A stretch of DNA of 64,000 nt from Octopus sinensis (lineage: Eukaryota). Below are positions 1-64,000 of the stretch, piece after piece. Under the pieces are notes generated by a model. The model worked only from the letters and a program-made list of their open reading frames with translations, was not told where the DNA came from and ran no database searches. The first letter of the stretch is position 1. Every line of letters begins with the position of its first letter. A program made the position numbers and the translations under genes. Where the stretch lies: positions 29,636,001-29,700,000 of the forward strand of contig NC_043010.1 of assembly GCF_006345805.1 (NCBI RefSeq). Direction: 5' to 3'.

Positions 1-87
1 TTCCTGTTTCCTTTTATTTTTCCTATTTCTTTTCTTTCTTTTTTATACATCTTCCTTTAATTTAACTGAACCACCCGTTGTTAAAAG

Positions 88-336
88 ATACCCCCGAATA
101 CTATCACACACACACAGCCAACCACCCCAGCTTCCTCGAGCACCAACGTCCCCACCATCAGCAATTTTGTTGCTCCTTCCGCTGCCGTCGCCGCCTCCAA
201 ACAAACTCCTAACGAAAACGATTACAACAACAACCACGATCCCAAGTACCACCACCACAACAACAACAATAAGGAGATGCTGAATATGGAAGAATCATTT
301 TTATTGTTGATAGCAAAGAATTACAACGGCATTTGA
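88..336 (+). other. Possible coding exon fragment of an upstream gene (stop-free frame, T/S/P/A-rich then N/H-rich)
   Basis: The frame is open from 85 to the TGA at 334-336 (KIPPNTITHTQPTTPASSSTNVPTISNFVAPSAAVAASKQTPNENDYNNNHDPKYHHHNNNNKEML...). There is an AG at 86-87 in phase 0 and a pyrimidine tract at 1-60. No ATG occurs until near the end, so it could equally be UTR. Confidence 0.25.
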
Positions 337-357
337 TATGGAGCAAGGTTGGATTTT

Positions 358-359
358 TA

Positions 360-419
<60 letters not shown>

Positions 420-467
420 ATCCCTACATTTTACATATACTGGATAATGTTCATAAGCACATACACA

Positions 468-514
<47 letters not shown>
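358..514. repeat. Compound microsatellites (TCTG)n(TCTA)n and (TG)n
   Basis: Visible tandem repeats; they generate the spurious ORFs at 333-679. Confidence 0.95.
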
Positions 515-517
<3 letters not shown>

Positions 518-1030
518 CCAAGTACATATCGCACCAATATATTTTTAACCGTGTTTAGAGACAGATACCTGCATTGTGTATGCATAAACGGGTTTCTCTT
601 GACATCCCGATTCAGTCATTCTTCTCCATACAATGTATGTGTGTGTATGTATATGTATGTGTGTGTTTGTGATGCCTAGCAGTGTTCCTGGCTTGTATAT
701 AGACCTATACGCAAGAATCGCACACACTCACACACGCACAAACACAGGTGCGTATTTCAATGCAGATGGATCTCGATCTGTCACGATCTTCTCCTACCTC
801 TCTCGCTCCTTCTCTCTCTCTATATATATATATATTCCCCTCTCTATTTAATCACATACACACATTAACACGTTTATGTACATGCAGATTTTGTTATTTT
901 TGTTTACTTCAGTCCGACGTAATGCAAGGAATCGTTGTTATAGTTGTTTTTTAGCCCCAGGACATCTCGTAACGAACAGACCTATCAGTATTATGTGACT
1001 TGCACATCTTACAGTTAGGAATTAAATAAA

Positions 1031-1050
1031 TGTCTTTTATTTTCTTTCAG
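1031..1050 (+). promoter_or_regulatory. Candidate 3' splice site (possible 5'UTR exon)
   Basis: tgtcttttattttctttcag|gcgtcc: pyrimidine tract plus CAG. No transcript evidence. Confidence 0.3.
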
Positions 1051-1923
1051 GCGTCCTTTATCTAAGACTGTACCATCCAATGTAATAATATTCGCTACTC
1101 TTTTTCAAGTCAGTAACGTGTGGTTTAAATTGAACTTCACGATTTCAAATGGTTCGTGTAACCACGTAGGGGTTCCCTCGTTATACGTTTCTATGTATGT
1201 ATGTAAGTATGTATGTATGTATGTATGTATGTATGTATGTATGTATGTATGTATGTATGCATGCATGTATGTACGTACCTATAAAAGCTTAGCTGAATGA
1301 ATGAGTAAAAGCTATTTAAAAAGTACGTACATAAGAGTACGACTCATAGTAAAATGAACACTTCTGTACTTCAGGGTGAGTACAGGGTATGTGACCTATG
1401 TCTTTGTATTTTGTCATTCATCCCATAGATGATAGGTTATATAAATATATTCACATACACACACATACGCAGACGTGTATAACACGCATGTGTGTGTGTG
1501 TGTGTGTGGATTCGAGTGTCATACAAGACGAACGGGTGGATGTATTGTAACTAAACCAGAATGTAACACCGAGAAGGTGGCTGTTACGAACAAATGCGGG
1601 TAGGTTGATGAATGTTGGTGTCGCAATCATACGCACTAACCTAATCACAAATTTACCCATACACATCCATGTGTGTAGGTGGGTGTGTACATATATATTT
1701 ATATACATACATACATACTTATATACCCGTATGCACAAATATTTATATGTATGTATATAATTAAGACTGAAGTGGGGTGTGTATTTATATACATATATAA
1801 ATAAATACATATGTATGTATAAAACTTTCGATCTGCCTTTTATAAATTTATGTCGTTTAGCATTGTATATCCTGGTGCTTTCATTCATGCATACATACAT
1901 GTGTGTAAATATGTGCGTATGTA

Positions 1924-2005
<82 letters not shown>

Positions 2006-3351
2006 GCGCGCGTATGTACTATACAAAAAAATTATACATATTTACTAAATGAAAACGCAATAAATCCACGGTAAAGAATAATCACAATAACTGTTCGCAT
2101 GCATGTATATTCCTTCACATGTCTTGTACGTGTGTATGCGTATGTTGTGTGTGTATTTGTGCATACAACATAACACACATGGTTGTGTATGAATTGGACG
2201 CTGATAGAATGTGGTACAGCAGTAGCAATAATATCGTCCCTATTTTACTACTCAGAGTCCCAACGAACTGCAGCTAATTATATACGTTGTTTTAATAATG
2301 GAAAGTTGGATGACTGAAGAATTTATCAAGCCATCACTTTTCCCCGCTTTCTACGCGCGCGTGTGTGTGTGTGTGCGTGCGCGTATGTGTGTGTGTATCT
2401 GCCTACATGTCTGTCTGTATATCTATCTAAATAATGTATGATAGATGAAAAGGGTGGGCGGACAAACGAATGGAAGTGTGAATGCATAGTTGGATTGCTA
2501 AGAAGAATGAGGTGGATAGATCGCTAGGTCGATGGACTGGCAGAGATATGTAGTTTTTCCTTTCCATTAAGGCGGGTGGATTGATGAAATCGTGAAACCA
2601 TTGGACAAAAAAATCCTTGTAGCATTTATTTGCGGTCTTTTTCTGCCATTTTATCCCGCCGAGGTCAACTTTACCTTTCATCCTGCGGGGTCGATAAAAA
2701 TAAAGTATCAGTACCATCGTTAAATTTATAATATTCTTATAAAGCATCCTAGTTTAAGAAATCATTTGTCATTTGAGCATGGTACTTTGTTATTGCATTG
2801 TAACCTATGCAGGTATTTAGGCCACATATTCTGGAACAGATTTGTATTTTAAGTTACCAGTACTTAACTTCGGAAAGATAAAAATATAATCAACCCTAGT
2901 GAAATTTGAGCTCACAACATAGAGATGTAACTAAATGTTTCACATAGACGAACTCAAACTGGAAGAGGAGAAGGGTATAATAAATTATATCGGCTTCATT
3001 ATTTGAATGGTACCTTGTTTTATCGACTCTGGGAGAATGTAATACAAAGTTGACCTCGAAAGGATTTGAACAGAGAACGTAAATGGTTGTATTTAAATAC
3101 CACAAATTATTTTGTCCGATTCTACCAATCCTTTGCTATCATATAATAGTTAAGATGATTGCAAGAGAACCACGTGAACCAAAAACATCTCGATGTTCAT
3201 GGGTTTATAGACAAGGAAATCCAGGCCTCCTCGAACTATAGACTCGATTTGTAGTGTCGTCTACTATAAATAAATCTGACCAAATCTTTTCCCGATTTGT
3301 TCTTGGTTATCCGTCGTTGTTGTCTTCGGCTTCAAGTTTGCTTTGTCGAAG

Positions 3352-3366
3352 TTTCAGGTGACTAAG
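3352..3366 (+). promoter_or_regulatory. Candidate 5' splice donor of a non-coding ZNF-A exon
   Basis: ttcag|gtgactaa at 3357/3358 in a CpG-retaining patch; it resembles ttcag|gtaactaa on the minus strand at 63104/63103. Confidence 0.3.
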
Positions 3367-3999
3367 AAGTCCAATTTTTGCATGAAACACGACCACACAA
3401 GTTGTACTTGGTTATCTATAAAAAAAACCAAGTTGACATTTTTTTTATGAAGTCACACTGGCACCTAATTAAACTGGAAATGATGGTGATTTTGAAAGTT
3501 TGGTGAAGAGACTAAGAGGACATTGAGTGGTCGATCATTTTAGGATTTTGGAAGAGGGGAAAGGTTAAGATGAGCCTCTACTCCACAAGGAAATTGCTAC
3601 AAAATTTTCCTTGACTCTTACGCTAGCGTCTTAAAGATGATATCTTATACTGTATAATGATGTAGTATTAGATATATGTTGCCTGAAAACGAATGGAACG
3701 CTTTTGATGATATATTAGCTCAATCCGGGTCAAATAAATAGTAATAGATTTCTTACAAAATTTGTGGTGGGGAGGAGTAAATTGATACAGCTTTGGTATA
3801 TATTTTAATGAATGACAGATAGACACAATGTCACTCGGCTAAAAAGACAGGCGCTCAACCCAATTTGCTACGACTACAAGATTGAGCGTCGAACCATCTG
3901 GATAACTTTTCTATATGGTGGCTCAACCTGCTACAAATAGCAGTCAAATTTCCATCAAATTACATCCTACTGTCTTTATTTATTTATTTATCTTTCTCT

Positions 4000-4072
<73 letters not shown>

Positions 4073-6008
4073 CAGACAGATAGATAGATGAAACGAACGG
4101 TACCTTGGATAATGTAGTTAGAACAACACTGGGACACTGGGAATAAAAGACGGAATGATCACAGCTGGAAAGCTTTTGATCTTAGGCCTTCTCAATTAGT
4201 TCTTAACTGAGACTAATTAGCAACAGTTACAAGCATTAGAGAGAGTTATTAACTATACTACCCTTGACCCGTTAGGTCACCGGGGAACTCTGAGTTTCCC
4301 AGTATCGGAGTTTTGCTTAATGTTTTTTTCTTTTCTTTTCCTGGTTATTTCGCATGCCTTCAACGAATATGACATCGAAATCACGTGTAAACGGCTCCTT
4401 TCCTCAGAAAAGGAAAGATTTGCCTACTATTTCTTGCACGACCTGCTACCACGTAACAGCTATTTCGGGTCCTTTATCGCAAATAGCTGTTACGTGGTAG
4501 CAGGGCGTGCTAGAAATAGCACTCAAATCTTTGGAGGTGAGATACATTGAGTGCACTCGAAAAAACCATTTCACATTGAGGTTACGAACGCGCTTTACGA
4601 AATATTTACCGTCTTTTTTAAGTCATTTTCACATTAGAATATTTTTAATATGCCAAAAAAAATTGTAACGGTATCCTCTTGAAAATTTAAAAAAACATTA
4701 AAATATTCTCTGTTTAAAGAAAGCTAAAATATAAATACTCACCGTACAAACAACTTACATTTTTGCAATCACATTCACTTAAAAATATTTCTAAATGATT
4801 AAAATATTGAGTTTAACAAAAGCGAAAAAAGAAACATTTACTGTAAAACAAAAATTGTATTTTTTCGTTATCAACTCACTGTCTAATAGAAAAATAAAAG
4901 TTTCTACCCTTTCAAGATGAAGATTGTTTTCGGATCATTTTCTCATTATGCACCGTTTTGGATATTTGTACCCCGAAAATCTCTAATATCTCGAAAACCA
5001 CTTTACCGATTTACACGAAGCTTGTTTCATTCCGTTTGTATTAACATTTCAGGGTAAACTTAATTCATAGTATTTTCCCATTATGCGCCAGTTTGGCTGA
5101 GTAACATTGAAAGCAAGCAATATTCAAACTGACTTTTAATGTATTATAGATAGATTATTGATTAAACTTGATCAGTATTTCACTGGTATTTATTTGATCA
5201 AGCAAATCACCACCTGCCAGGTGAGATTAACAGCTCAGAACGGAATGGGCTACTATAACTTAGGTACTGGAGGACATTTAGTCCGGTACTCAACTGATTC
5301 CTGGCATGTATTGCTTTCTGCAATATACATATATTGTAGGAACAAAGCAGGTATGGTCGAGTTAATTAACCCACCACCTCAACCCATACATTTACTGGTA
5401 TTTCTTTTATCAACCCAAGTGAATTCAACGTAAACGGGTGAACAAAATTAAAATAAAAGTTTAAGTTGCTGGTTTTAGAAAGTATATATAAATTGGAGAT
5501 ATACTTGAAGATGAGGAAGGAAAACGGTTGCATAGCTAGTTTTTGTTTTTTTCTTTTTACCGATATACTTCTTTAAATAACTAAAAGATAGTGAGAATTC
5601 TTAGTCCCAAAAGTGGTAGAATTAATAAGAATCATGAAAATAAAACTAGTGAAGTATTTGTTGTTTATAGCCTAAGGTAATTTATGGGACTGATCTATGA
5701 TTAAAGGCATTCTAGCCACGGCTGTCCTGTCTATTTTTCTTGAAGTCCAGAAAGTATCCTGGACTACATGATCCAAATTGTCCAATTTTTAAGAAGGTAG
5801 GATGTGATTTGATGGATGTTTGATTACTATTTCTTGCAACCGGGTTGACAGTATAAAGGACCTTTCACTGACTCGAGACATTTGGCTGCTATTTCTAGCT
5901 AGGTGCATGGCAACGTTGAAGCTTCTCTTGTTAGCTCAAAATAAGTGTGTGTAAAGAGAAAGGATCCCGACGTTGGAGGTACAGCACTTCTTCGAAGAGA
6001 AGACGTAA

Positions 6009-6403
6009 TCTCTCTATATATAAAGCTGAAGTTGTCTGTGTATGGCAGGTTTGGTAGCCTTTAACTAACACTATCTCCTCTGAGACTCTGCGGCGCAAGT
6101 TGACCAAAATTGAGAGTATGATAGAAGAAGGATTGCTCTTCCTGACATAGAAGAAAAAATTCAAATCAGATCATGTTAACACCAAAAATTATTTACATCA
6201 AAAAGGTGCTTTTTTTTTCAATGAAAATCCCAACTTTTTACGATTTTTTGACTGCTGTGTCACCATTTTTTGGTGTATTTCAACCAGAAAAATGTTCACT
6301 TAAAGAGAATAACAAGCTACATAATGCAAAAGTTTTACTTTTTCGAAAATTCCAATTCTAAAGGGTCGAAACAAACCCAAGCAATACCAGGCGATACTGC
6401 TAG
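6009..6403 (+). mobile_element. Non-autonomous Helitron-like element
   Basis: Inserted between A and T; starts TC(TCTCTATATATAAAG) and ends CTAG (6400-6403), preceded by a degenerate subterminal hairpin (cccaagcaataccagg). No TSD. Confidence 0.7.
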
Positions 6404-6878
6404 TTTATTTTAAATCTGTTTTATCTTAAACTGACAGTTTATATCCTAAGACTAACTATCTCTAGCTGTTTAGGGATGACATACCTAGATGTGTTGTGCT
6501 TTGATAAGAATAGGAAAAAAAATATTGTATCAATTGTTGTTGTTGGCTGTTGGTCAGCTCTGATTGAACAGGATTATTAAAATCATCCCAACATCAACGA
6601 AAAAGGCAAATTTCCTACAATTTAGGACTACATTGGGATCTTTTTCTAATTTTTTTGCACCTATCAGAATTGTTCCAAATTTTCTACATTGATGTAGTTT
6701 TGCATACTGATGACAAAAATTGCATTCAGTTTCTCTAGAAACTAAAAATAGCCTCCTTCCTTTCTTTCTATGACATTTGGGTATGACTTGAGGAAATTAG
6801 GCTTGGGTCAACCTTGCCTTTCATCCTCTACCAGTCATTGTGATCGTTTTGACATTGTTTTAATATTCCTATGAAGAG

Positions 6879-7092
6879 AAGGCAACAAGCTGGCAGAATC
6901 ATTATCACGCCGGGCAATAGGTTTAGCGGCATTTCGTCCGTCTTTACGTTTTGAATTCAAATTCCGCTGAGGTCGACTTTGCCTTTCATCCTTTAGCGGG
7001 TGATAAAATGGATACCATTGAGCACTGGGGTCAATGTAATCGACTTAACCCCTATCCCAAAACTTCAGGCCTTGTGCCTATTGTAGAAAGGA
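6879..7092 (+). mobile_element. tRNA-derived SINE, family A
   Basis: Head ggcaacaagctggcagaa, B-box-like ttcaaattcc, central gtcgactttgcctttcatcc...gataaaat block repeated many times in this window. Confidence 0.85.
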
Positions 7093-7761
7093 ATATTCCT
7101 ATGAAACATCCTTATATAATAAATGTGATTATAATAGAGGACTATGCCGAAGCTCCTTTGCTCCATAGTTATGACAGCGTTAAATAACTTTACCGTGAAA
7201 TGTCATGTATTAATATTTATCACCAAAGACTACATCAAAATTATGGGTGCCTAATGTGGCTGAACAAACAACACAACATTCTCAAAATTTAGCCTTGATC
7301 TGACCACTTTTTCACCATTTCTGTCTGTATATGGAATAGTATAAGGACAGGCATGGATGTAATGTTAAGGATTTCCTTTTGCAACTGTTTGGTTTGGGTT
7401 TTAACCTTATTGTGTGGTGCCTTCGGCAAGTATCATGCAACATAGGACCAAACCCTTTTGAACGGAATTTAGTAAACAGAAACCACGTCGGCATTTATTG
7501 GCTGAACTATGATTGGATAAAAGACTTTGTCCATCAACAATTTTAACACCGCCACCCAACATTTGGGTACCTTTAGGTGGGGGTCCACTTTGTTGCTAGT
7601 ATTCAGGCTAGGTCTCTGATCTGTCCATAACTTACTTCCCACTGGTCTTGGAGATCTTAAAAAGATTAATAGTGCTGAAAAATATGCCTCCTTCCCCTAA
7701 AAGATAAAGCTTATGCTTAAGAAAGCTATTGTTGCTGATAGTAATGATGTTGATATTAATA

Positions 7762-7801
7762 TTGTTTTTTTTTTTTGCTTTTCTTTTCCTGTTTCTTGCA
7801 G
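7762..7801 (+). promoter_or_regulatory. 3' splice acceptor of the ZNF-A coding exon
   Basis: Long T/C tract ending ttcttgcag at 7801; the ATG follows at 7843 with A at -3. Confidence 0.8.
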
Positions 7802-7842
7802 GTGATCCAGTTTCAAGATAATATCAAACCCATAAAGCCATC

Positions 7843-10281
7843 ATGCAACCTGCTGCTACCAACTTAAAGGTTCCTGCACCCGGCAGCACATTCACACATT
7901 CAAATGACTTCAAAAACAACAGCGGTAGTGAAAGTGATGATGATAGTATTGATGGCAATACTGATGGTGTTAGTAATGGCAGTGGTGCTCCTGGTAGTGG
8001 TGGTGGTGACGGTGGTGGTGGCGGTGGTGGTGGTGGTGGTGATGGTGGTAGTGGTGTTGTTGATGGTACTGGTGATAGTAGTGTTACTGGTGGTAATGGC
8101 AGTGGTGGTGGTGATGCTGGTGGTGGTGGTGGTGGTGGTGGTGGTAGTAGTGGCAACGGTAGTGGCAGTGGAGTTGGTGATGCTGATGCTGCTGCTGCTG
8201 CTGGGCCATCTCCAACTATCTCACCCCCTACAATTTCCAGCCCTCCTAATTTGCAACCTGGTGCACCTACTTCTCCACAGAACAGTCACTCTTCCTCATC
8301 ATTATCACCTAGCAATAGAGACAGTAGCCCTAGCAGCAATCCCAAAGTCATGTACTCCATGCCATCAATGTATTCCTCAGTAGGAGCATCTATGCCAATG
8401 GGATTAAACAACAACCAACATCAGCTGCTCAACAGCTTCTTCAACCAGGATTTCTACTCTGGCCAGTCTCAGTCAGGAGCCACGTGTTCTTCCACTTCCT
8501 CTATGCTCGGTTTACCAACAGGCATGATCTATCCATCTGAACACTACACTAAATGTTATCGTCGGAGTTTCAATGAACGGAAGCCTTACAAATGTGAAGT
8601 TTGTCGGAAAGGTTTCTCACGGAGGGTAAACCTAAACAATCACGAAAAAGCCCCAACAGGGGAAAAGCACTTTTATTGTGAATATTGTAAAAAAGCATTT
8701 GCACAGAGGGCTCACTTAAAAACTCATGAATTAACCCATACTGGAATTAAACCTTACACCTGTTCCTATTGTGGCAAGATGTTTGCACAGAGAGCCAACT
8801 TTGATAACCATCGGAGAATACACACGGGGGAAAAGCCATACCACTGCAATTTCTGTGAGAAGTCTTTCTCACAGCAAACCAACCTAGACAACCATGAACG
8901 AACACACACAGGATTGAAACCTTACCGCTGTGAATTCTGCTCGAAATCTTTTTCTCAACGTACTAACTTAGATAACCACAAACGTATCCATACCGGTGAT
9001 TTGTTTCGTTGCTCGTTTTGTTCAAAACCGTTTACACAGCAGATAAATCTACGTAACCATGAACGTATTCATACCGGCGAGCGACCGTATGCATGTTCTT
9101 ACTGCCCTAAAGCGTTCTGCCAACAGACAGAACTTAAGAACCATGAACGCACACATACAGGCGAGAAACCATTTATCTGCTCTATTTGTATGAAAGCATT
9201 TAGTCAGCAAGGTAACCTGAAAATACACATGCGAATACACACAGGGGAAAAGCCATTTGTGTGTGATATCTGCTCCAAAGCATTTAGCCAACGTACTAAT
9301 CTGGACAATCATAGACGTATTCACACAGGAGATATGTTTAGATGTAGCTTCTGCTCGAAAGAGTTCAGCCAACGTGTGAACCTGCGTAATCATGAACGCA
9401 TTCACACAGGGGAGAAGCCATTTAATTGCTCTGTGTGTTCAAAGTCATTTAGCCAACAGGGAAACCTCAAGAACCACTTGAGGACACACTCTGGTGAGAA
9501 ACCTTACAGCTGTGAACTATGTGGGAAATGTTTTGCTCAGCGGACCACATTAGATAATCATTTACGAAGTCATGCCCTTGCTGCAGCAAAGCAACAAGCT
9601 GCTAGAGCTGTTCCAAACAATTCACTTGTAACAAATACTACCAATCCTATCAACAACAACAACAGCAGTAGTAGTGGTGGTGTTGGGGTTGGTGTTGGTG
9701 TTGGTACCAATAATGCCAGTAATAATAACAACAGCAGTAATACCGCCAACCACAGTCGTTCTAATGCAAACCATCCCCATGGCAACCATGGCCCTCCAGA
9801 TAGCCAAGCTTTTAACAAGTCCTTCAACTGTGATATCATTGTTCCAACACCTCCTATATCTAACCGGGGTCTGTCTGGGATGGGCGAAAACTCCAACTAC
9901 AACCACAGCACAGGGGGAAATCATAATAAAAACAGCCTTAAGAGTTCCGACACCAACCAATCACAACCATTGAGCCATCCTCATCACCAATACTCCTCTC
10001 CCCACTTCCTCTCACACTCCACACACCCACTGCGTTCACATATAGATGATGACCGCAATCTGCGGGAGTCACAAAGTGGGGGATTCCGGCTGCAGCCACC
10101 TGCTGTGTCCTCCTCATGGTTAAACTCTGCCTACTTGCAGGAGATGCCTGCAAACTGGGAAAGTAACTACTTGTGGTCAAGAGGTTTTCCTATTGCCCCG
10201 ATATCATCCAGTGGTTGGAATAATGTCACAGCTGGCCTCTCATGTGGGAGGAAACTGAACAGATCTAGAGATCTTTGCTGA
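7843..10281 (+). CDS. C2H2 zinc-finger protein (ZNF-A), 812 aa. Gly/Ser/Asp-rich N-terminus, 12 tandem fingers (8587-9573, finger 1 lacking its last His), Asn/His-rich spacer, C-terminal WSRGFP motif
   Basis: Uninterrupted ORF with repeated C-x2-C-x12-H-x3-H and TGEKP-type linkers; upstream splice acceptor; no KRAB, SCAN, BTB or ZAD domain recognised. Confidence 0.95.
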   Translation: MQPAATNLKVPAPGSTFTHSNDFKNNSGSESDDDSIDGNTDGVSNGSGAPGSGGGDGGGGGGGGGGDGGSGVVDGTGDSSVTGGNGSGGGDAGGGGGGGGGSSGNGSGSGVGDADAAAAAGPSPTISPPTISSPPNLQPGAPTSPQNSHSSSSLSPSNRDSSPSSNPKVMYSMPSMYSSVGASMPMGLNNNQHQLLNSFFNQDFYSGQSQSGATCSSTSSMLGLPTGMIYPSEHYTKCYRRSFNERKPYKCEVCRKGFSRRVNLNNHEKAPTGEKHFYCEYCKKAFAQRAHLKTHELTHTGIKPYTCSYCGKMFAQRANFDNHRRIHTGEKPYHCNFCEKSFSQQTNLDNHERTHTGLKPYRCEFCSKSFSQRTNLDNHKRIHTGDLFRCSFCSKPFTQQINLRNHERIHTGERPYACSYCPKAFCQQTELKNHERTHTGEKPFICSICMKAFSQQGNLKIHMRIHTGEKPFVCDICSKAFSQRTNLDNHRRIHTGDMFRCSFCSKEFSQRVNLRNHERIHTGEKPFNCSVCSKSFSQQGNLKNHLRTHSGEKPYSCELCGKCFAQRTTLDNHLRSHALAAAKQQAARAVPNNSLVTNTTNPINNNNSSSSGGVGVGVGVGTNNASNNNNSSNTANHSRSNANHPHGNHGPPDSQAFNKSFNCDIIVPTPPISNRGLSGMGENSNYNHSTGGNHNKNSLKSSDTNQSQPLSHPHHQYSSPHFLSHSTHPLRSHIDDDRNLRESQSGGFRLQPPAVSSSWLNSAYLQEMPANWESNYLWSRGFPIAPISSSGWNNVTAGLSCGRKLNRSRDLC

Positions 10282-11744
10282 TCCATGTCATCCATTGTGA
10301 AATGTCCATGTTAGAGATGGTGATTGTATCTAACAGATTTTTGTGGCATTTGTCAACCCTTGTCTTATTTTCATACACACGCATACACATCTACTTAAAA
10401 AATACATGCATGTATAAATATATATTCATTCATACTCACTCACATGCATGTATGTAAATATACATAGACACACATATCAGTACATACACACATCCACACA
10501 TGTACACACATCAATGCATACATACATTAGAACATATACTTATTGATTCATCCACACTGATCAATACATTATATACACACACACCCATGCACACATACAC
10601 ACACACACATATATTCATTCACATGCTCCAATACACACATATATACATTTATTTTATGAGTGCATTTGTCTTGCAATATGTATACATACACACAAGTATG
10701 CACTTAGTGATGTTTTGAGCTGTCCATTCTTATTTGTTTAACATATATATATGTGTGTGTGTTTGTGTGTGTGTGTATGTATGTACAGCACTCACACTCT
10801 TCAAGACCTTCACCCTTTCTCTCTCTCTCCTGCCACCTGGACCACCAATAACTAACCCTTCCAATTAGATGTTCGGCCCTCCATTGTTGGTTGCAACATA
10901 CCTGTATCATCACAGATCTGTGAAGTCCTTCTTTCAGGCAGTCTACCATGCTGTTGAGAGTTAGGAAATTGTAGCTCAATACCAGCACTACATAGTGCAA
11001 TCTTCTAATTACCTGAGTAATGCTGTATGTCATGTGAAGAACCTGTTTTGTGGAATTATTTCGATCCCTATGATAGGCTGCAAACCCAGCATTTCAAAAA
11101 CTTCATGTCTGATTTTATCTTCATGATTTTAAGTTCACATTTCTGAGGTGTAAGTTGCAATTGATAAAAAGTATATATGCATATATATAAATGGGTGTGT
11201 GTGTGAGAGAGAGAGAGAGAGAGTTTGTGTTTATCCATTTGTTTAACATCCATTTCTCCATACTAGCTTGAGCTGGACAAATCATACAACTGAGACATTT
11301 TTTCATCAGTAGATGCCATTCCTGTCACTATTCTCTACCAGTTTTGAAGCAAGGGACTTTTTATTCCACACATCTTTGAAAGGAAAGTGCTAGCAAATGA
11401 TTTGTTGACTGGGAGTGCCAAGAAAACGCCATTTTTGGCTCAAAATTTTTCGTGTGAAAGAAGGAATCCAAGCATTCACACTGACATAAACACACACACA
11501 TTTCAAATATGTGGGTATGTGAATGTATGTATATGCATATAAATACGTACATACATACATACATGGTGGCTGCCCCCTCGTTATCGAGTATGGCCATTGC
11601 ATGAAGCTTCATCAATGTTGTTATCGTGCAATACCTGTGCAAGAAGATTTTTTTTAAAGTGAGGAAAGGCTGTGCACTTAGTCAATCTCACTCACTAAGC
11701 AACAGCAGCCATAATCCGAAAAGAAGAACAAGTCAACATCATCA

Positions 11745-12115
11745 GTAACCACTGAGCCGCAGGTTTTATGTTGGAGTTATCCCAGTTACCTGAGTTACCT
11801 TCTCCTAGAAGGATGCCCTAACAAAGGCTAGGAGTCCTTCACTCCCAATGGTTTAACCGCGCGATCAGGTATTCAGTCCAATTATTTCTATGTCCCCGCG
11901 CATGATACAGCCCTAAGACATTTATTGGATGGCCATTGACTCTCAAGAGTTCCTCTGCCCTTTTGACGGGTTTTGTTTTTCATCCCACAGGGTGTCCAAT
12001 AAACACCCTCCTCACCAAGCAAGCTTGGTGGGGTTGCCGGTTTAGTTGCCGACGACCCAACCATGCAACAGGTTGTACTGGGTTACATGTTACCAGTAGC
12101 ACTCGAAAGTGACCT
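11745..12115. mobile_element. Interspersed repeat remnant, probably a retroelement UTR
   Basis: GC- and CpG-richer than its flanks; contains ccttctcctagaaggatgccctaacaaaggctagg, which resembles RTE-type UTRs from memory, and a caccaagc-aa-gcttggtg hairpin. Confidence 0.35.
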
Positions 12116-12376
12116 GACACATACATACAGAACAATATAGCTACCATTTACCAATCTCCCTCTTAGGGCATTGATTGGCCTGAGACTACTGTAGAAGTTA
12201 CTTGCCCACATTTGGTATGCATTAAGATAGAAATCAAGAATACATATTAACAAAGTGAACTCTCTATTCACAGATAAATGTTCTCTCTGATGAGTTCATC
12301 AGCAATGTAACAGCACTAGTCCTGTAAGAGTTTTGTTTTTAAATATATTATACATATAAACGTGTGTGTGTGTATG

Positions 12377-12415
<39 letters not shown>

Positions 12416-13241
12416 CTCACCTACACCCTCACACATACATACTCTCACATAAACACACATATGTTCATGTACACTCAACTTACATCTCTGAAACCTCAAT
12501 GTGTGTAGATATGTCTAAATATTTCACTATTGTAAATAACATGATATTGGTCAGTTGCTGCTTCAGCACCAATTCTGATTACTCGACAACAAATATAGAT
12601 CAATTTGTAACAAACTGTCACATTAGTTGGGGCCTGATCTAATATTTTTTAAAAATTTCTTTTTAATTCTAATCACAAACTAACTTAGATGAGCTTAAAC
12701 AAGTCAGTTAATTATTAGAGCTTTTAGCTCATAGTTTAATTTTAATTTCAGACTTGGAACAATTTAGAAGTGTTTAGATCATTCATAATTATGAAATAGA
12801 TATTATGGGTAACTCTTAGACTGTGAATTCACAAATGAAATGATTTGCAGTATTTAGTTCCATTTCTTTACATTCTGTACTCAAATAACACCATCATTCT
12901 GGGGCCAATATTATAAAATACTACCCTATTATTAAAGTCCAGTATTATTGACTGTACCCCTCCCCTGCAAATTTGAGGCCTTAGAAATCATAATAATTAT
13001 TATTTTTCATTTTCAACTTATTTCAGTCATTGAACTGTGACCATGCTGGGGCACTGCCTTGAAGAGTTTTAGCTGAACAAATTGATCCAAGTACTTAATG
13101 ATTTTCCCTTAAGTCTGGTACTTATTCTATCAGTCTCATTTTTGCTTCTTATTTTTGCTAAACAGCTAAGTTACAGGAACATAGATATATCAACAGCAGT
13201 TGTCAAGCAGTGGGTGAGATGAGAAACACAGACACACTGAC

Positions 13242-13284
<43 letters not shown>

Positions 13285-14585
13285 ACTAAAGGCAGTGTTC
13301 CAGCATGACCACAGTCAAATGTTGAAACAGGTAAAAGAATTAAAGAAATATATATACATGAATGTGTGACAATCTATCAAATTCACTTACAAAGCAATGG
13401 TCAATCTGAAGTTATAATTGAAAACACTTGTCCAAAGTGCTGCACTTTGGAACTGAATCCAAAACCATTGCAAAGTTAGCTTCTTAACCATATAATCATG
13501 CCTGACAAATTCTCACTCAGTTCCTTTTGTTTTTTTTTATCTTTCTAGCATCTCTTGTATTCATTTTACATATGATATCCACTTTTGTCCCCTGTCTAGT
13601 TAGATTGCTTTTTCTTACTGTTGACCACTCAAAAATGAAAGTAGAATCCATCATCTGTCAGGTAAATAGAACCAAGTTGTCCTTACTTGGGTACATAACA
13701 CGAGAGGCTGTATCATCTCTGGAACTTATGAACATGCATATGCACACACACATACATATATGGTCATTAGTTTACTGCCACTTCTAAATTATGTGTGTGT
13801 GTATAAATGATAAATATATACATATATTTATATATGGTCATCATATATGTTTAGGTGTTTGCAAATATTGGCTATCAATTCTATATCCATAGATAAAAAT
13901 TATCCATACAAGATGAAAACTATCCATGCAAGCTGAAATTCTGAGTTGGGTTGATTAGTCACAAATTAAAAATAAATTAAAGCAAAGAAATGAAGTTTAT
14001 GGGATTATCTTCAATTCTTTCATTACAATTTCCATACAACATGAAAAATATATTTCATGAATATTAATATATAAGGTGGTGTGCTTGGCAGAGTTGTTAG
14101 CCTTGCCAGGCAAAATGCTCAGCAGAATTTTGTCTGTCTTTACATTTCCAGTTCAAATTCTGCTAAGGTTGACTTTGCCTTTCATCCTTTTGGAATCAGT
14201 AAAATAAGTACCAATTGAGCAGTGGTGTCAATCTAATCGACCTATCCCTCCCCGAAAATTGCTGGCCTTGTGCCAAAACTTAAAAACAGTATGAATATAT
14301 ACAGCAGTAAGCTGATGGAATCATGAGCATACCAGGCAAAATGCTTAGTGGAATTTCATCTATCTTTAAATTCTGAGTTCACATTCTGCCAAGGTCGACT
14401 TTGCCTTTCATCCTTTTGGGGTTGATAAAATAAGTACCAGTTGAACACTGGAGTTGATGTATTCAACTTAACCTCTCCCCAAAATTGCTAGCCTTGTACC
14501 AAAATTTGAAACCAGTATTAATATGAAAATAATTAATTCATAACATTATTATAATGTGTGTGTGTATGTGTATATATATATATAT

Positions 14586-14793
14586 TACGGAGATGTACTC
14601 GCATAGCAAGTAATTTGATCTGAGATCGTGTGCTGAAACGAAAACAATTGCAGTGTGGAAGGTGTTTATAAGCCATTTAAGAAACACACAAAAGCCGTTC
14701 GATTCACTTCAACATTTAAGTTTAATTTGTCAAAATATTTTCGTCGCTAAAATCCGCGACCTGTTCACTGACAAAGTCCGTGCTGCATCACGG
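14586..14793 (-). mobile_element. Penelope-like pLTR fragment inserted in (AT)n
   Basis: Flanked by (TA)n on both sides. The minus strand reads hammerhead motif, ATTAAA, then a tail with a UACUU/GAGUA hairpin. A small ccgtg-N6-cacgg inverted repeat sits at the truncated end (14778-14793). Confidence 0.7.
14726..14775 (-). ncRNA. Minimal type I hammerhead ribozyme, G3:C8 core variant, short stem III
   Basis: UUUGUCA-GUGAACA-G-GUCGC-GGAUUUUA-GCGAC-GAAA-AUAU-U-U-UGACAAA: 7-bp stem I, 5-bp stem II, palindromic AAUAUU stem III region. Confidence 0.65.
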
Positions 14794-14815
14794 TATATAT
14801 ATATATATATGTATG

Positions 14816-14886
<71 letters not shown>

Positions 14887-14934
14887 AAAAAGGTCATAAG
14901 GCCAGTTTCCCATGACATAGCATGGCATATATAT

Positions 14935-15092
14935 TGCAGGATTACTCATTTTTGCCAGCTGAATGGACTGGAGTCACATGAAGTGAAGTATTTTGCACAC
15001 AAGAACACAATGCAGTGTCCAGTAATTGAAACCACAAACTTATGATCATGAGGGCAATATCTTAACCACTAAGCCATATGCCTCCACATATA
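14935..15092 (-). mobile_element. tRNA-derived SINE, family D (degenerate)
   Basis: Minus-strand head gtggaggcatatggcttagtggttaag and B-box-like ggtttcaatt; related to 58472-58867. Similar fragments near 22440-22610 and 43420-43570. Confidence 0.7.
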
Positions 15093-15271
15093 CTATATAT
15101 ATATAATAATATATGTACTTTTATGTATGTAAACCATGTGCATCTCTTCAAACTTAATTCCAAAAGAAACATTATTTTTGAAACTTAGTCTGAAGAAATG
15201 TACATGGTTTATATTGAAAAAATATGTTTAGTATGATATTATAAATTCGTTATATTCATATTGATATATAA

Positions 15272-15471
15272 GGCGGCGAGCTGGCAGACATGTTTGTCTG
15301 CCATTACATTCTGAGTTCAAATTCCGCCGAGATCGACTTTGCCTTTCATCCTTTCGGGGTCGATAAATTAAGTGCCAGTTTCGCACTGGGGTCGATGTAA
15401 TCGACTTAATCGCTTTGTCTGTCCTTGTTTGTTCCCTCTGTGTTTAGCCCCTTGTGGGTAGTAAAGAAATA
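15272..15471 (+). mobile_element. Family A SINE with a 17-bp target-site duplication
   Basis: tatattcatattgatat at 15251-15267 and 15472-15488; internal deletion in the tRNA head. Confidence 0.9.
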
Positions 15472-16945
15472 TATATTCATATTGATATTAATATTTCTAT
15501 TCATGAGAAGACAGTGAGCTGGCAGAATCTTTAGCATGCAGGGCAAAATGCTTAGTGACATTTCATCTGTCTTAATGTTCTGAGTTCAACTTTCCCTTTC
15601 ATCCATTCAGGGCCGATAAAATTAGTACCAGCACTGGGGGTCAATGTAATGTAATTGACTTACCTCACTCTCCTGAACTTGCCATTTCCAAATCTGAAAC
15701 CAATATTTCTCTTCATGAAATATATTTCTCATGTTGTATGGAAACAACCGTAACTAAATAACTACAGATAATACCATAAATTCCACTTTTTTATTTGATA
15801 TGTGTGTGCATGGTCATTTGTTCATCATCATTTAAGCTTAATCAAATCTTAATTACTAAACTTAGACTAGAGTAAATATGTCTGTGTTCTATAATAGTGA
15901 TTTGATTCTGTATATAACAAAACTTACAATATTTTTATAATATTGAGTGCGAACTGCTGATATTCTTTACCTGTCATTATATATCACCTCCTTCTCCCTT
16001 TATTCTTTGTTTGATGATCTCTGACATGGTATTGCTACTCACTGATTGTAAACGGAATATTGCTACCCTCAGTATATTTCTGGAAAGTGCGTTATTCTCA
16101 TAGAGATATTCCTCAGTCTATAATATTATATATAAGTATCATCACTAATATATAATATTATATATATATATATTTGTAAGGTGGTGAGCTGGCAGAATCA
16201 TTAGCATGCTGGGTGAAATGCTTAGCTGCATTTCAGCCTTCTTCATGTTCTGAGTTCAAATTCTGCTGAGGTCGACTTTGCCTTTCATCCTTTCAGGATC
16301 AATAAAATAAGTACTAGTTGCATACTGGGGTCAATCTAATCAACTGGCCTACTCCCCCAAAATTTCGAGCCTTGTGCCTAGAGTAGAAAAGAATAAAATA
16401 AGTACCAGTTGAGTACTGGGGTCAATGTAATTCTCCAAAATTACCCCTCCTCCAAAATTGCTGGCCTTCTACCAAAATTTGAAGCCAGTATATATATTTG
16501 TCATCACTAATATACAATATTATATGTAAATGTCATCAGTTGTATATAATCTAGAGTCACTGCCACCACACATTTTCTCACTGGAATATAATTATGATTT
16601 CATAAGGTAATTCCACTCACCATTTTGTACATATTTAGTGAAATCTGACTCCTTTCTTTAAGAGGACATTTACATGTCTTTCAGCTATCACCGGTGATAT
16701 CTCTCTCTCTTCTTCCTCTCTCTCTCTTCTTCCTCTCTCTCTCTTCTTCCTCTCTCTTTCCCTCTTTGTCCCTCTCTCTATTTTTCTATCTATTTTTCCT
16801 TAGTCAATGTTCTCCATGCACAAGATAAAGTTTTCCATCATGTGTATCCTCACCCATATATGTCTATACATCACACACACACATTTTGTAGTACTGCAAA
16901 AGTGCTCAATATACATACATATGTGTGTGTGTGTGTGTGTGTGTG

Positions 16946-17001
<56 letters not shown>

Positions 17002-17255
17002 GAGGGAGCCCTTTTGTGGTACTTAAACTGTTAGAAATAACAGCCAAATTCCCCCCAATCACACTACTGTCATTGGACAACATGGTCTCTGATTTGCCAA
17101 AAGGTACCTATCTCATGCCTAGAACATCCTTGATCATAGGTCTACTGAATCAGAGAAGAGAAAACAAACAAATGTAGAACATCAATGTCCATATATATGT
17201 TCTACTCTTTGTATATATCTAAGTTTGTTGACTACTGGAGATTAGTTGTACAACT

Positions 17256-17300
17256 GTTGTGCTGATGATGCCTGTTGAACCAGAAACACCTGTCCACAAC
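17256..17300 (+). ncRNA. Minimal type I hammerhead ribozyme, canonical core
   Basis: GUUGUG-CUGAUGA-UG(N10)CA-GAAAC-ACCU-GUC-CACAAC. 6-bp stem I, extendable by 3 bp after a U.U mismatch; core at 17262-17268, GAAAC at 17283-17287, GUC at 17292-17294. Confidence 0.75.
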
Positions 17301-17509
17301 TGTTTTCTTATCTCCAGACAATAATGAGTCTGTCCTTTTTCTTAATGGCATGTCAACTTTGAAGAATTCTTGATTATTGAGATTATTGGTCTCAGTTGCC
17401 ATTTGGTAATGACACATCCTCTAGAAGCAGAGATAATTGAAATAAATCTAAAATTGAGTTTGTATGGGATTTGATATACTTGCTTTTGTCTATCTGCTCA
17501 TATCTTTTA

Positions 17510-17845
17510 TCTTTTACTTGTTTCACTCATTAGGCTGCAGCGATGCTGGGACACCACCCTGGGGAATTTAAATCGAACTAATGGGCCCCAGTACTTAATT
17601 TCTTTTTAGGTTTGATACTTATTCTATAGGTCTCTTTTGCTGAGCTGCTAAGTTACTGGGATGTAAACGCACCAACATCAGTCATTAAGCAGTAGTGGGG
17701 AATAAGCACAGTCACTAAGACACACACACACGCACATATACAATGGGCTTCTTCCAGTTTTTGTCTACCAAATCCACTCACAAGACACTTTCACAAGGTG
17801 AATCATGTGGTTGTGAAGCAAGCTTCTTACCACACATCCATACCT
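17510..17845 (-). mobile_element. tRNA-derived SINE, family B (degenerate)
   Basis: Matches the family B copies at 45176 and 33862. Other degenerate copies lie near 13020, 25105, 32060 (+), 33275, 37617, 43790, 47930, 49046 and 62185 (+). Confidence 0.75.
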
Positions 17846-18857
17846 GCACCTATAAATTTGTGTGTGTGTGTGTACACATACATACAATACATATATCCAT
17901 ATAACACATACATCAATATAATTCTTATCATCATTGCCCATATTGCTTTGCTTTCTTTTTTCTTTATCTATATCATTTTACTATGCTGGCATAGATAAAA
18001 CTGATCTGTTTCAACACAGTGTCTCACCATTTGTCAAGGCCCCTTATTATCTAATACACTGACCATACTATATTGCCACTTGCTATGGCAATATGCTGTG
18101 AGCTGGTTCACAGATCAGAGGGAAAAAAAGATTTATTTGTTGTCACACAAGTCATATAGGCTAGAGGTCACGGTTCACTTAAGTCCTAAGTCATATAGCT
18201 GTGGCATAGTTTTAATGGCATACTACCCTGCCTATCACCAACTACTTTATAGAATGGACTGGTTGTATCTCATAACTTATGTATGTATGTATACACACAA
18301 CAGTACAGACACATATAGTAGGCATCTGCCACCATATATATGTATGTATATCTTTTTATATATCTAATATATAGTCACCATGAATTTATAAACTTTGAGA
18401 GAATAAGGAATATTTCTTTTTACTTTTTTTCTTTTAATGGTTCATGAAGTACAAATAAAGCTACGAAAAATAGTATGTAAATATTGGGTATAGATACATA
18501 TACACAACATAAAGTGTATGCTATATACACAACAGATCTGTGATCTTGGCAATCCTGGTGCTCTTTATCTACTCACTTCTCTCTCTCTCCCTCCCTCTCT
18601 CTCTCTCTCGCTGTATATATATATGTGTGTGTATGTGTCACTTTCTTTCTGTGTATCTTTCCTTCTCTCTCCTACATACTTCCATTCAAAACTAAACAGT
18701 TTATTCACTCATATATGCATACATATACATATGCAAACACATATATATATATATGTGTGTATATACATGCATACACACATGCAAGCATAAAATCTCTTAC
18801 TCTCTTGCACACACATTCATGTTTCTATTTGCATGAGTATGTGTATATACACACACC

Positions 18858-20187
18858 AGTAGAACAGAGGGCAAAATGGCTTGTGACATTTGGTGCATCT
18901 CTTTATAGTCTTAGCTTAAATCTTACCAAAGTCAGTTTCATTGTTCATCTTTCTGGGATCAATAGAATAATTACTTGTCAAGTTCTGGGCTATTGGAGTG
19001 GTTAATAAATTTTGGTCAAATGATGCTGGGGTCAGTAATAACTCACTCAATGAGGGTGAGAGAATATAATCAAGTCTTTCCTTTAAACAAACATTTTATG
19101 GTTTTGTGCCTATGTTAGAAATTATATATGTTTGTATATCTATATACACCTGCACACACAGATATACATCAATATACACATACATCTATTTATGTGTGTA
19201 TGTACGTGTGTCTGCATATATTTGTAACATACCCATTTGTCTGTGAATTCATTGTTCTTAACTCTTCCTCCTAAAGTTTAACAGCCGGTCTTGTATGGCC
19301 TAAATTCTAATAAAACCCTGATAAAATGTACTCATTCTAATAAAATGATAAAATTTAACCATTTCTAATAAAACTTATCCATTCTAATAAAATTTAACCA
19401 TTTCTAATATAAATGGCTTATAAAAACTGTTTAAATAATTTATTAACATCATTCAGTATAGATAGTTTTATAAATCTATTTTGTTTTTATTTTCTCTAAC
19501 TGCTTTTAAGATAAGGGAAAGTGACAAGCTGTCAAAATCGTTACCACTTTGGACAAAATGCTTAGCAGCATTTCTTCTGGCATTTTATGTTCTGAGTTCA
19601 AATACTTCCAAGACTGACATTGCCTTTCATCCATTCAGGGTTCATAAAATGAAGTAACAGTCAAGCACTGTGGTTGATGTAATCGACTTACCCCCTCCTT
19701 TTACCTAAAATTGTTGGCCTTGCACCAAAACTTGAAATCATTAAGAGAAGGGGATAGCTAACTACGTCAACCTTTATTCTTGATTCATATTTCATTTTAT
19801 CCTTTTGTGGGTTGATAAAATATGGTACAAATCAAGTACTGGGGTTGATGTAATCAGCTAACCACATCTCATTAAAATAGATGTCCTTGAGCTTAAATTA
19901 GAAATAATTATATTTACTATTATAATGTGGATTGGTAGAACATAAGACAAAATGGCTTGCGATATTTGGTGCATCTTTTTATGTTCTTAGTCCAAATCTT
20001 ACCAAAGTCAGCTTCATTGTTCATCTTTCTGTGATCAATAAAATAATTACTTGTCAAATTTTGACCTGGTGAAATGGTTAATAAGTTCTAGTCAAGTGAT
20101 GCTGGGGGTTAATAATTACTCACTTAATAAGAGAATATAATCAAGTATTTCCTTTAAACAAACATTTTATGGTTTTGTGCCTACGTT
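18858..20187 (+). repeat. Two diverged direct copies of an about 250-bp SINE-A-derived segment (18858-19107 and 19936-20187)
   Basis: Both share private blocks such as aaatcttaccaaagtcag and ttcctttaaacaaacattttatggttttgtgccta that are absent from other SINE-A copies here. Confidence 0.8.
19303..19412 (+). repeat. Degenerate AT-rich minisatellite of TTCTAATAA motifs
   Basis: Exact TTCTAATAA at 19305, 19335, 19363 and 19382; a near copy at 19402. Confidence 0.8.
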
Positions 20188-21545
20188 AGAAGTTATAATT
20201 ATCATTATCATTATTATTATTTTTATTATTAAGGTGATGAGCTGGCAGAACCATTAGCATGCCAGGAAAAATACTTAGTGGTATTTCGTCTGTCTGTGTT
20301 CTGAGTTCAAATGCTTTTCATCCTTTCGGGATCGATAAATTAAGTACCAGTTACGCACTGGGGTTGATGTAATCGACTTAATTCCTTCCCCCAAATTTGA
20401 GTCCTTGTGCTTCCAGTAGAAAAGATTATTATTATTATTAAGACAGCGAATTGGCAGAATAATGCTGTTAAGCATTTTGTCTGTCTTTACATTCTGAGTT
20501 TAAATTCTGCTGAGGTCCACTTTGCTTTTTCAGGGTTGATAAAATAAGTTGATGTAATCAGCTCATCCTCTCCCCCAAAATTGCTGCCCTTATGACAAAA
20601 TTTGAAACCATTCTCATCATTATTACTATTCATTTAACCAATTTATCTAAGTATATGTCTTATCTTAGCTCCATCCCACAGCTTAGAGGTGCCCCTAATC
20701 CTTTACAGGGTCTCCAAGACTTGTAGGAGTGGGGAGGAAGATATCCCCAAACCAGAGACCTGGCCCCAATGTGGTCGTGTGGTAGTGTTAAAATGTGAAA
20801 CAAATTGAGTCTGTCACTCAAATGATGAGAGGAAGGAGAGAGACAGCAAAAGAATTTTAAACTTACAGTATTGGCATTTTTCTTCCACCCAAATTTATGG
20901 AATTTTATTAAGAAAATTCTTATTTCTAATAATGATTTCTTGTATTGGCACAAAACCATTTTTACTTTTAATAATAGCAAACTTTAAAAAGCTCATACAA
21001 TAACCATCACTAAAACCTGAATTTAAAATATTCTTCTGCCAATAAGTCCTTCAACATGTTAGAAATACCAGCCAAATATTTCTTATATTGTACAAAGTTA
21101 TGGACATACTGGCTAGTGCAATCTTAGATACTCTATCATATGGTCATGGCTGGAATGCCTTTCATATTAGGCTTGCTCTTTCATTGGTGTCCAAGGGCTA
21201 AACACAATATTAAATCATTTTTGTCTCAAGTGCCAAAATGTTTTTAAATCACCAGAATTAATGACTTGTTCATGTGAAGTAAACGTGACTTTCAAATGGA
21301 TAAGTGAAAATCGGAGAGTCACTACACAGAAATATGTATGTGTGTGTGCGTGTGTATATATATATATATTGTGTGTGTGTGTCTGTGTATGTATGCTTTT
21401 TTTTATGCCTAGTTGAAGAAAAACACCTTAACATAAATTGAAGGATCACTTAATACCTTTGAATATCACATATATTTTATTTTTACAAAGGCACCTAAAG
21501 CCAAAACTTTGAAGTCACTCTCAATCTTTTACTTGTGAAAAATAT

Positions 21546-21621
<76 letters not shown>

Positions 21622-21831
21622 ATATATACACACATTTGTAGAAGAGGCAGCATATTGGATTGTCTTATATTTTATTGAAAATTCTTTAATACTGAATACA
21701 TAAGTGATTATCTGAAAAAGTAACTTTTAATACTATTAAAGCTAGGTACAGACACTATTAGAGGAAGCTTATAATAACTGTATGTTATTGCAAAACTTAA
21801 ATGATTCTCATTGACTTTATATATTAGAATT

Positions 21832-21835
<4 letters not shown>

Positions 21836-21902
<67 letters not shown>

Positions 21903-21923
21903 ATATATATATATATATATATA

Positions 21924-21969
<46 letters not shown>

Positions 21970-22016
21970 ATATATATGTGTGTGTATATATATATGTGTG
22001 TGTGTATATATATATC
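21836..22016. repeat. Long interrupted (TA)n/(TG)n microsatellite
   Basis: Directly visible; representative of dozens of similar tracts in the window. Confidence 0.95.
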
Positions 22017-22869
22017 ACTAAACAGATTTCCCTCTTTAAGTTAGCAGAAATCAACAGCATGTGGTTGAAGCCAATCTATAGGTGTATGCTGAATTTAATA
22101 GGTTGCTCCAGTCTTTTAACCCTTGTGTAATGGGTCTTGACCAATCATAGTGAGGACTAAAATTGAACCGAGTACTTAGCTAGCAACAACTCTTTCAATA
22201 TCCATTTATCATTTGTTTGGAAAGGAAATAAACCTTTGGAATTCATTTGTATTCAATTGCTAACATTAAAACATATGACCACAAGTTTCAGCATAATCTC
22301 CTTGACTTGATAATTGAATCAACCTCCATAAATGACTGGTTCTTATTGACTTTTATGACATTTCTGTTTACAATATACTGTAAGTCCTGTCTCAAGTCCT
22401 GAAACTCAAAGAACTAGTTGCCCATTTTCCATGGGGGATAAGTGACTAAGATCACAGGGCTACTCATTTACAACTGAGTGGACTGGAGCAACTTGAAATG
22501 AAGTGTTTTACTCAAGAACACAATATACCACTGAATCCAGAAATCGAAAAAATGATCTTGTGATTGTGAAAGTAACACATTCTAACCATGTGGCCATGTG
22601 CTTTCACTTAAAACACACAGAGATGAAATTAAATAATGGTCAGTGAAGGACTTTACTATTTCTGTACTCCGTTCAAACTGAATCCACTTTGGTACTCTAT
22701 CAGTAGAATTTGGGAATACAAAACCCTGGCATTTCTACTTCTTACCATTGCTAAACTGCGTGGCCAAATTTTAACTTTTCACTGCAAGTAAACAAAGCAA
22801 TTATGAATTATCACCTAATTAGCAGAAATAGCAGTATGTTAGTGTAAATGCTTCAGCTTGTAGTATTAA

Positions 22870-23073
22870 CCCATTAGCATTCAGATTACTTTATTTATTC
22901 ATATTGTTTTGAATTAATCATACATTATCTTGTAGCTTTGAGATTTTGATAATGCATTTGTTTACTTTCAAAATGACATTGAAGGGCAGTTGTGAGAGGT
23001 TTGATCTGATCAGTTTCAACATAATACAGGTAGAATATTTGGGCCTGATATGGCTGGTTTGAATGCCAAAAGG
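22870..23073. mobile_element. piggyBac-type MITE
   Basis: TTAA on both sides; termini cccattagcatt / aatgccaaaagg; same family as 40843-41046 in the opposite orientation. Confidence 0.75.
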
Positions 23074-23303
23074 TTAATCTTGTTAATCTGGGATCAAATT
23101 CTGTTAGAATTCACTTTTGACCTTTGCCCCTTCTTGGCCAATAACATAGGTAGCAGTAATTTATTAGAAGAGTCATTTAAGCATCAGACATATTGCCTTA
23201 CTGTATTCATTCTAGCTCTCTACACTTTCAGGTTCAAATACCACTGAGATCAAGTTTGCATTTCAAGGGCAATAAGTTGAGTACCAATATTGTGCCAGGG
23301 GCC

Positions 23304-23455
<152 letters not shown>

Positions 23456-23842
23456 CTATTTTGTGTCCTCTCTTCATAGAAGAAATCAAGTGTGGTCAAA
23501 CCTAGAGAAGAATGGGCTCTGCCAGGTTTTTAAAAAAATAGCTAAAACATGCCATGTCATAACAGTCCAGCTACACTCCCATTAGGAGTTGAGGCATCAA
23601 GACTAGGTAAAGTGAGACTTCTCTTTAATAATATATTACCTTGCCTTGGGGCCAAAACAAGATAGTTATAAAAAGCAGTAAACTGCACCTACTCATGATA
23701 CCAATTTGCATCAAGTTGGAGTGAGCGAATGGTAGTTTTAATTATTTTGGTTCTGAGAGATCCCTACTTGGGTCATAAATACAACACAGTGTGTTGCACC
23801 TCTATAAGGTGTAGTTGTTTGAAATTGATAAATGTTCAGCAC

Positions 23843-24016
23843 ATTTCTAATAAATTAATCAGAATTTCTAATAATCTAATAATTCTAATAAATTAATTAG
23901 AATTTCTAATAACTATTCAAAATTTTATTAATTTATTAGGAATTTATTAGAATATATTACAATTTCTAATAATTCTAATAAACATGTTAAACAAAAAAAA
24001 TATCTATTCTAATAAA
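23843..24016. repeat. Second TTCTAATAA motif cluster
   Basis: Seven exact + strand copies and one reverse copy (TTATTAGAA near 23944). Confidence 0.8.
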
Positions 24017-24057
24017 TATTCGACTGAATATTGTAGAAAAATCCAAATTAGATGTGA

Positions 24058-24200
24058 CATTATCATCATAACCACCATTATCATCATCATAGTCACCACC
24101 ACCATCATAATCACCATCATTATCATCATCACCACCCTCATCATCATCACCACTATCATCATCATTTACAGCAACAGCAGCATCACTGCTACTACTACTG
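24058..24200. repeat. Degenerate (CAT/CAC/CAG/TAC)n trinucleotide repeat
   Basis: Directly visible; source of the spurious poly-Ile and poly-Asp ORFs. Confidence 0.9.
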
Positions 24201-25004
24201 CAGGTGCTAAATATCATTTGGAAAATGCTATAGCATCTCACCCACACAGCTCCCCTTTTTGAGAATTTGAAGAACTTGTAGACAGCCTTGAGGAAAAGCA
24301 TAAATGTTATCACTTTTCTCCTTGTTTTTTTCTCACTTCTTTTGCTAATATTACTACAGTAATTTTGAAAACTGCTGCATCTGCTACTACAACTTATCCA
24401 AACCAATGAGGAAGCCCTCTGTGTTATTGCTTGATCTGCTAAAAATGGCTGTCAATCAAAATTCCCCTCAAATCACATCATCGTTATCATCCACTTCTCC
24501 ATGCTTGCATGGGTTGAATGAAATTTTGTTGAGATAGGTTTTCTTTGGCTGAATGCTTTTTCTGTCATCATCCCTCACTTGTTTCAAACTAAGGTAATAT
24601 TTCCCCATGGCCAGACATGTTTGCATGAAGATTAGGAATAAAGGACTCCACCATCATGACAGTTATTTTCATATACAACAATCGTGTAATGTCTAAGCAA
24701 AGAGAAAGTAACATGCACATACACATATATACAGGCTTGGCCAAAAGTCACATTACAGTAAATCAAAATTCCATAAATACTTAATATTCAAGTTTACTTA
24801 TTCATTCCAATTATGAATGTTTAATAATTGAATATTGTGAGTTAAAATCACCGTTGTTTTTCAACAATTGTCTGTTTATTAGCGAAGTCTCATTCAGTTG
24901 TTAAACATAAATAGATCTTGGAATTAAATGGCTTTGATTTACTGTCAGGTGACTTTTGGTCAACCCTATATATAGATATAGATATATATATATATATATT
25001 ATAT

Positions 25005-25048
<44 letters not shown>

Positions 25049-25802
25049 ATATATATATATTTGCATGTATGCATATATATCTGTCTATATATATGTATGT
25101 GTATAATGACAGGCTTCTCTCAGTTTTTGCCTATCAAATCTGCTCACTAGGTTTGGTCAGCCCAGGGCTATAGTGGAAGACACTTGCCCAAGATTCCACA
25201 AGTTCTGGGATTAAGCCCAGAACTTGTCGTTGGGAAACAAACTTCTTACCACATATACATGCCTACTGTTTAAAATAAAATAAACAGAATGGAAACATTA
25301 GATCAATGTATATAGACCGAGATACACAATGTTTTAACAAAGCATGGGGTGGTCATGATTGGAATGCCTTTGACCATAAGTCTTCTCAACTAGGACTGGT
25401 TTATAGTTAAGAAACAATTACTACTTACTTATCACCATAAATATCCATCATTGTCATCATCATCATCATCATCATAGTGTGGCTGATCTGATCCAAGGAT
25501 GTATTAATAAAATATTGCCTTATCTGCTCAAAAAAACCAACATGACACAGATGTACACACACACACATGTATCCAGTCATTCATTCATAAATACATATAA
25601 TACACACACAGGCAGACATACACAAACTTGTATGTACACATTCATAAATACACACATTTGTAAGCAGTTCACATATACACTCACAAATGTCATTAATATA
25701 TACATTATAATAATCATTCTAATATTTTCAACATTATTGTTTTTAATACTTCCATATGCATATATATGTTTATAGTATGTGTTTTTGTATGTGTGTGTAT
25801 AT

Positions 25803-25858
<56 letters not shown>

Positions 25859-26898
25859 AGTTATACTTGCTTGGCAAGTGATGCAATCTTGAAATATTTT
25901 GTTGAAACCACCAAAACAATTACATCAAGGAATATGTGACTGTCTTCAACAGATGCAGTGGAATTATGTTTGTGAGAATAATCACATAAATTCCACATAA
26001 ATTTTGACTCTTTAAAGTATAAAATACTTATTAAAAAGTAAACCAAAGTGAATATAAAAGTATATTTATAAGTGTTTTTAAGTAGCTAACTTGAGTTTCC
26101 TATGATGTAATTGTTTGCTTTATACATATGTGTGTGTGTGTGTGTGTACATGTATGCATATATATATGTATGTGCATATGCATATATATATATATATACA
26201 CATACATACATAAAACTACACAGGTTTTGTGTATTTAATCACAAGAAAGGCAGTACAACTGACTGACTTGGACTGCAAAAGCTCCCATCTAGCTGGGGTT
26301 TTTTCCACAACTAATCAGGTGCCAGGTGCTTTACTGTTCTGAGTTCAAAACCCCACCTAAGTGGACTTTACTTTTCATCCTTGTATTGTTGAGAATATAA
26401 AAGACCAGCCCTGAACTGGCTTTGATTCTGTTGACCATAGTTAATGCTGCCCTGTGAAACATGGCATAGTGCCTGATCAAAAGTAGTTTTTATTTAACCT
26501 ATCTTTGTACATGCTTTCATTCATACATGAGAACATTGAAATATTCCATCCTTTTGACCAAAATAATTTCCACCACCACCACCACACCTACCCATCCTTA
26601 TTCATCATTGGTTGTCAATTAATTAACATTCCGACTATTTTAATTGGTTGATGATATATGTATGCCAGCCAATGAAATCGCAATGTTTCCAATCATATGT
26701 TTCCAGCCTTACACTTCTATCTAATATTACGCTTCCAAATTCTAATAACTGATTGTCATTTGTCTCATATAACCATTTGTGGTTTGCTGAAAAAATGTTT
26801 CAAGGATGATATTACGTAGACCTGTGTAGAAATTTATCAACTTCTAATATTTGAAAATATTAAAAAAAAAACAATCTTTACACAATATATATATACAT

Positions 26899-26967
<69 letters not shown>

Positions 26968-28682
26968 GTATATATATAACATATATATACTTATATGTAT
27001 GTATATATATATATGTTCACATACACATATATACACACAAACATATACATATGCATATATATTATTTATACACATATATAGATATGTATACATATATATG
27101 TATATATATGTGTGTGTCTGAAGAACCAACCAACTGGTTGTCTGTTGTCTAATAAATCTGCTGCCTGCCATTTAATTTCTTGTTATAATTGTTTAATTGT
27201 TTGTTATTACTGTCAAATTTGATGAGAGCCATTTGTTGAAATATATAATTCACCAGCAAATTAACAATGTTTCAGGATCTTACTCCACTCAGCTGTGGAT
27301 ACAGTATCCCCCTCTCCCCTACTGCATCCAATGTGTAAGCAAGTGAAAGAATTACTAGTAGAAGTATCCCTCATGACGTATCTACTTCTAACAAAAGGAT
27401 AGAGTGTAAAAGTCCATTAGGTGTTACCCTGTCATCCATAGACAGTCTCTCTGATTTCAGAATTTAAGGGAAAGCAAATATTTTATAATTTAATTTATTT
27501 CAATTTGGCAAGCAAGCAAAGCAACTCATATTCAAACAAAAACTTTATGACTAATGGGAATACAAAGCTTATCCAGGATCAATAAGCCACTGGTGCTCCC
27601 TATAGGCAAAATGAAAAATACAACCACCAAGAAATTTAGTGTTCACAGAAAGTAAACAAAACTTTAAATGTTGATCAGATTATCAATTTTCAAGATTTTA
27701 CTTACAAATTGTTAAAAAAAAAAAAGAACATTGTGACTGTAAATTGTTCAAATCTCTTGAGTTGATTCACCTACAATAATAGTTCGAAGTGAAGATGCAC
27801 AACCTTTTGGTTAGAACATTGCACTTACAGTCATGATATTATGGTTCCAAATTCTGGAGTGAGCAGTTTATTGCATTCTTGAGTAAAATACATCATTTCA
27901 CACTTACTCAAGTTCACTCAACTGTAAATGAGTTCTCACAGTATCTGGGAAACTAACCCTGGCATTTCATTCAGGGCAGAGCATTATAATCTCAGACACT
28001 TTATACACCATGAAAACTGGGTTAATCTTTGGCTTTATGAGTTCTGGAGCCCATGACAGACCTTGTTAGAGCTAGTCCATGTTGAAAAGGAGAGTATGTT
28101 GCCTATCAGAGAGGAGCAAGTATGAGCAAAAGAAAGGTAACAGGGGAGTGATAAGGAATAGTGTTTGTTTGAATCCAGATCTTTCAGATTGCTGGGTTAA
28201 TACAGCCTGGCCATTAGATTCTGTAACAAGCAAGCTTTCTAATGGTTTTATATATTAAGTCACAAAAATGATGAGAATCTACGTGAGGAACTAATCTTAA
28301 GAATGTATAGTACTATTTTAGGGATGGACAATACTCAGAATTTTTAAAAAACCATTGATTGAACTCATTACTACTGTAATGTTTAAGAAATGAACTAAGG
28401 AAAATGAATAGACACACATACATGAGGAAGTGTCAACATGGTCATTTGACATGCTAAAAATAGAAACCAAATTTATTTCAAATTGCACCATAAAGTCAAA
28501 TAAATGAAGAGAAGAACACTGGACAGTGAACTTTTAGATGTATAAAAGGACAGGGTAGTCATTGTTGGAATATCTTTGATCACAGGTCTGTTTGATCAGA
28601 CCTGAGCTGATGTCAGCTAAACAACACATATGAATTCTGATGAAATTATCTCCCTTCAGATAAAATCCTGATAATTTGGTGA

Positions 28683-29338
28683 CATCATCATCATCATCAT
28701 CGTTTAACGTCCACTTTCCATGCTAGCATGGGTTAGACGATTTGACTGAGGTCTGGTGAACGAGACTCCAATCTGATCTGGCAGAGTTTCTACAGCTGGA
28801 TACCCTTCCTAACGCCAACCACTCTGAGAGTGTAGTGGGTGCTTTTACATGCCACCGGCACGAGTGCCATTTAGGTGGTACTGGCAACAGCCATGCTCAA
28901 ATGGTGCTTTTTATGTGCCACCTGCACAGGAGCCAGTCCAGCGGCAGTGGCAATGACCTCGCTCAAATGCTTTTTCGCATGCCCCCAGCACAAGTGCTAG
29001 TAAGGTGACGCAGGTAATGATGATGCTTGAATGGTGTTTTTAACATGCCATCGGCACGAAGGCCAGCTTGTTGCTCTGGCAACGAGCTCACTGGTATGGT
29101 ACTCTTAGCACTCCACTAGCAACGGATGCCAGTCACCAAGTTTGATTTCGATTTCGATTTCACTTGCCTCAACAGGTCTTCACAATCAAGTTTGATTTCG
29201 ATTTCACTTGCCTCAACTGGTCTTCGCAAGCAGAGTTTAGTGTCCAATGAAGCGGACTGGTTACACTCCTGGCATAGGCTACTAGGTTATAGTCTCACTT
29301 GCGCTTGCCGAGTCATGTTAACAAGAATACCTGGTCTT
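28683..29338 (-). mobile_element. SINE-like retroposon, family C, with internal tandem subrepeats and an RTE-type (GAT)n tail
   Basis: The minus strand ends ggcgttaggaagggtatccagctgtagaaac...gcatggaaagtggacgttaaac(gat)n; internal repeats gtgccggtggca...aaaagcacc. Fragments near 24470, 30655, 59990 and 62935. Confidence 0.75.
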
Positions 29339-32300
29339 AGTAAAGGAAATTCCAATTATTGGTCAGTAAAACTCCTTTCATAAATTTATGGAGCTAAATA
29401 ATTCCTATAAATGTCTTGTATCAAACTACTGAGTTGTTGCTTAGTTTTGATGGCAAACTTATAACTAAAAGGCATACTACCCATTATCATCTACACCCAA
29501 GACTGAGATTCAGCATCCAAAGATCATATATCACCACCTCATCCCATGTCTTCTTGGGTCTACTTCTTCCACCACAAGAACAACTTGAGATAATCCTAAA
29601 CCTTAAACCCTAATATCTACAGAACAGAGAACCCTAATAGTACATATAAACTAAATTAAATTGCATTGTGTATTATTAATTTTTAGTGCACACGTACAAA
29701 AACCCACATGAACAGGACTGTCAAGTATATATTTTGAAAAATTTGTTTCAAATCATAAGGCCTAGGATTCTCTATATTTCTGACCTTATCTCAGGTTGTT
29801 CCAAGCTTTGCAAAGGAAATTAGGTTGACAGAAACTGTGGAAGAAATTTAGGTGAATTCAGAACCAACTTAGCAGCGTTATTGGCCCCTGGGTAAATCAT
29901 TGCAATTAGGCTCCATAGTATTTATTTGCTGACAGCAAGTCACAACGCACATAGATCAGAATTGGACCCCTAGACCCAAAAAGCCCCTGGGCCACTACCC
30001 AGTGTGCCCAAGCCTTAAGACAGCACTGGGTGGATTATACTTGTAATTGGAAAGGGATCAATCTTGTCACACACATGTCACTGTTACTCTTAGTTATCCA
30101 TTGGATTACATTGTTAAGTCACCCTCAGTTGAGCCGACCTATAATCAGACATAACAGCCTGACTAGCCATCTTATTAGAGATGTCTAATGTGTCCTGTCC
30201 CTTTTAAGGTGTTATTTGAGTTTAACTGATTATTTCTAGCTGATCAAGCTTAATACAAACTAGCGGAACCCAGGAATATTTCATGGAATTAATGGTAAAC
30301 TTATTTCTAAAAACATTATCCAAAAAACTTGAAAGCATAGCCTGTGTTATGTCTGTATGGAAAGATAGTCACTCATCTGCTAATAACTGAAAAGTGAAAG
30401 AAATTGGAATATGATGATTACTTAATATACTTTATATATTTTATGCACAATTTTATAGACTTAATACATAGCACTCATAAAATAAATATTCACTCTTATT
30501 TTTCCATTTTCCCCATAAACGGAAAAAAAATGTCCCATACATATCATATGTATGGGATATGTTATGGCCACACACCCTGGTGAAGTGTATTGAAGAGTCT
30601 CATGCCAATGTTACATAAAAACTACTCATGTCAGTGCCACATGTGAGCACTTGTGTGGTGTCATGAAAAGCAACCAGCACACTCTGTAAAGTGGTTGGCG
30701 TTAGGAAGGGAATTCAGTCATAGAAACCATATTGAATCAGACTGGAATCTGGTGCAGCTCATGCCAGCATGGACAACAAATGTTGATAATGATGATGATG
30801 AAGGCCAAGCCAAAATGCTTGCAACAGAGCAGACTTCACTAAAGATACTCAAAGTGCTTTTAGTAAAATCCACTGGATGCTTGGGTATGATAAACTAAGA
30901 AATGGACTAAGTCTAATCCCATCTTATACCTTCATTTTTATGGATTCAATAAAACAAAAACAATAGCTGTCAAGTACTGGAACTGATTTAATTCACTATA
31001 CCTGCCAACAAAATTTCTGACCTGTATAAGAAATGAATACTTATACTTCTTTGCTCGAGTTTAAGATGAGGGAGAAAAAAGTAATCACACCCAGTTTGGT
31101 TGTTTAACCTACCTATCCTTTGTTATTTCCTTCTTTCTTCCATTATACTTGCTTTTGCTAACAGCTCCAGGACCTAATTTAAATTGCTATATGAAGATAA
31201 AATTTTTGTCTTACTAACACTGTTTTAAGAAGCCAGTTTTATCAAAAATTTAAAGTAAAACATGGAACTGTAGTACTATGAAGACATAACTTGAGTTCAA
31301 ATCCTGTTTCGGTCAGCATTCATTCCTGCACCAGTAATAAAATAATCAAGATTACATTGAGATTAAATCAATTAACTATAATCTTCCCTTAGAAAAAATA
31401 TCAATATTTATTATCCTATAAAGCATGAAGTGTGGATAATGAAGAATTGGCAGATATTGAACAATATCCCTTGTCATATTAAGTTATATCACTTAAAATT
31501 TTCAAATTCAAATCTTTCAGAGCCAACTTTTCCTTTCATCCTATGAGGGTTGATGAAATAAAACTTCAATCAAATAAATACTGAATAAGAGTATAAATCT
31601 ATTTTGATTTCATTAACCATGACAATTCATCCCCTTTTCAAACATTCCCAGGTCCCTTTGGAGGGTTCTCCACAACCTCATGAGAACCGTGAATCTAGGT
31701 GATTAATTGCATCATCAGCACTAGAGGTGCAGTCTGTCAGCAAAAGTTGTATATTGTTGATTTGAGTTTAAAATGCTTAAACAACAACATAGGAGAAGGT
31801 ATGACTGTGTGGTTAAGAACCTCATTTTGCAACCCCATGGTTTTGGGTTCAGACCCATGGCCTGGTACCTTGAGTGTCTTCTACTATACCACCAGGCCAA
31901 CCAATGCTTTATAAGTAATTTTGGGAGATGAAGCTGTGTTTGTCTGTCCTACATGCTTGACATCTGATGTTGGTTTGTTTGTGTCACCAGAACCTACTCA
32001 TTCAGCTTAAGACACCGAAAGACTAAGGAGCAGACTTTAAAAAAGTAAGTATTAGGGTTGATTTGTTTGACAAAACCCTTCAAGGTAGTGCCCCAGCATG
32101 GCTGTAGTCCAATGACTGAAACAAGTATAAGAACAGTGAAAAACCAGTTAAACAATAACACCTAACTCTTCCAAGTCTTTAGTAGAACCCACTTGATGGC
32201 AAGTATCTGGGTAAGATCTGTATTCTTTTGTTCTTTTACTTATTTCAGTAATAAGACTGTGGCCATGCAAGGGCAATACCTTGAAGAATTGTGCTCGAAT

Positions 32301-32802
32301 GAATTGACCTTTTTATTTTTGTTTAAGCCTGGTACTTATTCTATCAGTCTCTTTTGCTGAACTACTAAGTTCTAGGTATGTAAACACAAAACCAGTTGTC
32401 AAACAGTGATGAGGGACAAACACATACACAATAACACAGTAATTTGGGCAAGTGTCTTCTTCTATAGCCTCAGGCCCAACCAAAGCTTTGTGAATGGATT
32501 TGGTAAACAGAAACTGAAAGAAACCCATCATATGTATGCATGTGTCTTTATGTCTGTGTTTGTCCTCCTCCACTGCTTGACAACTAGTGTTGGTGTGTTC
32601 ACGTCCCCATAACTTAGCAGTTCAGCAAAAAGAGACTGATAGGATAAGTACCAGGTTTAAAAATCTGATGGGATAACTACCAGGCTTGAAAAAGAAGTCC
32701 CAGGGTTGATTTGTTCAATTAAGACCCTCCAAAGTGGTACCCCAGGATAGCCCCAGCCAAATGACTGAAACAAGTAAAAGATTATATATATATATATATA
32801 TA

Positions 32803-33004
32803 TTCTCTTTTAATTGTTTCAGTCATTTGACTGTGGCCATGCCACCTTTAGTCGAGCAAATTGAGCCCAGGACTTATTCTTTGTAAGCCTAGTACTTATT
32901 CTATCGATCTCTTTTGCCAAACTGCTAAGTTACAAGGACGTAAACACACCAGCATCGGTTGTGAAGTGATGTTGGTGAAGACAAACACAGACACACAAAC
33001 ATAT

Positions 33005-33051
<47 letters not shown>

Positions 33052-33212
33052 TACAACGCTTCTTTCAGTTTCCGTCTACCAAATCCGCTCACAAGGCTTT
33101 GGTCGGCCCAAGGCTATAGTAGAAGACACTTGCCCAAGGTGCCACGCAGTGGAACAGAACCCGGAACCATGTGGTTCATAAGCAAACTACTTACAACACA
33201 GCTACTCCTACA

Positions 33213-33215
<3 letters not shown>
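32803..33215 (-). mobile_element. Family B SINE, near full length, with internal (AT)/(GT) microsatellite
   Basis: Minus-strand tRNA head aggtgtaggagtagctgtgttgtaag...ggttctgttcca and 3' end atgactgaaacaattaaaaagag. Confidence 0.85.
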
Positions 33216-33251
<36 letters not shown>

Positions 33252-33489
33252 TATATATTATATATATATATAATCTTTTACTTGTTTCAGCCATTTGGCT
33301 GGGGCACCACTTTGAAGGGTTTTAGTTGAACAAAATCGACCCCAGGGCTTTTTTAAAGCCTGGTGTTTACTCTATCAGTCTTTTTTTACTGAACTGCTAA
33401 GTTATGGGGATGTAAACACACCAACACTGGTTGTCAAGTGGTGAAGGAAGACAAACACACACATCTACAGAAACATCTACGGAAATGCC

Positions 33490-33830
33490 AGACCCGGGAA
33501 TTCACAGTACACATCAAGACAACACAGCAGAAGAGGGGCAACCATAGAATCTCTGAGGCCATCCTCTTACATTAAAGGAAACCAAATATCAACAACAGAA
33601 GAAAGTTACAAGAAGCTAGCTGGTTGCTATAGCAACACCTTTCTGCACATGTCCACTCCACACACACTCACACCTGTGCACATCGGCAACATTCATTAAT
33701 TTCTTGAAAATGGGGTCATAACCCAAAAATATTGAATGCAAGGTAAGTCTACATTCATTCATATATTTCTTTTCTTGTGATTTGCCTTGCATTTACTTTG
33801 CATTGGTCTGGCCTTACCCACAATCCTTTA
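33490..33830 (+). mobile_element. Penelope-like element 3' remnant (end of endonuclease plus degenerate hammerhead-like motif at about 33701-33738)
   Basis: Translates RISEAILLH*RKPNIN, resembling the PLE endonuclease C-terminus; then ttc-TTGAAAA-tg-gggt-cata-accc-AAAA-atatt-gaa. Confidence 0.5.
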
Positions 33831-34024
33831 TACAATATATATATATATATATATATATCATAGGCGCAGGAGTGGCTGTGTGGTAAGTAGCTTGCTTACC
33901 AACCACATGGTTCCGGGTTCAGTCCCACTGCGTGGCATCTTGGGCAAGTGTCTTCTGCTATAGCCCCAGGCCAACCAATGCCTTGCGAGTGGATTTGGTA
34001 GACGGAAACTGAAAGAAGCCTGTC

Positions 34025-34065
<41 letters not shown>

Positions 34066-34148
34066 GGTCCCGGGTTGATTCGGGGTTAACCACAGTAAAT
34101 AAGGTACTCAATACATAGCAGAGTAAAATTAATTTATTATATAGAAGG

Positions 34149-34199
34149 AGCTTCTACAGGACTAGAACTGTTTCATTCAAGAGAAATCTTCAGGAAGCT
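34149..34199 (-). ncRNA. Minimal type I hammerhead ribozyme (left-arm copy)
   Basis: Exact reverse complement of 34681-34731. Confidence 0.75.
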
Positions 34200-34680
34200 A
34201 GTTAACAATAATTGTATTGGCATTTATACATTTAGGCAGGTTTAAAGGGGTGTTGGTGGGGGACTTTTTGGGGGTAGGCATAGCGCAAAATATCATACTT
34301 GGGGGAGTGGTCAAGGAGTCAGTGTTAAATTAGATAGAAGAATAAATAAAAAAAATAAAAAAATATATAAAAATATATATAAAAAAGGGAATAGAGTTTT
34401 AGGTAAATATATATATATATATGTATACATATGTGCATAGGTATAAGTGAGAATCTCCTTATTTACCTAAAACTCTATTCCCTTTTTTATATATATTTTT
34501 ATATATTTTTTTATATATTTTTTTATTTTTTTATTTATTCTTCTATCTAATTTAACACTGACTCCTTGACCACTCCCCCAAGTATGATATTTTGCGCTAT
34601 GCCTACCCCCAAAAAGTCCCCCACCAACACCCCTTTAAACCTGCCTAAATGTATAAATGCCAATACAATTCTTGTTAACT

Positions 34681-34731
34681 AGCTTCCTGAAGATTTCTCT
34701 TGAATGAAACAGTTCTAGTCCTGTAGAAGCT
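34681..34731 (+). ncRNA. Minimal type I hammerhead ribozyme (right-arm copy)
   Basis: AGCUUC-CUGAAGA-UUUC-UCUU-GAAU-GAAACAG-UUCUAGUC-CUGUA-GAAGCU. 6-bp stem I, 4-bp stem III, GUA triplet at 34723-34725; the first stem II pair is U.U (atypical). Confidence 0.75.
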
Positions 34732-34742
34732 CCTTCTATATA

Positions 34743-34789
<47 letters not shown>

Positions 34790-35029
34790 GGTGTTTGTCC
34801 CCCTAGCATTGCTTGACAACCGATGCTGGTGTGTTTACGTCCCCATCACTTAGCGGTTCGGCAAAAGAGACCAATAGAATAAGTACTGGGCTTACAAAGA
34901 ATAAGTCCCGGGGTCGATTTGCTCGACTAAAGGCGGTGCTCCAGCATGGCCGCAGTCAAATGACTGAAACAAGTAAAAAAAAAAAAGAGTATATATGTAT
35001 ATATATGTGTGTGTGTGTATATATATATA

Positions 35030-35361
35030 CAGGCTGTCATTGACTTATGACTGATCGACTTTACGACGATTGTCGTGCCAGCTCCTGGCAGCAATACTAA
35101 ATAGTCCAGTTGAAATCTAATGGGCTTAATTTCTTAGAAGTTAACCAATCTACAGATGATGTCAGCTAACAAACGACATTGTACTTTTCTATGAACAAAT
35201 AACACTGTTGTAGAATGATACAGAATACTGTGTATGACTTTTACCCGAGAAGTTACTTTAAGAATGTAAAAATATAAAACAAAGCTATGTAGGCCTATAG
35301 GCCGACTTACAACCAATCAGTCAGTCAGAACCAACTGTGGTTGTAAGTTGACGATGACCTG
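35030..35361. mobile_element. Tigger/pogo-like MITE (degenerate)
   Basis: Imperfect TIRs of about 22 bp, caggctgtcattgacttatgac / gttgtaagttgacgatgacctg; TA on the left side. Confidence 0.5.
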
Positions 35362-35448
35362 TGTAAATATGTATATATATATATATTTTGTGTCTGGGGA
35401 GAGTCATCTTCTTTTTGTGCCAAATCAAAAAACGAAATGTATATATAT

Positions 35449-35760
35449 ACTAACTTCCTTCAGGAAACCTGCCAATCACCTGTTCACCTACCAGTCTGGT
35501 GAATACACTAGTCAGATTGACTACATTCTCACCAGGAAATGAGAAAGCTGGCTACTAATAAAAGCCAAAACTTTCCCAGGTGAAGAATGCACCCCACAAC
35601 ATAGGTTAGCAGCTTCAGGATCAGGGCTAAATGGTTGTCCTGAAGACGTCCAGCATAGAAAAGAAGGGTTTGGAAGCTTAAGGATCTTCTGAATGGACAG
35701 AGATTTAGAGAAGCTTTTGACGAAAAGAGGAGCAAATAGTATCACATAATATGGAGGACA
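35449..35760 (+). pseudogene. RTE-clade LINE fragment, APE endonuclease C-terminus
   Basis: FRKPANHLFTYQSGEYTSQIDYILTRK*...FPGEECTPQHRL matches the TY.SG...SQIDYIL / PGE...QH pattern; contains stops. Confidence 0.8.
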
Positions 35761-35943
35761 ACTGAAGGTTCCTATGGGACAACCTGTTGAGGGCTACTGA
35801 CCAGATCTATGGCTGGTGTAATGTCCCCTCTCAATCGAAGGTAATACTAGCTTCATAGCATCATAATTTTGAAATATCTATAAAACTGTCAAAAGCTTGT
35901 TTAGTTTTATTTTTTTTTATTTATTATTAGTGTTACTTAATAT

Positions 35944-36467
35944 CATAAGGGACTAAAGCCATCTGAATATGGCTAGGGACAGGGCAGGGTGGTGGGGGTG
36001 TTACTGTTGCATTTAGCCCCAGGCGAACATCAACGTCGCCAGATAGGCTTGACACCATCACGGTGTCCTTTATCCTGCAAAGGGAGATAATTCCCCGATG
36101 AAGCGGAAACCACACACGGACCTAGGTTTCAAGGTGTATTGCCTATCATCAACGTGTGGTAGGCCCCTGCTTCCTCGACGAACAACCCACTCTGCAGGAT
36201 ATTTATATATAGATTTTCAAGCAAAATACATTTGCTGATTTCGAAAATCTGTTTGACAGCATTCATCGGGGAATTATCTCCCTTTGCAGGATAAAGGACA
36301 CCGTGATGGTGTCAAGCCTATCTGGCGACGTTGATGTTCGCCTGGGGCTAAATGCAACAGTAACACCCCCACCACCCTGCCCTGTCCCTAGCCATATTCA
36401 GATGGCTTTAGTCCCTTATGTTATGGAGCAGTTACTGTCTATATCTCATTTAGAGAATTATTATTGC
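35944..36467. mobile_element. Fold-back insertion with perfect 159-bp inverted arms (35944-36102 and 36262-36420)
   Basis: The arms are exact reverse complements. A 13-bp direct repeat tgttacttaatat lies at 35931-35943 and 36468-36480. The spacer and right-arm junction encodes an RT-like FADFENLFDSIHRG. Confidence 0.75.
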
Positions 36468-36541
36468 TGTTACTTAATATGTTTTTCTAAAATTGTTGTT
36501 TCTTTTCAGATATCAGAAAAAGGTAATTAAAATTCAGTAAA

Positions 36542-37549
36542 ATGACAGATCTATTGGACTTTCAAAGAGGTCAAATTGTTGGTGCTCGTATGGCAGGTAC
36601 TAGCATAATGAAAACAGCCGAAATGTTTGGTGAATCAAGAAGTACTGTCTCAAAAGTAATGACAGCCTTTGAGAAAGAGGGAAAAACCACCTCGTCAAAA
36701 TAAAACTCCAGAAGAAAACATAAACTTTCAGATAGGGACCATCGGACTCTTATGCGAATTGTTAGAAAGTATCACAAAGGTACAGCTCCAAAATTACTAC
36801 AGAGCTTAATGACCACCTCGAGAACCCCGTTTCCACAAAAACTGTTCGCCAGGAGCTACACAAAGCCGGATTTCACAGGTCTGCAATCAGAAAACCACTA
36901 CTTTCAAAAACAAACATTGCAAAGCGTTTAGGTAAAAACCTACAGAATTGGTTCCGAGAGCAGTGGAATAATGTTATTTTCTCAGACGAGTCATCCTTTA
37001 CCTTATTTTCGACCAGCGGCCAAGTATACGTACAGAGACAGCCAAAAGAAGCATTTGACCCAGACTGCCTTCTTCCAACTCTTAAACATGGAGGAAGTTC
37101 TGTGATGATCTGGGGGCTATATCTTGTAAATCTGCTGGCTCAATGGTCTCTCTTCATGGCAGAATTAATAGTCAAGACTATTTAAGCATTTTATCTATCA
37201 AATTCATCCTATGGTTGCGGAACTGTTTCCAGAGGGAAACACAATCTTTCAGGATGATAATGCACCAATTCACACAGCTAAATGGCATGAGGAACATTCT
37301 AGTGAAGTCAAATATCTTATCTGGCCACCACAGTCCCCAGATTAAAATATTATTGAACATTTATGGTGCATTTTAGAAAAACAAGTAAGGAGTCAATATC
37401 CTCCACCATCATCACTACAAGAACTTGACACTGTTTTAGCCGAAGAATGGACAAAAATTCCTTTGGAAACAATTCAAACTTTATATGAATCCACACCTCA
37501 TAGAATTCAAACTGTAATTACTGCCAAAAGTGGTCCTACCCCATATTAA
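36542..37549 (+). pseudogene. Tc1-like transposase pseudogene
   Basis: MTDLLDFQRGQIVGARMAG (HTH), RKPLLS, VIFSDES, KHGGSSVMIWG, FQDDNAPIHT, WPPQSPD*NIIEHLW; several frameshifts and stops. Confidence 0.95.
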
Positions 37550-37573
37550 AATAAATTTGTTTGAAATTTTAAA

Positions 37574-37601
37574 GTGTTTCCATTATTTTGTCCAACTCCT
37601 G
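37574..37601. repeat. Right TIR of the Tc1-like element followed by TA
   Basis: gtgtttccattattttgtccaactcctg|ta; no left TIR found. Confidence 0.8.
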
Positions 37602-40142
37602 TATATATACACACACAACAGGCTTCTTTCACTTTCCATCAACTAAATCCCACAAGGCTTTGGTCAGCATGTAACTATAGTAGAAAACATTTACCCAAGG
37701 TATCACACAATGGGACTGAACCCAGAGCTACATTGGGAAGCAAGCTTCTTACTACCCACCCATGCCTGTATGAAAATTATGTTTCATAAATTCTTTTCCT
37801 GTGAAATTTAAACCAAAAAGTAGAATATCACCATCTTCTCTGTAAAAAAAAAAATCATGGTAACAAAAGAAAGAATTTTAAAAAATAAGACACAGGAGAA
37901 AATGCAATCACTGAATACACAACAATTTTAATGAATTTTCTTTATCATTTTGGCATTTCTATTCCCAACCCCCTAAATACATGTCTGAGTGATCAACATA
38001 ACATAGAATATCTTTACATAAAATAAATATATCAGCATGTTTTTCAAGATAAATATCAAAATGTTTCAGCATATTATATATTTATTTTTATATTTATATT
38101 TATATAATCTTTATTTTTGGCATTTGTAAATATTGATTGACAGAAAAACTTATATTTCACAGATGAAATATAAACATGTTTTTACACTAAAAGTGTTTTA
38201 TATTTATACACCATAAGTGTTTACATATATAATACTCACACACAGTCTCAATTTTTTTTTGCATATCTAAATATATGATGTGGATTTTTGCCTATATCAT
38301 TTGTACATACGTGTGTGTGTGTATACATGTGTGAAAAAAAACATACACACACAAATAGATAACCAATGTTTAGATTGGGGAGCAAAGCTATAAATTATTA
38401 ATATTATTTATCAGAATCTTTTAAAAATTTATCTGAAATCCTTGTGAGATTTATTGTTTAGTCTTAGGTTAATCCTAATCCAAGAGTATAAATCTTCCTG
38501 TTTTCCTCATTCACAGAAAAATTAAGGCTTTTCCTAACATTAAATATCATTTAACCTGATGCTGTTCTGTCTCAGTTCTCAAAACACTCATGTTTGATGT
38601 AATGCTGACAATGACTAACATCTTTTGTTATTAGCTTCCCAACTGCTCATAACTCTCATAGATCTTTACCAATGTACAGAATATCACCCCAACAGTGAAC
38701 CTCTATAAAGTTGATTGACCTGCTAGATATAGTAACCAAATCTCCTTCAAATTACACTTAAATAGCTGGAAAACAAGACAGATACATTGGATAATATAGT
38801 CCTATATATCTTCTAAAAAGGACAGGATGGTGTCAGCTGGATCACATTTGATCCTAGATCTGCTGTATCAGAACTGACATGGAGCTAAACAATAAACCAT
38901 CTCATGATAAAGATTTTAGATATTCTAAAATGGGATTTCTGATAATCTAGGAATTATTTGCAGCTCTGTTCTCCCATCCCAAACATGGCTTATATTTAAA
39001 AAGAAGTGCCCAGCCACTCCTTCAGTTTGTGAACAAATTCCCAGTTAAAAAAACCTTGCAATGCAAACTGATTTGTGGTGGATTCAACTGAAAGACCCAC
39101 ATCCTCAATGTACCTTTTTTTACAAGGCCAAAATAAAGTTTAGCTCTGTGAAGGACTTAAATTTACTTTATAGTGGTATGTTGTTCTTATATTTCCCCTA
39201 CAAGGTCCAGTTTTTGTTGCAGTGTAGTGGCTTGTGTCCCTCAATGACCCTTAAATCTATGCCAGTGGAATGCAAACTCCTCGTAAGCCCTCACATACTG
39301 GAGAGTCAAAGGGTAGAGGCCAGACTAATATGGACCACCATTTCACAGCAATTGACCTGCTATATATAGTAACCAAATCTCTTTCAAATAACACTCAGAT
39401 CCCTATCTAGAAAAAGCAAAGTTACAGGAGCAAGACCTAGGAGAGGGACAGCCCAGAGTTGAGAACAGCCACCAATGGCCTATATTTCATAAGGAGTAAA
39501 GGGCTTAAGAAGTTAAGTTACCATATTTAGAATAGTAGCAGAAATGTAGGGTAAATTTAAAGTTGTAGAGAACCAAGTCTGGAATTTCAAGTTAAATTCA
39601 TAGATGAAACCATTTTATTTCACACCAATGTTTTTAAGAAGTTCACTTTGCAGCTGCCTTGTTACAGATTCAAGCTCACTGTCCAGTACTTTGGACAAGA
39701 ATCTTCTACCATAACCTACAGCTCACTGATGATTTGAGAGTGAAACTTGGTAGATGAACTCCATGAAGAAACCTGTTGTGTGTGTGTGTATGTCTATGCA
39801 TGCACGTGTGTGTGTGTGTGTTTGTTTGTATATCTTTTGTCAATGTATATCAACAAAAATGTGAACATCAGTGAAAAAAGAAATCAATAAAGTCCCTTGT
39901 AATATTTGTTCTGCATCAGTTTGCAGACACTTTCTTTGTCAGAAATACAATAAAACTGTGATAAGTATGTCAGAAACTTGTAACCAATAATGCTTTCTTT
40001 CACCCATTGCAATGTAATATATATATACACATACACATCAATTTAATCACAAATATACTTGAGAAAGGCATTTATATCATTGTTGTACACATGTGAGGCC
40101 TTGGTTTTATAAGTGGAGTCATTTTATATTTTTTATATATAT

Positions 40143-40345
40143 ACCAGAGTAAGCACATAAATGTGAAACAAGGTGGAAAAAAGAGTACTCAAATACCAAA
40201 GGTAGAGTAATATGCTTTATTTAAAAGCAGCAGAAATATAACAAAAGCTGTTACTCGGAGTTTCATGGACAAAACTGTCCGACGAACGGGAGCGTGAAAC
40301 TCCGAGTAACAGCTTTTGTTATATTTCTGCTGCTTTTAAATAAAG
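40143..40345. mobile_element. Miniature Penelope-derived inverted pLTR pair. Perfect 51-bp arms 40215-40265 and 40295-40345; tail 40143-40214 on the minus strand
   Basis: Same architecture as 34061-34748: hammerhead, AATAAA, tail on one arm only, (AT)n flanks. Confidence 0.8.
40270..40318 (+). ncRNA. Minimal type I hammerhead ribozyme, U4C core variant, short stem III
   Basis: CAAAA-CUGU-CCGACGA-ACG-GGAG-CGU-GAAAC-UCCGA-GUA-ACAG-C-UUUUG; GUA at 40306-40308. Confidence 0.65.
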
Positions 40346-40842
40346 TATATATATATATATTGTTTGTTTTACAGCTGATCTTTAGAAACATATGTCAGTC
40401 ATACAATATCATTCATTCTCTCTGAGTTAGTGAAAACGTGTCGTTTCTAGATGTAGGTGTGTGTAGAGGTACTGTGATTATGCATTCTGCAGTTAATACC
40501 CTCACATTTATCATTCCTCTGAGAAAATCCTTTCTGCTACCACTATTATCACCACCATCACTGCTCATTAAGTAATTTCAAAGTGAGAACAGACTTTTAA
40601 TGTTTGATTTTATGCCTGTTTATCAAACAATGAAATCAATTACTTGACATTTCATAATCAAAGAGAACTGATGACCACCAATCTGTTGATATCGGGGTTT
40701 TTAGCCTAAAATACTTGTCTTTTTTTTTTCCTCACAACAAAATAATTTACTCTTTGGGAACTGTTTGCATTACTATTAACTGACAAAACACTGATGTATT
40801 GCCTCCGGACTCTATTGTTTCACTATTGGTATCAAGGTTTAA

Positions 40843-41046
40843 CCCTTTAGCATTTAAACTGACCATATCTGGCACAAATATTTTACTTGTTTTATGTTCA
40901 AATTGATTAGATCTAGACTCTCACAACTACCCTACAATATCATTCTAAAAATAAACAATCACATCATTCAAAATCTTTAAGCTACAATTCAAAACAATGT
41001 GAACAAATAAGCATTACATTTGATTGAATAATCTGAATGCTAAAGG
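40843..41046. mobile_element. piggyBac-type MITE
   Basis: TTAA TSD at 40839-40842 and 41047-41050; TIR ccctttagcatt / aatgctaaagg. Partial copies near 44930-45130 and 56495-56685. Confidence 0.85.
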
Positions 41047-43004
41047 TTAAGGAAGGATTGTGTTCATACCTTTCTTTCAGGGAACATCAGCAGTGTGACT
41101 GAAATCAGATCACAAACAAACCTTGTTTGCCATGAGCTAACTATTTGTATAACAGTACTCACCATGTATTTCAGGTACATGCCAAGCGCTACCTCACATT
41201 AACTTCAATACTAATTCATAATGTAAACAAAAAAACAAAATACCCAAAATATATTTTTGTTTCATTGAAGGATAAAGTGGATGTAGTGGGGGGCTTTGTA
41301 ATAATGATATGGCAGACTGAAGTGGTTTTGCTCAAACTGTGAACATTAAGAACTTTTTTGTTACTTTGCTATGCTAATTTATCATCTTTAAAATATTATA
41401 CTTCACTTCCAAGGAAAATGAGAAACTACTATCAAGCTAACCTACTGCCACAAATTATCTATAGCTATTGTTCTAACACTGAACTTTGCTCTCACTCTTC
41501 CTCTTAGACAGCACCATAGCATGTATAAATTCAAATCTTATAGAAACAGATTTATTCCCCCACCCACCTCAAGTAGCCTCACCAACAAGGGAACCGTGTG
41601 TGACTACTCAGTACACTAGAGATATAAACTGCAGCGTGCAGTTCTAGATAGCCTGAAAAAGTTGGAATGGTCATGGTTGGAATATTATTTGATCACACCT
41701 CCGCTCAATTAGAGTTGATCTGGGACTAAATAAGAATAAAACGAAATAGTTATTTTTCTTTAATGGCTTCATCAGGAAGGGCAATGCAATAGTGTTTTTC
41801 ACTGGCACCATAACTGGTGGAAGGAAGGAAATTATCCTGACAAAGACCTGACCCAAATGATTGCCACTAGTGGCCTATCACTAAATACACATAAAAACCT
41901 GGTGTTGATGTCACACTGAGCAATGGATTAAAGTTTTAAAAGCAGTTCAAATAAGTTTCCATCAACAAAAATTTCAGTTACAAAGCTTTGGTCAATCCAA
42001 GGATTATAGTAATACACACTTACCCTAAATGTCAATGAATGAGATTGGACCTACAACCATGTTGCTGCCAAAATAATAACCTTCTTAACCACACATTCAT
42101 GCCTGTACTTGGACTCAAGTCACCAGGAGGTTGCACTGCATTTTTCTAATATTTAACAATGTGAAATTCTACCTAAATTTTATATATTTCAATGAGACAC
42201 AAAGTCAATTACTGCAGCAAGGAGTGGGTAACAATCCATGAGTGTATACCATATTGTAATTACTATTCCTAGTTTTATCAAGTCTGGAGGAAAAGAAAAT
42301 GTAAAACTAAAATACCAATCATAAGTAATTGATAAGAATTGTTTTGTCTCATGTGGTAAATATCAAGATGTTACATGAGTAAACACCAGCCATTTGTATG
42401 GCTTTACAGCATTAGCAAGCAACTGTATTGCACTTGCAACAAGATATTGCACCGGCAACACTATATTTCATTAGTAACTAGTTATACTGTAACTACATTG
42501 ACAGTATTTTGAAGGTAATGGATTGGCTAAAATGTTAGCAAATTAGACAAAGTGCTTTGGGGTAGACATTTCTTCAGGTTCATTAAATTCTGAGTTCAAA
42601 TCCCACCAAGGTCAATTTGGTTTTTCATCCCTCCATGGTTGATTAAATGACATGCAGACGTGGATGGTATTAATTAACTCACAAGTCCCAGCTTCAAAAT
42701 TGCTGTCATTGTGTCATTATTAGAAGCAATATATCAATAACTTTCTGCCAATATTCTAAGCATTTACAGATTTTTGTTTCTCAATCCCTTAATCAACAGC
42801 AGTAACTGCTGACTCTGTTAAGCACCTCCATGAGCAGTGAGAGGAAGAAATTCTTCTCAGGCTTGATACCTGAATGACTGCAACAGAATGGATTGCACTA
42901 AAGTTTTGGTGGAGGCAGCGACAGTGATGGTGATGGCTGGTAGTATTAAACCATGCAGTGGTTTAAGTCTACCATTGTCCTACATATTTTCTATCATCCA
43001 TTCT

Positions 43005-43229
43005 TATTTCTTTATTGCCCACAAGGGCTAAACATAGAGAGGACAAACAAAGACAAAGGAATTAAGTCGATTGCATCAACCCAGTGCATAACTGGTACTT
43101 GATTTATCAACCCCGAAAGGATGAAAGACAAAGTCGACCTCAGCGGAATTTGAACTCAGAACATAACAGCAGACGAAATACCGCTAAGCATTTCGCCTGG
43201 CATGCTAACGTTTCTGCCAGTTCGTTGCC
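43005..43229 (-). mobile_element. Family A SINE, full length, with TSD
   Basis: tttctatcatcca at 42988-43000 and 43230-43242. Confidence 0.9.
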
Positions 43230-44322
43230 TTTCTATCATCCACTCTACAAAATACCATCCACAAAGCCTTGGTCAATGCAAGCCCTTAGCAGATAATAAT
43301 GCTGATGATGACATCAACCAATCAGGATTCATAGTACATCCATTTGATCGAATACAAAACATGGCTCAGAAAACCCCTATTCCAGTGATTTTTCCCAAGT
43401 CACTAGCTCATCATCATATGCTAATCCACCATAAAGTTACCCATTTGCAGCTGAATGGACTGGAGCAATGTGAAACAAAGTGATTTGCTCAAGAAAACAA
43501 CTCACAGCTGGTCTGCAAACCAAAATCACAATTTCACAATCATGAGTGCAACACCCTAACCATTAGGCCACAAGGGGTGTTATTAATGGAACAAAATGTA
43601 TTATGTTAACCAATTAATTAATTTAACATAAGATTTCACTTCCTTTATTGACTTGCAATTGGAAGATTAGGTTGAAGTTTGTAATTAGAGAAAACACTGC
43701 ATAACTTAACCCTGTTTATTATGTAAACACAAATGATACATAGACATGCACACAGCTATACACCTACATACAGACACAGACACATTTTTTATGTTTAACT
43801 TGTTTCAGTCATTGGACTGCATTCATGCTGTGGCACTACCTTGAAGGGTTTAAATGAACAACTCAACACCATACATATTTTTAAGCCTGGTAGTTATTCT
43901 ATCAGTCTCTTTTGTTGAATTGCTAAGTTATGGGGAAATAAACAAGCCAACACTGGTTGTCAAGCAGTAGTGGGGCACAAACAACAATACACACACACAT
44001 GTATAAGATGGACTTTCGCACAGTTTCTGCCTACCAAATCCACTTACAAAGCATTAGTCAACCTGGAGCTATAGTAGAAGACTGGTGCTGTGCAGTGGGA
44101 CTGAACCTGAAACCATGTGGTTGCAAAGCGAGCTTCTTAACCACACAGACCTGCCTTATATATATATATGTACACACACACATATAAGTATATACTTATA
44201 CATATATATATATATTTCGATGGGTGAATGAATTATCCTATGTTTACCATTAACATGGAAAATGTCAAAAGTAAAGGAATTTTATTAACATCTTCGTTCA
44301 ACTCCATTTATTTATTTATTCA

Positions 44323-44356
<34 letters not shown>

Positions 44357-44368
44357 CACACACACAAG

Positions 44369-44410
<42 letters not shown>

Positions 44411-45175
44411 TGTATGTATATATCTGTTAATTTATATGGAAAAAAATATACCTAAATATGGTTTCATTTCCTATGTGGTGACATGTACACACACTCTCTC
44501 TCTCTCTCTCACACATACACACACACACCAATCAAAGACCATGTTTCAGGAAACATATTTGATCTAACATGCCAGCTGGCTTATATATCAAACCTGTCTT
44601 AATATGTACAATCTATGGACTCCTCAATAAATGGTTGGCTGAACTGAAGTCTCACAAGACATATCGGAACTAAACAAATATAAAATAAGAGGCTGTTGAA
44701 CCCTCATTCGTCAACATTTGACTCTAGACACGTGCTATATATAATTTTATTGACCATTTCTGTACCATAAAATAATCAAAAAGCAGTGTGCATGCACACA
44801 CACACACACACAATGGTATCGTTTCAAAAACAAGAACATATTGATAATTAAACCTTAATTATTTTTGTTTATTTAATCATGTTTCAAAAAGTCTAACGAA
44901 TAGAAAGAATTTTCTATTCTTTAAATGACCACCCTTACACAGCCAAAATAGTCTATTTGCTCTGTTTGAACAGGCCAGATGATCTAACTTTGTCACATCT
45001 ACCCTACTCTGTCATTCTAAAAATAAATAATCACATCATCAAAATCTCAAAGCCATAAGATAATGCGTGATTAATTCAAAATGATGTGAATAAATAAGCA
45101 TCACATTTGACAGAAAAATCTGAATGCTAAGAACCAAACATGAATTTTTAAAATCATTTATTCAGTTCAATTACT

Positions 45176-45535
45176 CTTTTACTTGTTTCAGTCATTTGAC
45201 TGTGGCCATGCTGGAGCACTGCCTTTTTAGTCGAGCAAATCAACTCCAGGACTTATTCTTTGTAAGCCTAGTACTTATTCTATCGGGTACGTAAACACAC
45301 CAGCATCGGTTGTCAAGCGATGTTGGGGGGACAAACAAAAGACACACAAACATATACACACACACATACACGACAGGCTTCTTTCAATTTCCGTCTACCA
45401 AATCCACTCACAAGGCTTTGGTCAGCCCGAGGCAACAGTAGAAGACACTTGCCCAAGGTGCCACGCAGTGGGACTGAACCCGGAACCATGTGGTTGGTAA
45501 GCAAGGTACTTACCACACAGCCACTCCTACGCCTA
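45176..45535 (-). mobile_element. Family B SINE, well preserved
   Basis: tRNA head aggcgtaggagtggctgtgtggtaag...ggttcagtccc; short flanking direct repeat aattact. Confidence 0.9.
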
Positions 45536-46847
45536 AATTACTGATTTACCAATAATGTCATCATCACTTAATTGAAGAACATTTAAAGTATATTATTTTT
45601 CTAAAACTTGGTAGAGTAACTGTAATTTCTCAAAACAGAATTACATCTCTGAGACTAAATCTATAAGTTTGACATTCCTGGATTCCCTTTGTTGAATATT
45701 TATTTTGATCCATTTCTATGGGTTTTTCTGTCACATTTAACCCTTCTGATGTCAACCCACCTGATACTACCCCTGGCTCTGTAGTACAAATCTTGTTTTC
45801 AAAATGTCTGAATTAAAATTTTCCACCAAAACTTAGTCTTAATTTAAGTTCCTAACACTAGTTTAATAATAACAAAGTTATTTTACAAAATTGTTTATGG
45901 TAACAAAAAAGTTAAATCTGTGGATTGTACTAGCTACTGCAGGACTCAGATTTCTTGGATTTAGACAACTTTCTTGAATATTCATGCAGTACACTTCATG
46001 TAATATTGTAAAGACCCATAACTGACTTAAATGACTCTTGGCAACTAAAAATATGGGTTGTGCTTTTCATGACACCCTTTATCTAATAAATATATAGAAT
46101 TTCCTTCTTTTCCAGACATGCAGCACCAAACTATGACACTGCTACTACCATATTTAGCTACTGGAATTATATGTTTTGAGTATACAGTCAACCACCAGAG
46201 TTGATTTCAGCTCATCTGTCTACAAGATTTTAGACAGCCTGGCAATATCCAATTCTAATACATTTGACTTAATGATTCTGAGTTCAAATTCTGCTAGGCT
46301 CAACTTTGCTTTGCATCCTTTCGAGGTCAATTAAATACACAGCAATAGGGTACTAGGATTGATGTAATCAACTATACCTGTCCCATAAAATTTCAGACCT
46401 TATGCCTATAGTAGAAAGACATATAATATATATTATAGCATAGTTATTAAAATGCAATATTGAGTACTAAAATTATAATATATTATCTAGAACGCTTGTA
46501 AATTAAATAGTTTTTTTTTTGTTTGTAGCTTCATCATTTCTGCCAGCACAGTAATTAAAAATTCTCATGCTTAAACTTAATCCATTTAAAAGATCAAAAG
46601 TTCTGTTTAATCATGGATCATTTGATTTATAATTGATTACATAAATACACTTCAATAATATTTAGGTATTAGTGAATTAAGTAATGCCACCATTGTGTGT
46701 GTACGTCTACATGTGCATGTGTGCAAGTGTATGCATATGTATGTTATTCATTCATGTATATGTCTATCTATCTATATATTGTTAGATAAATAGGTATATA
46801 AGATATAATTTACAGCATACATGTGTACAGTTAAAAATATATCCATA

Positions 46848-46881
<34 letters not shown>

Positions 46882-47002
46882 AATGCAAACATTGGACATA
46901 CACACATATAAGTATATATGTAATTATGTCCAAATGTATGTTTATATATACATGCTTGTGTTTGTGTATGTGTGTGTGTGTGTGTGTGTTTATATATATG
47001 TG

Positions 47003-47034
<32 letters not shown>

Positions 47035-47070
47035 ATATAATATATATATATATCAATCAGTTTTTTTTGT

Positions 47071-47309
47071 TTATAAAAACATAAAAATGGAGAAGAAGCA
47101 CACTGTAAGAAGTAGAGTAATCTATATTTATCATTGGTGAAGGCCTGTTTACCTTAGGATTCTTGCCATGAGTATCCTTATGGCATAACATCAGACCCTA
47201 ATACTTGTTGGCCTATAGCCTCTTTATTATAGAATTAGGGTCTGATAATACACCATAAGGATATTCTTTATGGCAAGAAACCCAGAGTAACAGGCCTTCA
47301 CCAGTGATA
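47071..47309. mobile_element. Older palindromic element (arms 47129-47202 and 47234-47309) with a one-sided tail; probably the same Penelope-derived class
   Basis: Imperfect inverted arms; the tail contains tagagtaa like the 40 kb element; the right arm has CTGATAA...ccataa/ttatgg...GAAAC-ccaga-GTA. Confidence 0.6.
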
Positions 47310-47557
47310 TATATATATATACATAAGTCATCTAAACGTTCATAAATCAGGAAAAAGATGCACTCATATATCTGTGAATAGAGTGGGTATATTAATTATC
47401 TGAAGTGTGCAGTATTATGGTGACAATAGAGAGCAGTCACCATACTTCATTCCCTATCGGATTGTTACCTAATACTCCAGTGTACCACTTGCATGAAACC
47501 AATTGGTAAGATTAGCTGTAATGGATGTAAAATACTGTACACTTTGGATAAATATAC

Positions 47558-47588
<31 letters not shown>

Positions 47589-47685
47589 AATATATATATG
47601 CAGATAGATAGATAGATAGATGTGTGTTTATACATATATACAATATATATGTGTATGCATATATGCGCATATATATATATATTCT

Positions 47686-47915
47686 GGCGGCGAGCTGGCA
47701 GAAACGTTAGCACGCCGGGCGAAATGCGTAGCCGTATTTCGTCTGCCGCTACGTTATGGGCTCAAATTCCGCCGAGGTCGACTTTGCCTTTCATCCTTTC
47801 GGGGTCGATAAATTAAGTACCAGTTATGCACTGGGGTCGATATAATCAACTTAATCCGTTTGTCTGTCCTTGTTTGTCCCCTCTGTGTTTAGCCCCTTGT
47901 GGGTAGTAAAGAAAT
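47686..47915 (+). mobile_element. Family A SINE, youngest-looking full-length copy
   Basis: CpG-rich intact head ggcggcgagctggcagaaacgttagcacgccgggcg through the 3' end gggtagtaaagaaata. Confidence 0.92.
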
Positions 47916-48174
47916 ATATATATATATATTCTTTTACTTGTTTCAGTCATTTGACTGCGGCCATGTTGGAGCATCACCTTTAGTTGAACAAATCGACCGC
48001 CCAGAACTTATTCTTTCTGAGCCTAGTACTTATTTTATCAGTCTGTTTTGCCGAACCACTAAGTTACGGAGATGCACCAACATTGGTTGTCAAGCAATGG
48101 TGGGGGAACAAACACAGACACACAAATATATATATATATATATATACACACACATATATATATATGTATGTATG

Positions 48175-49044
48175 TAGTTGAAATTTACAGGAAAACAGAA
48201 GATGAAGACAGGTGTATAAGCAACAAGCAGGTGTATTAGTTTGACGCACAGGAAGATGAGAATGTCTTTTACATTTTGAACCTACGCTCTTCAGCAGAAA
48301 GAAACAAGAAGAAATAAACAGAGAGAAGAAAAAGACTTGTGGAGTTGGCGGTCAATCATAGTAACAGGTTGGACAAAGGTAGTTAGACAGAAGAGCTAGG
48401 AAGAAGGGGAGACAATAAAGTACTGGTGATCCCAAAACAAAGATGCATGTACATGTGTGTATGTGAGAGTGTATAAGTGTGTGTGTGTGGATAGGGACTG
48501 GTGACTTTGACTTGTGGATGATGGTGTGGGTGCTGAGAAGTGGCCAGTGCTAGTGTGTGTGGATGGAAGGGGTATCAATGAAGGGAGAAGGAGGGTAGGA
48601 GTGAAGAGAGGAAGTAAGTGTTAGATGAAGAGAAGAGAGGAGGGGAGGGAAGTTGAGCCCATGTGGTGCAAAGGAGTGAAGAGAGAAGGTTAATTCCAGT
48701 TCATGGCGAGACAGGAGTCCAGATGGCCCGTGCAAAGACAATCTCAACACAGACATGTGTTGTGATGAATGACTGGTAGAGCAGAAATGGTGCAAGACCG
48801 GGGTGTCATTGCCAAGTCTAATGTCTCAGGTGCTCCATGAACTGATCAGCCAAACAGCATCCCATTTGACTGATGTACAGCGAGGGACAGAAAGAGCAGG
48901 AGCTGCAATAAATGATGTTCTAAGAAGTGCAGGTAAGGGAGCCAGTGATATGATAGGGACAATGGTGGGTGCCTGTGAGGATGTTGGTGTTGGAGAGGTA
49001 GGGGCAAGTGCAGCAGTGTGGGAACGAGCCAGGTTGGGAGGTAC
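48175..49044 (-). pseudogene. Penelope-like element remnant: Cys-rich linker, GIY-YIG endonuclease and 3' pLTR
   Basis: The minus strand translates PGSFPHCCTCPYL...ITGSLTCTS*NIIYCSSCSFCPSLYISQMG...FMEHLR, and further on LELTFSLHSFAPHGLN. Degenerate hammerhead-like CTGAAGA...AAAAT-GTA at about 48264-48301. Confidence 0.85.
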
Positions 49045-49376
49045 AACAGGCTTCTTTCAGTTTCTTTCTACTAAATCCACTCACAAGGCTTTAGTTGGCC
49101 CGAGGTTAAAGTAGAGGACACTTGCCCAAGGTGCCACACAGTGGAACTGAACCCAGAACCATATGGTTGGGAAGCAAGTTTCTTACAACACAGCCAAACC
49201 TACACCTCTAGAGAAGCCTTAAGCCAACAGGTTTTGGGATCTAATATGAGATAAAGCTAAACCCTTTACGGACATGAAACCTAAGGTAATCCCATAAACT
49301 GGCCTTATCTAACTTTAATATATACTGTTCTATAGCTTAGTGTGCTTCATTTTTCAGATTTATATTTTTACAGATG

Positions 49377-49408
<32 letters not shown>

Positions 49409-49913
49409 ACATATATAAAGATTTATATATATATATATCTTATCATCATCATCATTTAACATCCATTATCCACGCTGGCATAAGTTACATATATATATAT
49501 AAGCTTTATTTCTAAATTATACTGCACCTTATACCTAGTCAAAAGAAATTATAATTTCTAAATTATATAAATACATCTTATACATTAGACATAAATACAA
49601 TATATATATACATATGTGTGATTGTGAGTGAGTGTAAAACATTAACATTGTCTTTGTATGTGTATATATACACACACATATATTTACACACATTTGAGGC
49701 CAAACATGCGTGTGTGTGTGTGTGTGTGCAATGCATTCACACGTATGAGTTGATATCTTACCACATTCTAAAAATTCATTTAAAAAATCAAGTATGAATT
49801 TGAAAAAGAATCTTTGCAACATGTCTGATATTGGGGATCCTTTGATGGTGTTTCTTGTAAAAGATAGAGTGGAGCAATCTGTATAAGTGATGAAACAATC
49901 TCTATGGTTTCTA

Positions 49914-49919
49914 TTTATT
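49914..49919 (-). terminator. Candidate polyadenylation signal of ZNF-B
   Basis: AATAAA on the minus strand about 180 nt after the TAG stop. Confidence 0.45.
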
Positions 49920-50098
49920 CACATTTTCAAACTCTAACATAAGGAGATTGGTTTTTCTCTCCATCGTAGACGTTGAGAATTTTAAGGAAGTGGCCAACTG
50001 CTGAGGGGTTATCCAGTGTCACAAACATGAATGACTTGGCTTTCATAATTACATCTGCACTAGCTGGAAAGGTAATGTTTAATAACTTGCAGTCAGAC

Positions 50099-52087
50099 CT
50101 AAGAACTGCTGTTTTGCCGAAGTTTCGAAGAAATGCTTTTCGAAGCAGCTTTTTGGCAACATTTAGGTTCCTTCTGCTTATTCTGTTTCAATTCTTGAGA
50201 TGCAGATGTTGAACAGTTTTTAGTAAGTGGACCCCATCTAGGTGATGCCATGGGAAAGCCTCTTGACCAACCATAGTGACTACCCCAGCCTGGAGACATT
50301 GGCGGCAAATAGGTGGAACCCATCAGAGAAGGAATGGCTGCTGGTTGAAACTTCATAGCTGATGAAGACATCTGCATCTGTCGATGTAGATCACTCGCAG
50401 CACCAACATTGCTAGCATCCGGTCCATGCAGGAGCCATAAGCTGTCAAGCCCTGAATCAAGATGTGAACTTGGTGATGTGATACTATTCTCATTGCAAGA
50501 AGATGTTGGCAAAGAACTTGTACCAGAAGATGCCTCTTTCTGAAGTTGTTGCTGTTGTTGTATGCATGCATTCATCCATTTTGAAAACATGCTTGTATTC
50601 TGCTGTTTGCTTGCCATAGACCGTGGGTCTTGCTGAAAAAATATTTCTTCATCCATTGAGCCCTGAACACACACATGGTTATTGAACTGTGACTTCTGTG
50701 AAAACTGTTTTTTGCAAATGCAGCAGAGCAACGGATTTTTATCAGAACTGTTTGATGGTGCTGTAGGCATCTCCACAGCAACACTATTGTTGTTGTTGTT
50801 AGTGTTGTTATTATTGTTGTTGGTGGTGGTAGTATTAGTTTTATCATGATGTTGTGAGCTTGCTTTTGAAGAACAGTAACCATTTTGGTTGTTTGTGGGA
50901 GACTGTTCACTTCTAGTGACTTCCTGAAGAGAATCTATCATATTTGATTTTTTATCCTCATTCTGACATTGCTGTTCTTTCAACAATTTCAAACCATGGG
51001 TTCGCTCATGATTCTTTAAAGTGCTTCTCTGTGAGAAAGCTTTCCCGCAAGTTAAACATACAAATGGTTTTTCCCCAGAGTGAATCCGTTCGTGATTTCG
51101 TAAATTTGTCACTTGACTAAATGCTTTCCCACAGACCAAGCACACATAAGGCTTTTCCCCCGAATGTGTTCGTAAATGGTTTTTCAAATCTGTTCGCTGG
51201 GCAAATGCTTTAGGGCAAACTGTACATGCAAATGGTTTTTCTCTTGTGTGGACGCGTAAATGGTTTCTTAGATCTGTTCGTTGGCTAAATGCTTTTGGGC
51301 ACATCATACAGTGAAAAGGCTTCTCTTTGGTGTGAACCCGTTCATGATTGCGTAAATTTGTCAACTGGCTAAATGCCTTAAGGCAGTAGGAACACGTATA
51401 TGGCTTGATGCCTGTGTGTACCCTTTCGTGACAAGTGAGTTCTGCCTGCTGGGCAAAGGACTTCAGACATACAGAGCAAGTATAAGGTTTTATCCCTGTG
51501 TGAATTCTCTCGTGATTTCGAAGATTGGTCAGCTGGCTGAACGCTTTTGAACACGTTAAGCATTTGTAAGGCCTCTCGCCAGAGTGTATTCGCTCATGAT
51601 TACGTAAGTTCGTGCGCTGGCTGAAGGATTTGGAACACACCAAGCAAATGTATGGCCTCTCCCCACTGTGTATACGTTCGTGATTGCGCAGGTTTGTACG
51701 TTGACTAAATGCCTTTAAGCATACAAGACACACATAGGGTTTCTGACCAGTATGAGTCCTCTCGTGATTTTGGAGGTTCACTTTCTGCGCAAATACTTTT
51801 TCACACGTATTACATTTAAATAATTTAGGTGGAGTGTAAGGCATATTACTGCTTTGTCCACCCACAATCTGATTTGGTGCTTGGCTGGAATTTAGCTTGG
51901 TGTTCATTTTCATAGCTGATGTTTTACAGTTTTGAGAAGTTGACAGGACTGATTCTGAGGAAACCATAGTTGGACTTGAATGAATCAGTTTTGAAGTATC
52001 CTGTTTTAAGTTGGCCGGGGACAATGCAAATGTTCGATTGCAGAAATTTCTTTGGGTAGGCACCCCATATATTGGGAAAGGATACAT
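50099..52087 (-). CDS. C2H2 zinc-finger protein (ZNF-B), 662 aa. 10 tandem fingers (51820-50996), poly-T/N spacer, isolated C-x2-C-x12-H-x-C finger, poly-Q, C-terminal WSRGFP motif
   Basis: Uninterrupted ORF with canonical fingers and linkers; splice acceptor 9 nt upstream of the ATG. Confidence 0.95.
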   Translation of the reverse strand: MYPFPIYGVPTQRNFCNRTFALSPANLKQDTSKLIHSSPTMVSSESVLSTSQNCKTSAMKMNTKLNSSQAPNQIVGGQSSNMPYTPPKLFKCNTCEKVFAQKVNLQNHERTHTGQKPYVCLVCLKAFSQRTNLRNHERIHSGERPYICLVCSKSFSQRTNLRNHERIHSGERPYKCLTCSKAFSQLTNLRNHERIHTGIKPYTCSVCLKSFAQQAELTCHERVHTGIKPYTCSYCLKAFSQLTNLRNHERVHTKEKPFHCMMCPKAFSQRTDLRNHLRVHTREKPFACTVCPKAFAQRTDLKNHLRTHSGEKPYVCLVCGKAFSQVTNLRNHERIHSGEKPFVCLTCGKAFSQRSTLKNHERTHGLKLLKEQQCQNEDKKSNMIDSLQEVTRSEQSPTNNQNGYCSSKASSQHHDKTNTTTTNNNNNNTNNNNNSVAVEMPTAPSNSSDKNPLLCCICKKQFSQKSQFNNHVCVQGSMDEEIFFQQDPRSMASKQQNTSMFSKWMNACIQQQQQLQKEASSGTSSLPTSSCNENSITSPSSHLDSGLDSLWLLHGPDASNVGAASDLHRQMQMSSSAMKFQPAAIPSLMGSTYLPPMSPGWGSHYGWSRGFPMASPRWGPLTKNCSTSASQELKQNKQKEPKCCQKAASKSISSKLRQNSSS

Positions 52088-52096
52088 AGTTATTGT

Positions 52097-52135
52097 CTGA
52101 GAATAGACTAAACTATGAAGAGAAAGAGATAATGT
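52097..52135 (-). promoter_or_regulatory. 3' splice acceptor(s) of the ZNF-B coding exon
   Basis: Minus strand tctctttctcttcatag-tttagtctattctcag|acaataactATG; two AGs 16 nt apart (52113-52114 and 52097-52098). Confidence 0.7.
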
Positions 52136-55080
52136 ATGTGTGTTTTAATCTCAATTTCAGAGAGAGTTTATAACAAAATAGGTATGAAGGCAGTGCCCCA
52201 GCATGGTCTTAGCACTAATGACGAAAATAAAATGAAAAACTACAGGTTGTTATAAATGTAATGTGAAGAAGTTCAATCCCTGAGTATGACCACAAATTCC
52301 TGGTCAAAATGTTACTTATGAAGTATTAATATGTTTATTATGATGTGACTTGATGAGTTGTTTCTTGAGATGGTGATGTAGAAAGCTGTATGTAATGATA
52401 CATGTATGAATATTCAGCAGCTACATATAAGGAATGTTTAAACAATATATTTTCTTCCTCTGATTTCACAACTACATTCAGTTTAGTCTATACAAGCAAT
52501 AATGAGAACCCAAGTTTTATGAGAATAATGGTGGTGGTGGTGGTGGTAATGTGGTGGAAGTTATGCTGATAGTGAAAGGGTATGACTAAGGATTTTTTAT
52601 GTTTATTTTGATCTGTTTTTAAAGCTTCAAATTTAAAGGGTTTTGTTTTCTACTTTTGGTTATGAAAATTCAATAAAGATGGAACATTTAAGAAAAGCTT
52701 CAAGCTATTCAAATATGATTTCACACAAGATCTCCATTGATTAAATTTAGTTATTGAAAGGATGCAACTGGAAATTTCCTTCACTCAAATAAACCAGGTG
52801 AAACCTATATAAGCTCAAAGGAAACTAGTTCCAATACTGAAGATGTCAATGACATCGGTCAAAAAACTTTGCCTTACAGGGAATTCATCATGACACAATT
52901 CATCTCAGCCATATTTTTATACCCTCAGATAAACTCTTTTCACTGATTTGGCTACTTGTAAAATTAACAAGTATTTTTTTTAGTTGAATATTTCTTCTTT
53001 TATCTTTCTTATTTTGTTTCTGGACAATTTATTGATATATCTTCATTTTGTTGCTGTCACATTGAAGATAAATTAAAATGTCACAATATATATAGCAAAT
53101 AGGAGGAACTTGAAAAACATTCAAGTGAAGAAATTTGTACTGTAGGATAAGTTAGTTGACTCCTTTCCAAAACATTCCATTAACATCCACAAGACTGCAA
53201 GATTTAAACTTCCTCTTTCTCATTCATGTTAATTCAAAGCATACAGAGTGACATAGAATATATGAAACCAAAAGCCTCCAAGAAAATCATGAGTTTCAAT
53301 AAGAAACAAACAGCTTAAAGTTGAATATCTGGAGGTCACCAAAATACTATTGTTTGAAATTCAGCTCAGTTCCAAATCTGGTTTACATTTAATCAGTGAG
53401 ATGTGACTAAATTTCCTGCCATCTGATAGAATCATTTGAGAACAATGACCCTAAAGATACAAAATTCCTATTCCATATCTTATTACAGAGTTAAGCTTTT
53501 CATTTATACTTGTTGGAACAGAGGGGGAAAAAGGGTTAAACTTGAAAAAGGCAAAATATTCTGTCACTGTTTATGGTCAAACGTATTTCTGAAATATTCT
53601 GAATAAATGGGCATCAAATGAAATTAGCTAATTTAGGAAGATATTTCTTTGGTATATTATAGAATAAAGAAGACAATGTTTTAATGAAATATGTGAATAA
53701 TCACGAATAAAAATATCTCTAAGATGATTATGAAAATTCTAGCTCAAAATTTTGATTAAAAAAATATAAATTATTTTTAGTCAAATATAGTTAAGTATCC
53801 TCCATTAAATTTTTTTGTGTTATGTAGTCTTGGAGAGATGATACTGTCATGACAAAGTGAAGAACATAATCAGCTCTTTGATAGAGAAGTTGCAAATGTC
53901 TATCATGTAGTTATTGGCAAGGGTCAGAACACCTCAAAATCAAATTCCTTTGAACAATGACAATGATGACAAAATGATTTATAAGAAATTTCTGCTTACA
54001 CAATCAACTAAATATGAGAGAAGCTATTTCTTGAGGTGTATATGTTTATATATAGCGTGTTTATACAGTTTTTCAATCTCAATCTAAATTCTATATGTAT
54101 AAGTTTTTTATGGTTGTTTTTGGAACTTTAATACACTGGTAATAATACCATTCTTTAATTCTGTACATTCTCTCCGTTATATAAATTAATATGTAGAGTG
54201 GGTTATATTTTGACTTTTTCTGAGAATATACCTCTATACATACACACACATATATATATATATATTGATATGTATACCAATCAAAGTAGTTCTGAAGGTG
54301 CTATAGTCAGTAGAGAGTTGGTTTTCAATAGAATTTCAAAATGCAAGTAATGGAATTTGTGAAGCAGAAGTAGCATTAGCACTGCAGTAGAATTGCAGTC
54401 ATACAGATCAGGGTTCAAATACAATCAGAGACAATTTTGATTTCATCTTTCACAAATTAATTGGTAGTACATTCATCTAATTTTACATAGTCATAGTGAC
54501 TTGAAACTTGAGTAGCAAAAAAAAACCCCTCAATTCAATTTAAATAAACAATATACTCTATGTCATGTATTGAGTACTCTCTGTTTCATTTATGCATTGT
54601 AACATTTCCAAGTGCATGTGTGCATATATATACATATATATATATATACACATACACATATATATGTGTGTGTGTGTGTACACTGAGCTGTTAGTCAAAT
54701 CATCTACTGACAGGACTATCAGTCATTTTTCTTTTGAGGAAGAAGAAGCTAAGGGAACAAAAATACATTCAATCAGATTTGCTTGGTACTGGAGCATAAT
54801 AAGGTCCAACAGTAGCTGACATCCATTGTGAATTGAATCAGTAAAACTGGTTGAGTGACATCCATAGTGTAACTTGGATGACAGAATGTAGGATCTTCAG
54901 GATTCCTTTAAAAATAGGCCTAAGAAGAGAGAAAAAGATAAGGATCAGTGTTAATCAAATCGTGCAGAACATATTTCAAATTACTGTCAGTTATAATCAC
55001 AGTATTGTATTTGTATTAAAGTGTGTGAAATTAAGTGTGGTTGTGTATTAATTTAATGTATGTGTGTTCTTTAGTATCTG

Positions 55081-55231
55081 TTGGCATTAGGAAGGGCATC
55101 CAGCTGTAGAAACATTGCCAAATTAGACTGGAGCCTGGTGCAGCCTTCTGGCTTCCCAGAACCCCGGTCGAACCGTCCAACCCATGCTAGCATGGAGAAC
55201 GGACGTTAAACGACGATGATGATGATGATGA
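55081..55231 (+). mobile_element. 5'-truncated family C retroposon with (GAT)n tail and 18-bp TSD
   Basis: tgtgttctttagtatctg at 55063-55080 and 55232-55249. Confidence 0.9.
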
Positions 55232-56899
55232 TGTGTTCTTTAGTATCTGTGAATAATCTAATGTACTTTTGTGTGTATGTGTATACACAGTAGTGAGTGA
55301 GTGCAGGTGTCTGCAGCTATAAAAGTCACAAAGATAAACAACAGGTTTATCAGGTCACTAAGATTTTAGATTAACAAGTCAAAAGTCAACAGTTCAAATA
55401 TTCTCAATCCACTACACTTTGTACATGCTTCATCTTCTGATCCATTAGTACACTAACTCCTCTCTCCGCCTTTTCTACTGCTACTATAATAGCCTCTGCT
55501 TCTCAGATCTGGCTGGGCTCAACCCACTTCCACTCACATGAACTCGGTTCATATTTCCTCCTTTCTTCACCCTCAAACTGCTCCAAACCACCCCCTGGTC
55601 CCACACTTAGTCACTATACTCAATCTTTCTTCTCCATAATGTCATAGCTCTGGAATTTCTTTCTGTCTCTTGTCTTTTCCACAGACATTATTAACCTAAA
55701 AAGGATCAAGAGAAACATTAACAGCATCCACCTCACTGGTCTTGTAGGGCCTGCAAAAATGGGATACAGCCCCTTTTTCCAAACTCAGTAGCTTAAGAAG
55801 TAAAAATACACACACACACACACACAGAGTCCATCTGGATTTAGTCAATGGTAAAAGGACAGCAGTGATGGGTTTTTGTTTTTTTACATAGACCCAAAGA
55901 TGGGGAAGCATAATGAAGGAGAAAATTTTTCTTAAACTAAAAATCTAGCTCAAATGCTTGCAACATCGTGAACACTGCTAAAGAAACCCAATAACCAGGC
56001 CATGATTTTTCAACAGATTAAATCTACAATCCAAAAACCAAAGCATTCACAACAAAGTTTTGGTCAATCTAAGACTAAGGTGGAAGACACTTAAATGTCT
56101 AAAAGTAGCTAGAATTCAGTAAAAGTAATACATATTTTGGTAGCTTCAGTGCTAAGTACAAATTCTTCATGTAGGATGAAATCAACCAGGTCAATCTATC
56201 ATGGATGCTACATGAATCCAAAGCTATTCATGTACCGCCTTCTTATGGTGAATTGAATTCTATAATTACAGATGCACCACATATCCTGTTAATCATATAA
56301 GATCTATATGCAGGGTTGCCAGATCAATTTTATGAAAAGTAGAACAAAATTTTCAAAAAGTGACAGACTGTATCACAATTTAACCCAAAATGAAAATTTT
56401 GCTAATAAATAAAATACAGAATGATTGCCTGTAAGTGAATTTTAATTTACCTAGTTCATATTTTGATATGACATTCTATAGGATTCTTAACTGTAACCCT
56501 TTAGCATTTAAATTGGCCATATCCATCCTAAATATTCCGACCACATCTGGCCTCTCACACCTACCCTACAATGTCGTCTAAAAATAAACGATCATGTCAT
56601 CAAAATCTTGAAGCTATATGATAATGCATGATTAATTCAAAATAATATGAATAAATAAGCATTACATTTGGCAGAATAATCTGTATAAAACCCAGCAAAA
56701 CCAGAACAAATACCAAAAGACATTTTGTCCAACAATGATGATTCTGCCAAACAACAGCCTACAAATTAAGGAAGAAAATACTTGGTTATATTGACCCCAG
56801 AGTTTGACTGGTACTTATTTTATTGACCCAAGGAAGATAAAAGGCAAAGGAGACCTTGACAGGATCTAAATTTAAAACATATCAAAAGATATTCATTCT

Positions 56900-57530
56900 G
56901 GAATTATATAATCTGCCAATTTGTTCCAATAATGGAACAAAACTAAAGGAAGTCAGTGATTTTAAGTACCTTGTATCTTATTTTACTGACAGTAAGAAAG
57001 ACTTTCTTACACACAAGGAACAAGTTTTAAGTGCTTGTAACATGGTTCAAAACATCTACCAATCAAATATTTTGGTTAACAAGGCTTGCCTTCAAAGCAT
57101 ATGCACAGAGCATTCTTCTCTATTGAGCAGAAATCTAGTTAAAAAAAAAGTATCTTTAAGATCCTGATAATTGTATGTACACCAAGCTTCTGATGAGGGC
57201 TCAAAACATCAAACGGCATAAGCACAAGATCAAAGAGGAGATTTATGGACACATTTCATCTACCTTTGCTATTGTTGCCCAACATGGGATAGGCTTTATA
57301 CAGGCTTTACTGGCCACTGTTTTTGTGCTGAACAACAGGCCCTGTCAGATGTTACATGTCAGTGACTTCTGTAACCTAATAAAGAATGAAGAACAATCAA
57401 CTACATTGATGTTATCAGCAGAAACACACAGCATGAAATTAAAGATCTCCCAAAGCTAATAATGGTGGGGATCAGACATTCCTGGTACAGGGTCTTGGTT
57501 GTAACTGCAAGAAGTTCTGGTAACTGAATC
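56900..57530 (+). pseudogene. Decayed non-LTR RT C-terminal region (RTE/RTEX-like)
   Basis: GTKLKEVSDFKYLVSYFTDSKKDF...ACN and YTKLLMRAQNI...EIYG resemble DFKYLGS...W..CN / YTRLL..AQNI.W. Confidence 0.7.
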
Positions 57531-57799
57531 TGTAGTAGATCAAGAGAATGAATTCTAGGTCTGGAAGCAAAACCTAGAGTCAAGAGGCCTCAAAAGTACA
57601 TTTCACAAGGACTAAAGTATTAGTAAATAGGCAGAAAGATAGGACTTTGATAACATTAAGGAAATGACTGATCCATATGAGGAAAGCACTAGGCAGAAGT
57701 CTATAAGATGTACTCAGTGTAAACTACAGATGCACAAGAAATAGGATCACTGATAGGCTGATAGAAACAATGAATTTCATGTGTGGCAGACAGACAGGA

Positions 57800-58140
57800 A
57801 CAATATGCACTAAGAGTTCACAGGAAATAAATTTTCACTAAAATGGTTAATCTGGTCGAACTGAGAGTTCCCCATTTAAGATAACATGGATGCTGCTCAA
57901 ACTTGAAAGACTGACCAATGCAAACATTTCCTTGAGAAATTTGAAGATGCAGAAAGCAGAACACTATCCAATCAAAGTTGGATGTCGAGGAAGCAGTATG
58001 AAGTGATGGTTGTTGTCAAGGATTGCTAAGCCTAACTCAATGTAAAATAAATAATGTCATGAGCACTATCCAAGCTACAGTGAAAAAGGCAAGCCACTGG
58101 ATATGGTTAAAAAGAGATGATATTGAAGAGAATATTGAGT
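57800..58140 (+). pseudogene. Decayed non-LTR element with a restriction-like endonuclease (HERO/NeSL-like)
   Basis: VNLVELRVP...HYPIKVGCRG...ASHWIWLKRDD resembles the ELTVPWE / PVEVGCRGF / AS.W.W.KR pattern recalled for this clade. Confidence 0.55.
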
Positions 58141-58471
58141 GAAGACTAGTAGCCACTTGATCTAGCAAGTGAGGCCTCACCTTAATTGGGCAAGGCAGGT
58201 GTGCAACAATGACATCAAGAGAAAGGGTCCATAAGCCTGTTGGTGTCCCATATATGGAGCTTTCAACTGGTAGCACTTACATCTGCATGTTGTTTGCAAA
58301 TAATATATCCTGATTTTAGTTTTTAAAATTGTTAAATATCACTCCGCTTCCTTAAGGATCATATCTTGAAATCTGTAATCATATTTTACAATTTCCATAA
58401 GTGCACAATTCCTTAACCAAAGTTTCTATAACACAGGGAATCCTCACAGTTTTGTCACCATTATATAGTAT

Positions 58472-58867
58472 TAGATAGATAGATATGGCACACCATCGGT
58501 TATGACGACGAGTGTTCCAATCGATCCGATCAATGGAACAGCCTGCTCATGAAATTAACGTGCAAGTGGCTGAGCACTCCACAGACACTTGTACCCTTAA
58601 CGTAGTTCTCGGGGAGATTCAGCGTGACACAGAGTGTGACAAGGCTGGCCCCTTTGAAATACAGGTACAACAGAAACAGGAAGAAAAAGTGAAAGAAAGG
58701 TGTGGTGAAAGAGTACAACAGGGTTCACCACCACCCCCTGCTGGAGTCTTGAGGAGCTTTAGGTGTTTTCACTCAATAAACACTCACAACGCCCGGTCTG
58801 GGAATCAAAACCGTGATCCTAAGACCGTGAGTCCGCTGCCCTAACCACTGGGTCATTGCGCCTCCAC
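58472..58867 (-). mobile_element. tRNA-derived SINE, family D, near full length
   Basis: Minus-strand head gtggaggcgcaatgacccagtggttagggcagcggactcacgg...ggttttgattccc (A and B boxes); (TATC)n-like tail. Confidence 0.85.
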
Positions 58868-60984
58868 TATTATACAGTATACTACCACAACTATAAACGC
58901 TACCACTCATACTACAACCATAACATATACTTCCACATCAGTTACAATTATAAACTATATATAATGTTCTCAAAGTGTGTGGAGACTCCCTGTGTAGGGA
59001 GCATCTACATAGTTCAACAAGATTAGCAGCTTGACAAAAGTGATAAAATAAAGTACCAGCCTTAAAAGTAGTAGGGTCAATCTGTTTGAGTAAAAACCTT
59101 TGAGGTGGTACCCCGTCACAGTTGCAGGCTAATGACTAAAACAAGTAAAAGATAGATCTGAATGCACAGACCTGGCGAAGGAGATACTGATGAACTTATC
59201 ATTGTTCATTCATTCACACACAGACACATGTATGTAAGTATACATACGGAAGTACTCTGTAGCTGTGTGGGGAAAGAGAGAGAGAGAGAGGGAGAGGGGT
59301 GACTGACTTGTATACGTTGATAATTATCTCATATCATGAAGAAAAGGCAAAAGTAAAATCGCTTTGAGGCTACCTGGGTAACATTTGCATACACTACATG
59401 GTGTTATTTTACATGGAAAGTGAACTGAAGAGCATAAATCTAAAATATTCAACTCAAATATTGGGTTGCATTAGTGTAATATGGATAATAATGATGTGAG
59501 CCTGCAATGTGTAAGACATGAAATTCATTTAGTAATGTGGCTCAGAGGTTCAGATATCCAGGAGCTTGAGAGAGGAGGGAATTACCCTTATTCCCACATC
59601 CGCTCTGGCCCAGGGTGTCAGTATTTGACAAAGGCCCCAGTTATGGGTTAAATAGCAAAAGACAGTCCTGTAAATAAAGCATTAAGAATTCATAGGAGAG
59701 CTGACCCCTAAACAATACTTAGACAATCCTACAAGTTTGTGGACATGCCCTAATATCACATGAACAAGTTCATTTTCTTAAGGGTTGAATAGGCCCTGTG
59801 TACATCAAGAATAAACTACGGAGAGTAGGAGATTAGCAGAGTAAACTGTAAACTGGTATAAGGTAACAAGAAGCCACTGCTGTATTTTTCCCAAGAAAAA
59901 TCATACTTCAAACTTTGGCATGGAGTTCCATGATTGCTGATGTCTGTAAAACAGGCATGGCAATAGAAATAAAGTGTCTGAGTTTAAACTCAGACAAACC
60001 CAACCACAGATTCATCATCATCATAATTTGAAGTCCATTTTCATTGCTGCCATGGGTTGGACTGTTTGACAGGATCTGATAAGCTGCAGGGCTGCATCAA
60101 ACTCCAATGTTGACTCTGGTATGGCTTCTATCACTGAATGCCCTTGTGCTAACCACTTTATAGTGTGAACAGGCTGTATTTTTCATGCAACCAGCACTAG
60201 TGAGGTCACCAGATAAGTTGTAAGACAAGGAAGGAAAAAGGGAAAAGGAAAAGTCTACTGAGAGTGGGAGTGCGGTTACATGACAGGTGTTCAGGGACTA
60301 AAAACTAAAAAGTATGACTGCCAACAACCTAGATGCCTTGCTACAGAAGAGATATATGGCTACTACAACATTGTATAGAGGTGGGTGGGAGTAGCTGGAA
60401 AGGAGGTAGAGATGGTAGTGATTAGATGCCAGAGCCTCAAGATACAAAGTGGTGTGTGGTGGGGGAGAGTTGCAGATAGTCAGAAATGTGGGTAGATTTG
60501 AATGTAGTGAATGATGAACAAAGGTAGAAATGTGGTTTGGGAAATACCTGAATGGAGAATGGGGTGGTAAAGTAAAGGGAACAGAAGGAGTTCAAGAAGG
60601 TGAACAGATCCGAAAGCAGGGGAATGATAAGCAAGGTGTAGGAGAAGTGGGAAGGGAGGTGTAGAGGTACAAAGGTTAGTTATAGAAAGTGGGTCATGAA
60701 GGCAGATATGAGAGGGTGTGGAGAATGATAGCAGATGTAAAGGAGAGACAGTTGAAGGTACAGAAAGGAGGTGATGACCAGTAGAAAGGGATGATAATGA
60801 GAGACAGAAGTGGTTCTAGGAGTGAAGGAATTGGAAGGGGAGCATGTAATATATCAATTGTGATCAAGTGGCTACATAGGTAAAGTGATGGGTGTTAGAG
60901 GTTGATATACTGAGGAATGCTTGGCAGGGCAGAGGAGGCGGGGCAGTGCCCTTCTATTGCCTTAAGCAATAACCAAGGCATAAA

Positions 60985-61905
60985 ATCATAACCAAGGTAG
61001 TTTTACGACATCATTTTTGTGATGGATGTGTCTTCTAAAGCACAGCATGTAGCCAATCATCTCAGTTCTCTGTCATCTCCTCTCTAAGGTTCAGCATCTT
61101 GAGATCAGCCTTCAATACCTCATCCCATGTCTCCCACAAGTTTCACCCACTTAAAGCATCTTCTTTTTACAGATCTGCTCATCCATATGTATCACATGAC
61201 CAAACCAGCAAAGTCTCTCTTGCACATAACAGCTGAGTCCCCTAATGCCTAATTTTTCTCTCAATCCATTAGCACTTTGTTGCACATGCATACTAATATC
61301 ATACATCCATCAGAACATACAGCTTCATTCTTCTCTAGTTTACACGACCTTAGCATTCAGAGTACACAATGCTTGTGTACAAGCATTGCTGTTTGGACAC
61401 AAGTATCATACGGTATGTTTTTCACTTACCAACAGAGGTAATAATGCTCTCCAAACTTTCTCCATCCTGTCCTTATTCTAGCACTATATTTTCAAAACAT
61501 CTTCCTCCACTGCTAATTATGCCACCTAAGTAACAGAAACTATGTATTGCTTCAAGTGCATTCTCATGTATCTTTAGTGTTTATAGCTCCTATCCATATA
61601 CAAATACCACTTTCTCCATTAATGTTCTTAAGACTCCGCTGCACCCCTTGTGTGACCATAGCTGACACTGGGTAACCATATGTAAATTCCTGTCTACGCC
61701 TTTTCTACATATCAAAAGAGCCATTTACCAGAAGAGAGTGGGGTCCTATCTGTTTCCTTGCTTATAGAACTTTGGTTTCAGCTAAGTTAACTTTAAGACC
61801 CTTTGATTCAATGTTTTGCTTCTATATGTTGTTTCTTTTCTAACTCAATTAAAGATTGTTGTATGAGAATAAAGTCATCAGCTTATAGTGGTTCCCAAAG
61901 GCAAT
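60985..61905 (-). pseudogene. RTE-clade LINE RT remnant
   Basis: Minus strand: CLWEPL*ADDFIL (decayed YADD), then FCYLG-like and GW.KF.ELLPLL-like segments; many stops. Confidence 0.8.
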
Positions 61906-63097
61906 GATATATATATATATCAAGGGTTTAACAGAAAGAACACAACAAAGTGAAAAAGTTAGACAAAAGCAGAGCAAACAGGCAAAGACACGATACACGC
62001 AATATAGTTGATTTTTCCTCATCAGCTAATGACCCAAAGTATCATAGTGATTTCGTGCCATTTACCATTGAGACCACTCAGTTTTAGAGACGCCAGAGCT
62101 CTTATTAAGCTTCTGAGAAAAAGCTAGCAAATGTATACTAAGACAGAAACAGAGAAGACATTGTATAAATACAACAAAGAATTATGCATTCAATTCCACT
62201 GTGTGGCACCTTGGACAAGTGTCTTCTACTATAGCCTCAGGCCAACTAAAGTCTTGTAAGTGGATTTGGTAATGAAAACTTAAAGCAGTCCAGTGTGTGT
62301 ATCTTTGTCCCTCACCACTGATTGGTTTGTTTACATCTCTGTAACTTAGCAGTTCAGCAAACAAGACCAACAGAATAAGTACAAGACTTTAAAAAATTAG
62401 GTACTGGGATCAATTAATTCTACTAAAATTTCTCCAAGGCAATGCTCCAGCATGACCAGTCTAATGACTGAAACAAGGAAGATAAAATATATATATATGT
62501 CTGTGTATGTCTCACACACACAGACAATCTGTTCCTGACAATCCTCTTCCTCACACCATATCTTGCAAGCACCCCCTCCTTCATCCATCTATGCTCTCCA
62601 TCTGCTGTACTCCCATCCCATTCCCTCTATGTCTAAATCACCCGTTGCCTCCCACTCTCCTTTTGCAATCCTGTGAACTTACCCACCCATTTACCTTATC
62701 CAATCCTTGGTCCCACTTTATATACACCTCACTGTAACTTGAGTGTACCCCTCTCACCACCACCACTGTCACATCTCTCTCTCTCTCCCCAAACTTCCCC
62801 TTCCTCTCTCCTGCAGAGGCGGCCATGTATCTCCTTTCCTACCAACTGAAACACCTGGTACAAAACCAACTTCCTCAATACTACTTCCCCACCCTCAGAT
62901 GAGAGGTCTTGTCTTGTAGATTATTTGGTGACCTCACTGATGTTGGTGCCACGTAAAAAGCACCCCCATACACTATGTAAAGTGGTTGGTGTTAGGCAGG
63001 GTATCCAACCATACAAAACATGGCAAAACAGACTCCCATGCCAGCATAGAAAACGCACGTTAAATGACCATCACACACACAGAGGTGGGGCGAAATT

Positions 63098-64000
63098 AGT
63101 TACCTGAAGACGATTGAAAAATATACGTAATGAAAGGCACTAAGAAAAACAGAAACTAGTATAAATACGAAATTTACAATAAAGTATTGAAACTACTCCG
63201 GCAATAACTAACTTAAATATAGTTATACTCGCGGCAGATTTGAACTCAAGAGTATCGAATTCCTTATTCAATTGGCTGATTAGTTTTCATTATGACCGTA
63301 TTCGCGCGCGTGCATTTGTGTGTGCACGTATATATTGTGTGTATTATACATTCTTGTGTGTGTGTACTACAGAGAGAGCGAGGACAGGTATTCACTATAA
63401 TGGTTGCCAAAAGATTACACAACAGGTCTACTCCAAAGGAAAACTTCTATAACATTTGGCGATAGACAGGGAGTGGTTTGAAAACAACTTAATCACACAA
63501 AGTGGATACAAATATGACCTAATACGTCACCCGATAAACTTTATGGAAGAAAAAAAATTAACGTGATATGGGTGGAGGGATAATTGCGCCCATCACTGAT
63601 CTTATCACGACCGTCACCGCCAGCACGTGCCTCTTAGCAACAATTAAATCGACGTGATTAATAGTTCATGGATCCACAGGAAAAAGGTGAAGAAAAGTTA
63701 GGTTATTTAAGATGCAGAAGAGGCGGTTTAATTCGAGATAGTTGCATAAATAAATGTATAGATACGAGAATCATTATTTTCTCCAAGTAATATAGATATG
63801 TCGTACTTGAATGACTCATAGGAATTCCAAAAAGAAAATAAGGTGAATGGTCATTCATATAAATGACGATTTCTTAATTGACACAATAAACTATTGTAAG
63901 AAAACCAATATGTAAATTAGTTCACATTGACACACGCATACACACTTGCGACACAGTGACAAACACTTGAATCTTCTCTGTACATCCACTATTTCTTTTC
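63098..64000 (-). promoter_or_regulatory. CpG-retaining region, candidate promoter and first exon of ZNF-B
   Basis: About 30 CpG in 63.1-64.0 kb versus about 6 in 52.2-54.6 kb (hand count); CCAAT on the minus strand near 63270; minus-strand CAG|GTAACT at 63104/63103. Confidence 0.4.

Follow-up and report, generated by a model that had tools for sequence, protein, structure and literature searches.

Known accessory regions of zinc finger proteins

KRAB, SCAN and ZAD are N-terminal domains that define subfamilies of zinc finger proteins (ZNFs). They recruit partners or mediate association, they fold or turn helical on binding, and all of them have Pfam models. Binding can also be carried by short peptides. 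The WRPW/WRPY (Hairy/Runt) and eh1 peptides bind the WD40 domain of Groucho/TLE, and the GW/WG "Ago-hook" and W-motifs of GW182/TNRC6 bind the W-pockets of Argonaute and CNOT9. Class I SH3 ligands follow the consensus R-x-x-P-x-x-P, and EVH1 ligands the consensus F-P-x-phi-P.

A lineage-restricted example is FiNZ, a Glu-rich N-terminal sequence of 28 aa with its own exon, found only in cyprinid fish, where it marks about 700 rapidly evolving zebrafish genes (PMC10547256). In cephalopods, 1,453 C2H2 proteins were counted in Octopus bimaculoides, in a study of cephalopod C2H2 genes that mentions no accessory domain, motif or effector (PMC12513265).

Here we describe a C-terminal motif shared by two octopus ZNFs, called ZNF-A and ZNF-B. 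Like FiNZ, it is short, lineage-restricted, attached to C2H2 arrays, unlike known domains and found by sequence conservation. Unlike FiNZ, it is C-terminal, rich in Trp, Pro and Ser with few acidic residues, encoded together with the fingers in one exon, and present in about 4-6 slow genes per genome of cephalopod hosts; by the description of FiNZ, location, composition, exon and hosts set the two apart. From KRAB, SCAN and ZAD it differs in having no Pfam match, in being predicted disordered by AF2 and in marking a small family.

The two genes

The window, a stretch of 64 kb, is part of Octopus sinensis chromosome CM016872.1. ZNF-A is encoded at 7843-10281 (+) by a single coding exon of 812 aa including the stop, and a splice acceptor (a polypyrimidine tract, then TTGCAG) lies about 40 nt 5' of its ATG. 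Pfam finds only C2H2 fingers in this protein. Its array of 11 canonical fingers (8677-9573, +) is predicted by AF2 with pLDDT 85-92 and contains several shortened linkers (HTGD-LF-RC), a feature common to family members. Just ahead of the array, sequence comparison places a degenerate "finger 0", YKCEVCRKGFSRRVNLNNHEKAP (8587-8655, +), nearly letter-for-letter equal to that of a Sepia esculenta transcript (L005).

An imperfect (TGG)n microsatellite (7992-8153, +) codes for a Gly/Ser-rich N-terminal extension found in ZNF-A alone and absent from every paralog. The Met of the family's N-terminal "MY..P.(M)Y" motif, which is the initiator in every paralog, stands instead at residue 170 (MYSMPSMY, 8350-8373, +). 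Exact look-up of ZNF-A in the protein collection, either complete or beginning at any of seven alternative Met residues, gave no match.

ZNF-B (50099-52087, -) is likewise a single coding exon, of 662 aa including the stop. The annotated protein of O. sinensis and that of O. vulgaris are identical to it, and in O. bimaculoides its ortholog is XP_014775840 (named "zinc finger protein 79"). Its array has 10 canonical C2H2 fingers (50996-51814, -). An isolated degenerate finger in the tail, CCICKKQFSQKSQFNNHVC (50669-50725, -), is kept in the Sepia pharaonis ortholog. Pfam matches none of the window's other ORFs that reach 100 aa.

The shared tail motif

The core of the motif in ZNF-A covers residues 748-792, FRLQPPAVSSSWLNSAYLQEMPANWESNYLWSRGFPIAPISSSGW, and is the exact translation of 10084-10218 (+). 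It can be written as RLQP / S.W..S.YL.EM / WE.NY.WSRGFP..P / W.N. The ZNF-B copy is MKFQPAAIPSLMGSTYLPPMSPGWGSHYGWSRGFPMASPRW, residues 578-618, encoded at 50234-50356 (-).

Both tails are low-complexity and Ser/Asn-rich, so a similarity of composition alone would be conceivable. Such a chance origin is ruled out. When the post-finger tails are compared by BLASTP, the motif is the sole aligned stretch, with 22/51 identical residues and E=1e-8. The Smith-Waterman score of the two tails is 129, whereas shuffled versions of the ZNF-B tail score 48 +/- 8 (z about 9.9); the best of them reaches 92, and none of the 2000 shuffles attains the observed score. The same motif is also recovered independently, at the same position, in other species. 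The sequence-only reading, which had proposed a conserved motif between unalignable flanks, is borne out on both counts.

Its estimate of about 40 aa holds for the core and falls short for the whole, since the block conserved across the family continues 3' through W.N and S-C-x-x-K..K. In ZNF-A this continuation (10219-10278, +) has the form N-x5-7-S-C-x-x-K/R..K/R. In ZNF-B core and continuation together occupy 50174-50356 (-), up to residue 638. Across the family the block ends about 20-50 residues before the stop, while in ZNF-A it runs to the last codon, at 10278. The end of ZNF-A, SCGRKLNRSRDLC directly before the stop, resembles that of the relative P0006, SCSIRPNKPRDLN, also directly before the stop.

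Distribution and family

An exhaustive HMMER profile search covered 1.84 billion representative proteins. Among these it found 10 true matches (about 10 clusters at 50% identity). All full-length matches are C2H2 proteins, and in each the motif occupies the same C-terminal place. Those that carry a species name come from Octopus spp., Argonauta hians and Sepia pharaonis, so that all of the named carriers are coleoid cephalopods. Three low-scoring matches (P0005, P0011 and P0012) are unrelated repeat proteins and were rejected. A word-indexed search overlooks some proteins that the collection does contain and was left out of the distribution claims; from this incomplete index the two-sequence tail alignment returned no candidates, and the 10-sequence alignment P0003 alone.

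The motif is thus not limited to these two genes, as the profile search and the relatives of ZNF-A agree. Of the top 120 ZNF relatives of ZNF-A, just four have it: P0034 and P0008, both from Octopus, P0004, a near-identical match to a protein of Sepia pharaonis, and P0086. Some 110 ZNFs of vertebrates and insects in this set are without the motif. Octopus has at least four motif-bearing paralogs, all on one chromosome, and Sepia at least five. On a Sepia pharaonis contig the ZNF-B ortholog adjoins a second motif-bearing gene, just as in this window.

The family members share one layout. They begin with MY..P.(M)Y. Next come a first finger of degenerate form, an array of 9-14 fingers in tandem and a long, freely diverging low-complexity spacer. 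Last stands the C-terminal block, which is 45-65 residues long, rich in Trp, Pro and Ser, and about 20-50 residues from the stop. The block opens with [FL]-R-L-Q-P ... S-x-W-[LM]-x-S-x-Y-L-x-E-M and closes with W-E-[SN]-N-Y-x-W-[SP]-R-G-F-P-x-x-P ... W-x-N ... S-C-x-x-K. When nine full-length members are aligned, the invariant columns outside the fingers are M1 and Y2 together with Q, W, Y, W and R of the motif, and the spacing from WE.NY.W.R to FP..P is constant across more than 13 sequences. ZNF-A and ZNF-B both show the MY..P.(M)Y motif, a tandem C2H2 array and RLQP...W.R.FP..P...W.N near the stop; against the family HMM they score 109.5 and 95.5 bits.

Orthologs point the same way. In the pairs P0008/P0010 and ZNF-B/gene 2 of Sepia L011, across the octopod-decapod split, the motif is kept and the spacer has diverged; the ZNF-B/Argonauta P0013 pair, listed with these, also retains the motif while the spacer diverges. 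Because the carriers share the MY..P.(M)Y start and the degenerate first finger, they appear to be one small old clade that duplicated before octopods and decapods separated. Judged from these searches, the motif characterises the C-terminus of one small and old C2H2 family, seen so far in coleoid cephalopods only.

Some transcripts are an exception in their reading frame. In two transcript assemblies (L005-L009 of Sepia esculenta, and L010) the ORF of the tail lies at +1 relative to that of the fingers, so the motif is perhaps not joined to the fingers as assumed in some members. An intron was considered for L005 and L010 and rejected, because the candidate GT..AG segments of 22 and 30 nt are below animal intron size and the contigs are RNA-seq assemblies.

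Structure, composition and peptide patterns

The expectation that no annotated domain would match was confirmed. Pfam returned no family for the tails of 10 members at E<=10, and finger families only for full-length ZNF-A and ZNF-B at E<=1. These scans contained no KRAB (PF01352), SCAN (PF02023), ZAD (PF07776) or BTB, and ahead of the fingers there is nothing but low-complexity sequence and the MY..P.(M)Y motif. Two Sepia pharaonis entries are named "KRAB", but this is the depositor's label and nothing observed backs it: no KRAB is listed for the full-length relative P0004, and the tail of P0009 has no Pfam match (P0002 and full-length P0009 were outside the scan). A PDB profile search found no relative, its only hit being a chance match to an agarase at E=0.4, and the strings WSRGFP and LWSRGF have no occurrence in the literature searched. 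As far as Pfam, PDB and this literature reach, the tail motif is new.

The block is predicted to be disordered and without a fold of its own. When an 80-aa block is modelled alone from 10 sequences, AF2 gives pLDDT 56.7, pTM 0.13 and no DSSP elements. In the full-length context the motif has pLDDT 24-31, against 85-92 for the fingers. Low pLDDT, the lack of DSSP elements and the lack of a PDB relative together set it apart from autonomously folding domains. A WW domain, with two Trp about 20 residues apart and then a Pro, was considered and rejected, as the Trp spacing varies from 17 to 20 between A and B, Pfam is silent and the AF2 model is strandless. A relic of a degenerate finger was ruled out by the absence of a Cys/His pattern.

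The core contains 7.7% W, 13% P, 17% S and 3.5% D+E. W, Y, F and R are enriched in it, within a disordered context rich in Ser, Pro and Asn. This scarcity of acidic residues speaks against a classical acidic activation domain.

Known peptide patterns were scored in 13 family members by regular expressions. Like the corepressor peptides WRPW and eh1, the motif is short, disordered, Trp-anchored and near the C-terminus of a DNA-binding protein. Unlike them, it is part of a far longer block with another order of residues (W-[SP]-R-G-F-P), and the Groucho-binding patterns [WFY]RP[WFY] and eh1 (F.I..IL), the CtBP-binding PxDLS and LxxLL were each found in 0/13 members.

As in GW182/TNRC6, there are several Trp about 6-14 residues apart, with small or polar flanks, in a disordered region. 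A Trp with a small or polar residue on either side occurs in 13/13 members (P0009 has one, each of the remaining 12 two or three), and a literal GW or WG in 6/13. In the Ago hooks of GW182 little is kept beyond the Trp, whereas here the neighbouring residues are conserved too. The pattern R-[GAS]-[FY]-P-x-x-P, which resembles the short pattern of a class I SH3 ligand, stands at an aligned position in 9/13 members, the other four being without the last or the central Pro. At the same place 4/13 have an EVH1-type pattern. Unlike SH3 and EVH1 ligands, the conserved block is far bigger than a PxxP ligand. The kinesin light-chain W-acidic pattern (1/13) and the LIR pattern (7/13, at no single aligned position) were dropped.

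Selection on the motif

Between the motifs of ZNF-A and ZNF-B, pN is 0.32 and pS is 0.69, the latter near saturation. For whole genes compared between O. sinensis and O. bimaculoides, dN/dS amounts to 0.03 and 0.02. The motif and its host genes are under purifying selection, and the neutral dN/dS that would have spoken against a functional module is absent.

It could be asked whether the coding sequence is conserved for an RNA-level element at its 3' end, such as an A-to-I editing structure or a regulatory site, rather than for the peptide. Between the same two species, the motif and downstream coding sequence of ZNF-B and P0008 (pooled) hold 1 synonymous change in 110.7 synonymous sites, while the remaining coding sequence of both holds 62 in 730, and a sliding window agrees. 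Part of the constraint within Octopus could, by this measure, act on RNA. As the main explanation it is nonetheless very unlikely: when A is compared with its paralog B, synonymous positions within the motif are close to saturated and the amino acids are retained, protein sequence is the conserved layer across Octopus, Sepia and Argonauta, and no Rfam family is matched within the window.

Possible functions

The reading we hold to be somewhat better than an even bet is that of a small coleoid ZNF family with a disordered, Trp/Pro-rich putative docking peptide for a partner protein. The block would bind this partner, probably a transcriptional co-regulator, as a composite docking peptide. Its anchors would be the R-x-[FY]-P-x-x-P turn and the invariant side chains of Trp, Tyr and Arg, and the block would fold only once bound. 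In this way the partner would reach the DNA sites that the fingers recognise. Here we infer both that a partner is bound and what kind of partner it is. The earlier reading had left the choice between docking and dimerisation; since AF2 predicts no fold, the model leans towards a docking peptide rather than a structured domain for dimerisation.

A more specific form of this proposal, which we consider a long shot, is a Trp-anchored, cephalopod-specific hook by which a few deeply conserved ZNFs recruit a Trp-pocket protein or a proline-recognition module. Candidate partners would be Argonaute/PIWI, a CCR4-NOT subunit, or an SH3/EVH1-type reader.

The same residues could instead act as aromatic and Arg "stickers" that drive self-association or condensation of family members. 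The enrichment of W, Y, F and R in a disordered Ser/Pro/Asn-rich context would suit this, and heterotypic pairing is conceivable as four to six paralogs carry the block. Such elements usually conserve composition and not position, whereas here the columns W, Y, W and R are invariant, and the fixed WE.NY.W.R-FP..P spacing is typical of a specific binding interface; self-association is unlikely, if still worth keeping in mind. Rather improbable is a sorting or stability signal, that is, a non-classical nuclear import signal, a degron or a modification site. The block is short, disordered and near the C-terminus, and it keeps an Arg-Gly, prolines and a basic tail (K..K), but the family conserves neither a classical NLS or PY-NLS nor a known degron pattern, and 45-65 conserved residues are long for a signal of this kind.

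The sequence-only reading had gone further and proposed that the coleoid C2H2 expansion has in this motif its lineage-specific effector domain, comparable to KRAB or ZAD. The motif is indeed cephalopod-restricted as far as visible, ZNF-attached, undescribed and conserved, and no cephalopod accessory domain is described in PMC12513265 or in the work on metazoan ZNFs, PMC10547256. Its rarity tells against this role: there are about 10 clusters in 1.84 billion proteins, and four Octopus paralogs stand against the 1,453 C2H2 proteins of PMC12513265, so that fewer than 0.5% of octopus C2H2 genes carry the motif. The carriers are also slow (dN/dS 0.02-0.03), unlike the large lineage-specific clusters, and they duplicated before the octopod-decapod split. 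The motif is C-terminal and disordered, while KRAB, SCAN and ZAD are N-terminal. On these sequence comparisons the proposal appears already largely refuted, and we give it very little credence.

Significance

Cephalopod C2H2 genes have mostly been studied as one large expansion, by finger phylogeny alone. The tail motif leaves the action of roughly 1,400 expanded ZNFs unexplained; it gives a handle on one small clade. This clade is older than the octopus-cuttlefish split, lies on one chromosome with its gene neighbourhood partly kept, and is under very strong purifying selection, a profile that suits core regulators better than arms-race ZNFs. If the cephalopod-specific hook were true, it would be an interface between transcription factor and cofactor without counterpart outside coleoids, possibly tied to the +1 frame break in Sepia. 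A 65-residue peptide with four invariant anchors could be used as bait, and may offer a route into cephalopod-specific transcriptional machinery.

The shared C-terminal motif

The window matches O. sinensis GCA_006345805.1, chromosome CM016872.1, at 100% identity and O. vulgaris OX597827.1 at 98.9%. It carries two convergent C2H2 zinc-finger (ZNF) genes about 40 kb apart. ZNF-A (7843-10281, + strand) encodes 812 residues with 11 canonical C2H2 fingers and one degenerate finger. ZNF-B (50099-52087, - strand) encodes 662 residues with 10 C2H2 fingers and one isolated degenerate finger. Each has a splice acceptor upstream and a single coding exon. The motif occupies residues 748-792 of ZNF-A (10084-10218, +), where the translation is exactly the peptide quoted in the sequence-only reading, and residues 578-618 of ZNF-B (50234-50356, -).

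When the post-finger tails are compared by BLASTP, the motif is the sole stretch that aligns (22/51 identities, E=1e-8). The Smith-Waterman score of the tail pair is 129, against 48 +/- 8 in shuffles, and none of 2000 shuffles scores as high. The shared motif proposed from the sequence is thus genuine and exactly placed, and similarity beyond chance is confirmed.

A long CA/TA-rich low-complexity tract with ACACAT-type repeats lies in the 3' flank of ZNF-A (10300-10800), and AT/TA microsatellites occur in the window outside both genes. Beyond the two genes, no ORF of at least 100 aa has a Pfam match, and the window has no Rfam match.

Distribution of the motif

Pfam contains no family matching the tail of ZNF-A or ZNF-B, nor any matching ten family tails at E<=10. 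A profile search of PDB sequences with the motif gave a chance match only, and the strings WSRGFP and LWSRGF have zero occurrences in the literature text searched. On these results the module is unannotated, as had been supposed.

A two-sequence profile (ZNF-A and ZNF-B), run exhaustively with HMMER against 1.84 billion representative proteins, returned 13 matches at E<=1e-3: ten motif carriers and three unrelated repeat proteins. In all ten true matches the motif lies at the C-terminal end. Sources include Octopus sinensis/vulgaris and O. bimaculoides (ZNF-B orthologs and a second gene, the "ZFP2 homolog" P0008/P0020), Argonauta hians (P0013), Acanthosepion (Sepia) pharaonis (P0002, P0007, P0009 and P0021) and SRA-derived contigs. 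Two SRA runs carrying P0003 are Sepia esculenta larval RNA-seq (PMC10442824, PMC11917092). NCBI proteins from each of the three Octopus species were in the searched library. The family count is a lower bound, because the profile could only just detect P0013 (E=5.8e-4), the most divergent member.

The 120 best ZNF relatives from a full-length ZNF-A search were scanned with a local family HMM. The motif is present in just four of them: P0008, P0086, the 807-aa O. bimaculoides "ZFP2" (P0034), and P0004, which is almost identical to S. pharaonis P0002. It is absent from all of the roughly 110 vertebrate and insect ZNFs in this set. The window and the examined loci hold no extra copies, save one new copy on the S. 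pharaonis contig L011 (CAHIKZ030000917.1). The motif is not confined to ZNF-A and ZNF-B.

Family anatomy

All full-length members have the element MY..P.(M)Y at the start, and most keep a degenerate first finger. When nine full-length sequences are aligned, the columns outside the fingers that never vary are M1 and Y2 at the N-terminus and, in the C-terminal block, Q, W, Y, W and R. The block runs in the order [FL]RLQP, S.W[LM].S.YL.EM, WE[SN]NY.W[SP]RGFP..P, W.N and SC..K..K, ending 20-50 residues upstream of the stop. The core stands as originally quoted; the proposed length of about 40 residues does not, since the conserved block continues through W.N and SC..K..K.

In ZNF-A the MY element lies at residue 170, behind a Gly/Ser-rich extension of 169 residues (7843-8349, +), most of which is encoded by an imperfect (TGG)54 microsatellite (7992-8153, +). 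Because MY is the protein start in all paralogs, the true ZNF-A start codon is uncertain. The exact protein, from any Met, has no match in a 15-billion-protein collection, so ZNF-A may be unannotated or modelled differently.

At equivalent positions in ZNF-A, P0004, P0008, P0034 and P0086, several of the linkers between fingers lack two residues (HTGD-LF-RC versus HTGEKPY-xC; ZNF-A array 8677-9573, family alignment A5). This family-specific array feature may alter DNA-reading geometry. The ortholog pair P0008/P0010 has added conserved tail elements (P0008 residues about 412-500) that other paralogs do not have. The pair carries two repeats of a C-[ED]-L-[FY]-x-[KR]-N-P motif (RTGCELFTKNPQN; CELFLKNPPLPQPPP) and a C-terminal KQSK..W....G.H.PSKS block.

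Paralogs and gene models

The family numbers at least four paralogs in Octopus (ZNF-A, ZNF-B, P0008/P0020 and P0034) and at least five members in Sepia. On O. bimaculoides chromosome CM046614.1, ZNF-B lies at 30.0 Mb, P0008/P0020 at 4.98 Mb and P0034 at 3.39 Mb; ZNF-B and P0008 are also on a single chromosome in O. sinensis. On L011, two ZNF genes with the motif lie 29 kb from each other. One is clearly a ZNF-B ortholog: it begins with MYPFP as ZNF-B does, its fingers are nearly identical, and it shares the isolated degenerate finger. The annotated P0007 is modelled on the other. Because this pair mirrors that of the window, a family pair including ZNF-B is neighbouring in both octopus and cuttlefish.

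P0007 (CAE1244983.1, 301 aa; L011 8001-35994) joins its N-terminus straight to the tail, skipping the finger array and reading through the usual stop. It may be a genuine finger-less isoform, but is probably a gene-model error; the genomic ORF at L011 8001-10112 is uninterrupted (703 aa, nine fingers). Source records name S. pharaonis P0002 (CAE1165441.1) and P0009 (CAE1144206.1) "KRAB". This label is probably an automatic-annotation artefact: the families listed for P0004, a full-length relative, do not include KRAB, and the tail of P0009, the part scanned, has no Pfam match.

A Sepia esculenta transcript recovered in five independent runs (contigs L005-L009, 99.7-99.95% identical) contains a frame break, seen in all five. 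In L005 the finger ORF stops at 2216 and an intact motif-bearing tail ORF runs from 2140 in the +1 frame; the 77-nt overlap contains an A8 run. In another assembly, L010 (one run), ORF 1472-1942 is likewise in the +1 frame relative to ORF 58-1506, and the two overlap by 35 nt. An intron was rejected as the cause, as candidate introns are too short and L005-type contigs are mRNA. The break could stem from slippage, from frameshifting, from a recent mutation that shifted the frame, or from an artefact.

Structure and possible function

AlphaFold2 modelling of the 80-residue block from ten sequences gave pLDDT 56.7, pTM 0.13 and no secondary structure. In a ten-sequence model of ZNF-A residues 170-812, pLDDT is 85-92 in the fingers and 24-31 throughout the tail, the motif included. 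Because of these low scores and the lack of secondary structure, the block is modelled neither as an autonomous domain nor as docking onto the fingers; it is predicted to be disordered.

Where a DNA-binding protein keeps aromatic, Arg and Pro residues column by column in a disordered stretch near its C-terminus, this is the hallmark of a composite short-linear-motif dock. Because the block is conserved in this position-specific way, partner recruitment is the preferred reading: most likely, the block would recruit a partner protein and fold on binding it. A classical acidic activation domain fits poorly with the low acidity of the core (D+E 3.5%, with W 7.7%, P 13% and S 17%). Homotypic association is possible, but the strict conservation of columns argues against a purely compositional "sticker".

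Peptide patterns (regular expressions), which serve as leads only, were compared with 13 members. WRPW, eh1, PxDLS and LxxLL patterns occur in none of the 13. R..P..P, of SH3 class I type, stands at the aligned position in nine, and every member has at least one Trp with small/polar flanks (two or three in 12/13). Such tryptophans are loosely reminiscent of GW182; a literal GW or WG is present in 6/13.

Evolution of the family

Across 41 aligned motif codons of ZNF-A and ZNF-B, pS is near saturation (0.69) while pN is 0.32, so the peptide is what is conserved. In ortholog pairs across the octopod-decapod or Octopus-Argonauta split, the block is kept and the spacer diverges and gains indels. 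Between O. sinensis and O. bimaculoides, whole-gene dN/dS is 0.03 for ZNF-B and 0.02 for P0008; in the core motif P0008 is unchanged, and ZNF-B differs by a single conservative T/S substitution at the edge. The view of the motif as a conserved module is upheld, and its genes evolve slowly and do not resemble arms-race ZNFs.

For ZNF-B and P0008 pooled, the same species pair shows 1 synonymous change per 110.7 synonymous sites in the motif and remaining 3' CDS (window 50099-50356, -, and locus L003 11800-12064, versus loci L013 and L014), and 62 per 730 sites in the rest of the CDS. This hints at extra nucleotide-level constraint, such as might come from a regulatory element or from RNA structure for editing.

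The motif had been put forward as an effector module of the coleoid ZNF expansion, which it is not: it occurs on four octopus genes, against 1,453 C2H2 proteins in O. bimaculoides (PMC12513265). The exhaustive search matched this ZNF family only, and it would have picked up a motif carried by the large expansion clusters, despite the lower-bound count. Among known elements, FiNZ (PMC10547256) is the nearest in kind; its position, composition, exon structure, family size and pace of evolution are different. The motif is a genuine, previously undescribed, disordered C-terminal motif and probably a partner-docking peptide. It defines a small, old ZNF family, coleoid among the matches with species names.

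What the first reader, a model, noticed from the sequence alone, without database searches (positions are those of the whole stretch)
50234..50356. ZNF-B copy of the WSRGFP motif
Seen: MKFQPAAIPSLMGSTYLPPMSPGWGSHYGWSRGFPMASPRW lies 46 codons before the stop, at a position equivalent to that in ZNF-A. The DNA core tggtcaagagg is identical in both genes. ZNF-B also has an upstream FSKWMNA segment resembling SSWLNS in ZNF-A. This second copy is what makes the motif visible.
Basis: partly seen in the sequence, partly recalled or inferred. Interest (0 to 1): 0.8.

Follow-up and report, generated by a model that had tools for sequence, protein, structure and literature searches.

The report
Cephalopod zinc-finger family tail motif
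The flagged stretch is a real, conserved, apparently undescribed peptide motif near the C-terminus of a small octopus/cuttlefish family of multi-zinc-finger proteins; it is probably a docking site for a shared partner protein, which is of moderate interest.

Summary
Confirmed. Window 50234-50356 (-) encodes exactly the peptide quoted. It is residues 578-618 of a 662-aa, 10-finger C2H2 protein (ZNF-B), and 44 codons follow it, not 46. It matches the tail of ZNF-A (7843-10281 +): tail-only BLASTP E 2e-8.

The window is Octopus sinensis. The motif is one copy of a ~60-residue C-terminal signature: RLQ..SWM.S.YL..M.QSWENNYLWSRGFPMpP...S.W.N. Its invariant core is W-x3-Y-x-W-x-R-x-[FY]-P. The signature marks a family with at least five paralogues per Octopus genome, all on one chromosome, plus members in Argonauta and Sepia. 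Every full-length member also starts with MY[PST]xxPxY.

A HMMER scan of 1.84 billion representatives found no named non-cephalopod member. Pfam, PDB sequences and the literature have nothing on it.

Selection acts on the protein. Ten of 16 shared degenerate residues use different codons in A and B. O. sinensis vs O. bimaculoides ZNF-B has 31 synonymous and 4 non-synonymous differences, none in the motif. In octopus-versus-cuttlefish-like pairs the core is 60-80% identical against 31-42% for the linker.

AlphaFold predicts no fold there. The best reading is a disordered docking motif that acts as the family's effector module; the partner is unknown. The FSKWMNA/SSWLNS equivalence is weak, and dimerisation is untested.

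The parts
50099..52087 (-). ZNF-B coding ORF, 662 aa plus stop, a single uninterrupted ORF. It is identical to a protein in the public collection (P0001) that is encoded identically in O. sinensis and O. vulgaris. The O. bimaculoides orthologue is XP_014775840 'zinc finger protein 79'.
50183..50362 (-). ZNF-B copy of the family C-terminal motif domain (aa 576-635), as delimited by the family profile at 78 bits.
50234..50287 (-). Most conserved core of the ZNF-B motif (aa 601-618): W-G-S-H-Y-G-W-S-R-G-F-P-M-A-S-P-R-W, which follows the family pattern W-x3-Y-x-W-x-R-x-[FY]-P. It is 60% identical to the cuttlefish-like orthologue, against 31% for the linker.
50534..50590 (-). FSKWMNACIQQQQQLQ segment (aa 500-518). 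It is an island specific to the ZNF-B lineage, conserved in orthologue P0007 (ISKWMINCVQQQKQ). AlphaFold predicts an alpha-helix here at block pLDDT 62 and 50. It matches the first half of the motif profile only weakly (4.6 bits).
50666..50734 (-). Isolated eleventh finger of ZNF-B (aa 452-474), C-x2-C-x12-H-x-C. It is 57% identical in P0007 and predicted as beta-beta-alpha at pLDDT 73-78.
50996..51823 (-). ZNF-B array of 10 tandem C2H2 fingers (aa 89-364). It is 100% identical to O. bimaculoides and 90% identical to P0007.
52043..52087 (-). ZNF-B N-terminal family motif MYPFPIYGVPTQRNF. The family pattern is M-[YF]-[PST]-x-x-[PQ]-x-[YF]...Q..F, and it starts every full-length family member.
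7843..10281 (+). ZNF-A ORF, 812 aa plus stop. The conserved family start MYSMPSMY is at codon 170 (8350). The 169 codons upstream are Gly/Ser-rich low complexity and may not be coding.
10081..10254 (+). ZNF-A copy of the C-terminal motif domain (aa 747-804, 95.5 bits). WSRGFP lies at 10174-10191.

Best explanation
The segment is ZNF-B's copy of a family-defining C-terminal peptide motif of about 60 residues. Its core is W-x3-Y-x-W-x-R-x-[FY]-P-x2-P. It belongs to a small coleoid-cephalopod family of poly-C2H2 zinc-finger proteins, presumably transcription factors, whose members also share an N-terminal MYPxxPxY motif.

Shown: the motif is translated sequence kept by purifying selection since before the octopus/cuttlefish split. 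It sits in a tail that is otherwise fast-evolving. It has no predicted fold, and it has no counterpart in Pfam, in PDB sequences or in the searched literature.

Inferred: it works as a disordered, aromatic-rich docking peptide (a short-linear-motif cluster). Through it, paralogues that differ in their DNA-binding finger arrays recruit one common partner, most likely a transcriptional co-regulator. That would make it the family's effector module, playing the role that KRAB, SNAG or WRPW play elsewhere. The partner's identity is unknown.
For: Real and non-random.

Family: a HMMER scan of 1.84e9 representative proteins with the two window tails returned 11 hits. Nine of these, besides ZNF-B itself, carry the motif at E 4.5e-14 to 8e-5. 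Every named one is a cephalopod: Octopus vulgaris, sinensis and bimaculoides, Argonauta hians, and Acanthosepion/Sepia pharaonis. One unnamed contig comes from a Sepia esculenta RNA-seq run.

Motif pattern: W, W and R are invariant, and Q, L, Y and P are at least 90% conserved across 13 sequences. The W-x3-[YF]-x-W-x-R-x-[FY]-[PA] pattern is present in 12 of 13 lineages.

Genomic arrangement: at least five Octopus paralogues lie on one chromosome.

Protein-level selection: between A and B, 20/41 residues are identical, yet 10 of the 16 identical degenerate residues use different codons. O. sinensis vs O. bimaculoides ZNF-B has 31 synonymous and 4 non-synonymous differences (omega 0.03). In three octopus vs cuttlefish-like orthologue pairs the 20-aa core is 60, 70 and 80% identical, against 31, 42 and 41% for the linker.

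Disorder: AlphaFold on the tail alignment gives pLDDT 57.6 and no secondary structure. In the full-length model the fingers score 75-80 and the motif about 30.

No known domain: Pfam finds only fingers, PDB sequences give nothing, and no paper contains the motif strings.
Against: No partner was identified and no binding was tested, so the docking function is inference from anatomy alone.

The AlphaFold alignments were shallow (12-13 sequences), so 'disordered' could be an under-prediction.

At short evolutionary range (Octopus species) the whole tail is constrained, not only the motif.

In the ZNF-B lineage the first half of the motif is poorly conserved, at 19%.

In two cuttlefish-type transcripts the tail is out of frame with the finger array. 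This would be odd for an obligatory effector module.

The word-index protein searches with the tail alone failed even to find ZNF-B itself. The claim of restricted taxonomic range therefore rests on one HMMER scan made with a two-sequence profile.
Confidence: 0.55

Rival explanations
1. Tail-tail association. The aromatic motif mediates homo- or heterotypic binding between family members, either as dimers or as multivalent aromatic 'sticker' contacts, so that paralogues bind DNA cooperatively.
For: All paralogues share the motif while their finger arrays differ. The Trp/Tyr/Phe-rich composition in a disordered tail fits sticker-type self-association. The paralogues are genomically linked. Co-expression was not tested.
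Against: No structure or interface is predicted. There is no coiled coil, no zinc-binding dimerisation fold such as ZAD, and no Ikaros-type dimerisation fingers. Nothing was tested directly.
Confidence: 0.17
2. Trafficking or stability signal. On this reading the motif is recognised by a transport receptor or a ubiquitin ligase rather than a co-regulator. The R-x2-P-[MIV] element followed by a basic KQxKQ patch could act as a PY-NLS-like signal, or the motif could be a degron.
For: R-G-F-P-[MIV] loosely resembles the R-x2-5-P-Y/hydrophobic end of PY-type nuclear localisation signals (my own knowledge; a pattern-level lead only). A conserved basic KQ.KQ patch and a conserved Cys follow the core in most paralogues. 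The context is disordered.
Against: Tyr does not follow the Pro. Poly-finger arrays usually carry their own nuclear targeting. ZNF-B lacks the conserved Cys/KQ.KQ spacing seen in the others.
Confidence: 0.15
3. Not a functional protein motif: the similarity arises by chance, by recent gene conversion, or from a shared DNA/RNA-level element or repeat that happens to lie in both tails.
For: The 11 nt are identical in both genes.
Against: Synonymous sites have diverged: 10 of 16 identical degenerate residues use different codons, and nucleotide identity is 60%. The motif is present in at least six lineages across octopods and cuttlefish, with E values down to 4.5e-14. There are no non-synonymous changes in the motif between Octopus species. 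Rfam finds nothing in the window. The profile hits only the two ORFs in the window.
Confidence: 0.01

Closest known systems
KRAB domain of tetrapod KRAB-zinc-finger proteins (Pfam PF01352)
   Same: It is a lineage-restricted, non-finger module shared by paralogous poly-C2H2 proteins whose finger arrays differ. It gives them a common effector function by recruiting one cofactor.
   Different: KRAB is N-terminal, about 75 residues long and recognisable by Pfam, and it has been amplified to hundreds of genes. The motif here is C-terminal with a roughly 20-residue core, has no Pfam match, and is found in only about 5-6 genes per genome. The Sepia pharaonis members that a source names 'KRAB' contain no KRAB domain.
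C-terminal WRPW/WRPY Groucho-docking peptides of Hairy/Hes and Runx factors
   Same: It is a short Trp/Arg/aromatic peptide in the disordered C-terminal tail of a DNA-binding transcription factor, conserved among paralogues, and it acts as a co-repressor dock.
   Different: The sequence here is W-[SPG]-R-x-[FY]-[PA], not W-R-P-[WY]. It lies 35-62 residues from the C-terminus rather than at the very end, and it is embedded in a longer conserved block. Groucho binding is not tested. The resemblance comes from my own knowledge and is only a lead.
ZAD (insects) and SCAN/BTB (vertebrates) domains of zinc-finger proteins
   Same: They are clade-specific accessory modules on poly-zinc-finger proteins, used for dimerisation or partner binding.
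   Different: They are folded N-terminal domains. None is detected here (Pfam), and AlphaFold predicts no fold for the motif.
W-x3-[FY] pentapeptide repeats of PEX5 (PEX14-binding)
   Same: The core contains two consecutive W-x3-[YF] units (W-E-N-N-Y and W-S-R-G-F), which is the same spacing pattern.
   Different: The match is in pattern only. PEX5 motifs form amphipathic helices in a cytosolic import receptor. Here no helix is predicted and the host is a DNA-binding finger protein. No homology is claimed.

Membership tests
Poly-C2H2 (Krueppel-type) zinc-finger proteins | Tandem C-x2-C-x12-H-x3-H fingers joined by TGEKP-type linkers (Pfam PF00096 / PF13465) | tested here: met
   ZNF-B: PF13465 E 1.6e-79, PF00096 E 1.1e-53, 10 tandem fingers. 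ZNF-A: PF13465 E 1.3e-87. AlphaFold models the fingers as beta-beta-alpha at pLDDT 75-80.
KRAB-zinc-finger proteins | KRAB A/B box (Pfam PF01352) | tested here: not met
   No PF01352 hit at E<=1 in ZNF-A, ZNF-B or their tails. No hit at E<=0.01 in seven other family members, including the two Sepia pharaonis proteins named 'KRAB'.
SCAN-, BTB/POZ- or ZAD-zinc-finger proteins | SCAN (PF02023), BTB (PF00651) or ZAD (PF07776) domain | tested here: not met
   None of these appears among the Pfam hits at E<=1 for ZNF-A and ZNF-B or at E<=0.01 for seven relatives.
WRPW/WRPY Groucho-recruiting transcription factors | W-R-P-[WY] tetrapeptide at the extreme C-terminus | tested here: not met
   Reading the 13 aligned tails shows W-[SPG]-R-x-[FY]-[PA], located 35-62 residues from the end. 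No WRPW or WRPY is present.
WRPW/WRPY Groucho-recruiting transcription factors | Binding to the Groucho/TLE WD40 domain | not testable with these tools
   Needs a binding assay or a complex prediction.
PEX5-like W-x3-[FY] motif proteins | W-x3-[FY] pentapeptide forming an amphipathic helix that binds PEX14 | tested here: inconclusive
   The spacing pattern is present twice in 12 of 13 lineages, but no helix is predicted and the protein context is unrelated.
   ZNF-B scores 78.2 bits at aa 576-635 and ZNF-A 95.5 bits at aa 747-804. Both sequences were in the profile. Independent support comes from the two-sequence profile recovering nine other members at E 4.5e-14 to 8e-5.
   ZNF-B starts MYPFPIYG. 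ZNF-A has MYSMPSMY at codon 170. All full-length relatives begin with this motif.

The most novel reading that the evidence does not exclude
The MYP.../...WSRGFP termini are a cephalopod-invented effector system. On this reading the C-terminal W-x3-Y-x-W-x-R-x-F-P peptide recruits a specific co-regulator to a set of coleoid-specific transcription factors. In some cuttlefish paralogues, access to this tail is regulated by a +1 frame change at a slippery A8 run, or by separate translation of a finger-less tail product. Either would give finger-only and finger-plus-effector isoforms.
Probability: 0.08. Interest if true: 0.65.

Novelty: new variant of a known kind. Interest (0 to 1): 0.38.

Why it matters
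Coleoid cephalopods have one of the largest C2H2 zinc-finger repertoires known. Expansions specific to coleoids, octopuses and squids are expressed mainly in nervous tissue (PMC12513265). In contrast to KRAB, SCAN and ZAD in other clades, the two papers I searched describe no accessory or effector module for these proteins.

A conserved pair of terminal motifs that defines a small, old (pre octopus/cuttlefish split), strongly constrained subfamily offers two things. It gives a concrete handle for asking which cofactors cephalopod zinc-finger proteins use. It also gives a simple sequence signature for sorting these genes into orthology groups, which finger arrays alone do poorly.

The value is moderate. 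The family is small and the function is still inferred.

Tried and rejected
1. Word-index homology searches with the tail alone returned nothing, not even ZNF-B itself. One used the two-sequence alignment and one the 13-sequence alignment. I treated this as a limit of the tool on short queries, not as evidence. The exhaustive HMMER scan and the full-length search found the relatives.

2. Pfam on the tails and on relatives gave fingers only. A PDB sequence profile search gave only a non-significant hit, BRD2 at E 1.3.

3. I did not run a structure comparison (fold search). Both models have pLDDT below 60 in the motif, so any match would be meaningless.

4. Literature: the motif strings are absent from the library. 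The two most relevant papers on cephalopod and metazoan ZNFs do not mention terminal motifs. RefSeq ids of family members are absent from the supplements held for PMC12513265.

5. ZNF-A was not found in the protein collection under any of eight possible start codons. I therefore could not fetch its close orthologues, and no short-range dN/dS is available for ZNF-A.

6. P0129, a 2150-aa hit at E 7e-5, has no motif and is a spurious match.

7. A very short intron as an explanation for the frame change in L014: the one donor-like site (GTACGT) and the nearby AG dinucleotides, which I read by eye, do not restore the frame. This remains unresolved.

8. Rfam and tRNA scans of the window found nothing.

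Full report
**What is at the coordinates.** Window 50234-50356 on the minus strand translates to MKFQPAAIPSLMGSTYLPPMSPGWGSHYGWSRGFPMASPRW.
- It is residues 578-618 of an uninterrupted 662-codon ORF, 50099..52087 (-). I call this ORF ZNF-B.
- 44 codons follow the segment before the stop.
- ZNF-B has a 10-finger C2H2 array (aa 89-364) and nothing else known to Pfam.
- 'ZNF-A' is the 812-codon ORF 7843..10281 (+), about 40 kb away on the other strand.
- The window is 100% identical over 3,989 bp to Octopus sinensis CM016872.1 and 98.9% identical to O. vulgaris OX597827.1.

**Is the resemblance more than chance?** Yes.
- With the finger arrays removed, the two tails align at BLASTP E 2e-8.
- The 11-mer TGGTCAAGAGG occurs only at the two WSRG sites in 64 kb, and in none of 100 shuffles.
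- A profile of the family tail hits only these two ORFs in a six-frame translation of the window: 106 and 96 bits, with the next hit at 6 bits.

**What it belongs to.** A full-length search with ZNF-B and an exhaustive HMMER scan of 1.84 billion representative proteins with the two tails recovered a compact set of relatives that carry the same tail.
- Where a source names them they are all coleoid cephalopods: Octopus vulgaris, sinensis and bimaculoides, Argonauta hians, and Acanthosepion (Sepia) pharaonis.
- One unnamed contig comes from a Sepia esculenta RNA-seq run.
- None of the roughly 110 vertebrate and arthropod finger proteins returned by the full-length search has the motif.
- The single non-family hit of the HMMER scan, P0129, is spurious.

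The aligned tails give the consensus RLQ-x3-I-x2-SWM-x-S-x-YL-x2-M-x-QSWENNYLWSRGFPMpP-x3-S-x-W-x-N...C..KQ.KQ.
- W, W and R are invariant, and Q, L, Y and P are at least 90% conserved.
- The core W-x3-[YF]-x-W-x-R-x-[FY]-[PA] is present in 12 of 13 lineages.

Every full-length member also begins with M-[YF]-[PST]-x2-[PQ]-x-[YF].
- ZNF-B starts MYPFPIYG.
- ZNF-A has MYSMPSMY, but only at codon 170.

The family is therefore defined by two terminal motifs flanking a variable array of 7-14 fingers.

Octopus has at least five paralogues. They are ZNF-A, ZNF-B and the groups of P0125, P0152 and P0151/P0010.
- In O. vulgaris the four whose positions were looked up (ZNF-B, P0152, P0125, P0151) all sit on one chromosome, at 34.57, 75.65, 75.77 and 78.55 Mb. 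ZNF-A lies about 40 kb from ZNF-B in the O. sinensis window.
- The same linkage is seen in O. sinensis and O. bimaculoides.
- Several groups have both octopod and cuttlefish members. The duplications therefore predate that split, and the motif was kept in every copy.

**Selection.** Between ZNF-A and ZNF-B the motif is 20/41 identical in protein but only 60% identical in DNA. Ten of the 16 identical residues with degenerate codons use different codons. Conservation is therefore at the protein level, and the identical 11-mer is largely forced (TGG) or coincidental.

ZNF-B of O. sinensis vs O. bimaculoides differs by 31 synonymous and 4 non-synonymous substitutions, omega about 0.03.
- The rest of the tail is equally constrained at this short range.

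At long range the motif stands out:

| Octopus vs cuttlefish-like pair | 20-residue core identity | Linker identity |
|---|---|---|
| ZNF-B / P0007 | 60% | 31% |
| P0151 / P0123 | 70% | 42% |
| P0125 / P0130 | 80% | 41% |

One qualification applies. In the ZNF-B lineage the first half of the motif has decayed to 19% identity (W to L, and a deletion in P0007). The second half carries the conservation.

**The FSKWMNA claim.**
- In the family alignment, ZNF-A SSWLNS pairs with ZNF-B PSLMGS inside the motif.
- FSKWMNA lies about 75 residues upstream and is conserved in P0007 (ISKWMINCVQQQKQ).
- AlphaFold predicts a helix there (aa 500-518), with block pLDDT of 62 and 50.
- It matches the first half of the motif profile at only 4.6 bits in isolation.
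- At most it is a weak partial echo of the motif's first half. It is not the in-register equivalent.

**Structure.**
- AlphaFold on a 13-sequence tail alignment gave mean pLDDT 57.6 and no secondary structure.
- In the full-length model the fingers reach 75-80 and the isolated eleventh finger (aa 452-474) 73-78. The motif region is about 30.
- With the caveat of shallow alignments, this points to an intrinsically disordered, aromatic-rich peptide rather than a folded domain.
- Pfam and PDB sequences have no match.
- The motif strings occur in no paper of the library.
- Two directly relevant papers do not discuss terminal motifs.

**Mechanism.**
- Shown: this is a translated, selectively maintained, family-defining, probably disordered C-terminal peptide on DNA-binding finger proteins.
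- Inferred: it is a docking motif through which paralogues with different DNA specificities recruit the same partner, most likely a transcriptional co-regulator. That is an effector role analogous to KRAB, SNAG or WRPW.
Chance, gene conversion and a nucleic-acid element are effectively excluded.
- The tandem W-x3-[YF] spacing and the W..R..F-P order loosely recall PEX5 pentapeptides and WRPW. These are pattern-level leads from memory, not tests. The WRPW definition is not met.

**Unexplained side observation.** In contigs from three RNA-seq runs, including Sepia esculenta, a ZNF-A-like gene has its finger ORF and its motif-bearing tail ORF in different frames, with the tail at +1. The contigs are 99.7-99.95% identical to each other, and the gene shares ZNF-A's peculiar degenerate first finger, NHEKAP.
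- The 59-nt overlap between the called genes (77 nt between the longest ORFs) contains an A8 run in all three contigs. One A fewer would fuse the two frames.
- A second, different paralogue (L014) also has the tail in the +1 frame, without a homopolymer.
- Both tail ORFs remain open for 146-156 codons and keep the motif.
- I could not tell which of four explanations applies: slippage or frameshifting, a separately translated finger-less product, a recent disabling mutation, or an assembly quirk.

**Verdict.** The motif is an undescribed family signature of moderate interest. It is a new variant of the known theme of clade-specific accessory motifs on poly-zinc-finger proteins. Its molecular function is still to be tested.

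Noticed in passing
L011:2140-2216 (also L012, L013) and L014:1472-1506: In cuttlefish-type transcripts of two family members, the motif-bearing tail ORF is in the +1 frame relative to the finger-array ORF. In the ZNF-A-like gene (three runs, one of them Sepia esculenta RNA-seq) the overlap holds an A8 run (GATGTTAAAAAAAACAG), and one A fewer would join the frames. L014 has no homopolymer; there the stop TGA is followed by G and then ATG. The tail ORFs stay open for 146-156 codons and keep the motif.
   Followed up: partly
window 7843-8349 (+): The first 169 codons of the ZNF-A ORF are a Gly/Ser/Asp-rich triplet-repeat stretch that is also open on the opposite strand. The conserved family start MYSMPSMY is at codon 170 (8350), and the Sepia ZNF-A-like transcript has no such extension. 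ZNF-A was not found in the public protein collection under any of eight start codons, so its annotated model, if one exists, differs from the ORF.
   Followed up: partly
window 8590-8670 (+), ZNF-A finger 1: ZNF-A's first finger lacks its second zinc-binding histidine: it reads NHEKAPTGEKHF instead of NHEKxHTGEKP. The same defect (NHEKAPSDEKHF) is present in the Sepia ZNF-A-like transcript L011, so the degenerate finger is old and conserved rather than a recent lesion.
   Followed up: partly
window 50666-50734 (-) and 50534-50590 (-): The ZNF-B tail has two further conserved islands that ZNF-A lacks. One is an isolated eleventh finger with C-x2-C-x12-H-x-C spacing, modelled confidently as a finger. 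The other is a Gln-rich predicted helix, FSKWMNACIQQQQQLQ. Both are conserved in the cuttlefish-like orthologue P0007.
   Followed up: partly
ZNF-A window 8587-9573 (+); relatives P0010, P0123, P0125, P0152: ZNF-A and three paralogue groups carry recurrent one-residue-shorter linkers, HTG[DEN][LM][FY]xC in place of HTGEKPYxC, 2-4 per protein. ZNF-B, P0007 and P0128 have none. This splits the family into two subtypes.
   Followed up: partly
O. vulgaris OX597827.1 (loci L005, L007, L009, L010); O. sinensis CM016872.1; O. bimaculoides CM046614.1: All family paralogues whose positions were looked up lie on a single chromosome in each Octopus species. In O. vulgaris they form three groups, at about 34.6, 75.65-75.77 and 78.55 Mb. 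The window itself is O. sinensis CM016872.1, around 29.6-29.7 Mb.
   Followed up: yes
P0121, P0127 (Acanthosepion pharaonis CAE1165441.1, CAE1144206.1): Two family members are named 'KRAB' by their source but have no KRAB domain in Pfam. The name is an annotation artefact.
   Followed up: yes
P0124 (Acanthosepion pharaonis CAE1244983.1, 301 aa): This gene model has an MY-type start, a long Ser/Pro-rich stretch and the tail motif, but no zinc finger at all. It is either a mis-modelled gene or a finger-less family member.
   Followed up: no
window 50770-50830 (-), ZNF-B aa 420-440: The poly-Asn run (AAC/AAT repeats) in the ZNF-B linker differs in length between O. sinensis and O. bimaculoides by two extra Asn. 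It is the only indel region in an otherwise 99% identical protein.
   Followed up: partly
window-wide, e.g. 46770-48250 and 49360-49730: There are dense (TA)n, (CA)n and (TATG)-type microsatellites, and overall GC is 30-45%. No other ORF of 150 aa or more exists besides the two ZNF genes and repeat-derived ORFs. Rfam found no RNA family hit and ARAGORN no tRNA gene.
   Followed up: partly
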